Positions 1-20,329 of a DNA stretch of 20,329 bases are shown one piece after another. Origin of the DNA: a virus (Duplodnaviria; Heunggongvirae; Uroviricota; Caudoviricetes). The position numbers were made by a program, and so were the translations under genes. Every line of letters starts with the position of its first letter. Position 1 is the first letter of the stretch. The DNA lies in IMG/VR virus record IMGVR_UViG_2537561946_000003, positions 1 through 20,329 of that record. The stretch is one strand, 5' to 3'. The notes beneath the pieces are model-generated. The model saw only the letters and a list, made by a program, of their open reading frames with translations, ran no database searches and was not told where the DNA came from.

Positions 1-498
1 TCCAGTGCGGCTGCTTTGTTCTATGGCTTTGATGATATCCCGTTTCAGGAAATCAACATGTCGGTTTTCCAGTTCCGGAAAACGCCGCTGCACCGACAGG
101 GGGATCCCGTCGAGAATACTGGCAATTTCACCTGCGATCCGCGACAGCACGAAAGTACAGAATGCGGTTTCCACCACTTCAGCGGAGTCTCTGGCATTCT
201 TCAGCTCCTGTGCGTCGGCCTGCGCACGCGTAAGTCGATGGCGTTCGTACTCAATAGTCCCTGGCTGGAGATCTGCCTCGCTGGCCTGCCGCAGTTCTTC
301 AACTTCCCGGCGCAGCTTTTCGTTCTCAATTTCAGCATCCCTTTCGGCATACCATTTTATGACGGCGGCAGAGTCATAAAGCACCTCATTACCCTTGCCA
401 CCGCCTCGCAGAACGGGCATTCCCTGTTCCTGCCAGTTCTGAATGGTACGGATACTCGCACCGAAAATGTCAGCCAGCTGCTTTTTGTTGACTTCCAT
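1..498 (-). CDS. nu1: Terminase small subunit Nu1, N-terminal 166 codons; 3' end lies beyond the window start
   Basis: Reverse-strand translation from ATG at 498..496 reads MEVNKKQLADIFGASIRTIQNWQEQGMPVLRGGGKGNEVLYDSAAV..., matching lambda Nu1 as I recall it. Start lies about 190 nt from cosN, as in lambda. Absent from the ORF track because it runs off the window edge. Confidence 0.85.
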   Translation of the reverse strand, partial: MEVNKKQLADIFGASIRTIQNWQEQGMPVLRGGGKGNEVLYDSAAVIKWYAERDAEIENEKLRREVEELRQASEADLQPGTIEYERHRLTRAQADAQELKNARDSAEVVETAFCTFVLSRIAGEIASILDGIPLSVQRRFPELENRHVDFLKRDIIKAIEQSSRTG

Positions 499-599
499 TG
501 TTCATTCCACGGACAAAAACAGAGAAAGGAAACGACAAAGGCCAAAAAGCCCGTTTTCAGCACCTGTCGTTTCCTTTCTTTTCAGGGGGTATTTTAAAT

Positions 600-720
600 A
601 AAAACACTAAGTTACGACGAAGAAGAACGGAAACGCCTTAAACCGGAAAATTTTCATAAATAGCGAAAACCCGCGAGGTCGCCGCCCCGTAGCCTGCCGG
701 ATCGCCGGAAAGGACCCGCA
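600..720. other. cos: cos site (cosB-cosN-cosQ); 12-nt cohesive-end sequence at 676..687
   Basis: Plus strand 676..687 is aggtcgccgccc, the reverse complement of the lambda cohesive end GGGCGGCGACCT. Flanking sequence (reverse complement CTCGCGGGTTTTCGCTATTTATGAAAATTTTCCGGTTTAAGGCG...) matches the lambda left end as recalled. Confidence 0.75.
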
Positions 721-987
721 AGCGTTCTGGTTTATTCGCAATGAATTCAATGTCTGACAGACCAGCGTCGTGCGACCACGGTCGCACGCTCCTGAATACA
801 TGCCCTGTTTCTTCCACCCTCGCACAAGACTGGCGAGCATGAGGGACAAACCCGCGAATCATTAGCGCGGTAAAAACCCGGTGTGCATCGTTTTGATTAT
901 TCCCGCACACTCGCGCAGAAGGAATTCCCCGTCGGGCTACGGTCATGGTTAATGCGGGAATACGGCGACGATACAGCGCATAATGTG

Positions 988-1536
988 TCAGGCTTGAATA
1001 CCTTTATCGAATCCCGGTAATAAAAACTGTCCCTGTCTCTCCAGACGTTCCAGCTTTGCAAGCAATTGAGGTTTTTTCGTTCTCCCCCAGCGATTGAGCA
1101 GACGGCCTGACATGCTGGCGACATCCTTCTCTTTCATGTACTCCAGCATTACGGCGTTACGTTCTGCTTCATAACTTTCGCTGTACTTACGGAGTTCTGC
1201 TGACATCCAGTTAAACGCATTGATATAGGCTTCTTTAACAGCATCGGCTTTTGCCCCGTTAAATCCCATAACCAGCATAACGAAGCCACTAAAGTCCATG
1301 CGGTAGTAAATCTGTTTCTTGTCAAAAATCCCTAAGTCATTGATTTTCTCGACGGCCCAAAAATGGGTTGTCGAGAATTCCTCAGAACATCTCAAACATT
1401 TAATAGCCCTAATCACATGCTGATGGCGTTTACCAAATGCCCTGGCAATCTGGAAGGTGTCAGTTACCGGTTGACCTTCTGCTGCGGTAACTAACTGGCG
1501 AAAGTCGAAGTCATGATTCGCAATTAATTCATTCAT
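988..1536 (-). CDS. Rha-family phage regulatory protein (pRha/ORF6N-like N-terminal domain)
   Basis: ORF-track frame 988..1605. Chosen ATG at 1536 gives MNELIANHDFDFRQLVTAAEGQPVTDTFQIARAFGKRHQHVIRAIK, which has the Rha-type G-x-P-V-T-x-S...A-x-x-F-G-K-R-H-x-x-V-x-R motif. Upstream codon 1605 is GTG, so the start is ambiguous. Confidence 0.55.
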   Translation of the reverse strand: MNELIANHDFDFRQLVTAAEGQPVTDTFQIARAFGKRHQHVIRAIKCLRCSEEFSTTHFWAVEKINDLGIFDKKQIYYRMDFSGFVMLVMGFNGAKADAVKEAYINAFNWMSAELRKYSESYEAERNAVMLEYMKEKDVASMSGRLLNRWGRTKKPQLLAKLERLERQGQFLLPGFDKGIQA

Positions 1537-1754
1537 GGCGTTGCCTGCTTCTTTGAAATGAACCTTTGCCGCACAGGAAACCAGCCCACCGAGGCTCGCC
1601 AGCACTAACTGGTATCCTCAAAGGCCCATTCCAAAGGGTCAGGTTCGGTGTTTATTGTGCGCTGCGGTGCGCGGTGAAATACCGGTACAAAAATGCCCCG
1701 CATCTGCGAGGCATTTTCCTGAAAGTCACTTGTTAAATTTCAGTGAAATTAAAA

Positions 1755-2192
1755 TTATTTTAAGCACTGCGTCCTGATGTATTCCTGCAGGTAGTTAACC
1801 TGCGCGGTTATCTTGTCGATTCCACCTCGGAGACGGTAATAATTGAGTTCAGCATCTGCTGTAAGCCCTGGGCTTTCTCCATCGCCCATGCTGCTGGCTC
1901 CGGTCGTTGACTTTGCACAGGTGGCGGAGACTTGCAGGCGCTTACGACCAGCAGAAACATCGGCACGGAGACTTTCGATAGTCGCGTTAGCATCAGCAAG
2001 TTCCTTTGTATATCTTGCGTCGAGTTCTGCTACATCACGTTGACGCTTCTGCATATCAGCGATGATGGATGTGGCTTTATCGCGCTGCTCTTTGTAGGCG
2101 ATGGCGTTATCACGGTAATGATTAACAGCCCATGACAGGCAGAGGATGATGCAAATAACCAGAGCGGAGATAATCGCGGTTACCCTGCTCAT
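1755..2192 (-). CDS. Rz: Rz i-spanin (inner-membrane spanin subunit)
   Basis: [39 protein letters not shown]... closely resembles lambda/phage 21 Rz. ATG at 2192 overlaps the endolysin stop (ATGA overlap). N-terminal TM segment then a coiled-coil-like periplasmic region. Confidence 0.85.
1808..1993 (-). CDS. Rz1: Rz1 o-spanin lipoprotein, embedded in the +1 frame of Rz
   Basis: Embedded ORF with ATG at 1993 (the ORF-track codon at 1999 is TTG). [20 protein letters not shown] has a signal peptide and lipobox (VSAC) followed by a Pro-rich segment. AAGGA Shine-Dalgarno about 9 nt upstream. Confidence 0.7.
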
Positions 2193-2686
2193 TGCTGCCC
2201 CCACAAACAGACTTCACGCTCAATATCACGACGGGTCATCAGCCCTTTCCATTGCTTACCGCCAGCGTATGTCCAGCAACGTAGCTGGTCACATGCGCCT
2301 TTGATATCACCCTGGTTTATTTTGCGAAGAAGCGTCGATGTTCTGAAATTACCAGCGCCCACGTTGTAAACGAGCGAGTAAAGAGCGCCGCGCGTTGTTT
2401 CCGGTATATCGACTTTGATGTACGGGTTAATTTGTCTGGCGACCATGGCAAGGTCTTTATTCAGGAGGGCTTTGCATTCTGCTTCGGTATACGTTTTACC
2501 GGGAATGATGTCTTTTCCGGTGTGTCCGTGACATACAGTCCATACGCCAACGATATCTTCGTATGGTATGTAGCTGACACCTTCCAGGCCATCGTCACCA
2601 CTCGGACCAGTGATGAGCACAGACGCTATGGCAACAGCCCCACCACCAATAGCAGCAGCAACAGCCTTGCGTAATGATGGCGACAT
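2189..2686 (-). CDS. R: SAR endolysin (phage 21 R-type, T4-lysozyme-like glycoside hydrolase with N-terminal signal-anchor-release domain)
   Basis: [57 protein letters not shown]... is near-identical to phage 21 R21 as recalled. Gly/Ala-rich weakly hydrophobic N-terminus followed by the E...D...T catalytic region. Start overlaps the holin stop (TAATG). Confidence 0.9.
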
Positions 2687-2901
2687 TATTCACCTCTCGC
2701 AGCCTTACGCTTATCTTCTTTAATCTTGAAATAAAGGTTTGTCAGATACGTCAGCAAGCCAAACACCAGGCTACCCAATACGCCTATTGCCACCCACTGG
2801 GATGGGGAGACTTTGTCCAGCAACTGCAGTAGCCAGTATCCCGTCCCCACCGCTGACGTGGTGTATGACACACCTGTTGTGATTTTTTCCATCTGGTACA
2901 T
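2686..2901 (-). CDS. S: Class II holin / pinholin (S21-like), 71 aa with dual-start motif
   Basis: [71 protein letters not shown] resembles phage 21 S21. Two in-frame Met codons (M1, M4) are typical of holin/antiholin pairs. GGAG Shine-Dalgarno upstream of 2901. The ORF-track frame extends to 2946. Confidence 0.85.
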
Positions 2902-3001
2902 ACCCCGTCTCCCGTTATCCGGAAGCTGACAACAATAAAAAGCCACCAGTTAATTCCTGATGGCCCTGATGCATAAACGTCATAATACCTGACTGTTATG
3001 A

Positions 3002-3030
3002 TTGACAATAATGATAATGTTTATATAGAA
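3002..3030 (+). promoter_or_regulatory. Candidate sigma70 promoter (TTGACA, about 16-17 bp spacer, TATAGA-like -10) reading rightward
   Basis: TTGACA at 3002..3007 followed by an AT-rich spacer and tataga/atagaa at 3024..3030. Sits about 50-90 nt upstream of a plus-strand intrinsic terminator. Pattern match only. Confidence 0.25.
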
Positions 3031-3080
3031 AGGTTCCCGATGTGTGTTACATATCATTTCTCCACGGGGAATATCCCCAC

Positions 3081-3130
3081 GCCAGCGCAGACTCTTTTAC
3101 CCGTTCTCTTCTGCGCTGGCTCTTTTTTAT
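3081..3130 (+). terminator. Rho-independent terminator on the plus strand
   Basis: Perfect 10-bp inverted repeat gccagcgcag (3081..3090) / ctgcgctggc (3111..3120), followed by tcttttttatt. T-run only on the plus strand. Confidence 0.4.
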
Positions 3131-3309
3131 TATGCTGCTGCATTTACCTCTGGCACCATGCTTTCTATCTCAACACAATACGTGGTACTTCTTGTAACCA
3201 ATATCATAACGATTAATCGACATAGAATTTCTCCCGTGTACAGGAACAGAGTTAAAAAGCCGGAACCGGAATCAAATCACAGGATGACCATCTGCCAGTG
3301 GCAGGTCAT

Positions 3310-3337
3310 AAAAAAAAGGCCGCGCCATGCGCAGCCA
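3310..3337 (-). terminator. Rho-independent terminator on the minus strand (candidate tR'-like or moron terminator)
   Basis: Minus-strand reading GGCtGCGC-atg-GCGCgGCC followed by a T-run of 8 (plus-strand 3310..3317 is an A-run). GC-rich 8-bp stem with one mismatch. Confidence 0.45.
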
Positions 3338-3522
3338 GAACTCACAAGGAAAATGATAGAAGGAAATAACATTAGTGATGTACGCATGGCGCCTCCCGCT
3401 AAGTTCTGCAATGATCAAACAGAACTCGCTACGTGCCCTTAAAACTCGATCATTTAGCCCCTCCAAGGAGGATTCACCATGCGGTTGTTTTTTTAATAAA
3501 CAGTAAACAAAAAAGTCAAGAA

Positions 3523-3633
3523 TTATTCATTCTGTTTTTTCATCATCGGCCACAGCAATACCACAATGCCGCAGACCAGAGCGCCATCAGTCAGTACCAA
3601 CATTATCCTGCTGGTGAAATCCATCATCACCAT
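3523..3633 (-). CDS. Hypothetical 36-aa hydrophobic peptide (small membrane protein candidate)
   Basis: ATG at 3633 to TAA at 3525..3523 translates to MVMMDFTSRIMLVLTDGALVCGIVVLLWPMMKKQNE: one predicted TM helix and a basic C-terminus. No strong Shine-Dalgarno. Below the ORF-track length cutoff. Speculative. Confidence 0.2.
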   Translation of the reverse strand: MVMMDFTSRIMLVLTDGALVCGIVVLLWPMMKKQNE

Positions 3634-3766
3634 CACTAAAAGCAGGATCACAACAGCAAGCAGACACAGTTTATAAAACAATGTTCAGAAAACGCATTCA
3701 GCATGCCTAAGGTTCTATTCCTACGAATAGCCAACTTGCAACTTAAAATATTATTTATGCAGCCAA

Positions 3767-4525
3767 TTAAATTCTGGTCCTTACAATATCAACCTGAAGA
3801 TTCTTATCTTGTGCTGATTGATAAATGACAAACCTTTTACTACCTGCATTGAAAGAAGTAGACAAAACCAGACAATTATCATAACGAGCAAGAACATAAT
3901 ACCAACCATCATTATAATTAATCATTTCATATTCTTTCTTAAACTGCGGTTTGTAATATCCTGTCAGAAATGAAAAAAGCCAGAAATATGCCACAAAAGC
4001 AATCATCACAATCTCAAAAAAATGTTTTTTTATAAATGGCTTATCATAGAAGCATGATACCGATAAAAATCGCCCATAAGATCTTATCGAAATTGTAACC
4101 GCCAGCGCAATCGCTGCTGACAGTAGCAAAAGAGGTACCTGAATCTTCTGTCTCAATATAGAAAACTCAATAATTGCCGGCACAAACAATAATTCCACAG
4201 CAAAATAAAGGCGAAATACATTTAGCTCTTGCATAGAATGTTTTCTTTTCACTGCGAAAAAGAATACAACACCAATACCCCAACCGATAAGAAATATAGC
4301 AATGACGATAACTGCAAAAAATAAACTTCTGGCAACATCATCAACACCTGCACCTACAATCCACCATGGGAAGCCGTAGTAAAAAGAAGTACCCCATCCA
4401 TAGAAATAAGCACTCCCCCATCCAAGGCATCCCATGTAGGCAATAAAAAGTGAAGAACTCCTGAGCAGTGCACCATCCTTCATAACCACCCCAATACAAG
4501 ATGATAACATTGGCTTACAACTCAT
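3767..4525 (-). CDS. Hypothetical polytopic inner-membrane protein (AT-rich moron between Q and the lysis genes)
   Basis: 252-codon ORF, probably starting at ATG 4483 (GGGGTGG Shine-Dalgarno; MKDGALLRSSS...). Several hydrophobic Phe/Tyr/Trp-rich segments (about five predicted TM helices) and a C-terminal soluble region of about 50 aa. Visibly AT-rich compared with flanking phage genes. No family recognised. Confidence 0.6.
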   Translation of the reverse strand: MSCKPMLSSCIGVVMKDGALLRSSSLFIAYMGCLGWGSAYFYGWGTSFYYGFPWWIVGAGVDDVARSLFFAVIVIAIFLIGWGIGVVFFFAVKRKHSMQELNVFRLYFAVELLFVPAIIEFSILRQKIQVPLLLLSAAIALAVTISIRSYGRFLSVSCFYDKPFIKKHFFEIVMIAFVAYFWLFSFLTGYYKPQFKKEYEMINYNDGWYYVLARYDNCLVLSTSFNAGSKRFVIYQSAQDKNLQVDIVRTRI

Positions 4526-4684
4526 AACAAAAGCAATTCAATGCCGTCAAGAGGTTACAGGCTAAAAAAACTCTATTACATTGCAGTCAGCATGTTTACT
4601 ACACAAATACAATTCAGAGCATAAAAACTACTCGGCGGCAGGTTATTGAGACTCATCAATGACATGTAAAAAACGCCCATTATT

Positions 4685-4725
4685 GGTGTCAAGTTTCCCC
4701 AAAGTTATTCAAAAAGTCAATATTA
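4685..4725 (-). promoter_or_regulatory. Late promoter pR' with Q-binding/qut region
   Basis: Minus strand reads TTGACT-ttttgaataactttggg-GAAACT-TGACACC, co-linear with the lambda pR' architecture as recalled (TTGACT-17 bp-TAAATT-TGACTC). Lies immediately downstream of Q. The -10 is a weak match. Confidence 0.4.
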
Positions 4726-4762
4726 TGCCGTTAATATGTTGCCATCCGTGGCAATCATGGCA

Positions 4763-5386
4763 CTAACGTGTGATCGCATTCAAAATGTTGTCTGCGATTG
4801 ACTCTTCCTTGTGGCATTGCACAACCAGAGCGTCATACAGCGGCTTAACAGTGCGTGACCAGGTGGGTTGGGTAAGGTTTGGGATTAGCATCGTCACAGC
4901 GCGATATGCGGCGCTTGCTGGCATTCTTGAATAACCGACGCCTTTACATCTTCCGCACTCTTTCTCAGCAACTATCCCCCACTGCTCTGTTTTGGCTATA
5001 TCAACCGCACGGCCTGTACCGTGGCAATCTCTGCATCTTGCGCCCGGCGTAGCGGCACTACGGCAATAATCCGCATAAGCGAATGTTGCGAGCACTTGCA
5101 GTACCTTTGCCTTAGTATTTCCTTCAAGCTTTGCCACGCCACGGTATTTCCCCGATACCTTGTGTGCAAATTGCATCAGATAGTTGATAGCCTTTTGTTT
5201 GTCGTTCTGGCTGAGTTCGTGCTTACCACAGAATACAGCCATTCCGAATCCGGCTTGTGATTGCGCCATCCCCATAGCAGCCATCACATCAGTACCGGAA
5301 AGAGAGTCAGAAGCCGTGGCCCGTGGTGAGTCGCTCATCATCGGGCTTTTTGGCGAATGAAATTTAGCTACGCTTTCGAGTCTCAT
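4763..5386 (-). CDS. Q: Late-gene antiterminator Q (lambda type)
   Basis: 207 aa, MRLESVAKFHSPKSPMMSDSPRATASDSLSGTDVMAAMGMAQSQAGFG... is essentially identical to lambda Q as recalled, including the Cys-rich zinc-binding region. ATGA overlap with ninH. Confidence 0.95.
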   Translation of the reverse strand: MRLESVAKFHSPKSPMMSDSPRATASDSLSGTDVMAAMGMAQSQAGFGMAVFCGKHELSQNDKQKAINYLMQFAHKVSGKYRGVAKLEGNTKAKVLQVLATFAYADYCRSAATPGARCRDCHGTGRAVDIAKTEQWGIVAEKECGRCKGVGYSRMPASAAYRAVTMLIPNLTQPTWSRTVKPLYDALVVQCHKEESIADNILNAITR

Positions 5387-5571
5387 CGTCTTCCCTTTTT
5401 GCCTGGCGTTACCATCAGGACGCCGTTAACTATTGCGTGACGCTCGCCTTTGCTGTCTCGGTTGTACTTGAGCACTGTTCCTCTTGCGCAGGAAAGCATC
5501 CTCGCCACTTCGGTCTGATTTCCTCGTGTCTGGATAAGAAGCTCTGGTATCGTTTGAATTGTGGCGTTCAT
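5383..5571 (-). CDS. ninH: NinH-like small DNA-binding protein (Fis-like HTH)
   Basis: 62 aa with GNQTEVARMLSCARGTVLKYNRD...HAIVNGVLMV, matching the lambda NinH core (GNQTEVARRLKCSRGTVRKY). Position immediately upstream of Q as in lambda. Confidence 0.75.
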   Translation of the reverse strand: MNATIQTIPELLIQTRGNQTEVARMLSCARGTVLKYNRDSKGERHAIVNGVLMVTPGKKGRR

Positions 5572-5930
5572 ACGTTCTCCAGTTCGGTGATTTTTATTCC
5601 AAGCCTTCCGCCAGGTACTTTCACGCCACGAATTACGCGAATGTCATCGAATTGCTCGTCGTCTTCCGCAAATCCGGCGTGGATAAGGGAGTCGAGTAAA
5701 CCTTTAAGAATGTTGTCGAGGTCGCGGCGGCGGGAGTCTGGAACGTCTGCGATGACTTTGATTCGTAGTCGTGATTTGGTGAAAATGTCTAACTTGAGTT
5801 GGCGGATGATTTGCTGAACGTCTTTTCGGTATTTCAGGCCTTTATCGCTGATGTAGTATTGGCTTCCCCGTCTTCGCCAGTAGGTGTTCACCGACGGCGG
5901 GTATGGAAGCACAAACTGATATTCGTTCAT
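5568..5930 (-). CDS. rusA: RusA Holliday-junction resolvase
   Basis: 120 aa, MNEYQFVLPYPPSVNTYWRRRG...DSRRRDLDNILKGLLDSLIHAGF..., with the RusA catalytic acidic motif (RRRDLDN) and the same length as E. coli RusA. Confidence 0.9.
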   Translation of the reverse strand: MNEYQFVLPYPPSVNTYWRRRGSQYYISDKGLKYRKDVQQIIRQLKLDIFTKSRLRIKVIADVPDSRRRDLDNILKGLLDSLIHAGFAEDDEQFDDIRVIRGVKVPGGRLGIKITELENV

Positions 5931-6217
5931 GACTTAATCTTCCCCTCCTTCAGCAGTATCGCCTGCGTCCTCATCACGCCTTCGAGGTGGTAAAGTCTGG
6001 CGTCTTTGTTGTCGAGAATCCGGGTGCGTCGGTCGATCTCCGCGTGGCAGTCACTACAAGCCCATGCGCCGATCAGGTCGTCAGGCTTCATTCCCGTTCC
6101 GCAAATTCCAGCCATCCGGTAATGTGCCAGAACTGTAGTTTCAGGATTGCCATTGCATATGCCGTAAATACGTACCTGGCATTCTCTGCCGCGTGCTTCT
6201 TTGCGTAGGTTAGCCAT
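5927..6217 (-). CDS. DUF1364-family putative nuclease (YbcO-like)
   Basis: 96 aa, MANLRKEARGRECQVRIYGICNGNPETTVLAHYR...CSDCHAEIDRR..., resembles DLP12 YbcO as recalled. The YbcO-RusA gene pair is as in DLP12 and phage 82. Confidence 0.75.
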   Translation of the reverse strand: MANLRKEARGRECQVRIYGICNGNPETTVLAHYRMAGICGTGMKPDDLIGAWACSDCHAEIDRRTRILDNKDARLYHLEGVMRTQAILLKEGKIKS

Positions 6218-6939
6218 TAAGCAGCCTCCCCTGTTACTTTCAGCATTCCGTTATCGAGCAGCTTTCTGGTCAGCCACTGTTGACCACGCCCGGTGATTTT
6301 TGTGGTGAACGATATCTGTATTCCGTGATTTGTGTTGACCGCTGTTTCTTTCACTGTGAAATAGCCGCGATCCATATATTCCTGCATTGGCACATTGCGC
6401 CGGGAACCTGAAGCAATAAGGATTTTGTGATCGCGCATCCACGCAAACAGTTTGTTTGGACCAATTCCAACAACCTTTGCAAAGTTTCCAATCAAAATTC
6501 CGCTGGCCTCGCCAACGCGATCGGCAAACTCAACTTTAGGTGCGGCAATTGCGAGCTGGTTTTCCAGTTGCATTTTCTGCTCAGCAAGGTCAGCAGCAAG
6601 GCGCAACGCTTCTGGTAGCGTTTTTGGGATATTAACCGCAGCTTCTTCAAGCTCTCGCCAACGGTCAACAAGGCGAGCCGTGAATTCCGGCGACAACTGG
6701 GCTACAACGACAATACTGTCTCGCTTTCCTTGTTCGCCTTCGAATACATACACACAAAAACTTTGATTTAAGCCTAACCCATTGATTCTTCCACAATCCT
6801 CAATTTGAGGAAGCCGGATAACACCATTTTTAGCCAGCGTTTCGATGGTACGTTTCACATTGTCATGACGCTTACCAACCAACTCAGCGATTTCAATGCT
6901 TGTCATTTTTATGGCATTGCCATTTATTAACTCATTCAT
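6217..6939 (-). CDS. Phage antirepressor: Rha-type N-terminal domain plus KilAC/ANT C-terminal domain
   Basis: 240 aa. N-terminus TSIEIAELVGKRHDNVKRTIETLAKNG carries the Rha motif; the C-terminal half is the typical KilAC-type antirepressor region. Start overlaps the ninF stop region. Confidence 0.75.
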   Translation of the reverse strand: MNELINGNAIKMTSIEIAELVGKRHDNVKRTIETLAKNGVIRLPQIEDCGRINGLGLNQSFCVYVFEGEQGKRDSIVVVAQLSPEFTARLVDRWRELEEAAVNIPKTLPEALRLAADLAEQKMQLENQLAIAAPKVEFADRVGEASGILIGNFAKVVGIGPNKLFAWMRDHKILIASGSRRNVPMQEYMDRGYFTVKETAVNTNHGIQISFTTKITGRGQQWLTRKLLDNGMLKVTGEAA

Positions 6940-7108
6940 CGTCTTCTTCCTCGTACATTGAGCTATTCGGATCGCTCATAAGTTCTGCGCAACAGTGCTC
7001 ACACACGTGAACTTCCAGCACATGCAGCTTCTGACCGCAGTTAGCGCACGTTAAAGCCCGCTCGACGCTTTCTTTCTGGTATTGAATGGATTGGGATGGG
7101 CTAAGCAT
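6932..7108 (-). CDS. ninF: NinF (small Cys-rich zinc-finger protein), 58 aa
   Basis: Translated by hand from the minus strand: [58 protein letters not shown], matching lambda NinF as recalled. Below the ORF-track length cutoff. ATG overlaps the upstream gene stop (TAATG). Confidence 0.65.
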   Translation of the reverse strand: MLSPSQSIQYQKESVERALTCANCGQKLHVLEVHVCEHCCAELMSDPNSSMYEEEDDE

Positions 7109-7473
7109 TATTGGATTCTCTGCATCATGAGAAAGACAATCATGGCGGCGCGGAGGGGATTTTCATGTATAGCTCGCTTAGATTTACAGTAGGCCACACC
7201 ACGTGCACCCCACTCGTCTTCATCGAGATTGATAATGCTAATCCTGTATTTTTCAATAATCGGCCATGCGTCTGCTGGGTTTGCGCATGGGTTAAAGGAA
7301 CCGCGCTCAACTTCTACTTCGACTGCGTCTCCGTTTACAATGTCTCCCTCAAATGAGACAAACACCATATCGCCATTCTCACCTTCCTTATAATCCGGTG
7401 ATCCGTTATGAATGGCTTCGAATACCGCCACGTTAATTTCAAAATCACTTAACTGTGAATAATCCATTGTCAT
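7108..7473 (-). CDS. NinX-like protein (DUF2591-like), acidic, 121 aa
   Basis: ATG at 7473 (GAGGAA Shine-Dalgarno; ATGA overlap with the ninE stop) gives [35 protein letters not shown].... Occupies the ninE-ninF interval where P22 carries ninX. Family assignment is from memory. Confidence 0.5.
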
Positions 7474-7646
7474 TTCCTCGCACGATGTCTTAGCCACCGG
7501 ATATCCCACAGGTGAGCCGTGTAATTGAAGGTTTTTACGTCAGATTCTTTTGGGATTGGCTTGCGTTTATTTCTGGAGCGTTTCGTTGGAAGGTATTTGC
7601 AGTTTTCGCAGGTTATGTCGGTGATGCTTCGTCGCTGTCGTCTCAT
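7470..7646 (-). CDS. ninE: NinE, 58 aa
   Basis: [58 protein letters not shown] matches lambda NinE as recalled. ATGA overlap with the ninB stop. Confidence 0.75.
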
Positions 7647-8083
7647 GCCGCCCTGTCTCCCCATCTTGCTTTCCACTCCAGAGCCAGTCGCGCTTCGTCT
7701 GACCACTTAACGCCACGCTCTGTACCGAATGCCTGTATAAGCTCTAATAGCTCCGCAAATTCGCTTACACGCATCCTGCTGGTTGACTGGCCTATTACCA
7801 CAAAGCCATTCCCGGCAAGGTTAGGAACAACGTCCTGCTGCTTTAATGCTGCGGTAAACACACACTTCCAGCTTTCTGCATCCAGCCAGCGCCCATGCCA
7901 TTCAACCTGACGAGAGACGTCACCAAGGCAAGCCCAAAGCTTTCGATTCTGGTCTAAGCTGCGGTTGCGTTCCTGAATGGTTACTACGATTGGTTTGGTT
8001 GGGTCTGGAAGGATTTGCTGTACTGCGTGAATAGCGTTTTGCTGATGTGCTGGAGATCGAATTTCAAAGGTCAGTTTTTTCAT
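7643..8083 (-). CDS. ninB: NinB (Orf family recombination mediator)
   Basis: [68 protein letters not shown]... near-identical to lambda NinB. ATG at 8083 with GGAGAGGG Shine-Dalgarno; the ORF-track start at 8101 is a TTG. Confidence 0.9.
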
Positions 8084-8156
8084 GACTTCCCTCTCCCCCA
8101 AATAAAAAGGCCTGCGATTACCAGCAGGCCTGTTATTAGCTCAGTGATGTAGATGG

Positions 8157-8447
8157 TCATCTTTTAACTCCATATACCGCCAATACCCGTTTCATCGCGG
8201 CACTCTGGCGACACTCCTTAAAAATTAGGTTCGTGCTCATCTTTCCTTCCCGTTCTTCCTTGGTAGCAAACCGGTAATACACCGTTCGCCAGACCTTACC
8301 TTCGATAACCAGAAGACCTGCCCGTGCCATTTTAGCCGCGGCCTGATTTATGCTGGTTACTGTTGCGCCTGTTAGCGCGGCAACGTCCGGCGCACAGAAG
8401 CTATTATGCGTCCCCAGGTAATGAATAATTGCCTCTTTGCCCGTCAT
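8157..8447 (-). CDS. ren: Ren (Rex-exclusion escape protein)
   Basis: 96 aa, MTGKEAIIHYLGTHNSFCAPDVAALTGATVTSINQAAAKMARAGLLVIEGKVWRTVYYRFATKEEREGKMSTNLIFKECRQSAAMKRVLAVYGVKR, matches lambda Ren. Start overlaps the P stop. Confidence 0.85.
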   Translation of the reverse strand: MTGKEAIIHYLGTHNSFCAPDVAALTGATVTSINQAAAKMARAGLLVIEGKVWRTVYYRFATKEEREGKMSTNLIFKECRQSAAMKRVLAVYGVKR

Positions 8448-9145
8448 ACACTTGCTCCTTTCAGTCCGAACTTAGCTTTGAGTTCTGCGATCTTCGCCAG
8501 AGCCTGTGCACGATTTAGAGGTCTACCGCCCATGACAGGAAGTTGTTTTACTGGTTCAGGGATCGCCTCACCACGGTTAATTCTCGCAGTCATATGGACA
8601 AGCTCATCTGCGGCCTTACGGCGTAATTCCGCATCAGTAAGCGCATTGGCCCGCATGTTCTGATACAGGTTGGTAACCAGCCAGTAGTGCGCGTTTGATT
8701 TCCACGGATAAGACTCCGCATCCGGATACAGGCCTCGCTTCCGGCAATACTCGTAAACCATATCAACCAGCTCGCTGACGTTTGGCAGTCCGGCGATAAC
8801 GGATGCTTCTTCCCGGCACCATGCAACAAACTGCCCGGGTGATGGCAGGAATGGTCGATTCTGCCGACGGACTACGCGCATTCCTGCGTTAACCTGTTCC
8901 ATTGTGGTGATCCCGTTTTCCCGGAAAGCCAGAACCCACTGGCGGCGGATTTCGTTCAGTTCGTTCTGGTCACGGTTAGCCAGGCTCGCCGGGAAAGTTG
9001 CCAGTAACTGGCTGAACACACCGTTGATGATCTGCGCTACCTGTTGTACCTGCGGCTTTTCGTCGTACTGTTCCGGCATGTTGTTGGCGATCCGACGCAT
9101 CTGCTCACGGTCAAAGTTAACCATCTGTGCGGCGATGTTTTTCAT
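8444..9145 (-). CDS. P: Replication protein P (DnaB helicase loader)
   Basis: 233 aa, MKNIAAQMVNFDREQMRRIANNMPEQYDEKPQVQQVAQIINGVFSQLLATFPASLANRDQNELNEIRRQWVLAFRENGITTMEQVNAGMRVV... matches lambda P. Confidence 0.95.
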   Translation of the reverse strand: MKNIAAQMVNFDREQMRRIANNMPEQYDEKPQVQQVAQIINGVFSQLLATFPASLANRDQNELNEIRRQWVLAFRENGITTMEQVNAGMRVVRRQNRPFLPSPGQFVAWCREEASVIAGLPNVSELVDMVYEYCRKRGLYPDAESYPWKSNAHYWLVTNLYQNMRANALTDAELRRKAADELVHMTARINRGEAIPEPVKQLPVMGGRPLNRAQALAKIAELKAKFGLKGASV

Positions 9146-10041
9146 AAATCCACCCCGTAAATCCAGTCAGTGTTTGTCAGGTCGAGTTTTGGTTTGCTGG
9201 CTGTCACGCCTGCCTGTTGCTTGTTACGGTTGATTTCGAGCTGGGTCCACTTGTCGCGGAGTTTGGCCGGACTCAGCACGTTACCGGACCAGAAGTTGTC
9301 CTGGCAGGCCCAGCGGAAAAGCACACACATATCGCGGTGGTTACGTCCGTCACGTTCACGCATCAGGCGGATATCGTTAGCCCACCCAGCAAAATTCGGT
9401 TTTCTGGCTGATGGCGCGATGGTCTTCACCATGTCAAACATCCACTCTGCGGCGGTCAGGTCTTCTGCTGTTCCCCACTTGCTGCCGCTCTGAATTGCAG
9501 CATCCGGTTTAACCACAGAAAGGTCGTTTTCTGGCTGGTCAGAGGATTCGCCAGAATTCTCTGACGAATAATCTTTTCTTTTTTCTTTTGTAATAGTGTC
9601 TTTTGTGTCCCCCTGTTTTGAGGGATAGCAATCCCCCAATTTGAGGGATGTTTTATCCCTCGTTTTAAGGGATTTTCCCTCGTTTTGAGGGATGCACCAT
9701 TCTGAGATGTTTTTATTTGGTCCAAACATGCCGCCTTGCTGCTTGATAATATTCATTCTGACGAGTTCTAACTTGGCTTCATTGCACCGTTTGACAGGTA
9801 ACTTTGTAATCTCGCTAAGTTGAGAATCGGTGATTCTGTCCATTGGTTTATTCCACCCATAGGTTTTACGCAGAATGGCAAGCAGCACTTTAAACTGTCG
9901 CTTGGTCAGATCTGCGCCTGAATAAGCCTCAAGCAGCATATTTGATAGTCTGGCGTAACCATCATCGAGATCTGCCACATTACGCTCCTGTCCGGCAAAG
10001 TTACCTCTGCCGAAGTTGAGTATTTTTGCTGTATTTGTCAT
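9142..10041 (-). CDS. O: Replication initiator protein O
   Basis: 299 aa, MTNTAKILNFGRGNFAGQERNVADLDDGYARLSNMLLEAYSGADLTKRQFKVLLAILRKTYGWNKPMDRITDSQLSEITKLPVKRCNEAKLELVRMNIIKQQGGMFGPNKNISEW... matches lambda O. AGGAG Shine-Dalgarno upstream of 10041. Confidence 0.95.
   Translation of the reverse strand: MTNTAKILNFGRGNFAGQERNVADLDDGYARLSNMLLEAYSGADLTKRQFKVLLAILRKTYGWNKPMDRITDSQLSEITKLPVKRCNEAKLELVRMNIIKQQGGMFGPNKNISEWCIPQNEGKSLKTRDKTSLKLGDCYPSKQGDTKDTITKEKRKDYSSENSGESSDQPENDLSVVKPDAAIQSGSKWGTAEDLTAAEWMFDMVKTIAPSARKPNFAGWANDIRLMRERDGRNHRDMCVLFRWACQDNFWSGNVLSPAKLRDKWTQLEINRNKQQAGVTASKPKLDLTNTDWIYGVDL
9540..9700. repeat. ori: ori-lambda: four tandem iterons of about 19 bp plus the adjacent AT-rich region, inside the O gene
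   Basis: Direct repeats of the form atccctcaaaacgagggaaaatccc visible on the minus strand across about 9606..9694 (plus strand: ccctgttttgagggat...atccctcgttttaagggattttccctcgttttgagggat), flanked by an A/T run at 9565..9600. Confidence 0.85.
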
Positions 10042-10051
10042 AATGACTCCT

Positions 10052-10130
10052 GTTGATAGATCCAGTAATGACCTCAGAATTCCATCTGGATTTGATTAGA
10101 ACGCTCGGTCTTGCACACCGGGCGTTTTTT
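10052..10130 (+). ncRNA. oop: oop antisense RNA (antisense to the 3' end of the cII-like gene)
   Basis: Plus strand gttgatagatccagtaatgacctcagaattccatctggatttgattagaacgctcggtcttgcacaccgggcgtttttt closely resembles lambda oop as recalled, ending in a hairpin (CGCTCGG/CCGGGCG) plus T6 terminator. Confidence 0.55.
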
Positions 10131-10373
10131 CTTTGTGATTCCATCAAGCGCATACTTAAAAGCCCTGCTAATTGGACTGATGTCTGATGCCATTCCGAAA
10201 GCACACAAGACCGAAGCAATAAACCGCCAGTCCGTTCTGCTTATCTTTGATTCATGACAGCCAATCATCTTTGCCAGACCGCGCTGTGTAAGCGTTGACA
10301 GGTTGATGAGTAAATCTGTTTCTGCGCGATCAATTTCTCGCTGTGTTGGCTTGCTGTAGCTTGCTTGTGCCAT
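10074..10373 (-). CDS. c1: CII-like lysogeny-establishment transcriptional activator (P22 C1 type)
   Basis: 99 aa. HTH region (TQRGLAKMIGCHESKISR) and C-terminus KKKRPVCKTERSNQIQMEF resembling the lambda CII C-terminus (KKRPAATERSEQIQMEF). Position between cro and O. Confidence 0.85.
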   Translation of the reverse strand: MAQASYSKPTQREIDRAETDLLINLSTLTQRGLAKMIGCHESKISRTDWRFIASVLCAFGMASDISPISRAFKYALDGITKKKRPVCKTERSNQIQMEF

Positions 10374-10440
10374 TTGTTAATTTTCCTATATTGATATTGA
10401 GTTATAGCGGCACACCCAATGGATTTGCCGCTGATGTTTG

Positions 10441-10481
10441 CTCACCCGGTTAGAGGTGAAAGGCCAGAACTGTTAAAGAGC
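10441..10481 (-). promoter_or_regulatory. nutR: nutR (boxA plus boxB hairpin) for N-mediated antitermination of the pR transcript
   Basis: Minus strand reads GCTCTTTAACA (boxA-like), then about 10 nt, then TTCACCTCTAACCGGGTGAG (boxB hairpin, stem CACC/GGTG, loop containing CTAACC). Lies between cro and the cII-like gene. Confidence 0.5.
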
Positions 10482-10488
10482 AATTTGC

Positions 10489-10674
10489 TTATGCCGCTTG
10501 GCGGTAAGCACTTTCTTGATACTTCAGGGCGCCAGCTGTAACGATTTCCAATCGATAGGCGTCTTTCTCTGGGATAACTTCTTTCCACTGAGAGACTGCT
10601 GCATCGCTAATGCCTAGTGCTTTAGCAACAGCACGCTGGGTTCCGAAGTGGTCAATAACATCTTTTTTGTACAT
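10489..10674 (-). CDS. cro: Cro repressor (P22 type)
   Basis: 61 aa, MYKKDVIDHFGTQRAVAKALGISDAAVSQWKEVIPEKDAYRLEIVTAGALKYQESAYRQAA, essentially identical to P22 Cro as recalled. Confidence 0.9.
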   Translation of the reverse strand: MYKKDVIDHFGTQRAVAKALGISDAAVSQWKEVIPEKDAYRLEIVTAGALKYQESAYRQAA

Positions 10675-10688
10675 AGACTCGCTCCGAA

Positions 10689-10754
10689 ATTAAAGAACAC
10701 TTAAATTATCCACCAAAGGAATCTTAAGTCAAGTTTATTTAAGATGTCTTAACT
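10689..10754. promoter_or_regulatory. OR: Right operator OR1-OR2-OR3 with divergent PR and PRM
   Basis: Three 18-bp sites fitting the P22-type pattern nnTnAAGnnnnCTTnAnn: ATTAAAGAACACTTAAAT (10689..10706), ACCAAAGGAATCTTAAGT (10712..10729), ATTTAAGATGTCTTAACT (10737..10754), between the divergent cro and c2 starts. Confidence 0.7.
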
Positions 10755-11405
10755 ATGAATACACAACTGATGGGTGAGCGTATTCGCGCTCGCAGAAAAG
10801 AACTCAAGATTAGGCAGGCTGCCCTTGGCAAGATGGTTGGCGTGTCTAATGTTGCTATTTCCCAATGGGAGCGATCTGAAACTGAGCCCAATGGCGAAAA
10901 CCTATTGGCCTTAGCCAAGGCTTTGCAGTGCTCCCCTGATTACCTGTTGAAAGGAGAGGATAGTCTTTCAAACATTGCCTATCACAGCAGGCATGATCCA
11001 AGAGGTTCGTATCCTCTAATTAGTTGGGTAAGCGCAGGATGTTGGATGGAAGCTGTAGAGCCATATCATAGGCGTGCAATAGATAACTGGTACGACACAA
11101 CGGTAGATTGTTCTGAAGACTCTTTTTGGCTCGACGTTAAAGGCGATTCAATGACTGCCCCGGCAGGACTGAGTATTCCTGAGGGGATGATTATTCTCGT
11201 CGACCCAGAAGTCGAACCACGTAATGGAAAGTTGGTAGTCGCCAAACTTGAAGGAGAAAACGAGGCGACATTCAAAAAGTTAGTTATTGATGCCGGTAGA
11301 AAATTCCTGAAACCACTCAATCCACAATACCCAATGATTGAAATCAATGGGAACTGTAAAATCATTGGCGTTGTCGTTGATGCCAAGCTAGCAAACCTTC
11401 CTTAA
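10755..11405 (+). CDS. c2: C2 repressor (P22-type CI; N-terminal HTH plus C-terminal S24 LexA-like autocleavage domain)
   Basis: 216 aa, MNTQLMGERIRARRKELKIRQAALGKMVGVSNVAISQWERSETEPNGENLLALAKALQCSPDYLLKGE..., near-identical to P22 C2 as recalled. C-terminal domain with GDSM (Ser) and K (FKKL) of the S24 catalytic dyad. Confidence 0.95.
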   Translation: MNTQLMGERIRARRKELKIRQAALGKMVGVSNVAISQWERSETEPNGENLLALAKALQCSPDYLLKGEDSLSNIAYHSRHDPRGSYPLISWVSAGCWMEAVEPYHRRAIDNWYDTTVDCSEDSFWLDVKGDSMTAPAGLSIPEGMIILVDPEVEPRNGKLVVAKLEGENEATFKKLVIDAGRKFLKPLNPQYPMIEINGNCKIIGVVVDAKLANLP

Positions 11406-11427
11406 GGGGCTTTCGCCCCTTTTTTAT
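11404..11427 (+). terminator. Intrinsic terminator downstream of c2
   Basis: aggggc-tttc-gcccct followed by tttttt directly after the c2 stop codon. Confidence 0.6.
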
Positions 11428-11469
11428 TTCCCGTTAAAAATCAAAGACAAACTAAATTCACGCCCACAA

Positions 11470-11523
11470 AATTAAGTTTTCTTCAAAAATGCACTTGACC
11501 AACAAATTAAGAAGTCTTAAATT
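11470..11523. promoter_or_regulatory. OL: Left operator OL with promoter pL (reads rightward into N)
   Basis: Operator-pattern sites AATTAAGTTTTCTTCAAA (11470..11487) and AATTAAGAAGTCTTAAAT (11505..11522). TTGACC at 11495..11500, 17-bp spacer, TAAATT at 11518..11523. Confidence 0.6.
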
Positions 11524-11568
11524 TAAGCCATCAGCAGGAGGCTGGAAGCCAAACGGAACAGATTGGCA

Positions 11569-11609
11569 GGCTCTTTAACATCGACGAACTCTCAACCTAA
11601 CCGTTGAGA
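11569..11609 (+). promoter_or_regulatory. nutL: nutL (boxA plus boxB hairpin)
   Basis: GGCTCTTTAACA (boxA-like) followed by TCTCAACCTAACCGTTGAGA (perfect 7-bp stem TCTCAAC/GTTGAGA, loop CTAACC), upstream of N. Confidence 0.55.
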
Positions 11610-11719
11610 CCAGAACTTGAGTGGTTTTGGGGATGGCGCGAATTGCAGTTGCAAGACAGCGATCGAGAAGATAAGCACCTCGACGCGTCATGCGCCAAAA
11701 CCACTTAAAGGAGACCATC

Positions 11720-12025
11720 ATGGTAACCATTGTCTGGAAAGAATCCAAAGGTACGGCAAAAAGCCGCTACAAAGCTCGCAGAGCAGAACTTATTGCCGAG
11801 CGACGCAGTAATGAAGCACTGGCGCGAAAAATTGCGCTAAAGCTCTCTGGTTGCGTCAGGGCAGACAAAGCAACATCACTAGGAAGCCTTTGCTGCAAGA
11901 AGAAAGAAGAAGTCGTTCGAAAAAATAGAAGTATTTATTACAAGGATTCAAACCCATTAGGAAACAAAATACATGCAGTCCAAAAAATAAAATTGTACAG
12001 TAAACTACCGTACGGTGCTTATTGA
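11720..12025 (+). CDS. N: Antiterminator N (phage 21 type, arginine-rich motif)
   Basis: ATG at 11720 with AAGGAG Shine-Dalgarno gives MVTIVWKESKGTAKSRYKARRAELIAERRSNEALARKIALKLSG..., matching the phage 21 N arginine-rich N-terminus as recalled. The ORF-track frame begins at 11690 without an RBS. Confidence 0.8.
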   Translation: MVTIVWKESKGTAKSRYKARRAELIAERRSNEALARKIALKLSGCVRADKATSLGSLCCKKKEEVVRKNRSIYYKDSNPLGNKIHAVQKIKLYSKLPYGAY

Positions 12026-12027
12026 GT

Positions 12028-12366
12028 ATGCTTATGGTGAAAAAGACTATTTATGTTAATCCTGACCGTGGACAAAACAGAAAAGTATCTGATAGAGGTC
12101 TTACATCTCGAGACAGGAGGAGAATAGCGAGATGGGAAAAGAGGATAGCATATGCATTAAAAAACGGTGTAACACCTGGATTTAATGCTATAGATGACGG
12201 TCCTGAATATAAGATTAATGAAGACCCAATGGATAAAGTTGACAAAGCATTAGCAACACCATTTCCTCGCGATGTCGAAAAAATTGAAGATGAAAAATAT
12301 GAGGATGTAATGCACAGAGTTGTTAATCACGCTCACCAACGAAATCCAAATAAAAAATGGTCATAG
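12028..12366 (+). CDS. Hypothetical basic protein, about 112 aa (early-left operon accessory gene)
   Basis: ORF-track frame 12022..12366 (TTG at 12022). ATG at 12028 or 12034 gives MLMVKKTIYVNPDRGQNRKVSDRGLTSRDRRRIARWEKRIAYALKNG.... Lys/Arg-rich, AT-rich codon usage. Followed directly by an intrinsic terminator. No family recognised. Confidence 0.45.
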   Translation: MLMVKKTIYVNPDRGQNRKVSDRGLTSRDRRRIARWEKRIAYALKNGVTPGFNAIDDGPEYKINEDPMDKVDKALATPFPRDVEKIEDEKYEDVMHRVVNHAHQRNPNKKWS

Positions 12367-12387
12367 CCCACTTCGGTGGGTTTTTTA
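12366..12387 (+). terminator. Intrinsic terminator (tL-like)
   Basis: cccac-ttcg-gtggg stem-loop (12367..12380) followed by tttttt (12381..12386). Confidence 0.6.
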
Positions 12388-12529
12388 TTGTCTGAACTAA
12401 CCGAATTTATTACAGCAAGCCACGCAGTGAAATGGGTGTGAGTTGTGTTGGTCGCCAGAAAATGAAATTAGGCAGCAAACCACTTATTTGAGAGGAATTA
12501 ATATGTCATAAATCCGCTTAACTACGAGA

Positions 12530-13126
12530 ATGAAAGAGAAAATCGCTCGTAACGCTTTAATTAAATCTGGGGTTTTCACTGAGCTTGAAGAAGTAACAAA
12601 GTTAAAGAACCAGCTTGCACTTGACGCCAGAGTTATTGCGTTTGGCGGTAAAAAGAAAACTGAGGAAGTGGATCAGTTATCATCCAAGTTAATGGCTATA
12701 AGCGAAGAACTTGAAAAGCTGGGATGTTCATTTTACTCATGCGATGCCCGTTCAACTTCAATTTATCTGACTGTATCTGGCAGAAGGGTTGGCTGGTATT
12801 CATATGGGAAAGACGGCAACGGCGAAGATATATTGCTCCCTACTCCGACCAAAGATAAATGCATGTTTAGCGCAGAACACGAAATAACAAAAAGGTTTGA
12901 TGAAATCTGCGCATTGCAACAAAAACTTGAAGCCAAGAAAAAGGATATCGAATCAAATGTATGGGCTGCTTTGAACTCAGTCACAACAGTTAAGCGACTT
13001 ATTGAAGTTTGGCCTGAAAGCAAAGAGTTGCTACCAAAAGAAGCAGATAAAGCAAGTACAGCACTTCCTGCTTTACGGGTAGAAGATTTGAATAAGATGA
13101 TTGGACTTCCTTCCGAGGCCGCATAA
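12530..13126 (+). CDS. Hypothetical soluble protein, 198 aa (early-left operon accessory gene)
   Basis: ATG at 12530, MKEKIARNALIKSGVFTELEEVTKLKNQLALDARVIAFGGKKK.... Charged, probably partly coiled-coil. No hydrophobic segments. No family recognised. Confidence 0.5.
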   Translation: MKEKIARNALIKSGVFTELEEVTKLKNQLALDARVIAFGGKKKTEEVDQLSSKLMAISEELEKLGCSFYSCDARSTSIYLTVSGRRVGWYSYGKDGNGEDILLPTPTKDKCMFSAEHEITKRFDEICALQQKLEAKKKDIESNVWAALNSVTTVKRLIEVWPESKELLPKEADKASTALPALRVEDLNKMIGLPSEAA

Positions 13127-13260
13127 TCGTCCTTTATTTTTGGCATAAACAACAGAATAAAAACTGCACTGTGTATTCATTCCAACGAGTGAATACACGG
13201 AGCAATGTCGCTCGCAACTAAACAGGAGCCGACTTGTTCTGATTATTGGAAATCTTCTTT

Positions 13261-13287
13261 GCCCTCCAGCGTGAGGGCGATTTTTTA
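13261..13287 (+). terminator. Intrinsic terminator upstream of ea10
   Basis: gccctc-cagcgt-gagggc stem-loop followed by gattttttat. Confidence 0.55.
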
Positions 13288-13306
13288 TCTGTGAGGATAT
13301 GAACAG

Positions 13307-13675
13307 ATGTCAAACATCAAAAAATACATCATTGATTACGACTGGAAAGCATCAATAGAAATTGAAATCGACCATGACGTAATGACAGAGGAAAAACTTC
13401 ACCAGATTAATAATTTCTGGTCAGACTCTGAATACCGACTCAATAAACACGGCTCTGTATTAAATACTGTATTAATCATGCTGGCGCAACATGCTCTGCT
13501 TATAGCAATTTCAAGCGACTTAAATGCATATGGTGTTGTGTGTGAGTTCGACTGGAATGATGGAAATGGTCAGGAAGGATGGCCTCCAATGGATGGTAGC
13601 GAAGGAATAAGAATTACCGATATCGATACATCAGGAATATTTGATTCAGATGATATGACTATCAAAGCCGCCTGA
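13307..13675 (+). CDS. ea10: Ea10 protein (lambda early-left, acidic 122-aa protein)
   Basis: 122 aa, strongly acidic, MSNIKKYIIDYDWKASIEIEIDHDVMTEEKLHQINNFWSDSEY.... Length and the 73-nt spacing to cIII match lambda ea10 as recalled. Confidence 0.7.
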   Translation: MSNIKKYIIDYDWKASIEIEIDHDVMTEEKLHQINNFWSDSEYRLNKHGSVLNTVLIMLAQHALLIAISSDLNAYGVVCEFDWNDGNGQEGWPPMDGSEGIRITDIDTSGIFDSDDMTIKAA

Positions 13676-13747
13676 GCGCTGCGTTACCGCATACCAATAA
13701 CGCTTCACTCGAGGCGTTTTTCGTTATGTATAAATAAGGAGCACACC

Positions 13748-13912
13748 ATGCAGTATGCCATTGCAGGGTGGCCTGTTGCTGGCTGCCCTTCCGAATCTTT
13801 ACTTGAACGAATCACCCGTAAATTACGTGACGGATGGAAACGCCTTATCGACATACTTAATCCGCCAGGAGTCCCAAAAAATGGATCAAACACTTATGGC
13901 TATCCAGACTAA
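13748..13912 (+). CDS. cIII: CIII (FtsH/HflB inhibitor stabilising CII)
   Basis: Hand translation from ATG 13748 (AAGGAG Shine-Dalgarno): [54 protein letters not shown], matching lambda CIII. Below the ORF-track cutoff. Confidence 0.9.
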   Translation: MQYAIAGWPVAGCPSESLLERITRKLRDGWKRLIDILNPPGVPKNGSNTYGYPD

Positions 13913-14024
13913 ATTCACTATCGCCACTTTTATTGGCGATGAAAAGATGTTTCGTGAGGCCGTCGACGCTTATAAAAAATGGATATTAATACTGAAACTG
14001 AGATCAAGCAAAAGCATTCACTAA
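13881..14024 (+). CDS. kil: Kil (host killing / FtsZ inhibition), 47 aa
   Basis: [47 protein letters not shown] matches lambda Kil. Overlaps the cIII 3' end as in lambda. Confidence 0.85.
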
Positions 14025-14099
14025 CCCCCTTTCCTGTTTTCCTAATCAGCCCGGCATTTCGCGGGCGATATTTTCACAGCCATTTTCAGGAGTTCAGCC

Positions 14100-14396
14100 A
14101 TGAACGCTTATTACATTCAGGATCGTCTTGAGGCTCAGAGCTGGGCGCGTCACTACCAGCAGCTCGCCCGTGAAGAGAAAGAGGCAGAACTGGCAGACGA
14201 CATGGAAAAAGGCCTGCCCCAGCACCTGTTTGAATCGCTATGCATCGATCATTTGCAACGCCACGGGGCCAGCAAAAAAGCCATTACCCGTGCGTTTGAT
14301 GACGATGTTGAGTTTCAGGAGCGCATGGCAGAACACATCCGGTACATGGTTGAAACTATTGCCCGCCACCAGGTTGATATTGATTCAGAGGTATAA
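14100..14396 (+). CDS. gam: Gam (RecBCD inhibitor), 98-aa GamS form
   Basis: [60 protein letters not shown]... matches lambda Gam. GGAG Shine-Dalgarno upstream. Confidence 0.95.
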
Positions 14397-14401
14397 AACG
14401 G

Positions 14402-15187
14402 ATGAGTACAGCACTCGCAACGCTGGCAGGGAAGCTGGCTGAACGTGTCGGCATGGATTCTGTCGACCCACAGGAACTGATCACCACTCTTCGCCAGACG
14501 GCATTTAAAGGTGATGCCAGCGATGCGCAGTTCATCGCATTGTTGATCGTTGCCAACCAGTACGGCCTTAATCCGTGGACGAAAGAAATTTACGCCTTTC
14601 CTGATAAGCAGAATGGCATCGTTCCGGTGGTGGGCGTTGATGGCTGGTCCCGCATCATCAATGAAAACCAGCAGTTTGATGGCATGGACTTTGAGCAGGA
14701 CAATGAATCCTGTACATGCCGGATTTACCGCAAGGACCGTAATCATCCGATCTGCGTTACCGAGTGGATGGATGAATGCCGCCGCGAACCATTCAAAACC
14801 CGCGAAGGCAGAGAAATTACGGGGCCGTGGCAGTCGCATCCCAAACGGATGTTACGGCATAAAGCCATGATTCAGTGTGCCCGTCTGGCCTTCGGATTTG
14901 CGGGTATCTATGACAAGGATGAAGCCGAGCGCATTGTCGAAAATACCGCATACACTGCAGAACGTCAGCCAGAACGCGACATCACTCCGGTTAACGATGA
15001 AACCATGCAGGAGATTAACACTCTGCTGATCGCCCTGGATAAAACATGGGATGACGACTTATTGCCGCTCTGTTCCCAGATATTTCGCCGCGACATTCGC
15101 GCATCGTCAGAACTGACACAGGTCGAGGCAGTGAAAGCTCTTGGATTCCTGAAACAGAAAGCCTCTGAACAGAAGGTGGCTGCATGA
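14402..15187 (+). CDS. bet: Bet (Red-beta single-strand annealing protein)
   Basis: 261 aa, [72 protein letters not shown]... matches lambda Bet. Confidence 0.97.
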
Positions 15188-15864
15188 CACCGGACATTAT
15201 CCTGCAGCGTACCGGGATCGACGTGAGAGCTGTCGAACAGGGGGATGATGCGTGGCACAAATTACGGCTCGGCGTCATCACCGCTTCAGAAGTTCACAAT
15301 GTGATAGCAAAACCCCGCTCCGGAAAGAAATGGCCTGACATGAAAATGTCCTACTTCCACACCCTGCTTGCCGAGGTTTGCACCGGTGTGGCTCCGGAAG
15401 TTAACGCTAAGGCGCTGGCCTGGGGAAAACAGTACGAGAACGACGCCAGAGCCCTCTTTGAGTTCACTTCCGGCGTGAATGTTACTGAATCCCCGATCAT
15501 CTATCGCGACGAAAGTATGCGCACCGCCTGCTCTCCCGATGGTTTATGCAGTGACGGCAACGGCCTTGAACTGAAATGCCCGTTTACCTCCCGGGATTTC
15601 ATGAAATTCCGGCTCGGTGGTTTCGAGGCCATAAAGTCGGCTTACATGGCCCAGGTGCAGTACAGCATGTGGGTGACGCGAAAAGATGCCTGGTACTTTG
15701 CCAACTATGACCCGCGCATGAAGCGTGAAGGCCTGCATTATGTCGTGGTTGAGCGGGATGAAAATTACATGGCGAGTTTTGACGAGATGGTGCCGGAGTT
15801 CATCGAAAAAATGGACGAAGCACTGGCTGAAATTGGTTTTGTATTTGGGGAGCAATGGCGATGA
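15184..15864 (+). CDS. exo: Exo (lambda 5'-3' exonuclease, Red-alpha)
   Basis: 226 aa, [65 protein letters not shown]... matches lambda Exo. ATGA overlap with bet. Confidence 0.97.
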
Positions 15865-16043
15865 AGCATCCTCACGATAATATCCGGGTAGGCGCGATCA
15901 CTTTCGTCTACTCCGTTACAAAGCGAGGCTGGGTATTTCCCGGCCTTTCTGTTATCCGAAATCCCCTGAAAGCACAGCGGCTGGCTGAGGAGATAAATAA
16001 TAAACGGGGAGCTGTATGCACAAAGCATCTCCCGTTGAGTTAA
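15861..16043 (+). CDS. Small hypothetical protein, lambda orf60a-like (60 aa)
   Basis: ATG at 15861 overlapping the exo stop (ATGA). [60 protein letters not shown]. Same position and length as lambda orf60a as recalled. Confidence 0.6.
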
Positions 16044-16284
16044 GAACGAGTATCGAGATGGCACATAGCCTCGCTCAAATTGGAGTCAGGTTTGTGCCAA
16101 TACCAGTAGAAACAGACGAAGAATTTCATACGTTAGCCGCATCCCTTTCACAAAAGCTAGGAAATGATGGTGGCGAAAGCAGAAGCAGATGAGAGAGACC
16201 AGGTATGACAACCACTGAATGCATTTTTCTGGCAGCGGGCTTCATATTCTGTGTGCTTATGCTTGCCGACATGGGACTTGTTCA

Positions 16285-16500
16285 ATGACACCTCAGCAAG
16301 AAAACGCCCTTCGCAGTATTGCCCGTCAGGTTAATTATGAAATCAAAAAAGCCAGACAGCAGTTTCCGGATAAAAACGTCGATGACATTTGCCGTAGCGT
16401 ACTGAAGAAGCACCGCGAAACGGTAACGCTGATGGGATTCACACCGACTCATTTAAGTCTGGCGATCGGTATGTTAAACGGCGTCTTTAAGGAACGGTGA
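16285..16500 (+). CDS. Hypothetical protein, 71 aa
   Basis: ATG at 16285 (MTPQQENALRSIARQVNYEIKKARQQFPDKNVDDICRSVLKKHRETVTLMGFTPTHLSLAIGMLNGVFKER). ATGA overlap with an upstream 27-codon mini-ORF (16205..16288). The ORF-track frame starts at 16219. Confidence 0.4.
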   Translation: MTPQQENALRSIARQVNYEIKKARQQFPDKNVDDICRSVLKKHRETVTLMGFTPTHLSLAIGMLNGVFKER

Positions 16501-16598
16501 ACATGAAAAGCAAAATCATCAGGGAACTACAGGCTCCTTTTTTATTATTCGCATTCACCCTCAAGCGTATTAACCAACAATTCAGGGATTAATGAAAG

Positions 16599-16820
16599 AT
16601 GGCGGACATCATTGATTCAGCATCAGAAATTGAAGAATTACAGCGCAATACAGCAATAAAAATGCGTCGTCTGAACTACCAGACTATATCCGCCACTCAT
16701 TGTTGTGAGTGTGGCGATCCCATAGATGAACGAAGACGTCTGGTCGTTCAGGGTTGTCGGACTTGTGCAAGTTGCCAAGAGGATCTGGAGCTTATCAGTA
16801 AACAGAGAGGTTCGAAGTGA
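16599..16820 (+). CDS. TraR/DksA-family C4 zinc-finger protein (lambda Orf73-like)
   Basis: 73 aa with CCECGDPIDERRR...CRTCASC, i.e. CxxC-(17)-CxxC as in TraR/DksA-type zinc fingers. Same length as lambda Orf73. Confidence 0.75.
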   Translation: MADIIDSASEIEELQRNTAIKMRRLNYQTISATHCCECGDPIDERRRLVVQGCRTCASCQEDLELISKQRGSK

Positions 16821-17188
16821 GCGAAATTAACTCTCAGGCACTGCGTGAGGCGGCAGAGCAGGCAATGCATGACGACTGGGGATTTGACGCAGACCTTTTC
16901 CATGAATTGGTAACACCATCGATTGTGCTGGAACTGCTGGATGAACGGGAAAGAAACCAGCAATACATCAAACGCCGCGACCAGGAGAACGAGGATATTG
17001 CGCTAACGGTAGGGAAGCTGCGTGTTGAGCTGGAAGGCAAAGACAGGCGCATTACTGAGGTGACAATGTGGATTAAGCGACTGAGTTCCTCTCTCAAAAA
17101 CGCCAAACCAGACAGCAAGTTGCCGGATGACGCCATGATCTGGCTAAATAATGAAGGACTTACCAGTATAGAGGATATTTTACGATGA
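16817..17188 (+). CDS. Ead/Ea22-like family protein
   Basis: GTG start overlapping the upstream stop (GTGA) with GAGAGG Shine-Dalgarno. MSEINSQALREAAEQAMHDDWGFD... resembles the conserved N-terminus of Ead/Ea22-like prophage proteins as recalled. Confidence 0.55.
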   Translation: MSEINSQALREAAEQAMHDDWGFDADLFHELVTPSIVLELLDERERNQQYIKRRDQENEDIALTVGKLRVELEGKDRRITEVTMWIKRLSSSLKNAKPDSKLPDDAMIWLNNEGLTSIEDILR

Positions 17189-17880
17189 GCACTTTTACCA
17201 AAGAATGGCTACAAAATACGATTACCAGTATTGAGTCAGCACGAGATGAAATGCCATTCGGACTCGACAACGATCAAGCACACATGCTTACAGCATTTAA
17301 AATCGCTCTCGCCTCACTGGAACGCGAACAGATTCGCCACGAGCATGCCAAATGGTCTGACTCCACATTTGGCTGCGTTGGCCCCATTGGTCCACTGAAA
17401 CACCTCTCAAAAGAGGCACTGGAAGCCGCAGCCGAACCAGACGATCTTAGCGAGTGGGCTGATATGCAGTTTCTGTTGTGGGATGCACAGCGCCGTGCTG
17501 GCATCAGCGATGCTGAAATTACCGCTGCTATGGAAGATAAATTGAAGATCAACATGAAGCGCCAGTGGCCTGAACCAAAAGATGGTGAGCCTCGCTTGCA
17601 CATTAAAGAACCCGACAACTCTCCGCTAACTCCGGATGGTTGGGTTATAGTGCCGAAGAAACTAACCGCTGAGAACGGCGCTAAGGGTGTGCTATCCGGT
17701 GAATTTTCAGAAACTACGTTTATAAGCTGCCCGGAATGCTTTGGTGATGATGATTGCGAAACTTGTGACTGCAGCGGGAGAATCGAAATCAAGGTTACAG
17801 TCAGTTGGACAACTATCAAAACTATTTGGGCTAAAGGGTGTGAGCACTTTTCAATAGTAGCACCGCAGCAAGATGGGTGA
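17185..17880 (+). CDS. DUF550-type (MazG-like nucleotide pyrophosphohydrolase fold) protein with Cys-rich C-terminal domain (possibly DUF551)
   Basis: 231 aa. ATGA overlap with the upstream gene. N-terminal part (...EREQIRHEHAKWSDSTFGCVGPIGPLKHLSKEALEAAAEPDDLSEWADMQFLLWD...) resembles DUF550 as recalled. C-terminus has CPECFGDDDCETCDCSG. Family assignment from memory only. Confidence 0.5.
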   Translation: MSTFTKEWLQNTITSIESARDEMPFGLDNDQAHMLTAFKIALASLEREQIRHEHAKWSDSTFGCVGPIGPLKHLSKEALEAAAEPDDLSEWADMQFLLWDAQRRAGISDAEITAAMEDKLKINMKRQWPEPKDGEPRLHIKEPDNSPLTPDGWVIVPKKLTAENGAKGVLSGEFSETTFISCPECFGDDDCETCDCSGRIEIKVTVSWTTIKTIWAKGCEHFSIVAPQQDG

Positions 17881-17945
17881 TGAAAACAAGTATTTATAAC
17901 TTAAAAGCATTAAAAAATCGCTTATAGATCAAAAGAAATCTACGT

Positions 17946-17976
17946 CAAATATCACTATATTTCAATGTGTTATAAT
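17946..17976 (+). promoter_or_regulatory. Candidate internal promoter with extended -10 (TGtTATAAT)
   Basis: Perfect TATAAT at 17971..17976 preceded by TG at 17968..17969. AT-rich upstream region; weak -35. Lies 30 nt upstream of the RBS of the 18007 ORF. Confidence 0.35.
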
Positions 17977-18006
17977 TACCCCGTCCATAAAATGGGGAGA
18001 CACAAA

Positions 18007-18249
18007 ATGTTCAAACGCTGCATCACCAAGTGTGGAAGCACACCTGACATTCAAGCTTTTATTAATGAAGATGGTAAGCTTGTTGTTGAGAGGAGTGGTC
18101 CTTTTATTAGCAAACAACTTATCATTACCTCTCCAGCGGAGATGGCAGGGGAATGGATAGTTTCTGAACCAGAGGAGTGGCACATCCCGCTTCCTTATGG
18201 CCCTCAGGGACTGATTTATAACCGTTATGTTCAGAAGGAGGCGGGTTGA
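18007..18249 (+). CDS. Hypothetical protein, 80 aa
   Basis: ATG at 18007 with GGGGAGA Shine-Dalgarno: MFKRCITKCGSTPDIQAFINEDGKLVVERSGPFISKQLIITSPAEMAGEWIVSEPEEWHIPLPYGPQGLIYNRYVQKEAG. The ORF-track frame begins at 17965. No family recognised. Confidence 0.45.
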   Translation: MFKRCITKCGSTPDIQAFINEDGKLVVERSGPFISKQLIITSPAEMAGEWIVSEPEEWHIPLPYGPQGLIYNRYVQKEAG

Positions 18250-18528
18250 CAATGTCAGGCATAACATCGCCGAGAAATCGAAAGAAAAACAGAACAAGGT
18301 AAACGTTGACCTTGCAGCATCAGGCATGGAGTACAGAGAGCGCCTTAACATACCTGTTATCACTGAGCAGGTAGCATGAGAGCAACCTGAGCACTCACGC
18401 GAGTATTTCATGGAGCGCATCAGATACTATCGCGAGCAGTCGTTAAACATGCCCAAGGGAAGCAACCCATGGTATATCGAGATGGATGAACAGAACGCCA
18501 AGAAGTAAACGCAATTTGAACGAATGCG

Positions 18529-18554
18529 AACCCGCCGAGTGCGGGTTTTCTTTT
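18529..18554 (+). terminator. Intrinsic terminator within the early-left operon
   Basis: aacccgc-cgagt-gcgggtt hairpin followed by ttctttt. Confidence 0.55.
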
Positions 18555-18597
18555 ACCTGAACTCGCTACGGCGAGTTTTGTTTTATGGAGACAAGAA

Positions 18598-18942
18598 ATG
18601 TCAGATTTGGCTATGAAGGTTTTGAAATGGCAATCGACTGGCGATGTTGGCATCAGTAGCGCAACTCTTGCCTCAATCGCATGTGGACTGAAAAAGAATA
18701 TCTATGGTCATAGCTTCGGTGCTCCACATGACGCAGCCGATTTCAGACGATGCGTTGCACTTGTTGAGCAGATTCCAGAAATCAGAGATTCATTCAACAA
18801 GGTTGCAAAGCGCGTTCCGGCATTCAAAGGAATCCTCAACGAATGGGATTCCCTCGTTGCTCTGTTGAAGTCTGAAATGAAGATACACGGAAACAAAGCA
18901 CCAGAGACTTACAGAAGAATCAGCGAGCTACGCAAGGACTAA
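18598..18942 (+). CDS. Hypothetical protein, 114 aa
   Basis: ATG at 18598 with GGAGA Shine-Dalgarno: MSDLAMKVLKWQSTGDVGISSATLASIACGLKKNIYGHSFGAPHDAADFRRCVALVEQIPEIRDSFNKVAKRVPAFKGILNEWDSLVALLKSEMKIHGNKAPETYRRISELRKD. No family recognised. Confidence 0.5.
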   Translation: MSDLAMKVLKWQSTGDVGISSATLASIACGLKKNIYGHSFGAPHDAADFRRCVALVEQIPEIRDSFNKVAKRVPAFKGILNEWDSLVALLKSEMKIHGNKAPETYRRISELRKD

Positions 18943-19059
18943 CCATGAAATAACACCGCCTCACACTCGATGAGGCCTGTTCATTGCTCAATGATATCCA
19001 GACCTACCATCGCCGCATCAATGCGGCTTTTTCTTGCGTGTAATTGCGGAGACTTTGCG

Positions 19060-19278
19060 ATGTACTTAACACTTCAGGAGTGGAACGCTCGCCAGCGACG
19101 CCCAAGAAGCCTTGAAACAGTTCGTCGATGGGTGCGCGAATGCAGGATATTCCCTCCTCCTGTTAAGGATGGAAGAGAGTATCTGTTCCACGAATCAGCG
19201 GTAAAGGTTGACTTAAATCGACCAGTAACAGGTAGCCTTTTGAAGAGGATCAGAAATGGGAAGAAGGCGAAGTCATGA
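19060..19278 (+). CDS. xis: Excisionase Xis
   Basis: ATG at 19060 gives MYLTLQEWNARQRRPRSLETVRRWVRECRIFPPPVKDGREYLFHESAVKVDLNRPVTGSLLKRIRNGKKAKS, 72 aa, matching lambda Xis. 3' end overlaps the int start as in lambda. The ORF-track frame starts earlier at 18970. Confidence 0.9.
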   Translation: MYLTLQEWNARQRRPRSLETVRRWVRECRIFPPPVKDGREYLFHESAVKVDLNRPVTGSLLKRIRNGKKAKS

Positions 19279-20329
19279 GCGCCGGGATTTACCCCCTAAC
19301 CTTTATATAAGAAACAATGGATATTACTGCTACAGGGACCCAAGGACGGGTAAAGAGTTCGGATTAGGCCGAGACAGGAGGATAGCAATCACTGAAGCAA
19401 TACAGGCCAATATTGAGTTGCTATCCGGGAGCAGGCGTGAGTCACTGATAGACAGAATTAAAGGCGCTGACGCAATCACTCTTCATGCGTGGCTTGACCG
19501 ATATGAAACAATCCTCAGCGAGAGGGGTATCAGGCCGAAAACTCTACTCGACTACGCCAGCAAAATCAGGGCAATCCGAAGAAAATTGCCGGACAAACCG
19601 CTCGCTGACATATCAACGAAAGAGGTGGCAGCAATGCTAAACACCTACGTAGCAGAAGGTAAAACGGCTTCCGCAAAATTAATCAGGTCAACCCTTGTTG
19701 ACGTTTTTCGTGAGGCAATAGCCGAGGGGCATGTGGCTACGAATCCGGTAACAGCAACCCGCACAGCAAAGTCAGAAGTAAGGCGCTCAAGGCTGACAGC
19801 TAATGAGTATGTCGCGATTCACCATGCAGCCGAACCTCTCCCAATCTGGCTGAGGCTTGCGATGGATTTGGCCGTCGTTACAGGTCAGAGAGTCGGCGAT
19901 TTGTGCAAAATGAAATGGTCAGACATAAACGACAACCATCTTCACATTGAACAGGGTAAAACAGGGGCTAAGCTCGCCATTCCGCTGACGCTAACGATTG
20001 ACGCGCTCAATATCTCATTGGCTGATATACTACAGAAATGCAGGGAGGCCAGCGGCAGTGACACTATAATTGCATCAACGCATCACGAACCACTTTCCCC
20101 GAAAACAGTATCGAAGTATTTTACAAAGGCGAGAAATGCATCTGGACTCTCATTTGATGGAGACCCGCCAACATTCCATGAACTGCGTAGCCTGTCGGCG
20201 AGACTATACCGCAATCAGATTGGCGATAAGTTTGCTCAACGTCTTCTCGGACATAAATCAGATTCAATGGCGGCGCGGTATAGGGACAGCCGAGGGAGAG
20301 AATGGGACAAAATTGAAATCAACAAATGA
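19256..20329 (+). CDS. int: Tyrosine integrase Int (lambda family)
   Basis: 357 aa, MGRRRSHERRDLPPNLYIRNNGYYCYRDPRTGKEFGLGRDRRIAITEAIQANIEL..., with the conserved C-terminal catalytic region (...HELRSLSARLY...LLGHKSDSMAARYRD...), closely related to lambda Int. The window ends at its stop codon. Confidence 0.97.
   Translation: MGRRRSHERRDLPPNLYIRNNGYYCYRDPRTGKEFGLGRDRRIAITEAIQANIELLSGSRRESLIDRIKGADAITLHAWLDRYETILSERGIRPKTLLDYASKIRAIRRKLPDKPLADISTKEVAAMLNTYVAEGKTASAKLIRSTLVDVFREAIAEGHVATNPVTATRTAKSEVRRSRLTANEYVAIHHAAEPLPIWLRLAMDLAVVTGQRVGDLCKMKWSDINDNHLHIEQGKTGAKLAIPLTLTIDALNISLADILQKCREASGSDTIIASTHHEPLSPKTVSKYFTKARNASGLSFDGDPPTFHELRSLSARLYRNQIGDKFAQRLLGHKSDSMAARYRDSRGREWDKIEINK

Follow-up and report, generated by a model that had tools for sequence, protein, structure and literature searches.

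Background

A distant relative of the element reported here is Esr41 (also EcOnc14; Rfam RF02676), an Hfq-binding sRNA with iron-acquisition targets, the published ones being chuA, cirA, and bfr (repressed). It is encoded on the EHEC island SpLE1 (OI-43/48), downstream of iha and near ter, and is built from a 5' hairpin, a C/U-rich single-stranded seed, a small hairpin, and an intrinsic terminator. A second group comprises AgvB, AsxR, and EcOnc03, Hfq-bound and highly abundant sRNAs of 51-60 nt with a common 42-nt 3' module, which are the antisense-strand members of convergent pairs and act as sponges for GcvB and FnrS. Thirdly, PasA and PasC of EPEC (EcOnc51/52 in EHEC) lie in antisense orientation in the holin-side slot of prophage late regions, paired with PasD, with the esterase gene nanS-p separating the two sRNA genes of the pair. 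Lastly, RyhB is the core Fur-repressed sRNA; it binds Hfq, touches entCEBAH, and promotes siderophore production. Convergent sRNA pairs have been described downstream of the late promoter in eight prophages of strain Sakai, including Sp3 (Tree et al., 2014; PMC4104026), and Esr41-like Rfam matches near PasD have been mentioned, and not followed up, by Zhu et al. (2026).

The window analyzed here is a stretch of 20,329 nucleotides of a tailed virus (Caudoviricetes; IMG/VR record IMGVR_UViG_2537561946_000003). The unit on its plus strand at positions 3002-3129 is the gene of EcOnc32, of which the window holds another genome copy that differs in nothing; EcOnc32 is a catalogued sRNA and not a new kind of element. 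Very probably, it is an Hfq-dependent sRNA that acts on distant messages and is carried as lysogenic cargo by a lambdoid prophage. Both its identity and its paralogy with Esr41 were established in the present analysis. The coordinates of all features are given in Table 1.

Table 1. Features of the EcOnc32 locus, in window positions
Feature	Position	Strand	Basis or remarks
P21-type holin gene S	2686-2901	-	Pfam PF04971, 112 bits; starts ATG 2901 and 2892; Sakai ECs_0818
Terminator-like hairpin	2967..2939	-	Terminator scan; between the EcOnc32 gene and the holin gene
Overlapping alternative promoter (CTGACT, N18, GATAAT)	2989-2994 and 3013-3018	+	Generic promoter scan
-35 hexamer TTGACA	3002-3007	+	Sequence; the Esr41 gene has this hexamer too, equally placed
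Fur-box-like site AATAATGATAATGTTTATA	3007-3025	+	Between -35 and -10; 15/19 to GATAATGATAATCATTATC
Candidate -10 hexamer TATAGA	3024-3029	+	16-nt spacer from TTGACA; 4/6 to consensus, without the final T
sRNA EcOnc32	3039-3129 (5' end 3025-3039)	+	Hfq-CRAC peak; CLASH and RIL-seq fragment ends
5' hairpin (GAUGUGU, loop GUU, ACAUAUC)	3039-3055	+	Predicted fold
Seed region ACAUAUCAUUUCUCCACG	3049-3066	+	3056-3065 predicted to be single-stranded
Small hairpin (GGGGA, loop AUA, UCCCC)	3066-3078	+	Predicted fold; aligned to hairpin two in the Rfam model of Esr41
Intrinsic terminator	3081-3129	+	11-bp stem, 18-nt loop, then UCUUUUUU
nanS-p 3' remnant and downstream region	3114-3198		About 81% identity to phage 434, H-19B, and Stx1 phages
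PasD1 (EcOnc13) sRNA	3482..3310	-	Convergent partner on the late strand; own terminator 3336..3318
Q antiterminator gene	4763-5386	-	Upstream of the cargo genes

Identity and distribution of EcOnc32

In Table S2 of Tree et al. (2014; PMC4104026), EcOnc32 is listed as an orphan Hfq-CRAC peak on the minus strand of prophage Sp3 (Sakai 901574-901662), with a flag for a Rho-independent terminator and a Northern band of about 112 nt; of the table entries examined, only one has a stronger Hfq-CRAC signal. By coordinate conversion (Sakai position = 904708 - window position), this peak falls at window positions 3046-3134 (+). The element aligned with Sakai 901577-901669, at an identical model score of 122.5 bits. 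The surrounding region was closely related too, as window positions 2076-4644 were 98.4% identical to Sp3 of E. coli O157:H7 Sakai and positions 2940-3520 differed in one base from prophage PP4 of EPEC E2348/69, the element itself being 100% identical in both. In addition, the 151 bases from 2990 to 3140 were present with 100% identity in 564 of the 5,426 complete E. coli genomes, including O157:H7, O55:H7, and O111 strains.

A pattern scan of species-representative genomes retrieved the family in E. coli and Shigella flexneri only; six other matches, all in unrelated metagenome-assembled genomes, were rejected as chance. The IMG/VR scan yielded 68 loci, which amounted to approximately four real sequence types in about two clades, and variants of EcOnc32 were also found downstream of, and antisense to, stx2B. 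At the curated Rfam thresholds, no match was obtained in the region. In the literature, EcOnc32 has a table entry only, with no function, start site, or family given. Literature searches retrieved neither EcOnc32 nor EcOnc13 from the main text of any paper, nor any functional characterization of EcOnc32, EcOnc13, ECs0817, or an entC-acting prophage sRNA.

The locus in the late region

The genes next to the element are all on the minus strand and encode Q, a 252-aa membrane protein, a DUF3927 protein, the P21-type holin (the first lysis gene), the lysozyme, and Rz; the strand assignment made in an earlier note on this DNA, prepared from the sequence alone, was confirmed for Q, DUF3927, holin, lysozyme, and Rz. 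At this cargo ('moron') site, EcOnc32 on the plus strand faces PasD1/EcOnc13 on the minus strand, so that two convergent Hfq-bound sRNA genes lie between the cargo genes for the membrane and DUF3927 proteins, downstream of Q, and the holin gene. PasD1 is listed as EcOnc13 at E2348/69 positions 1060260-1060432 (+) in Table S6 of Pearl Mizrahi et al. (2021; PMC8550237) and EcOnc13 has, in Table S2 of Tree et al. (PMC4104026), coordinates 901332-901382 (+) in Sakai and a length of about 187 nt. Its seed UGUGAG was present in the window, and the Rfam model STnc100 matched the PasD1 gene with 38.9 bits, under its threshold of 47.

Phage 434 and the Stx phages carry nanS-p between a PasD-like RNA and the holin gene, followed by two plus-strand sRNA-like units, the first of which matches PasA. 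What the window matches in these phages is the SASA esterase gene at its 3' end, together with the adjoining terminator. Given this nanS-p 3' remnant, the arrangement in the window looks like the result of a deletion of the esterase gene, which, judged from the alignments, would distinguish the EcOnc32 locus from the PasA/PasC loci. EcOnc32 shares with PasA and PasC the slot, the orientation, and a homologous terminator stem (GCCAGC.../...GCTGGC) with downstream flank, whereas the RNAs are not related in body or seed, and in PasA the seed, GCCAGCACCU, overlaps the terminator stem. The second plus-strand unit of phage 434 scored 16 bits with the EcOnc32 model (E = 0.16).

Promoter and Fur-box-like site

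The earlier note had pointed to a TTGACA/-10-like element at 3002..3030. The TTGACA hexamer stood where it had been placed and the -10 element could be assigned to TATAGA, but the latter agrees with the consensus in four of the six positions only and is a weak -10 candidate. The -35 hexamer is conserved in the Oki and STEC306 variants, and the pattern TTGACA-N15-19-TATRRW occurred once in the 20-kb window against 0.13 occurrences expected. The TTGACA/TATAGA pair was absent from the list of a generic promoter scan, which returned the overlapping alternative of Table 1. The 5' end of EcOnc32 is uncertain within positions 3025-3039: the start homologous with that of Esr41 would be G3039, which predicts 91 nt, a length exceeded by the Northern band, whereas a start near A3025 from the alternative promoter would give about 105 nt, nearer to that band. 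The independent plus-strand RNA of about 95 nt that had been proposed from the sequence thus agrees with a predicted 91-105 nt, next to about 112 nt on the Northern blot.

Between the two promoter hexamers, AATAATGATAATGTTTATA was the top match to the Fur consensus in the whole window. The same scan gave 15/19 for the known Fur box of entC-fepB as well. A score of at least 15/19 was reached in 4.7% of simulated 20-kb windows, and when the 61-nt promoter region was shuffled, 15/19 came up in 0.1% of the cases (P = 0.001). The divergent Oki variant also has 15/19 at this place, and the Esr41 promoter 12/19. This site may be considered a candidate operator for iron-dependent repression by Fur. 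Expression of EcOnc32 was approximately ninefold higher in virulence-activating than in non-activating medium. Both the activating medium and the medium of the Hfq-CRAC experiments are low in iron. Yet, PasA and PasD were likewise higher in activating medium, so that the rise does not point to Fur in particular. In having a promoter overlaid by a Fur-box-like sequence, EcOnc32 also recalls RyhB, to which it bears a functional analogy only, since the two have no sequence relationship and the pairing of EcOnc32 with entC, described below, predicts repression.

Terminator and RNA structure

The perfect inverted repeat of 10 bp announced in the earlier note was found in place and is indeed perfect, its length being 11 bp: the arms GCCAGCGCAGA (3081-3091) and TCTGCGCTGGC (3110-3120) are 100% complementary, and no other perfect inverted repeat of 11 bp or longer occurs at short range in the 20-kb window. 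Inspection of both strands confirmed that only on the plus strand is the hairpin followed by a T-run (TCTTTTTT, 3121-3128), the minus-strand side reading GTGGGGATATTCC. Lacking a T-run on the late strand, the unit is unable to terminate the late transcript, as had been stated before, and a reading as late-strand terminator was ruled out. The terminator scan overlooked this hairpin because it admits loops of 3-8 nt only. In the variants, the stem is kept through G.U pairs and one bulge; moreover, the plus-strand terminator of phage 434 has the stem GCCAGCG/CGCTGGC and the flank downstream of it in common with EcOnc32. RNA 3' ends were located in vivo at window position 3129, both by CLASH in Sakai and by RIL-seq in EPEC, and the terminator therefore functions in vivo. 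The U-tailed terminator is likely to be the Hfq-binding 3' end of EcOnc32.

The RNA has a predicted length of 90-105 nt, set by the start site. Folding, suggested by the earlier note as a check, bore out a structured RNA, with z-scores of -6.1 to -7.2 and none of 200 shuffles equal, and the same three hairpins appeared in each fold predicted for RNAs starting at 3025, 3037, or 3049. Positions 3056-3065 of the seed had a predicted unpaired probability of about 0.9. In the 5' hairpin, the G.U pair 3042/3052 becomes A-U in phage Evi and in the Oki type, and the Esr41 hairpin at the equivalent place shows compensatory changes, five of its seven pairs being altered on both sides.

Relationship with Esr41

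EcOnc32 displays the architecture of Esr41. Both genes have a TTGACA -35 hexamer, and both RNAs have a 5' hairpin GAUG.../...CAUC, a single-stranded CAUUU(U)CUCCA seed, a GGGG/CCC hairpin, and a GCCRGC terminator with U-run; EcOnc32 likewise binds Hfq and pairs with a message of iron acquisition, entC. A permissive Rfam scan returned a full-length match with the Esr41 model (positions 1-74; 32.3 bits, E = 3.9e-4), which falls short of the gathering threshold of 102 bits. Reciprocally, a model built from EcOnc32 variants retrieved Esr41 with 26.4 bits (E = 7e-4). The pairwise score between the two RNAs was 31, versus -11.8 +/- 7.2 for shuffles (z of about 6). In the model-fitted alignment, 94.6% of the pair cells were paired and eight pairs were altered on both sides, versus 3.6 in shuffles, with compensatory changes between EcOnc32 and Esr41 in the 5' hairpin and in the terminator. 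As to the covariance that the earlier note had proposed to examine, the stem is kept and double-sided changes exceed those in shuffles, but the support is soft, since approximately four sequence types only are available and the alignment leans to the structure fitted.

A BLAST search with the Esr41 gene against the 5,426 E. coli genomes returned Esr41 loci only (at least 95% identity) and did not reach the EcOnc32 locus. As BLAST links no EcOnc32 to Esr41, the paralogy rests on covariance models and pairwise statistics, by which EcOnc32 appears as a distant paralogue of Esr41 and not as a member of the family by the Rfam criterion. The two RNAs differ in the terminator loop (18 nt in EcOnc32 versus 7 nt in Esr41), in the flank of the seed, and in location, EcOnc32 lying in a lambdoid late region and Esr41 in SpLE1, a separate locus in the same genomes.

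Expression and Hfq dependence

In the study of Pearl Mizrahi et al. (2021; PMC8550237), the EcOnc32 reads of EPEC were assigned to the annotated open reading frame (ORF) E2348C_1013. Its baseMean was 2064 in virulence-activating medium, with 4-6 for the flanking phage genes, and 220 in non-activating medium; in the delta-hfq strain it was down 7.5-fold (log2FC -2.9, padj 1e-23). RIL-seq in the same study gave eight significant partners, E2348C_1013 being RNA2 in every chimera. All of these chimeras had 1060613 as low coordinate, which is window position 3129, directly after the U-run. The second position in RIL-seq chimeras is usual for sRNAs. The plus-strand transcript expected by the earlier note is thus present in lysogens, and the published data on the identical sequence (Northern blot, RNA-seq, and RIL-seq among them) demonstrate a transcript, its binding to Hfq, its Hfq-dependent level, a 3' end at the terminator, and in vivo chimera formation with entC.

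RefSeq annotates a hypothetical protein of 132 aa at this place in hundreds of genomes (ECs_0817/E2348C_1013; window 3044-3442, +), and the unit could accordingly be taken for the start of a protein-coding gene. Such a gene would have a strong terminator 40-85 nt into its ORF, at which the RNA 3' ends are found, and would run antisense across the PasD1 sRNA. Moreover, no Pfam family was found for the 132-aa ORF, and a 1-nt insertion shifts its frame in the Oki, STEC306, and CFIA variants, which RefSeq lists as pseudogenes. Protein coding is thus extremely unlikely, and the annotated ORF is spurious.

Targets of EcOnc32

Of the targets of EcOnc32, entC, which opens the operon for enterobactin synthesis, has the best support. 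In the RIL-seq data, the entC 5'UTR formed 263 chimeras with EcOnc32 (odds ratio 14, p = 4e-165), the highest odds ratio among the EcOnc32 partners examined in that dataset (PMC8550237). Independently of EPEC, RNase E-CLASH in Sakai recovered EcOnc32 with ECs0632 (four reads) and with ECs1655 (two reads) (Waters et al.; PMC5286369). ECs0632 is entC, the CLASH fragment covering its ribosome-binding site and start codon, and ECs1655 is a yciG-like gene of prophage Sp8. The sRNA half of both chimeras begins at A3049. The pairing geometry with the targets was demonstrated: ACAUAUCAUUUCUCCAC of EcOnc32 pairs with GUGGAGGAUGAUAUG of entC over the Shine-Dalgarno sequence and the AUG at -21.3 to -21.7 kcal/mol, an energy as good as which was found in none of 1000 shuffles, and the seed forms 14 perfect base pairs with ECs1655 over the Shine-Dalgarno sequence and the AUG. 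With the Esr41 seed, the entC pairing amounts to -11.8 kcal/mol, against -21.7 kcal/mol for EcOnc32.

The partners recovered in vivo, namely entC, the yciG-like gene, the rpoS leader, and dnaK, are all encoded elsewhere, and the mcaS-ogt intergenic region (29 chimeras) is a further one in the RIL-seq data. Two partners with the most or many chimeras but low odds ratios, the rpoS leader and an nleB pseudogene region, gave predicted duplexes that were no better than those of shuffles; both were set aside as direct targets and treated as abundance-driven or indirect. From these data, it is most likely that EcOnc32 represses entC and a few other mRNAs in an Hfq-dependent manner, by pairing that masks the regions where their translation starts.

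The presence of mcaS-ogt among the partners, together with the position and antisense orientation that EcOnc32 shares with AsxR and AgvB, could point to a sponge that titrates a core sRNA as its main partner. However, the 3' module of AgvB, AsxR, and EcOnc03 is absent from EcOnc32, which is longer than these RNAs (about 90-112 nt versus 51-60 nt). The AsxR 3' module GCCCGAACCCACTCGGGC-U is unrelated to EcOnc32, the AsxR terminator reads GCCCGAACCC... instead of GCCAGCG..., and neither AgvB nor AsxR was matched at EcOnc32 in the Rfam scan. As the best-supported partner is, in contrast with those of the sponges, the ribosome-binding site of an mRNA, titration of a core sRNA as main function is very unlikely.

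The late strand opposite the seed, GGAGAAATGATATG, is followed by an Ile-rich ORF of 25 hydrophobic codons (window 3058..2981; MICNTHREPFYINIIIIVNHNSQVL), whose ribosome-binding site is covered by EcOnc32, as would suit a type I antitoxin that blocks a toxin gene. This candidate has, however, a spacing of just 2 nt between Shine-Dalgarno sequence and AUG, its better-spaced ATG runs straight into a TAA, and it would be transcribed only during late gene expression. In the Oki variant, furthermore, 23 codons of it show about six amino-acid replacements and hence no sign of purifying selection. A role as antitoxin is scarcely credible.

The earlier note had proposed a role in lysis, in which EcOnc32 pairs with the late transcript ahead of the holin gene and alters lysis-gene expression or the timing of lysis. 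EcOnc32 converges on the late operon, any Q-antiterminated late transcript running through 3129-3039 is perfectly complementary to it over about 90 nt, and reviews give the reason for the presence of sRNA pairs at this site as unknown. Yet, the transcribed part (3025/3039-3129) lies 124-228 nt away from the holin AUG (2901) on its upstream side, would form a duplex that stops at least 138 nt short of this codon, leaves the holin ribosome-binding site untouched, and lacks the overlap with that site or the coding region that is expected of cis-antisense lysis regulators. Moreover, the minus-strand hairpin 2967..2939, the homologous site of which is an annotated terminator in phage 434, stands between EcOnc32 and the holin gene. 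The RNA is abundant in uninduced lysogens, in which the flanking late-region genes are almost silent, its recovered partners lie elsewhere, and its relatives occur in other contexts, Esr41 in the non-phage island SpLE1 and variants downstream of stx2B. Antisense control of the late leader is thus unsupported and improbable as the function of EcOnc32, although a secondary effect on the late transcript may occur during induction.

Proposed mechanism and significance

With EcOnc32 regarded as an sRNA that acts on distant messages, the following mechanism may be proposed. Its gene would be cargo, flanked by the late promoter on one side and by the lysis genes on the other, and a sigma-70 promoter with the TTGACA hexamer at 3002-3007 would drive a transcript of about 90-105 nt that ends around 3129 at the intrinsic terminator. 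This RNA would have the Esr41-type layout of 5' hairpin, C/U-rich seed CAUAUCAUUUCUCCAC, small GGGG/CCCC hairpin, and Hfq-binding, U-tailed terminator. The seed would then pair with messages from other loci, entC foremost, over their Shine-Dalgarno sequence and start codon, and the expected outcome would be a block of translation and RNase E-dependent decay of the target. A more specific version, which is possible and offered tentatively, holds that EcOnc32 is a Fur-repressed prophage paralogue of Esr41 that blocks entC translation at the Shine-Dalgarno sequence and start codon when iron is scarce. In this version, the late transcript, to which EcOnc32 is fully complementary, could soak it up on induction.

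A reading of the sequence alone recovered a real regulatory RNA that annotation as a 132-aa hypothetical protein hides in hundreds of genomes of pathogenic E. coli. In the published data, it is among the most heavily Hfq-bound transcripts of EHEC and EPEC and is named in a table entry only. Combined, the public data lead to a testable hypothesis, namely that enterobactin synthesis is targeted at its first gene by an Esr41-related prophage sRNA, possibly controlled by Fur. If so, a lambdoid prophage would lower enterobactin synthesis by its host, the opposite of the action of RyhB, and soaking-up of EcOnc32 on induction would tie the lysogenic state to siderophore output. EcOnc32 would then represent a second phage- or island-borne layer in the iron homeostasis of attaching-and-effacing E. 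coli.

Sequence context of the EcOnc32 gene

The promoter spacer of the plus-strand small RNA (sRNA) gene EcOnc32 contains the best match to the Fur consensus in the whole window (15/19), and this Fur-box-like sequence is kept in a divergent variant of the element. On the late strand, the sequence facing the EcOnc32 seed (window 2981-3058, minus strand) carries GGAGAAATGATATG; the yciG-like gene ECs1655 of Sakai prophage Sp8 has the same 14 nt at its ribosome-binding site and start. This match, which is followed by a short Ile-rich ORF, may be either a relic or a chance match. Further along the late strand, a terminator-like hairpin immediately precedes the holin gene. In phage 434 and Stx1 phages, the 3' end of the sialate esterase gene nanS-p, together with the terminator downstream of it, is approximately 81% identical to region 3114-3198 of the window; judged from this remnant, the window has apparently lost the esterase gene by deletion.

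Features of the window and of the compared records
Feature	Location	Strand	Remark
P21-type holin	2686-2901	-	two start codons: ATG at 2901, ATG at 2892
Terminator-like hairpin	2939-2967	- (late strand)	immediately upstream of holin
Ile-rich ORF, 25 codons	within 2981-3058	-	after GGAGAAATGATATG
Fur-box-like sequence	3007-3025	+	15/19; EcOnc32 promoter spacer
Hypothetical protein, 132 aa (ECs_0817 / E2348C_1013)	3044-3442	+	RefSeq annotation
PasD1 (EcOnc13), sRNA gene	3310-3482	- (late strand)	173 nt
Lambda cIII thermoregulator	13735-13793	+	Rfam RF01804, 84.8 bits
EcOnc32-element variant	L008 1550-1643	antisense to stx2B	directly downstream of stx2B
EcOnc32-element variant	L009 1496-1575	antisense to stx2B	directly downstream of stx2B

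Related units in other phages

In phage 434 (L002 900-1180, plus strand), two sRNA-like units lie in tandem between holin and nanS-p, antisense to the late genes, and each has its own TTGACA promoter. The first of these matches PasA; both are annotated as terminators only. The variants adjoining stx2B (compared records L008 and L009), one of them from an Stx2i phage in which the 5' half of the element, promoter included, is missing, occupy the same slot as AsxR in Sakai prophage Sp5.

PasD1 and the annotated ORF

The second sRNA gene, PasD1, contains a UGUGAG seed and ends at the terminator at 3336..3318. It scored 38.9 bits against the Rfam family STnc100, below the threshold of 47 bits, the lambda cIII thermoregulator being the only above-threshold Rfam match in the window. 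The annotated ORF ECs_0817 / E2348C_1013, which covers both EcOnc32 and PasD1, is almost certainly artefactual. [quoted passage not shown]

Follow-up and report, generated by a model that had tools for sequence, protein, structure and literature searches.

Which promoter supplies the RNA of an accessory gene lodged between the antiterminator gene Q and the lysis genes of a lambdoid prophage? This question is raised by the stretch of viral DNA analysed here (the window, 20,329 nt; positions are those of the whole window and all features lie on the minus strand). A first-pass annotation had placed the extra gene, a moron, between the late promoter pR' and a tR'-like terminator, and had predicted from this position that it is expressed in the lysogen independently of Q while the lysis genes stay Q-dependent. 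The order of the parts is as it had described: pR', an interval with no predicted terminator, the moron, the first strong terminator and then the lysis genes (Table 1). The cause of expression is another matter, and a mosaic leader with a largely autonomous cassette is somewhat favoured here.

Table 1. Features of the late-operon leader and its surroundings in the window
Feature	Position	Strand	Evidence or remark
Q antiterminator gene, lambda type, 207 aa	4763..5386	minus	98% identity to lambda Q; Pfam Antiterm, E = 4e-58
pR'/qut module	4676..4720	minus	column-for-column alignment with lambda, mEpX1 and Emek pR'/qut
Degenerate counterpart of leader terminator, AACCTGCCGCCGAGTAG-TTTTT	4623..4644	minus	homologue of annotated phage 434 terminator AAACCCGCTGCCGAGTGGG-T8
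T7 run (4570-4564) after a loose AU-rich 49-nt hairpin; borderline non-terminator	4564..4619	minus	d = -3.4
Candidate cassette promoter(s)	4501..4550	minus	TTGACG 4550-4545; TTGTTA 4530-4525, 18 bp, extended -10 TGtTATCAT 4509-4501
Moron ORF, 238-aa polytopic membrane protein	3767..4483	minus	Pfam PF27470 'TfpB'; phrog_1521
DUF3927/TciB-like small membrane protein ORF, 52 aa	3523..3681	minus	Pfam DUF3927, E = 1.4e-14; phrog_1470 TciB-like
PasD1 sRNA, 173 nt, including intrinsic terminator (stem 3336-3318, U8 3317-3310)	3310..3482	minus	PMC8550237 table S6
Second intrinsic terminator, immediately 5' of holin	2937..2964	minus	d = +32; dG -12 to -16 kcal/mol; z = -3.8
S21-type class II holin, first lysis gene	2686..2901	minus	Pfam Phage_holin_2_1, E = 2e-32; RefSeq CDS

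The late control region is of the lambda type. The Q stop codon is followed after 42 nt by a promoter that aligns position by position with lambda pR' (TTGACT-17-TAAATT) and is co-linear with the annotated promoter/qut regions of mEpX1 and of the P22-like phage Emek; together with the near identity of the Q proteins, this supports the pR'-like promoter that had been recognised directly downstream of Q. Its -35 element is TTGACT (4720-4715) and its -10 element GAAACT (4697-4692), separated by 17 bp. The spacer (4714-4698), with the Q-binding element, has the lambda base at 14 of 17 positions, and Q binding is predicted; the -10-like pause element is AATAAT (4684-4679; AACGAT in lambda) with GGG next to it, as in lambda, and pausing is likewise predicted. 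Transcription would start at about 4684, and homology to HK97/HK022-type phages stops at 4683-4676. The -10 hexamer matches the consensus at just three of six positions, and a consensus scanner that calls lambda pR' misses that of the window for this reason. Conserved features are the -35 element, the spacing, G at -14 and two invariant bases, A at -11 and T at -7. GAAACT is found solely in the cassette-bearing lineage (58/58); 98 of the 99 other lambda-type pR' modules have TAAATT. A promoter with this -10 element could be nearly inactive or, alternatively, strong.

Terminators were scored with a d'Aubenton-Carafa-type statistic (d), for which the positive controls, lambda tR' and the annotated terminator of phage 434, give +28 and +42, respectively. 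From the presumed start (~4684) to the moron ORF (4483) every site scores negative, and the view that no credible intrinsic terminator separates pR' from the moron is upheld. What lies there is a degenerate homologue (4644-4623, the remnant) of the phage 434 leader terminator, from which it differs by a 4-nt deletion and substitutions, with d = -14 versus +42 and a fold z of -0.5 versus -3.3. The T7 site downstream has the highest score in the leader; it may act as a weak partial terminator, and its local fold (z = -0.7), like that of the remnant, is no better than those of shuffled sequences. Three U-runs occur inside 120 nt of the leader, one of them a T6 (4673-4668) at the site of the sigma-dependent pause. 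Termination by Rho was also considered for the leader and judged unlikely: the C/G ratio is 0.67 and no 78-nt window reaches a C/G of at least 1.5, so that this C-poor RNA offers no obvious Rho entry site.

The state of the leader hairpin follows the type of Q. Phage 434 and every Q82-type copy of the cassette (11 of 11 leader haplotypes, d = +29 to +47) have it intact, and every lambda-Q-type copy has it degraded; among the lambda-Q-type haplotypes for which 175 nt or more of upstream sequence is available, no terminator scores positive. A terminator is present inside ~200 nt in 96 of 98 lambda-type pR' modules that are free of the cassette, and inside 320 nt in none of the 63 that carry it. 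The perfect association of lambda-type Q with the degraded hairpin is effectively one observation, because the lambda-Q-type lineage probably derives from a single recombination event, and the difference between the two groups may reflect decay or gain of the hairpin.

The extra gene has the distribution and base composition of a moron: the cassette is missing between Q and S in lambda, HK97 and mEpX1, its neighbours are conserved, and its GC content (30-41%) departs from that of the flanks (~50%). Its start was placed at ATG 4483 rather than at 4510, as in RefSeq, because the homologues are all ~238 aa long; the coordinates of its counterpart E2348C_1012 (1059259-1059975) agree with this start. 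The protein has four or five predicted hydrophobic helices. It has no match in the local copies of Pfam or NCBIfam, its PHROGs entry reads just 'unknown function', a literature search for 'TfpB' returned nothing relevant, and an AlphaFold model built from 26 homologues was poor (pLDDT 59.7, pTM 0.38). The counterpart of the adjoining small ORF in phage 434 is annotated as TciB.

The terminator that had been noted at 3310..3337, downstream of the moron, is indeed the first strong one on the minus strand. It consists of GGCTGCGC-ATG-GCGCGGCC followed by U8 (d = +62, dG -14 to -16 kcal/mol, z -3.1) and is the first positive-scoring site (3337-3318 + U8) downstream of 4684. Its description as tR'-like does not hold: the site has no homology to tR', and the homologue of a leader terminator is the degraded one at 4644-4623. 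The 3310..3337 site terminates PasD1, an Hfq-dependent sRNA already described from prophage PP4 of EPEC E2348/69 (NC_011601, 1060260-1060432, plus strand; PMC8550237 table S6). This region is 99.8% identical to its counterpart in PP4, with a window coordinate equal to 1063742 minus the NC_011601 record coordinate; PasD1 thus maps to 3482-3310, and its mapped 3' end coincides with the window terminator. The distance from pR' to this site (~1375 nt, with two ORFs between) exceeds the ~50-260 nt usual for tR'.

PasD1 is abundant in uninduced EPEC (BaseMean 8652/502; PMC8550237). A northern band was obtained with a PasD probe that does not distinguish PasD1 from PasD2, and RNA-seq and RIL-seq separate the two only partly. 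Comparison with the Rfam family STnc100 (RF02076) gave 38.9 bits (E = 5e-7), below the gathering score of 47; on this match PasD1 is related to STnc100 and is not a member at the Rfam threshold, a kinship of PasD and STnc100 that has already been reported (bioRxiv 10.64898/2026.05.13.724894). A candidate promoter-like site lies just upstream of the PasD1 5' end. No link of the sRNA HnrS (PMC13502914) to the PasD1/moron locus could be established, and a literature search on EcOnc13 gave nothing usable for it. Several ORFs in this region were rejected as genes: one short ORF (3387-3277), whose signal resembles that of a lipoprotein, lies inside PasD1, with an apparent Shine-Dalgarno sequence that is part of a conserved RNA helix, and the ORFs annotated across the terminator in RefSeq and in phage 434 also fall inside PasD1.

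The lambda-like tR'-to-S spacing of the first-pass annotation stands as a length, 409 nt to the holin ATG (2901) versus the 407 nt of lambda; no similarity was found between the sequences of the two spacers, and the match is for that reason regarded as coincidental. This spacer holds a second intrinsic terminator (stem 2964-2942), absent from that annotation, and phage 434 has an annotated terminator at the place equivalent to 2964-2937.

Upstream of the moron, TTGTTA-18-TATCAT, extended by an upstream TG, is picked up by the scanner in the window as well as in phage 434. Two blocks, TTGACGGCATTGAATTGCTTTTGTTATGA and ATGTTATCATCTTGT, separated by variable bases, are shared with E. albertii and with an intact copy of the cassette at a chromosomal site with neither Q nor pR' (L117). 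Such matches are common in AT-rich DNA: over 2500-6000, 5 promoter-like consensus matches were found versus 7.1 expected in shuffled sequences. The moron's own signals are a clear terminator and, as a promoter, a conserved consensus match plus the intact Q-less copy, and the cassette looks autonomous with a putative promoter of its own. More distant homologues of the moron occur as free-standing genes beside eltAB, sseJ and lpxR.

Transcripts over the moron are present in uninduced EPEC E2348/69. In published RNA-seq (PMC8550237 table S2) the moron (E2348C_1012) has BaseMean values of 147/90; those of Q (6.0/1.3), the holin (5.4/1.2) and the endolysin (3.9/0.6) are lower. A search for mapped 5' ends in E2348/69 yielded nothing usable. 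Values of ~90-150 for the moron versus 1-6 for Q and the lysis genes support Q-independent expression in the lysogen with silent lysis genes. The moron is thus expressed from the repressed prophage, as had been predicted, in terms of reads that are shared with the copy in prophage PP2. That second copy, in the same strain and preceded by an intact terminator, reaches counts at least as high (226/120); the PP2 and PP4 ORFs are only three SNPs apart, all synonymous, and the counts are therefore not assignable to one copy. Separating the shares of the promoters by PP2 versus PP4 counts was rejected on the same ground. The leaders of the two copies are more distinct, with 12 substitutions and a 4-nt indel over 4645-4582. 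The Q-moron intergenic region is absent among the Hfq-bound RNAs in the RIL-seq entries for E2348/69.

The reading that seems somewhat more probable than its competitors taken together is that the late-operon leader is a mosaic, in which a lambda-type Q-pR'-qut module is fused, ~50 nt into the transcript, to a mobile accessory cassette comprising its own sigma-70 promoter(s), the 238-aa TfpB-family protein, the TciB-like peptide, PasD1 and a strong terminator. In the lysogen most moron mRNA would come from the cassette promoter (extended -10 TGtTATCAT), and PasD1 would build up to high levels with its 3' end at the U8 run (3317-3310). Constitutive firing of the weakened pR' would probably add a minor share of read-in over the moron, which would not be halted before that gene because the leader terminator is degenerate; this read-in would stop at the PasD1 terminator, which would thereby serve as the de facto tR'. 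The PasD1 terminator and that at 2964-2942 would hold the holin and endolysin off until Q loads at qut and renders RNA polymerase terminator-resistant.

The explanation implied by the first-pass annotation, in which the moron itself lacks a significant promoter and constitutive pR' transcription runs 1.4 kb to the first terminator, with PasD1 possibly a processed 3' product and the whole a protein-coding analogue of StxS or of the lambda 6S leader, is considered unlikely. It draws on the constitutive activity of pR' in lambda and Stx-phage lysogens, where the leader RNA can be functional (PMC7547250), on the fact that in no lambda-Q-type copy is a terminator predicted from pR' to the moron, on the transcription of the moron and PasD1 while Q is silent, and on the stability of the arrangement, present in 572 of 5426 complete E. 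coli genomes. However, copies of the cassette preceded by an intact terminator are just as frequent (620 of 5426), and the E2348/69 copy so placed has equal or higher counts, although these reads multi-map. The Q-less chromosomal copy, the free-standing homologues, the conserved promoter-like blocks upstream of the moron and the three-of-six match of the pR' -10 element also speak against position in the pR' leader as the cause of expression. In a related proposal, loss of the leader terminator would have let pR' make a 1.4-kb Q-independent transcript for the membrane protein, the TciB-like peptide and PasD1, a lysogenic-conversion operon in which PasD1 is partly a processed 3' end, the coding counterpart of StxS, and the change from TAAATT to GAAACT is a dosage compensation; this is put forward tentatively, as rather improbable.

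At the other extreme, pR' transcripts would never reach the moron in the lysogen, the cassette promoters alone would supply its RNA and the degraded hairpin would be without consequence, either because the GAAACT pR' is essentially inactive without help or because the T-rich leader (the T6, the remnant with its T5, or the T7) stops most polymerases. The poor -10 element and its confinement to the cassette lineage are consistent with the former route, and the clustered U-runs and the near-zero score of the T7 site with the latter; the absence of the intergenic region among Hfq-bound RNAs would also fit such insulation. Nevertheless, the other pR' determinants are all kept and lysis of the host demands a working late promoter, neither weak site folds better than shuffled sequence, and the leader composition gives no Rho entry site, so that complete insulation appears rather doubtful.

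The locus is a further variant of known themes, namely morons and StxS-type leader RNAs, with a cassette that includes PasD1, an sRNA that is abundant, depends on Hfq and has virulence genes among its targets. Each of the two arrangements occurs in about one tenth of complete E. coli genomes, and the cassette is enriched in EPEC and EHEC. If pR' feeds the cassette, an antitermination leader would be a place where genes and sRNAs can be expressed in the lysogen without a new promoter, and the StxS principle would then apply to a small operon as well as to a short RNA. If all expression comes from the cassette promoter, this is an ordinary moron and the degraded hairpin a neutral relic. E2348/69, which holds both arrangements, offers a ready-made natural comparison of an intact (PP2) with a degraded (PP4) leader terminator.

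The cassette itself (membrane protein, TciB-like ORF, PasD sRNA and terminator) recurs at 98-99% identity in phage 434 and PP2. These differ in their Q82-type Q and promoter, in the intact terminator ~45-75 nt past the start and in a sialate esterase gene between PasD2 and the holin. With the lambda pR'-tR' (6S RNA)/Q switch the window shares a nearly identical Q, the co-linear -35, Q-binding spacer, -10 and pause elements, and terminators between promoter and lysis genes, on the principle of a promoter that is always on while Q decides read-through. In contrast, the leader to the first strong terminator measures 194 nt in lambda and ~55 nt in HK97/P22-type phages, has TAAATT in lambda as the -10 element, and ends at a tR'; that of the window contains two ORFs and an sRNA gene and ends at a terminator that is not a tR' homologue.

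StxS of the Stx phages is likewise a case in which use is made of lysogen RNA from the interval between late promoter and first terminator, and as with PasD1 an Hfq-binding sRNA, abundant without induction, ends at that terminator. StxS has been shown to start at pR' and to arise by processing of a 258-nt leader (Sy, Lan, Tree 2020; PMC7547250), whereas PasD1 has a promoter-like site just upstream and the interval in the window is also protein-coding. Lastly, like the lambdoid morons of the Hendrix/Juhala concept (for example lambda bor and lom), the cassette is an extra AT-rich block that some relatives have and others lack; it brings its own terminator and a candidate promoter, and the repressed prophage transcribes it. 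It differs from them in its place within the late-operon leader, ahead of the first effective terminator, and is thereby exposed to both constitutive pR' transcription and strong Q-dependent late transcription.

The late-gene region of the window (2880-4790) is 99.8% identical to NC_011601 1058952-1060860, which lies in prophage PP4 of EPEC E2348/69 (window position = 1063742 - NC_011601 record coordinate), and its layout is summarised in the table. At 13735-13793 on the plus strand, the lambda cIII thermoregulator RNA element (RF01804) is matched over its full length (84.8 bits), confirming that a lambda-like early-left operon is encoded on the opposite strand to the late genes.

Late-gene region of the window, in order of transcription
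Feature	Position	Strand	Remarks
Q gene, lambda-type	4763-5386	-	98% identical to lambda Q
Intergenic leader, short	between Q and moron ORF	-	
Moron ORF	4483-3767	-	238-aa membrane protein
DUF3927/TciB-like ORF	3681-3523	-	
Structured non-coding stretch	3336-3318 + U8 (3317-3310)	-	ends in strong terminator (position given)
Spacer, terminator to holin	~410 nt	-	
S21-type holin	2901-2686	-	SAR endolysin next

As the first-pass annotation proposed, the late promoter pR' is co-linear with that of lambda: every column of TTGACT (4720-4715), the 17-bp spacer and GAAACT (4697-4692, minus strand) can be aligned, as can the -10-like pause element (AATAAT, 4684-4679, versus AACGAT in lambda) and the GGG which follows it. 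mEpX1 and the P22-like phage Emek have annotated promoter/qut sites with which it can be aligned as well, and similarity to HK97/HK022-type phages ends at 4683-4676, immediately past the pause element. The promoter scanner calls lambda pR' but not that of the window because only three of the six bases of this -10, weaker than lambda's, are consensus; its -35 is good, its spacing stays at 17 bp, and the two best-conserved bases of the -10 remain. A T6 run (4668-4673, minus strand) occupies about +12 to +17 and is absent there in lambda, mEpX1 and Emek. The lambda sigma-70-dependent pause, at +16/+17, falls at the same place.

Every U-rich minus-strand site was scored with a d'Aubenton-Carafa-type discriminant combining ViennaRNA hairpin energy per nucleotide and a U-tract score, with lambda tR', the leader terminator, at the known 6S RNA end (+28) and the annotated phage 434 terminator (+42) as positive controls. 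Only two sites in the window score positively, 3336-3318 (+62) and 2964-2942 (+32). Between pR' and the moron ORF there is no positive site; the best scores are -3.4 (T7, 4570-4564) and -14, and the local folds of these two sites are no better than shuffles (z -0.7 and -0.5, versus -3 to -5 for real terminators). The scores, controls and z values therefore bear out the earlier description of a leader devoid of terminators, with the first strong one at 3310..3337, downstream of the moron. Its supposed lambda-like tR'-to-S spacing holds for length (409 nt versus 407 nt in lambda), but the two spacers share no similarity on comparison and the match is thus a coincidence.

The "tR'-like terminator" is the 3' end of PasD1, a known Hfq-dependent sRNA of uninduced cultures, since the PasD1 coordinates in PP4, NC_011601 1060260-1060432 (+) (Pearl Mizrahi et al. 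2021, PMC8550237 table S6), convert to 3482-3310. The Rfam STnc100 match at 3508-3354 is sub-threshold (38.9 bits, E = 5e-7). PasD1 and PasD2 of EPEC are reported to be structural relatives of STnc100; both genes lie near Q and LpxR genes, and pasD1 adjoins a holin/lysozyme operon (Zhu, Shabalina and Storz; bioRxiv 10.64898/2026.05.13.724894). PasD was confirmed by northern blot with a probe which cannot separate PasD1 from PasD2, as RNA-seq only partly does. A 36-codon ORF crossing the terminator (3277-3387, minus strand), with a lipoprotein-like signal (LVSSGC) and an apparently strong Shine-Dalgarno, is probably not a gene because it lies wholly inside PasD1 and its "Shine-Dalgarno" forms one part of an RNA helix that STnc100 conserves. 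Between the PasD1 terminator and the holin lies a small convergent transcription unit (3001-3128, plus strand). It comprises a perfect TTGACA at ~3001-3006, a terminator on the plus strand (3079-3122 + T6, d = +24) and, at 3041-3130, a match to Esr41 that stays below threshold (32 bits; gathering score 102). E2348C_1013, a dubious RefSeq ORF that the unit overlaps, has a high, Hfq-dependent RNA-seq count (2064/220). The unit probably encodes an Esr41-like sRNA facing late transcription head-on.

Phage 434 carries the same cassette (moron, DUF3927/TciB-like ORF, PasD sRNA and terminator; 98% identity) behind a Q82-type Q, and its annotated terminator, AAACCCGCTGCCGAGTGGG-T8, is located exactly where similarity to the window begins. 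In the window homologue, AACCTGCCGCCGAGTAG-T5 (4644-4623, minus strand), a 4-nt deletion and substitutions destroy the stem. Among 108 IMG/VR loci with the cassette leader, the hairpin is degraded in all lambda-Q-type loci (leader haplotypes scoring at most -3.4) and intact in all Q82-type loci (11 haplotypes, +29 to +47). Among lambda-type pR' modules in general, a terminator occurs within ~200 nt in 96 of 98 modules lacking the cassette (45 within 80 nt, in HK97/P22 fashion, and 51 near 190 nt, in lambda fashion) and within 320 nt in 0/63 modules carrying it. The counts in this paragraph do not represent independent events, since the lambda-Q-type cassette lineage has one shared junction and so probably arose once, and the sample is enriched for cassette loci by the first query. 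Complete E. coli genomes contain the two junction types at similar frequency (lambda-Q-type 572/5426, Q82-type 620/5426). The GAAACT -10 is found solely in cassette-bearing loci (58/58), and TAAATT in 98 of 99 other lambda-type pR' modules; among cassette loci (set L004-L215), four keep TAAATT and one has TAAGTT. GAAACT could compensate for the lost terminator or hitch-hike in a single lineage. With the leader terminator lost in lambda-Q-type copies, the PasD1 terminator becomes the first barrier for pR'.

Expression was taken from DESeq2 BaseMean values under activating/non-activating conditions, without prophage induction (PMC8550237 table S2), for PP4 and for PP2, an E2348/69 prophage with the 434-like arrangement and an intact terminator. 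Values for PP4 and PP2, respectively, are 6.0/1.3 and 69/43 for Q, 5.4/1.2 and 3.5/1.1 for the holin, 3.9/0.6 and 3.2/0.8 for the endolysin, and 8652/502 (PasD1) and 11017/1476 (PasD2) for the sRNAs. Those of the moron, 147/90 (E2348C_1012) and 226/120, are not assignable to one copy, nor can the PP2/PP4 comparison separate promoters, because no more than 3 SNPs, all synonymous, separate the two 717-nt ORFs. The first-pass prediction of Q-independent expression in the lysogen thus stands insofar as the moron is on with Q and the lysis genes silent, but not as an attribution to the PP4 copy. The PP2 and PP4 leaders are only ~80% identical over the 70 nt (4575-4645) just upstream of near-identical 3310-4575 (L114), and so abrupt a change near 4575 suggests that the prophages have recently recombined or undergone gene conversion with each other.

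An extended -10 candidate (TTGTTA-18-TATCAT with upstream TG, 4530-4501) is called by the scanner in the window as well as in phage 434 and would start transcription about 10-14 nt before ATG 4483. RefSeq WP_001302581.1 and the phage 434 record place the moron start at ATG 4510 (247 aa); throughout Enterobacteriaceae the homologues share a length of ~238 aa, which points to ATG 4483, as in the older E2348/69 annotation, and this shorter start leaves space for the candidate. Blocks TTGACGGCATTGAATTGCTTTTGTTATGA and ATGTTATCATCTTGT are unchanged in E. albertii and Escherichia sp. MOD1-EC7003, with variable bases between them and downstream. In MOD1-EC7003 (moron protein 94% identical) the cassette (L117, 2900-4250) occupies a chromosomal non-phage site among genes for an SMR transporter, an esterase and an aminotransferase; the locus lacks both Q and pR'. 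This copy has an intact membrane-protein gene and a decayed DUF3927 region, followed by a PasD/STnc100-like RNA, its terminator and a fragment of DUF1737; similarity begins only ~95 nt upstream of the ATG. Distant homologues (Pfam PF27470 "TfpB", 46-66% identity; L118-L124) are free-standing genes whose divergent neighbours are virulence genes: eltAB (heat-labile toxin, ETEC plasmids), sseJ (Salmonella, STM1630) or lpxR (Citrobacter rodentium). To judge from sequence, an autonomous cassette promoter would be the simpler explanation of lysogenic expression. As for read-in from pR', neither the discriminant nor the fold z values predict a terminator in the leader, whose C-poor composition (C/G 0.67) argues against a Rho entry site, and the moron ORF on such a transcript would be translated. 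Lambda 6S RNA and StxS are established examples of constitutive pR' activity in lysogens and of a leader RNA that can be co-opted (PMC7547250). Given this precedent, the lack of a predicted barrier and the weaker -10, read-in is likely but probably minor.

In the lysogen, the cassette promoter, with some pR' read-in, would make the moron/TciB mRNA, and PasD1 would either start at a nearby upstream promoter-like site (TTGACT, 3519-3514) or be a processing product. Each of these transcripts would end at U8 (3317-3310), the few passing it being halted at 2964-2942. On induction, Q would engage the polymerase paused at qut and carry it past both terminators as far as the lysis genes, so that the cassette too is swept by late transcription.

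No description of leader-terminator loss in lambda-Q-type copies, of the PasD1 terminator as first barrier for pR', or of a lineage-specific weaker -10 accompanying the loss was found in the literature examined. PasD1 itself, morons, a constitutive pR' and leader RNAs with a function have all been described before.

Follow-up and report, generated by a model that had tools for sequence, protein, structure and literature searches.

We analyzed a 20,329-nucleotide stretch of Caudoviricetes DNA (IMG/VR record IMGVR_UViG_2537561946_000003; hereafter the window), in which a gene for a TfpB/STM1630-family inner-membrane protein lies between the antiterminator gene Q and the lysis genes (Table 1). 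The initial annotation had placed this gene between a lambda-type Q with its late promoter pR' and an S21 pinholin, and these neighbors were confirmed. The upstream gene matches PF03589 (E = 4e-58), and the downstream gene matches PF04971 (E = 2e-32) and is followed by a lysozyme gene and then Rz. The promoter is readable in the sequence and is homologous to the annotated pR'/qut of the mEp phages and to TTGACT-17-TAAATT of HK97. The intervening gene is part of a cassette inserted just 3' of pR', which consists of the TfpB-family gene, a gene for a DUF3927/TciB-like mini-protein, an STnc100-like element, and a terminator. The DUF3927/TciB-like gene is annotated in E2348/69, EC12, 434, and 2B8. 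The terminator that closes the cassette folds at -16 kcal/mol (z = -3.1), and the homologous site in phage 434 is annotated as a terminator. A tRNA scan of the window returned none; therefore, this is not a tRNA-bearing interval of the Stx type.

Table 1. Features of the Q-to-holin interval, in window coordinates
Feature	Position	Strand	Evidence or remarks
Lambda-type antiterminator Q	4763..5386	(-)	PF03589; 95-96% nucleotide identity to Q of HK97/HK022/mEp phages
Late promoter pR'	4692..4720	(-)	TTGACT, 17 nt, GAAACT; then pause-site-like CAATAAT
Degraded remnant of tR'-like terminator	4622..4646	(-)	Alignment with phage 434
Promoter-like elements, cassette-borne	4501..4551	(-)	CTTGACG (4551-4545); TTGTTA-18-TGtTATCAT (4530-4501)
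TfpB/STM1630-family inner-membrane protein gene	3767..4483	(-)	238 aa; longest ORF to 4525
DUF3927/TciB-like 52-aa membrane protein gene, co-cassette partner	3523..3681	(-)	PF13064, E = 1.4e-14; phrog_1470
STnc100-like RNA element, sub-threshold	3354..3508	(-)	RF02076, 38.9 bits against a gathering threshold of 47, E = 2.3e-6
Strong intrinsic terminator closing the cassette	3310..3336	(-)	GGCTGCGC-ATG-GCGCGGCC + T8
S21-type class II (pin)holin, start of lysis cassette	2686..2901 (or to 2946)	(-)	PF04971; 71 aa in E2348/69
AT-rich mobile cassette	3199..4627	(-)	Megablast, ~98% identity with phages 434 and 2B8; GC 38.3%

The ORF had been described as 238 to 252 codons long at 3767..4525, and it is present in the ORF list. 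Its start corresponds to M15 in 25 of 25 aligned homologues, that is, to the ATG at 4483, which is immediately preceded by the SD-like motif GGGGTGG (4492-4486). The 238-aa reading also matches the PGAP protein WP_001299184.1. Because all 25 homologues start at M15, the real product is, on this alignment, most likely 238 aa. The 252-codon reading was rejected because its 14 extra N-terminal residues are not conserved.

The reported AT-richness is borne out by a GC content of 36.3% (GC3 = 30.5%), compared with 46.9% across the window and 48-51% in the flanking genes, and no other gene in the window has a lower GC content. Values this low occur in just 1.7% of 717-nt segments, the minimum (34.2%) falling at 3612-4328. 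The gene is nevertheless under purifying selection, with dN/dS of 0.09-0.17 against six homologues (dS up to >2), and its motifs are kept across homologues from Enterobacteriaceae, Moraxella, Pasteurellaceae, and Neisseriaceae. Judged by these comparisons, the AT-rich ORF is a genuine coding gene. Frameshifted copies exist, for example in O157:H7 PV15-279, and PHROGs contains fragment families of the protein, so some lineages can dispense with the gene. These copies and fragments would fit a chance ORF or a decaying, functionless remnant, a reading that is practically untenable in view of the selection and conservation data and of a structural model that becomes confident once the alignment is deep enough.

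Family membership and predicted architecture

The initial annotation did not recognize the protein, which in fact belongs to a family that is already catalogued as PF27470 ("TfpB"), as the PGAP "STM1630 family protein", and as phrog_1521 (E = 2.1e-154, full profile covered). The PF27470 assignment is the precomputed annotation of an identical protein (P0001) and of all homologues, and the PGAP label is that of the identical WP_001299184.1. Our local Pfam-A and NCBIfam scans gave only noise, with DUF4501 (E = 0.23) and CrgA (E = 0.46) as the best matches. A PDB sequence-profile search with 39 sequences returned no match at E<=10, and no sequence or fold relative of known function was found by profile, PDB, and fold comparisons. 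Literature searches on the protein accessions, PF27470, the LpxR of phage 434, tciB, and Moraxella tfpB found nothing relevant. By homology, the prophage gene product is thus a member of a catalogued, uncharacterised family; the gene is a known unknown, not a new type of element.

The gene was found in 1293 of 5426 complete E. coli genomes, about a quarter, and in 2 of 50,697 records of isolated phages. The product of phage 434, CPT_434_68 (annotated as "putative membrane protein"; OL657226), is 100% identical to the window protein, and gp58 of phage 2B8 is 97.9% identical. As in the window, the cassette of both phages contains the DUF3927/TciB gene, and the terminator downstream is also the same. 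Phage 434 differs in having a Q82-like antiterminator, an intact tR'-like hairpin, and a NanS-p (SASA) esterase after the cassette, whereas the window has the lambda-type Q and pR', a degraded hairpin, and no esterase.

More distant relatives share a common architecture of ~240 aa with an N-terminal aromatic/glycine motif, five helices, and a C-terminal beta domain. In Salmonella, tblastn matches to the window protein reach 46-49% identity (E = 1e-71 to 1e-81). STM1630 of Salmonella Typhimurium, the source of the PGAP family name, is 46% identical, has the same length of 238 aa, and lies in an AT-rich acquired islet; unlike the window gene, it is chromosomal, adjoins sseJ, has its own mapped promoter, and is co-regulated with SPI-2. 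Matches to the Moraxella tfpB loci are weaker (27-29% identity, E = 1e-16 to 1e-19). TfpB of Moraxella bovis and M. lacunata, after which PF27470 is named, belongs to the same length class and has the N-terminal AYxYGWG...YGYPWW motif and the C-terminal YYIL... beta domain. In contrast to the window gene, its ORF is not phage-borne and stands between two pilin segments by piv, downstream of and co-oriented with one of them.

Other family members occupy varied genomic contexts. Diverged copies are found in Stx-like prophages, in the stx-equivalent slot behind a 933W-type Q, and also in chromosomal islets. A 68%-identical variant shows the layout Q - methylase - 1.3-kb uncalled gap - TfpB - LpxR - nanS-p - S, and we equate its slot with the one that stx occupies in Stx phages. 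A copy on ETEC plasmids lies beside eltAB/STb, and further copies adjoin cdtABC and an RTX operon. Such adjacency to toxin loci may merely reflect clustering of AT-rich acquired DNA. In Pasteurellaceae and Neisseriaceae, family members occur as chromosomal singletons, and many of the Pasteurellaceae copies stand among housekeeping genes. A distant member (P0150) adjoins a pair of AAA_21/AAA_23 ATPases within a variable islet close to icd. Two contexts point to a link with pilins: the Moraxella tfpB ORF sits within the pilin-inversion segment, adjoining piv, and a distant Fibrobacter-like member has an N_methyl prepilin-type protein encoded two genes away. The ORF upstream of that member was considered as a TfpB paralogue and rejected (hhalign probability 0.2%).

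Regarding the protein itself, the initial annotation predicted about five transmembrane helices and a C-terminal soluble tail of about 50 aa, in good agreement with the AF2 model (pLDDT 78.8, pTM 0.72). The model contains five helices (5-36, 47-78, 89-111, 116-136, and 155-181) and a C-terminal beta domain of ~55 residues with five strands at 184-235. A first alignment of 23 close homologues gave a pLDDT of 58.5 and was discarded; the value rose to 78.8 when distant members were added. Hydropathy analysis detected four strongly hydrophobic segments and an aromatic/glycine-rich N-terminal helix. Lysine and arginine residues number 11 in the predicted cytoplasmic loops versus 3 in the periplasmic loops. 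The topology is probably one with a cytoplasmic N terminus, five transmembrane helices, and a periplasmic, SH3-like C-terminal beta domain.

Conservation is higher on the predicted periplasmic side (2.42 bits) than on the cytoplasmic side (1.94 bits; Mann-Whitney p = 2e-4). The most conserved residues of the family form an aromatic/glycine patch, GWGSAYFYGWG...YYGFPWW...DDVARSL (residues 21-54), which we infer from the model to lie in the periplasmic half of TM1-TM2. The conservation analysis revealed no conserved enzyme-like residues, and within the helices the alignments showed neither charged nor pore-like residues to be conserved.

Insertion 3' of pR' and predicted expression in lysogens

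The gene had been proposed to be a moron, a term that in the usage of Hendrix and Juhala reportedly denotes an extra phage gene unit, and more specifically to be a horizontally mobile extra gene in the Q-S slot. Comparison with related phages upholds this view. The Q gene of HK97 is 95.5% identical to that of the window, homology stops at window position 4676, just past pR', and the Q-S gap of HK97 is 428 nt long and contains no TfpB-family gene. HK022 and the mEp phages likewise share Q and pR' with the window up to 4676, and the TfpB-family gene is absent from them. Because HK97 has the same Q and no cassette, the gene is a true moron. In phage 434 the same cassette (window 3199-4627) stands behind the different, Q82-like antiterminator, which, as a comparison of sequences, shows that the cassette is mobile between different Q types. 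A further attribute of a moron, deviant composition, is also found at the locus, as described above. Of the promoter and terminator that would permit expression from the prophage, the terminator is clear, and the candidate promoters are consensus-level matches conserved across contexts. The insertion slot 3' of pR' is the one used by classical Q-S cargo such as stx and nanS-p; that cargo encodes a secreted toxin or enzyme, whereas the TfpB-family cargo is a membrane protein.

The region between pR' and the gene has been altered relative to phage 434. In that phage, a tR'-like hairpin lies 5' of the gene (-13.3 kcal/mol, z = -4.3) and is followed by U8. In the window, the corresponding segment carries a 4-nt deletion and substitutions and forms no hairpin (z = -0.57); the tR'-like terminator is degraded here and intact in 434 and HK97. 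Neither a terminator scan nor folding detected terminator-like sites between 4720 and 4483, and the whole leader from pR' to the ATG folds without significant structure (z = 0.16). Partial termination of pR' transcripts could occur at a run of seven U residues (about 4577-4571) that follows a weakly structured segment (-9.4 kcal/mol, z = -0.41). About 555-572 complete E. coli genomes share the junction with the degraded terminator at >=99% identity.

The late promoter pR' is described as "always active" in lysogens (PMC7547250). Since the tR'-like hairpin is degraded, we infer that this promoter reads into the gene in lysogens; with the gene placed before any intact terminator, its expression may not depend on Q. 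Transcripts initiated at pR' would cross the TfpB-family and DUF3927 genes in the uninduced lysogen, independently of Q, and would stop at the strong terminator at 3336-3318. We consider the chances of such read-through to be about even. A cassette-borne candidate promoter may also contribute to expression, adding to the transcription from pR'. The promoter-like elements are matches in a consensus scan, and the CTTGACG motif is conserved in the window, in 434, in the Stx-like prophage variant, in the ETEC plasmid variant, and in E. albertii, with differing flanks.

Candidate roles of the TfpB-family protein

Taken as a whole, our best explanation is that the gene of a TfpB/STM1630 inner-membrane protein is carried in a lysogenic-conversion moron cassette 3' of pR', a tentative reading that we hold at slightly below even chances. 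It is possible, with somewhat less assurance, that the protein has no part in lysis or in the virion and that it works from the periplasmic side of the inner membrane, where it would change some process of the lysogen's envelope or surface that is important in animal hosts. The initial annotation had offered superinfection exclusion, envelope modification, and abortive infection as candidate roles. The frequent non-phage contexts of the family argue against a phage-specific role and favor conversion of the envelope or of host interaction.

A first alternative is superinfection exclusion or a membrane-acting anti-phage effect, in which the protein would block phage DNA entry or collapse the membrane upon infection. 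A prophage-borne polytopic membrane protein with predicted expression in lysogens would suit this role, as would its greater frequency in resident prophages than in isolated phages, and the ATPase pair beside the distant member near icd has a defence-like look. HK97 gp15, P22 SieA/SieB, and lambda RexB are comparable in being prophage-encoded, membrane-embedded, AT-rich morons. However, our searches detected no sequence, profile, or fold similarity between them and the TfpB family, which is widespread outside phages, nor any similarity to known Sie or Abi proteins. A PADLOC search returned 0 families at E<=1. Many members of the family stand alone outside phages or sit within loci for pilins, toxins, or effectors, the helices lack conserved charged or pore-like residues, and copies are sometimes pseudogenised. 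We regard an exclusion role as unlikely.

The protein might instead serve a virulence-linked adaptation of the envelope that has no tie to pili, acting on the outer-leaflet lipid or LPS environment, on resistance to antimicrobial peptides, or on the release of toxins or vesicles. In this case, co-selection with toxins and effectors would be part of the explanation. The copy in a Stx-like prophage adjoins LpxR and PmrD, both related to lipid A remodelling, as well as NanS-p; LpxR is also found near the cassette in phage 434; and other copies stand beside eltAB/STb, cdtABC, RTX, and sseJ. The family is confined to animal-associated Proteobacteria. STM1630 is listed with genes co-regulated with the SPI-2 virulence genes, and its promoter was studied owing to its expression in macrophages (PMC2639726, PMC6785131). 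Against this, the argument is one of guilt by association, the protein shows no enzyme-like conserved residues, many Pasteurellaceae copies have housekeeping neighbors, and a Salmonella STM1630 deletion mutant replicates normally in macrophages. A hypermotility phenotype of STM1630 came from a screen; a follow-up with clean deletions revisited it, and its discussion allows that some of the screen effects may be polar. An adaptation of this kind is improbable, at a level that still deserves consideration.

A late-gene accessory of lysis, such as an antiholin, a timing factor, or a spanin-like helper that acts Q-dependently with the S21 pinholin cassette, would be expected to be a membrane protein whose gene stands in the late operon immediately before the holin-endolysin-Rz genes, as is the case here. 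Nevertheless, the gene is missing from HK97, from the majority of phages that share this Q, and from those that share the holin; the strong terminator and about 370 nt separate it from the holin gene; the family is abundant outside phages; and no lysis PHROG category or lysis Pfam was matched. We rejected this role as very improbable.

The preferred reading, a conversion protein acting on the lysogen's envelope, has a more specific version in which the protein binds membrane-embedded type IV pilin-like subunits. TfpB proteins would bind the N-terminal helices of pilin-like subunits, in pili or in T2SS pseudopili, through the periplasm-side aromatic/glycine patch, and their carriage by temperate phages, toxin plasmids, and virulence islets would serve to adjust the surface filaments or the type II secretion of the lysogen. 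TfpY/TfpZ/FimB-like proteins of P. aeruginosa and D. nodosus are encoded next to pilin genes and promote pilus assembly (PMC11841053). They are analogous in being small polytopic inner-membrane proteins in which the N terminus is inside, the number of transmembrane helices is odd, and the C-terminal domain is beta-rich and periplasmic (PMC11841053); however, TfpY has three transmembrane helices compared with five in TfpB, and the likeness is one of layout. Pilin-gene adjacency is shared with them only by the Moraxella relatives; neither the window nor the other enteric loci inspected have a pilin gene near the copy. We consider this pilin-accessory version distinctly unlikely. The joint proposal, that TfpB proteins are structurally isolated pilin-subunit accessories spread by phages, plasmids, and islets, and that the gene is constitutive here through loss of tR', is an equally long shot.

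Few uncharacterised cargo genes are as common in the lambdoid prophages of E. coli as the TfpB-family gene, whose position is elsewhere taken by Shiga toxin. Our analysis joins four annotations that have been treated separately: Moraxella TfpB, Salmonella STM1630, phage 434 gp68, and the LT-adjacent ORF of ETEC plasmids. For about 10% of complete E. coli genomes, the prediction is that degradation of tR' makes a constitutive lysogenic-conversion gene out of a late gene that otherwise depends on Q. Should the protein act on pili, secretion, or the envelope, this would explain its retention by phages and by the virulence islets of mucosal pathogens.

Coding status, family and predicted topology

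The window carries a lambdoid prophage whose rightward operon lies on the minus strand and which shares 99.8% identity with a prophage of EPEC E2348/69 over 3400-4800; a tRNA scan across the window returned none. The initial annotation had placed an AT-rich ORF for an unrecognised membrane protein between lambda-type Q/pR' and an S21 holin, and the ORF call bore out this placement, as the base composition did the AT-richness. The GC content of the ORF is 36.3% (GC3 30.5%), compared with 46.9% in the window and 48-51% in the neighbouring genes; only 1.7% of equal-sized windows reach so low a value, and the minimum of the whole window falls inside the ORF. It is a real protein-coding gene under selection, with pairwise dN/dS of 0.09-0.17 against six homologues (46-98% identity) and strongly conserved motifs in the family alignment. 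Every aligned homologue starts at the methionine equivalent to ORF codon 15 (ATG at 4483, preceded by GGGGTGG), which makes a product of 238 aa, as in PGAP WP_001299184.1, the most likely. A second AT-rich block, downstream of a CI-type repressor, encodes an N-like antiterminator, a Nun-like phrog_5632 protein, a protein with an Nmad5 domain (PF18757) and DUF2528.

Features of the Q-to-holin interval and other sites in the window
Feature	Position	Strand	Basis or remark
Lambda-type Q	4763-5386	-	PF03589, E 4e-58
pR' and pause element, directly after Q	4720-4676	-	TTGACT-17 nt-GAAACT, then CAATAAT; lambda/HK97 type
AT-rich cassette	3199-4627		
TfpB-family ORF (cassette), between Q/pR' and holin	3767-4525	-	ORF call
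DUF3927/TciB-like membrane ORF, 52 aa (cassette)	3523-3681	-	PF13064; phrog_1470
STnc100-like RNA match, sub-threshold (cassette)	3354-3508	-	Rfam, 38.9 bits vs gathering score 47, E 2.3e-6
Strong intrinsic terminator (cassette)	3336-3318, then T8	-	-16 kcal/mol, z -3.1
S21-type class II holin	2686-2901	-	PF04971; followed by lysozyme and Rz
Plus-strand ORF, 132 aa	3044-3442	+	
CI-type repressor	10755-11405		
Second AT-rich block	11690-13675	+	

The protein matches phrog_1521, a PHROGs family of unknown function (E 2e-154). Its precomputed Pfam annotation in the protein collection is PF27470, named TfpB, and the newer PGAP label of the identical protein is "STM1630 family protein"; scans with local Pfam, NCBIfam and PADLOC libraries returned nothing for it. 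The protein is thus catalogued rather than unrecognised, and it is identical to the product of a phage 434 gene. The family is narrow, with only 70 members found by profile search among 1.84 billion representatives, and it is represented in Enterobacteriaceae, Moraxella, Pasteurellaceae and Neisseriaceae, with a few distant members among metagenomic sequences. No relative of solved structure or known function was found by PDB profile search (0 matches), Foldseek-PDB (best E only 0.24) or BFVD (no significant match).

Hydropathy and an AlphaFold2 model built from 39 diverse family members (pLDDT 78.8, pTM 0.72) agree with the annotated layout of about five helices and a soluble C-terminal tail, placing helices at residues 5-36, 47-78, 89-111, 116-136 and 155-181; in the model, residues 184-235 then form a five-strand beta domain. 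The predicted cytoplasmic loops contain 11 Lys+Arg and the predicted periplasmic loops 3, which favours an N-in/C-out topology with the beta domain in the periplasm. Conservation peaks in residues 21-54 (GWGSAYFYGWG...YYGFPWW...DDVARSL), which under this predicted topology would span from the periplasmic half of TM1 through the first periplasmic loop to the start of TM2. Mean conservation is 2.42 bits on the predicted periplasmic side vs 1.94 bits on the cytoplasmic side (p 2e-4), and the conservation analysis showed no grouping of conserved polar residues of the kind expected in an enzyme.

The cassette and the predicted loss of tR'

The view of the gene as a moron in the Q-S hotspot was supported by comparison with HK97, HK022 and the mEp phages, whose Q and pR' are ~95-96% identical to those of the window up to 4676, where homology ends. 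Beyond this point, HK97 continues with a strong tR' (-19.1 kcal/mol, z -4.9), and 428 nt separate its Q from its holin; the window instead has ~1.4 kb of AT-rich DNA that is ~98% identical to phages 434 and 2B8. In phage 434, the cassette lies behind a Q82-like antiterminator, different from the Q of the window, and precedes a NanS-p esterase that the window lacks; it is thus mobile and recombines between late-operon heads. The DUF3927/TciB-like gene accompanies the TfpB-family gene in the window prophage, 434, 2B8 and many E. coli genomes, and is absent from the Stx-like and ETEC variant loci. The STnc100-like match ends just before the cassette terminator and may be an sRNA that the phage carries at the 3' end of the cassette transcript. 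The plus-strand ORF, located where other prophages have the NanS-p esterase, is annotated as hypothetical in E2348/69, is a broken pseudogene in strain EC12 and has no PHROG match; it is probably not a gene.

In lysogens, late promoters of the pR' type are always on, and tR' is where their transcripts normally end (PMC7547250). Between its late promoter region and the gene, phage 434 has a tR'-like hairpin, AAACCCGCT-GCCG-AGTGGGTTT followed by U8 (-13.3 kcal/mol, z -4.3). Relative to 434 (locus L003, 3479-3500), the equivalent site in the window, 4646-4622 (-), has a 4-nt deletion as well as substitutions, and no hairpin forms there (z -0.57). A terminator scan and folding found no site resembling an intrinsic terminator between pR' and the ATG, with the caveat of a U7 tract at ~4577-4571 preceded by a weak, non-significant structure. 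The simplest reading of these sequences is Q-independent read-through from pR' in the window prophage: transcripts would cover the TfpB and DUF3927 genes and end at the cassette terminator without needing Q. Some 555-572 complete E. coli genomes, O157:H7 and O145 strains among them, share this degraded-tR' junction at >=99% identity. The cassette also brings ~144 nt of its own DNA upstream of the gene; a CTTGACG element there, conserved even in the 59-68% variants of other contexts, together with a promoter-like match (TTGTTA-18-TGtTATCAT), makes an autonomous cassette promoter plausible.

Genomic contexts of the family

The cassette was found in lambdoid prophages of 1293 of 5426 complete E. 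coli genomes (median two copies per genome), and only two isolated phages among 50,697 records carry it, namely 434, with a 100% identical protein, and 2B8. Stx-like prophages (L040-L042, 5001-5717) have a 68%-identical variant in the order Q (933W-type), methylase, a 1.3-kb uncalled gap, TfpB, LpxR, (PmrD), NanS-p, DUF1378, DUF826 and S21 holin, a position that we take to be the slot holding stx in Stx phages. ETEC plasmids (L036-L039, ~5001-5714) carry a 59%-identical variant divergently oriented to eltAB and 0.87 kb upstream of it, with STb close by and IS elements on the surrounding DNA, hinting that the LT locus was derived from a phage Q-S cargo region.

In Salmonella, STM1630 adjoins sseJ and is among the genes listed as co-regulated with SPI-2 (PMC2639726). 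Its own -10 box has been mapped, and macrophage replication is unimpaired in the deletion mutant (PMC6785131); one screen reported a hypermotility phenotype (PMC4219756). The homologue in Moraxella bovis, lacunata, equi and oblonga is the classical tfpB within the invertible pilin segment, where it follows one pilin 3' segment in the same orientation and adjoins piv. Pasteurellaceae and Neisseriaceae have singletons at varying places, in two cases directly adjoining toxin genes: cdtC-cdtB-cdtA in Glaesserella parasuis (L018, 7001-10044) and an RTX toxin operon (HlyD, HlyB, RTX A) in Mesocricetibacter (L013, 7001-14385). The most distant, Fibrobacter-like member (metagenome contig L048, 6001-10048) is two genes from a prepilin-type N_methyl + Fib_succ_major protein that ends the gene string, a second and independent case of linkage to pilin-like genes. 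A Klebsiella-type member sits in an islet close to icd that also encodes an AAA_21/AAA_23 ATPase. A frameshifted copy is annotated in E. coli O157:H7 PV15-279 (L044, 3781-4522), and PHROGs holds fragment families 14371, 17164 and 3985, a pattern that suggests recurrent pseudogenisation and shows that the gene is dispensable.

Possible roles of the TfpB-family protein

Common to these contexts are animal-associated Proteobacteria and acquired surface or host-interaction loci (pilin, LT/STb, CDT, RTX, SseJ, LpxR/PmrD, NanS-p). Together with the periplasm-facing aromatic patch and the beta domain, they lead us to favour, with low confidence, a role in lysogenic conversion for the protein, which would act on the periplasmic side of the inner membrane. 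Pilin-accessory-like action offers the only concrete mechanistic analogy. The name-giving relative lies within a pilin locus; TfpY/FimB, although unrelated by name, share a similar layout and promote assembly of the pilus via contacts with pilins (PMC11841053). No pilin gene adjoins the enteric copies, so this reading stays a minority hypothesis. Superinfection exclusion or defence is possible, but no profile supports it and it fits the non-phage contexts poorly. A lysis or virion role is unlikely, given the absence of the gene from close phage relatives, the intervening terminator and the abundance of the family outside phages.

To this known family, the present analysis adds the linkage across its members and the prediction of terminator loss.

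Follow-up and report, generated by a model that had tools for sequence, protein, structure and literature searches.

The interval 12028-13126 of the 20,329-nt stretch of viral DNA analysed here (the window) very probably contains two accessory genes already known from lambdoid phages, nun and an Nmad5-family gene, set within a mosaic early-left operon. The initial annotation had presented these two ORFs (here ORF1 and ORF2) as unrecognised. Both are already known: ORF1 encodes the textbook HK022 Nun protein, while ORF2 belongs clearly to Pfam PF18757 (Nmad5) and phrog_1965 and is already so named in RefSeq. The claim of novelty falls, and the terminator-bounded modular layout described with it stands. 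The features of the region are as follows.

10441..10481, minus strand: nutR, with boxA GCTCTTTAAC (10481-10472) and a phage-21-type boxB TTCACCTCTAACCGGGTGAG (10460-10441) with a CUAACC loop; identical to lambda imm21 nutR
11570..11609, plus strand: nutL, with boxA GCTCTTTAAC (11570-11579) and the phage-21-type boxB TCTCAAC-CTAACC-GTTGAGA (11590-11609); one spacer base differs from lambda imm21 nutL
11720..12025, plus strand: N antiterminator (101 aa), with phage-21 N in codons 1-74 and, in the last 27 codons, a different N-tail allele, which accompanies nun
11908..12027, plus strand: HK022-shared segment 5' of nun, forming the 3' end of the N ORF; HK022 homology begins at 11908
12028..12366, plus strand: nun, for the HK022-type Nun transcription-arrest and superinfection-exclusion protein (phrog_5632, PDB and HK022 identity)
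12365..12388, plus strand: intrinsic terminator closing the nun cassette (hairpin GCCCAC-UUCG-GUGGGU, then a U run; -11.0 kcal/mol); HK022 homology stops at 12383
12396..12491, plus strand: phage-21 N relic, the last 30 codons (NRIYYSKPRSEMGVSCVGRQKMKLGSKPLI, then stop), pushed downstream by the nun cassette; 95.7% identical to the lambda imm21 N 3' end
12503..12511, plus strand: Nmad5 family start, ATG at 12503 with the Shine-Dalgarno sequence GAGAGGA (12490-12496), then TAA at codon 3 (12509-12511), from comparison with relatives
12530..13126, plus strand: Nmad5-family ORF (PF18757), 198 aa from internal Met10; the intact family form has 207 aa (12503-13126)
13259..13288, plus strand: intrinsic terminator upstream of ea10, from a hairpin-plus-T-run scan, -12.9 kcal/mol
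13307..13675, plus strand: ea10 (DUF2528), 99.2% identical to lambda Ea10; PF10800 at 1.1e-46

Organization of the early-left region

The flanks of the interval are those proposed at the outset. N is of the phage 21 type, with 98.4% identity between window positions 10300-11942 and lambda imm21; at the protein level 76 of 96 residues match lambda imm21 N, the divergence being confined to the C-terminus, and mEp235 and Kapi1 have the same N as the window. The right-hand neighbour is the lambda-type ea10, within DNA (13131-13800) that is 98.4% identical to the lambda imm21 DNA 3' of ral; the ea10 module (13289-13688) is missing from mEp235 and HK022. The equivalent interval of lambda contains the annotated SieB ORF, orf28 and ral. 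An Rfam search gave the cIII thermoregulator as its sole match.

Hairpins followed by a T run were found where they had been claimed, at 12365-12382 and 13259-13280, with folding energies of -11.0 kcal/mol (z -2.0) for the one ending nun and -12.9 kcal/mol (z -2.5) for the one before ea10. The latter matches by position the lambda terminator that we take to be tL2a. Further terminator-like sites of this kind lie at 11404-11421 and 13699-13718, and the region 10500-15000 has 13 in all, against 4.6 +/- 2.2 in shuffled sequence. The description of each ORF as bracketed by terminators needs amending on the left, where ORF1 is preceded not by a terminator but by the N stop codon, 2 nt away. The modularity itself is borne out by comparison with HK022, mEp235, Kapi1, PDP110P1, PA28 and lambda imm21, with breakpoints at or beside terminators and gene edges.

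ORF1 is nun of phage HK022

ORF1 was confirmed as first described (12028-12366, plus strand, 112 aa from ATG 12028) and is basic (pI 9.65); alternative starts at ATG 12034 and GTG 12037 exist, the latter giving 109 aa. Judged by its sequence, ORF1 is HK022 Nun, with the boxB-binding and polymerase-jamming segments unchanged. It matches phrog_5632 over its full length (4.5e-71), and 111 of its 112 residues are those of HK022 Nun, the sole change (S14R) falling outside both functional segments. The match to chain N of the cryo-EM entry PDB 6ALG is 108/109 (2.5e-71). All 26 residues of the boxB-binding arginine-rich motif in the peptide 1HJI chain B are present, and the C-terminal sequence YEDVMHRVVNHAHQRNPNKKWS is the same as in 6ALG chain N. 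This C-terminal segment makes the contacts with RNA polymerase and nucleic acid, through H93, R94, N97, H98, H100, R102, K106, K107 and W108 (PMC5386594). The copy of Nun in phage PDP110P1 is 100% identical, and the small Nun family as a whole conserves both the arginine-rich motif and the C-terminal HAHQR.P.KKW.

The homology of ORF1 is accordingly to an early-left protein of established function, a finding that the initial annotation had itself set against its reading; for ORF2 homology supplies a family name without an established function, and there the same argument carries only part of the way. The suggestion that the slot carries superinfection-exclusion cargo was right for ORF1. Also upheld is the statement that neither protein resembles the annotated SieB ORF or Ral of lambda: BLASTP against the annotated SieB ORF, orf28 and Ral of lambda gave nothing below E = 0.7, and a Pfam search of the two proteins gave no match to Ral or SieB at E <= 1. 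Neither protein matched any PADLOC-DB 2.0 family at E <= 1, the check in defence databases that had been proposed; that database contains no Nun model. NCBIfam, which has no model for either protein, gave no meaningful match.

Insertion of the nun cassette in N

The nun cassette of ~470 bp comprises an alternative N tail, nun and the terminator. Its homology to HK022 runs from 11908 to 12383 (96.4% over 476 bp), and the 120 nt upstream of nun differ from HK022 at 3 positions (97.5% identical). A 10-bp repeat, ATTTATTACA, occurs at 11933-11942 and again at 12405-12414, and in a prophage that lacks nun the Nmad5 gene begins 11 nt after N. On this sequence evidence the cassette is an insertion within a phage-21-type N gene, whose original tail is the relic now found downstream.

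The nun unit (11908-12388) invites comparison with the morons of lambdoid phages. The moron concept, of units made of promoter, gene and terminator, is reportedly that of Juhala et al. in 2000. Like morons, the nun unit consists of a segment that by homology bears a promoter, one gene and a terminator, and it occurs in differing genomic backgrounds. Unlike morons, which lie between genes, it is embedded in the N frame and gives N a new C-terminal tail.

Besides Nun, phage HK022 (GenBank X16093, AF069308) has in common with the window the 120 nt preceding the gene and the terminator that follows it. HK022 keeps only a 38-codon N remnant, whereas in the window, mEp235 and Kapi1 nun stands beside an intact phage-21-type N and nut sites. 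HK022 relies on put RNA in place of N. It also lacks the Nmad5 gene and has IS903 further downstream. HK022 looks like a derivative that retained the N tail only. The order cI - N - nun - Nmad5 of the window recurs, at 97-98% DNA identity, in mEp235 (gp39-gp37), Kapi1 (genes 020-018) and a prophage of E. coli Res13-Lact-PEA14-20. In all three of these the Nmad5 gene is intact, annotated as 207 aa in mEp235 and Res13 and as 227 aa in Kapi1; mEp235 and Kapi1, unlike the window, are without ea10.

Predicted expression and targets of Nun

Because this protein is nearly identical to HK022 Nun, constitutive expression of nun in the lysogen is expected, with the transcript ending at the 12365-12388 hairpin. 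The constitutive prophage promoters P_Nun and P_Nun' would lie in the 120 nt 5' of nun, which here are the 3' end of the N gene. This placement follows the mapping of P_Nun reportedly made by King, Madsen and Weisberg in 2000. No strong sigma-70 consensus promoter was found in 11880-12040; the best result of a relaxed scan had 7 of 12 matches, and the best -10 candidate 5' of nun in the consensus scan was TAAAAT at 11988-11993.

For the mechanism and target range of Nun we draw on PMC5386594 and PMC4124055. The arginine-rich motif would bind the lambda-type boxB hairpin in the nascent nut RNA of a superinfecting phage, competing with lambda N, and the C-terminal tail (H98, K106, K107 and W108) would wedge into RNA polymerase and block translocation, so that phages with lambda nut sites would be excluded. 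Lambda and lambda imm434, which have common NUT sites, are excluded by Nun (PMC4124055). The resident phage has nut sites of the phage 21 type, and no lambda-type boxB was found anywhere in the 20-kb window; with its phage-21 N and boxB it should therefore be spared, going by the published target range of Nun. A match to lambda boxB with three mismatches at 549-563 was discarded, being no better than chance and forming no hairpin.

Among 5,426 complete E. coli genomes, 221 carry Nun under the label 'hypothetical protein' or 'transcriptional regulator', as does phage Kapi1; in Kapi1 and RefSeq the label is 'hypothetical protein'. With such labels in the databases it is readily mistaken for a novel protein.

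ORF2 is an Nmad5-family gene with an early stop codon

ORF2 was confirmed as a 198-aa frame (12530-13126, plus strand, pI 6.65) without hydrophobic character, but its start is not that of its family. The match to PF18757 scores 5e-68 and 229.6 bits (gathering cutoff 27), aligning residues 1-194 to profile positions 7-206 of 206, and that to phrog_1965 scores 3.3e-78. In ~210 complete E. coli genomes RefSeq names the homologue 'Nmad5 family protein'. Of the 2761 cluster representatives in the Pfam family, nearly all are single-domain proteins of ~200 aa. An AF2 model of ORF2 reached a pLDDT of 85.5. Foldseek against viral structures found nothing beyond other Nmad5 proteins, and PDB sequence searches with ORF2, both single-sequence and profile, returned coiled-coil noise only; ORF2 resembles no solved structure, and no enzyme match was found by fold or by sequence. 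A literature search by ORF2 accession or family id found nothing. The invariant Nmad5 residues are mostly hydrophobic or structural, and include no clusters of Cys, His or Asp such as form catalytic or metal-binding sites.

ORF2 occupies the slot of orf28 and ral in lambda imm21. It lies where lambda has orf28 and Ral, after the N stop codon and ahead of the conserved DNA that leads to tL2a and ea10; no sequence similarity to them was found.

Relatives of ORF2 begin 9 codons upstream of its start, and all 32 of those aligned have the extra N-terminus with its conserved RLT motif. The complete N-terminus (M-x-x-RLT..., with an invariant Leu) is absent from the ORF2 reading, and codon 3 of the Nmad5 frame, TCA in mEp235 and Kapi1, is TAA in the window. 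What is read as a 198-aa ORF is thus a shortened version of a gene that may be disabled. Of the 207 complete E. coli genomes carrying the corresponding 61-mer around the Nmad5 start, not one matches the window exactly, the best agreeing at 60 of 61 positions. Reinitiation at ATG 12530 would give at most an Nmad5 product without the 9 conserved N-terminal residues.

No promoter-like site was found between 12383 and 12530, and the gene lies behind the nun terminator; we therefore expect Nmad5 to be expressed only in early lytic growth, when it would be transcribed from PL under N antitermination.

Homologues of ORF2 with experimental data are those of Dhillonvirus only. PhiSMS22 and PhiSMA8 (PMC11846954), with a homologue in phage Oekolampad (Bas18, gene 0007), encode proteins of the same Pfam family. 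Those of Dhillonvirus are longer (254 aa or more), have another middle region and are encoded on the strand opposite to the surrounding structural genes of a virulent phage. Over ORF2 residues 94-194 the C-terminal halves are 34% identical, and the shared sequence takes in the VK[RK]L..WPE motif as well as the terminal I/C-G-[LI]-P. The gene is dispensable there and toxic to clone; K-to-E changes (K216E/K296E) give escape from the Tmn defence system, which deletion does not (PMC11846954). The lysine of Tmn escape maps into the Nmad5 signature motif.

Alternative readings of the two genes

A possible alternative for ORF2 is that the gene is dead here, the TAA having abolished functional Nmad5 and left the 198-aa ORF as a leftover frame. 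We put this at a little under an even chance. The TCA of relatives at codon 3 speaks for it, as do the 9 missing residues, which contain the invariant Leu and the conserved RLT motif and are predicted to be ordered in a full-length model (pLDDT ~81, with a beta-bridge at residue 5); moreover only a weak GAG precedes ATG 12530, the allele is missing from the 207 complete E. coli genomes carrying the 61-mer, and other phages can dispense with the gene. Yet the rest of the frame is uninterrupted, with 94-98% identity to alleles that look functional, ATG 12530 lies 18 nt past the stop, within the reinitiation distance of bacterial ribosomes, and the TAA could be a sequencing error. Far less credible, indeed almost certainly wrong, is the original view, in which neither ORF can be assigned and both are novel cargo serving exclusion or anti-restriction in some new way. 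Accessory genes are known to gather in this slot (the annotated SieB ORF, orf28 and ral in lambda), the PGAP label for nun in E. coli genomes is 'hypothetical protein', and neither protein has an NCBIfam or PADLOC model, all of which favour that view; but ORF1 is 99% identical to HK022 Nun, of solved structure and mechanism, an identity that already refutes the ORF1 part, and ORF2 falls, at 5e-68, in a curated Pfam family whose name it already bears in RefSeq.

For the role of Nmad5, our best guess, offered tentatively, is a dispensable, non-enzymatic helical adaptor whose invariant C-terminal VTTVK[RK]L..WPE..E...N..IGLP acts on partners in DNA metabolism or host immunity, a reading that we hold possible while doubting it. 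Another reading, which we consider improbable, makes Nmad5 not a nucleotide-modification factor but an early, non-enzymatic protein, encoded in the ral slot, that interacts with host immunity by inhibiting defence sensors such as Tmn or by being detected by them; the private nonsense codon would then reflect selection to silence a protein that sensors detect. The position in the slot, the dispensability, the location of the Tmn-escape residue in the signature motif and the want of catalytic-looking residues fit this host-immunity reading. Equally improbable in our estimate is what the family name implies, that Nmad5 helps to modify nucleotides or DNA, as an accessory subunit in a pathway of base modification or dNTP supply; the name rests on a neighbourhood of nucleotide-modification genes. 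The Yuavirus PAE1 homologue does adjoin a gene for a thymidylate-synthase-like protein, a 5'-deoxynucleotidase and a DNA polymerase, that of the N4-like phage Pylas lies between thymidylate synthase and exonuclease plus primase, and a dUTPase is near a metagenomic homologue. Against this, no modification enzyme is encoded nearby in the window, mEp235, Kapi1 or SPN3UB, the Dhillonvirus gene stands alone on the strand opposite to the surrounding structural genes, and the conserved residues do not look catalytic, with no enzyme match by fold or sequence. Such a neighbourhood is seen only in some virulent phages; here the neighbours are N, nun, ea10 and cIII. Still, the thymidylate synthase and replication neighbours in two virulent phage groups fit a role in nucleotide or DNA metabolism at least as well as one in immunity. 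Less probable again, and very unlikely, is that prophage expression of ORF2, as a moron, defends the lysogen, nun and ORF2 together making up an exclusion cassette of two genes. The two genes adjoin in mEp235, Kapi1, E. coli Res13 and the window, and intrinsic terminators leak; but ORF2 is preceded by a strong terminator and has no promoter-like site, Nmad5 is found without nun and nun without Nmad5 (HK022, PDP110P1 and PA28), the family is common in virulent phages, there is no PADLOC match, and the NMAD domain of the DefensePredictor systems is Nmad2, not Nmad5. Those systems were dropped as relatives of Nmad5 on this last ground.

A role in head morphogenesis was also dropped: the Dhillonvirus gene is on the strand opposite to the structural genes, and elsewhere homologues lie in replication or nin regions. 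It had been considered because the homologue in a marine phage follows a 669-aa DUF8224 protein and the Dhillonvirus gene is near the capsid gene.

Implications

The practical lessons of this locus concern annotation, Nun being among the best-studied phage exclusion proteins. The nun cassette is also an instance of how an exclusion gene may spread, as a promoter-gene-terminator unit that entered, by recombination, the N gene of a phage with nut sites that Nun should not recognise. Nmad5, for its part, belongs to a family that numbers thousands of members, from temperate as well as virulent phages, and has an experimental link only to Tmn escape.

Layout of the early-left region

The window carries a lambdoid immunity and early-left region in the orientation opposite to the lambda map. 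Two ORFs, ORF1 (112 aa) and ORF2 (198 aa), lie between N and ea10, where lambda has the annotated SieB ORF, orf28 and ral; we re-found both ORFs and their hairpins, and the initial annotation had placed and described them correctly.

Features of the immunity and early-left region (window coordinates, strand)
10489-10674, minus: cro
10755-11405, plus: cI
11495-11523, plus: promoter-like site, probably PL
11570-11609, plus: nutL
11720-12025, plus: N
12028-12366, plus: ORF1
12365-12382, then a T run, plus: terminator after ORF1
12530-13126, plus: ORF2
13259-13280, then a T run, plus: terminator after ORF2
13307-13675, plus: ea10
13699-13718, plus: terminator after ea10
from 13748, plus: cIII, kil, gam, bet

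Terminator-like sites are enriched, with 13 in 10500-15000 against 4.6 ± 2.2 in shuffles, and the four plus-strand hairpins have folding energies of -11 to -13 kcal/mol. A strong hairpin with a T run at 11404-11421 (-12.1 kcal/mol, z = -3.0) directly follows the stop codon of cI and precedes PL. The modular, terminator-bounded layout proposed earlier finds support in breakpoints across six related genomes (HK022, mEp235, Kapi1, PDP110P1, PA28 and lambda imm21). The ea10 gene is 99.2% identical to lambda Ea10; its module (13289-13688) is an exact indel against mEp235 and HK022, with edges just 3' of one terminator and just 5' of the next. The Rfam family Lambda_thermo (the cIII thermoregulator) matches at 13735-13793 (84.8 bits), overlapping the cIII start.

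Identity of ORF1

By homology, ORF1 is HK022 Nun. It matches phrog_5632, "Nun-like transcription termination factor", over its full length (4.5e-71), and a search of solved structures aligned its residues 4-112 with all 109 residues of 6ALG chain N (Nun, bound within an E. coli elongation complex), with one difference. The boxB-binding peptide in 1HJI has exactly the sequence of residues 22-47. The protein is 100% identical to the PDP110P1 copy and matches the HK022 genome protein at 111 of 112 positions; the sole change, S14R, lies outside both functional segments of Nun. These are an arginine-rich motif, which binds the lambda boxB of nascent nut RNA in competition with lambda N, and a C-terminal segment that inserts into RNA polymerase and prevents translocation (PMC5386594).

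In its wider extent, the Nun family numbers only 20 clusters. One clade (61-67% identity), which includes a Citrobacter braakii protein, retains the motif core DRRR.ARW, and its full-length members also keep the C-terminal HAHQ...KKW; a distant homologue (41% identity) occurs in Hafnia phage Pocitis76. Residues 84-112 of ORF1 weakly match (E = 2.5e-4) the C-terminus of phrog_12139, a family of 289 positions and unknown function; a polymerase-jamming tail of the Nun type might occur in further phage proteins. Neither NCBIfam nor Pfam has a Nun model. Of 5,426 complete E. coli genomes, 221 were found to carry the gene (for example at 3629-3967 of the RefSeq locus L006), and so does phage Kapi1 as gene 019 (L002 3129-3467); the labels given are hypothetical protein or transcriptional regulator.

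A nun cassette inside N

From 10300 to 11942 the window is 98.4% identical to lambda imm21, a segment spanning cro, cI, PL, nutL and N codons 1-74. Its nutR has the imm21 sequence and its nutL differs by one spacer base; both boxB hairpins have a CUAACC loop, and no lambda-type boxB occurs in the whole 20 kb window. Given the published target range of Nun, the resident phage's own transcripts should be spared.

From 11943 the N frame continues into a different 27-codon tail; nun begins 2 nt later and is followed by its terminator. HK022 has exactly this unit of N tail, nun and terminator (11908-12383, 96.4% identity), and therefore carries a 38-codon N-tail remnant upstream of nun (L003 2381-2506) without an N gene before it. 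Directly after the nun terminator, 12396-12491 translates in frame as NRIYYSKPRSEMGVSCVGRQKMKLGSKPLI and a stop codon; this segment corresponds to the last 30 codons of phage-21 N, matching the genuine 3' end of that gene at 95.7% identity, and separates the nun terminator from the Nmad5 start of ORF2. A 10-bp repeat, ATTTATTACA (the IYY codons), stands at both edges (11933-11942 and 12405-12414), and in an E. coli AVS0969 prophage without nun, Nmad5 starts 11 nt after the N stop. The relic thus points to insertion inside N: these sequences are read most simply as the recombination of a ~470-bp unit (N tail, nun and terminator) into an N gene of phage-21 type, which would have displaced the original N tail downstream. 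Unlike the window, HK022 lacks both the Nmad5 and ea10 modules. The HK022 IS903 (L003 2868-4075) shows a 9-bp flanking overlap (window 13177-13185), consistent with target duplication.

King, Madsen and Weisberg reportedly found in 2000 that the promoters P_Nun and P_Nun' drive nun transcription in the repressed HK022 prophage; they are said to lie just 5' of the nun coding sequence, with transcripts ending just after nun. The 120 nt upstream of nun differ from HK022 at only 3 positions, and by homology these promoters would lie at 11908-12027, within the N ORF; consensus promoter scans of that interval gave at best 7 of 12 matches and did not place them.

Nmad5 family membership and early stop codon of ORF2

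ORF2 matches Pfam PF18757 (Nmad5) at 5e-68 (229.6 bits, cutoff 27; profile positions 7-206 of 206) and phrog_1965, of unknown function, at 3.3e-78; RefSeq names its homologue "Nmad5 family putative nucleotide modification protein". This allele is present in 211 of the 5,426 complete E. coli genomes. The large Nmad5 family has 2761 representatives at E <= 0.001; almost every one of the top 150 consists of a single domain and is ~200 aa long.

All relatives begin about 9 residues earlier than ORF2, with M-S-S-I-R-L-T-T-R in close ones, an invariant Leu and a conserved RLT motif. The family start in the window is ATG 12503, with a good Shine-Dalgarno upstream; codon 3 (within 12503-12511) is TAA, whereas mEp235 and Kapi1 have TCA. 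Among 207 complete E. coli genomes with the 61-mer around this start, none matches the window exactly (best, 60/61). There is no alternative start between TAA and ATG 12530, and at best reinitiation there, 18 nt downstream, would yield Nmad5 minus its first 9 residues; a model of the full-length protein shows these residues ordered, with a beta-bridge.

In lambda imm21, orf28 and ral take up exactly the interval that Nmad5 occupies here, which runs from the N stop codon to conserved DNA starting 5 nt after the Nmad5 stop; PDP110P1 and PA28 have other DNA in this slot. Because no promoter-like site was found upstream of Nmad5, we infer early lytic expression from PL, which would here depend on N antitermination owing to the inserted nun terminator.

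Possible roles of Nmad5

The Nmad5 model (pLDDT 85.5, pTM 0.72) combines three helices at its N-terminus with a beta-hairpin, a helix of 30 residues and, at the C-terminus, a small helical unit that is highly conserved. It resembles solved structures only in generic helices, and among viral models matches only other Nmad5 proteins. The invariant residues (I, A, K, G, G, V, V, T, K, L, W, P, E, E, N, I, G, L, P) do not look like an active site. Genomic contexts vary: Nmad5 has thymidylate synthase and replication genes as neighbours in a Yuavirus and an N4-like phage, is found in nin-type regions of SPN3UB and a metagenomic phage, and stands alone on the opposite strand among structural genes in Dhillonvirus.

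In the only experimental paper on Nmad5, a K-to-E change in the Dhillonvirus protein gave escape from the Tmn defence system and deletion did not, and the gene was toxic to clone (PMC11846954). Assuming that PhiSMA8 numbering equals that of Oekolampad, K215 and K216 of the 254-aa Oekolampad homologue align with ORF2 K155 and R156, inside the VTTVK[RK]L motif. Direct action in base modification is the less likely role in lambdoid phages, which have no modification genes near Nmad5. Our tentative guess is a dispensable adaptor that would act, by way of protein contacts, on DNA metabolism or host immunity.

The finding is an ordinary one: the ORFs initially called unrecognised are HK022 Nun and a member of a named, widely annotated family, and the suggested exclusion function holds for one of them, ORF1, as Nun. 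What remains of interest is the role of Nmad5 and the anatomy of the nun insertion.
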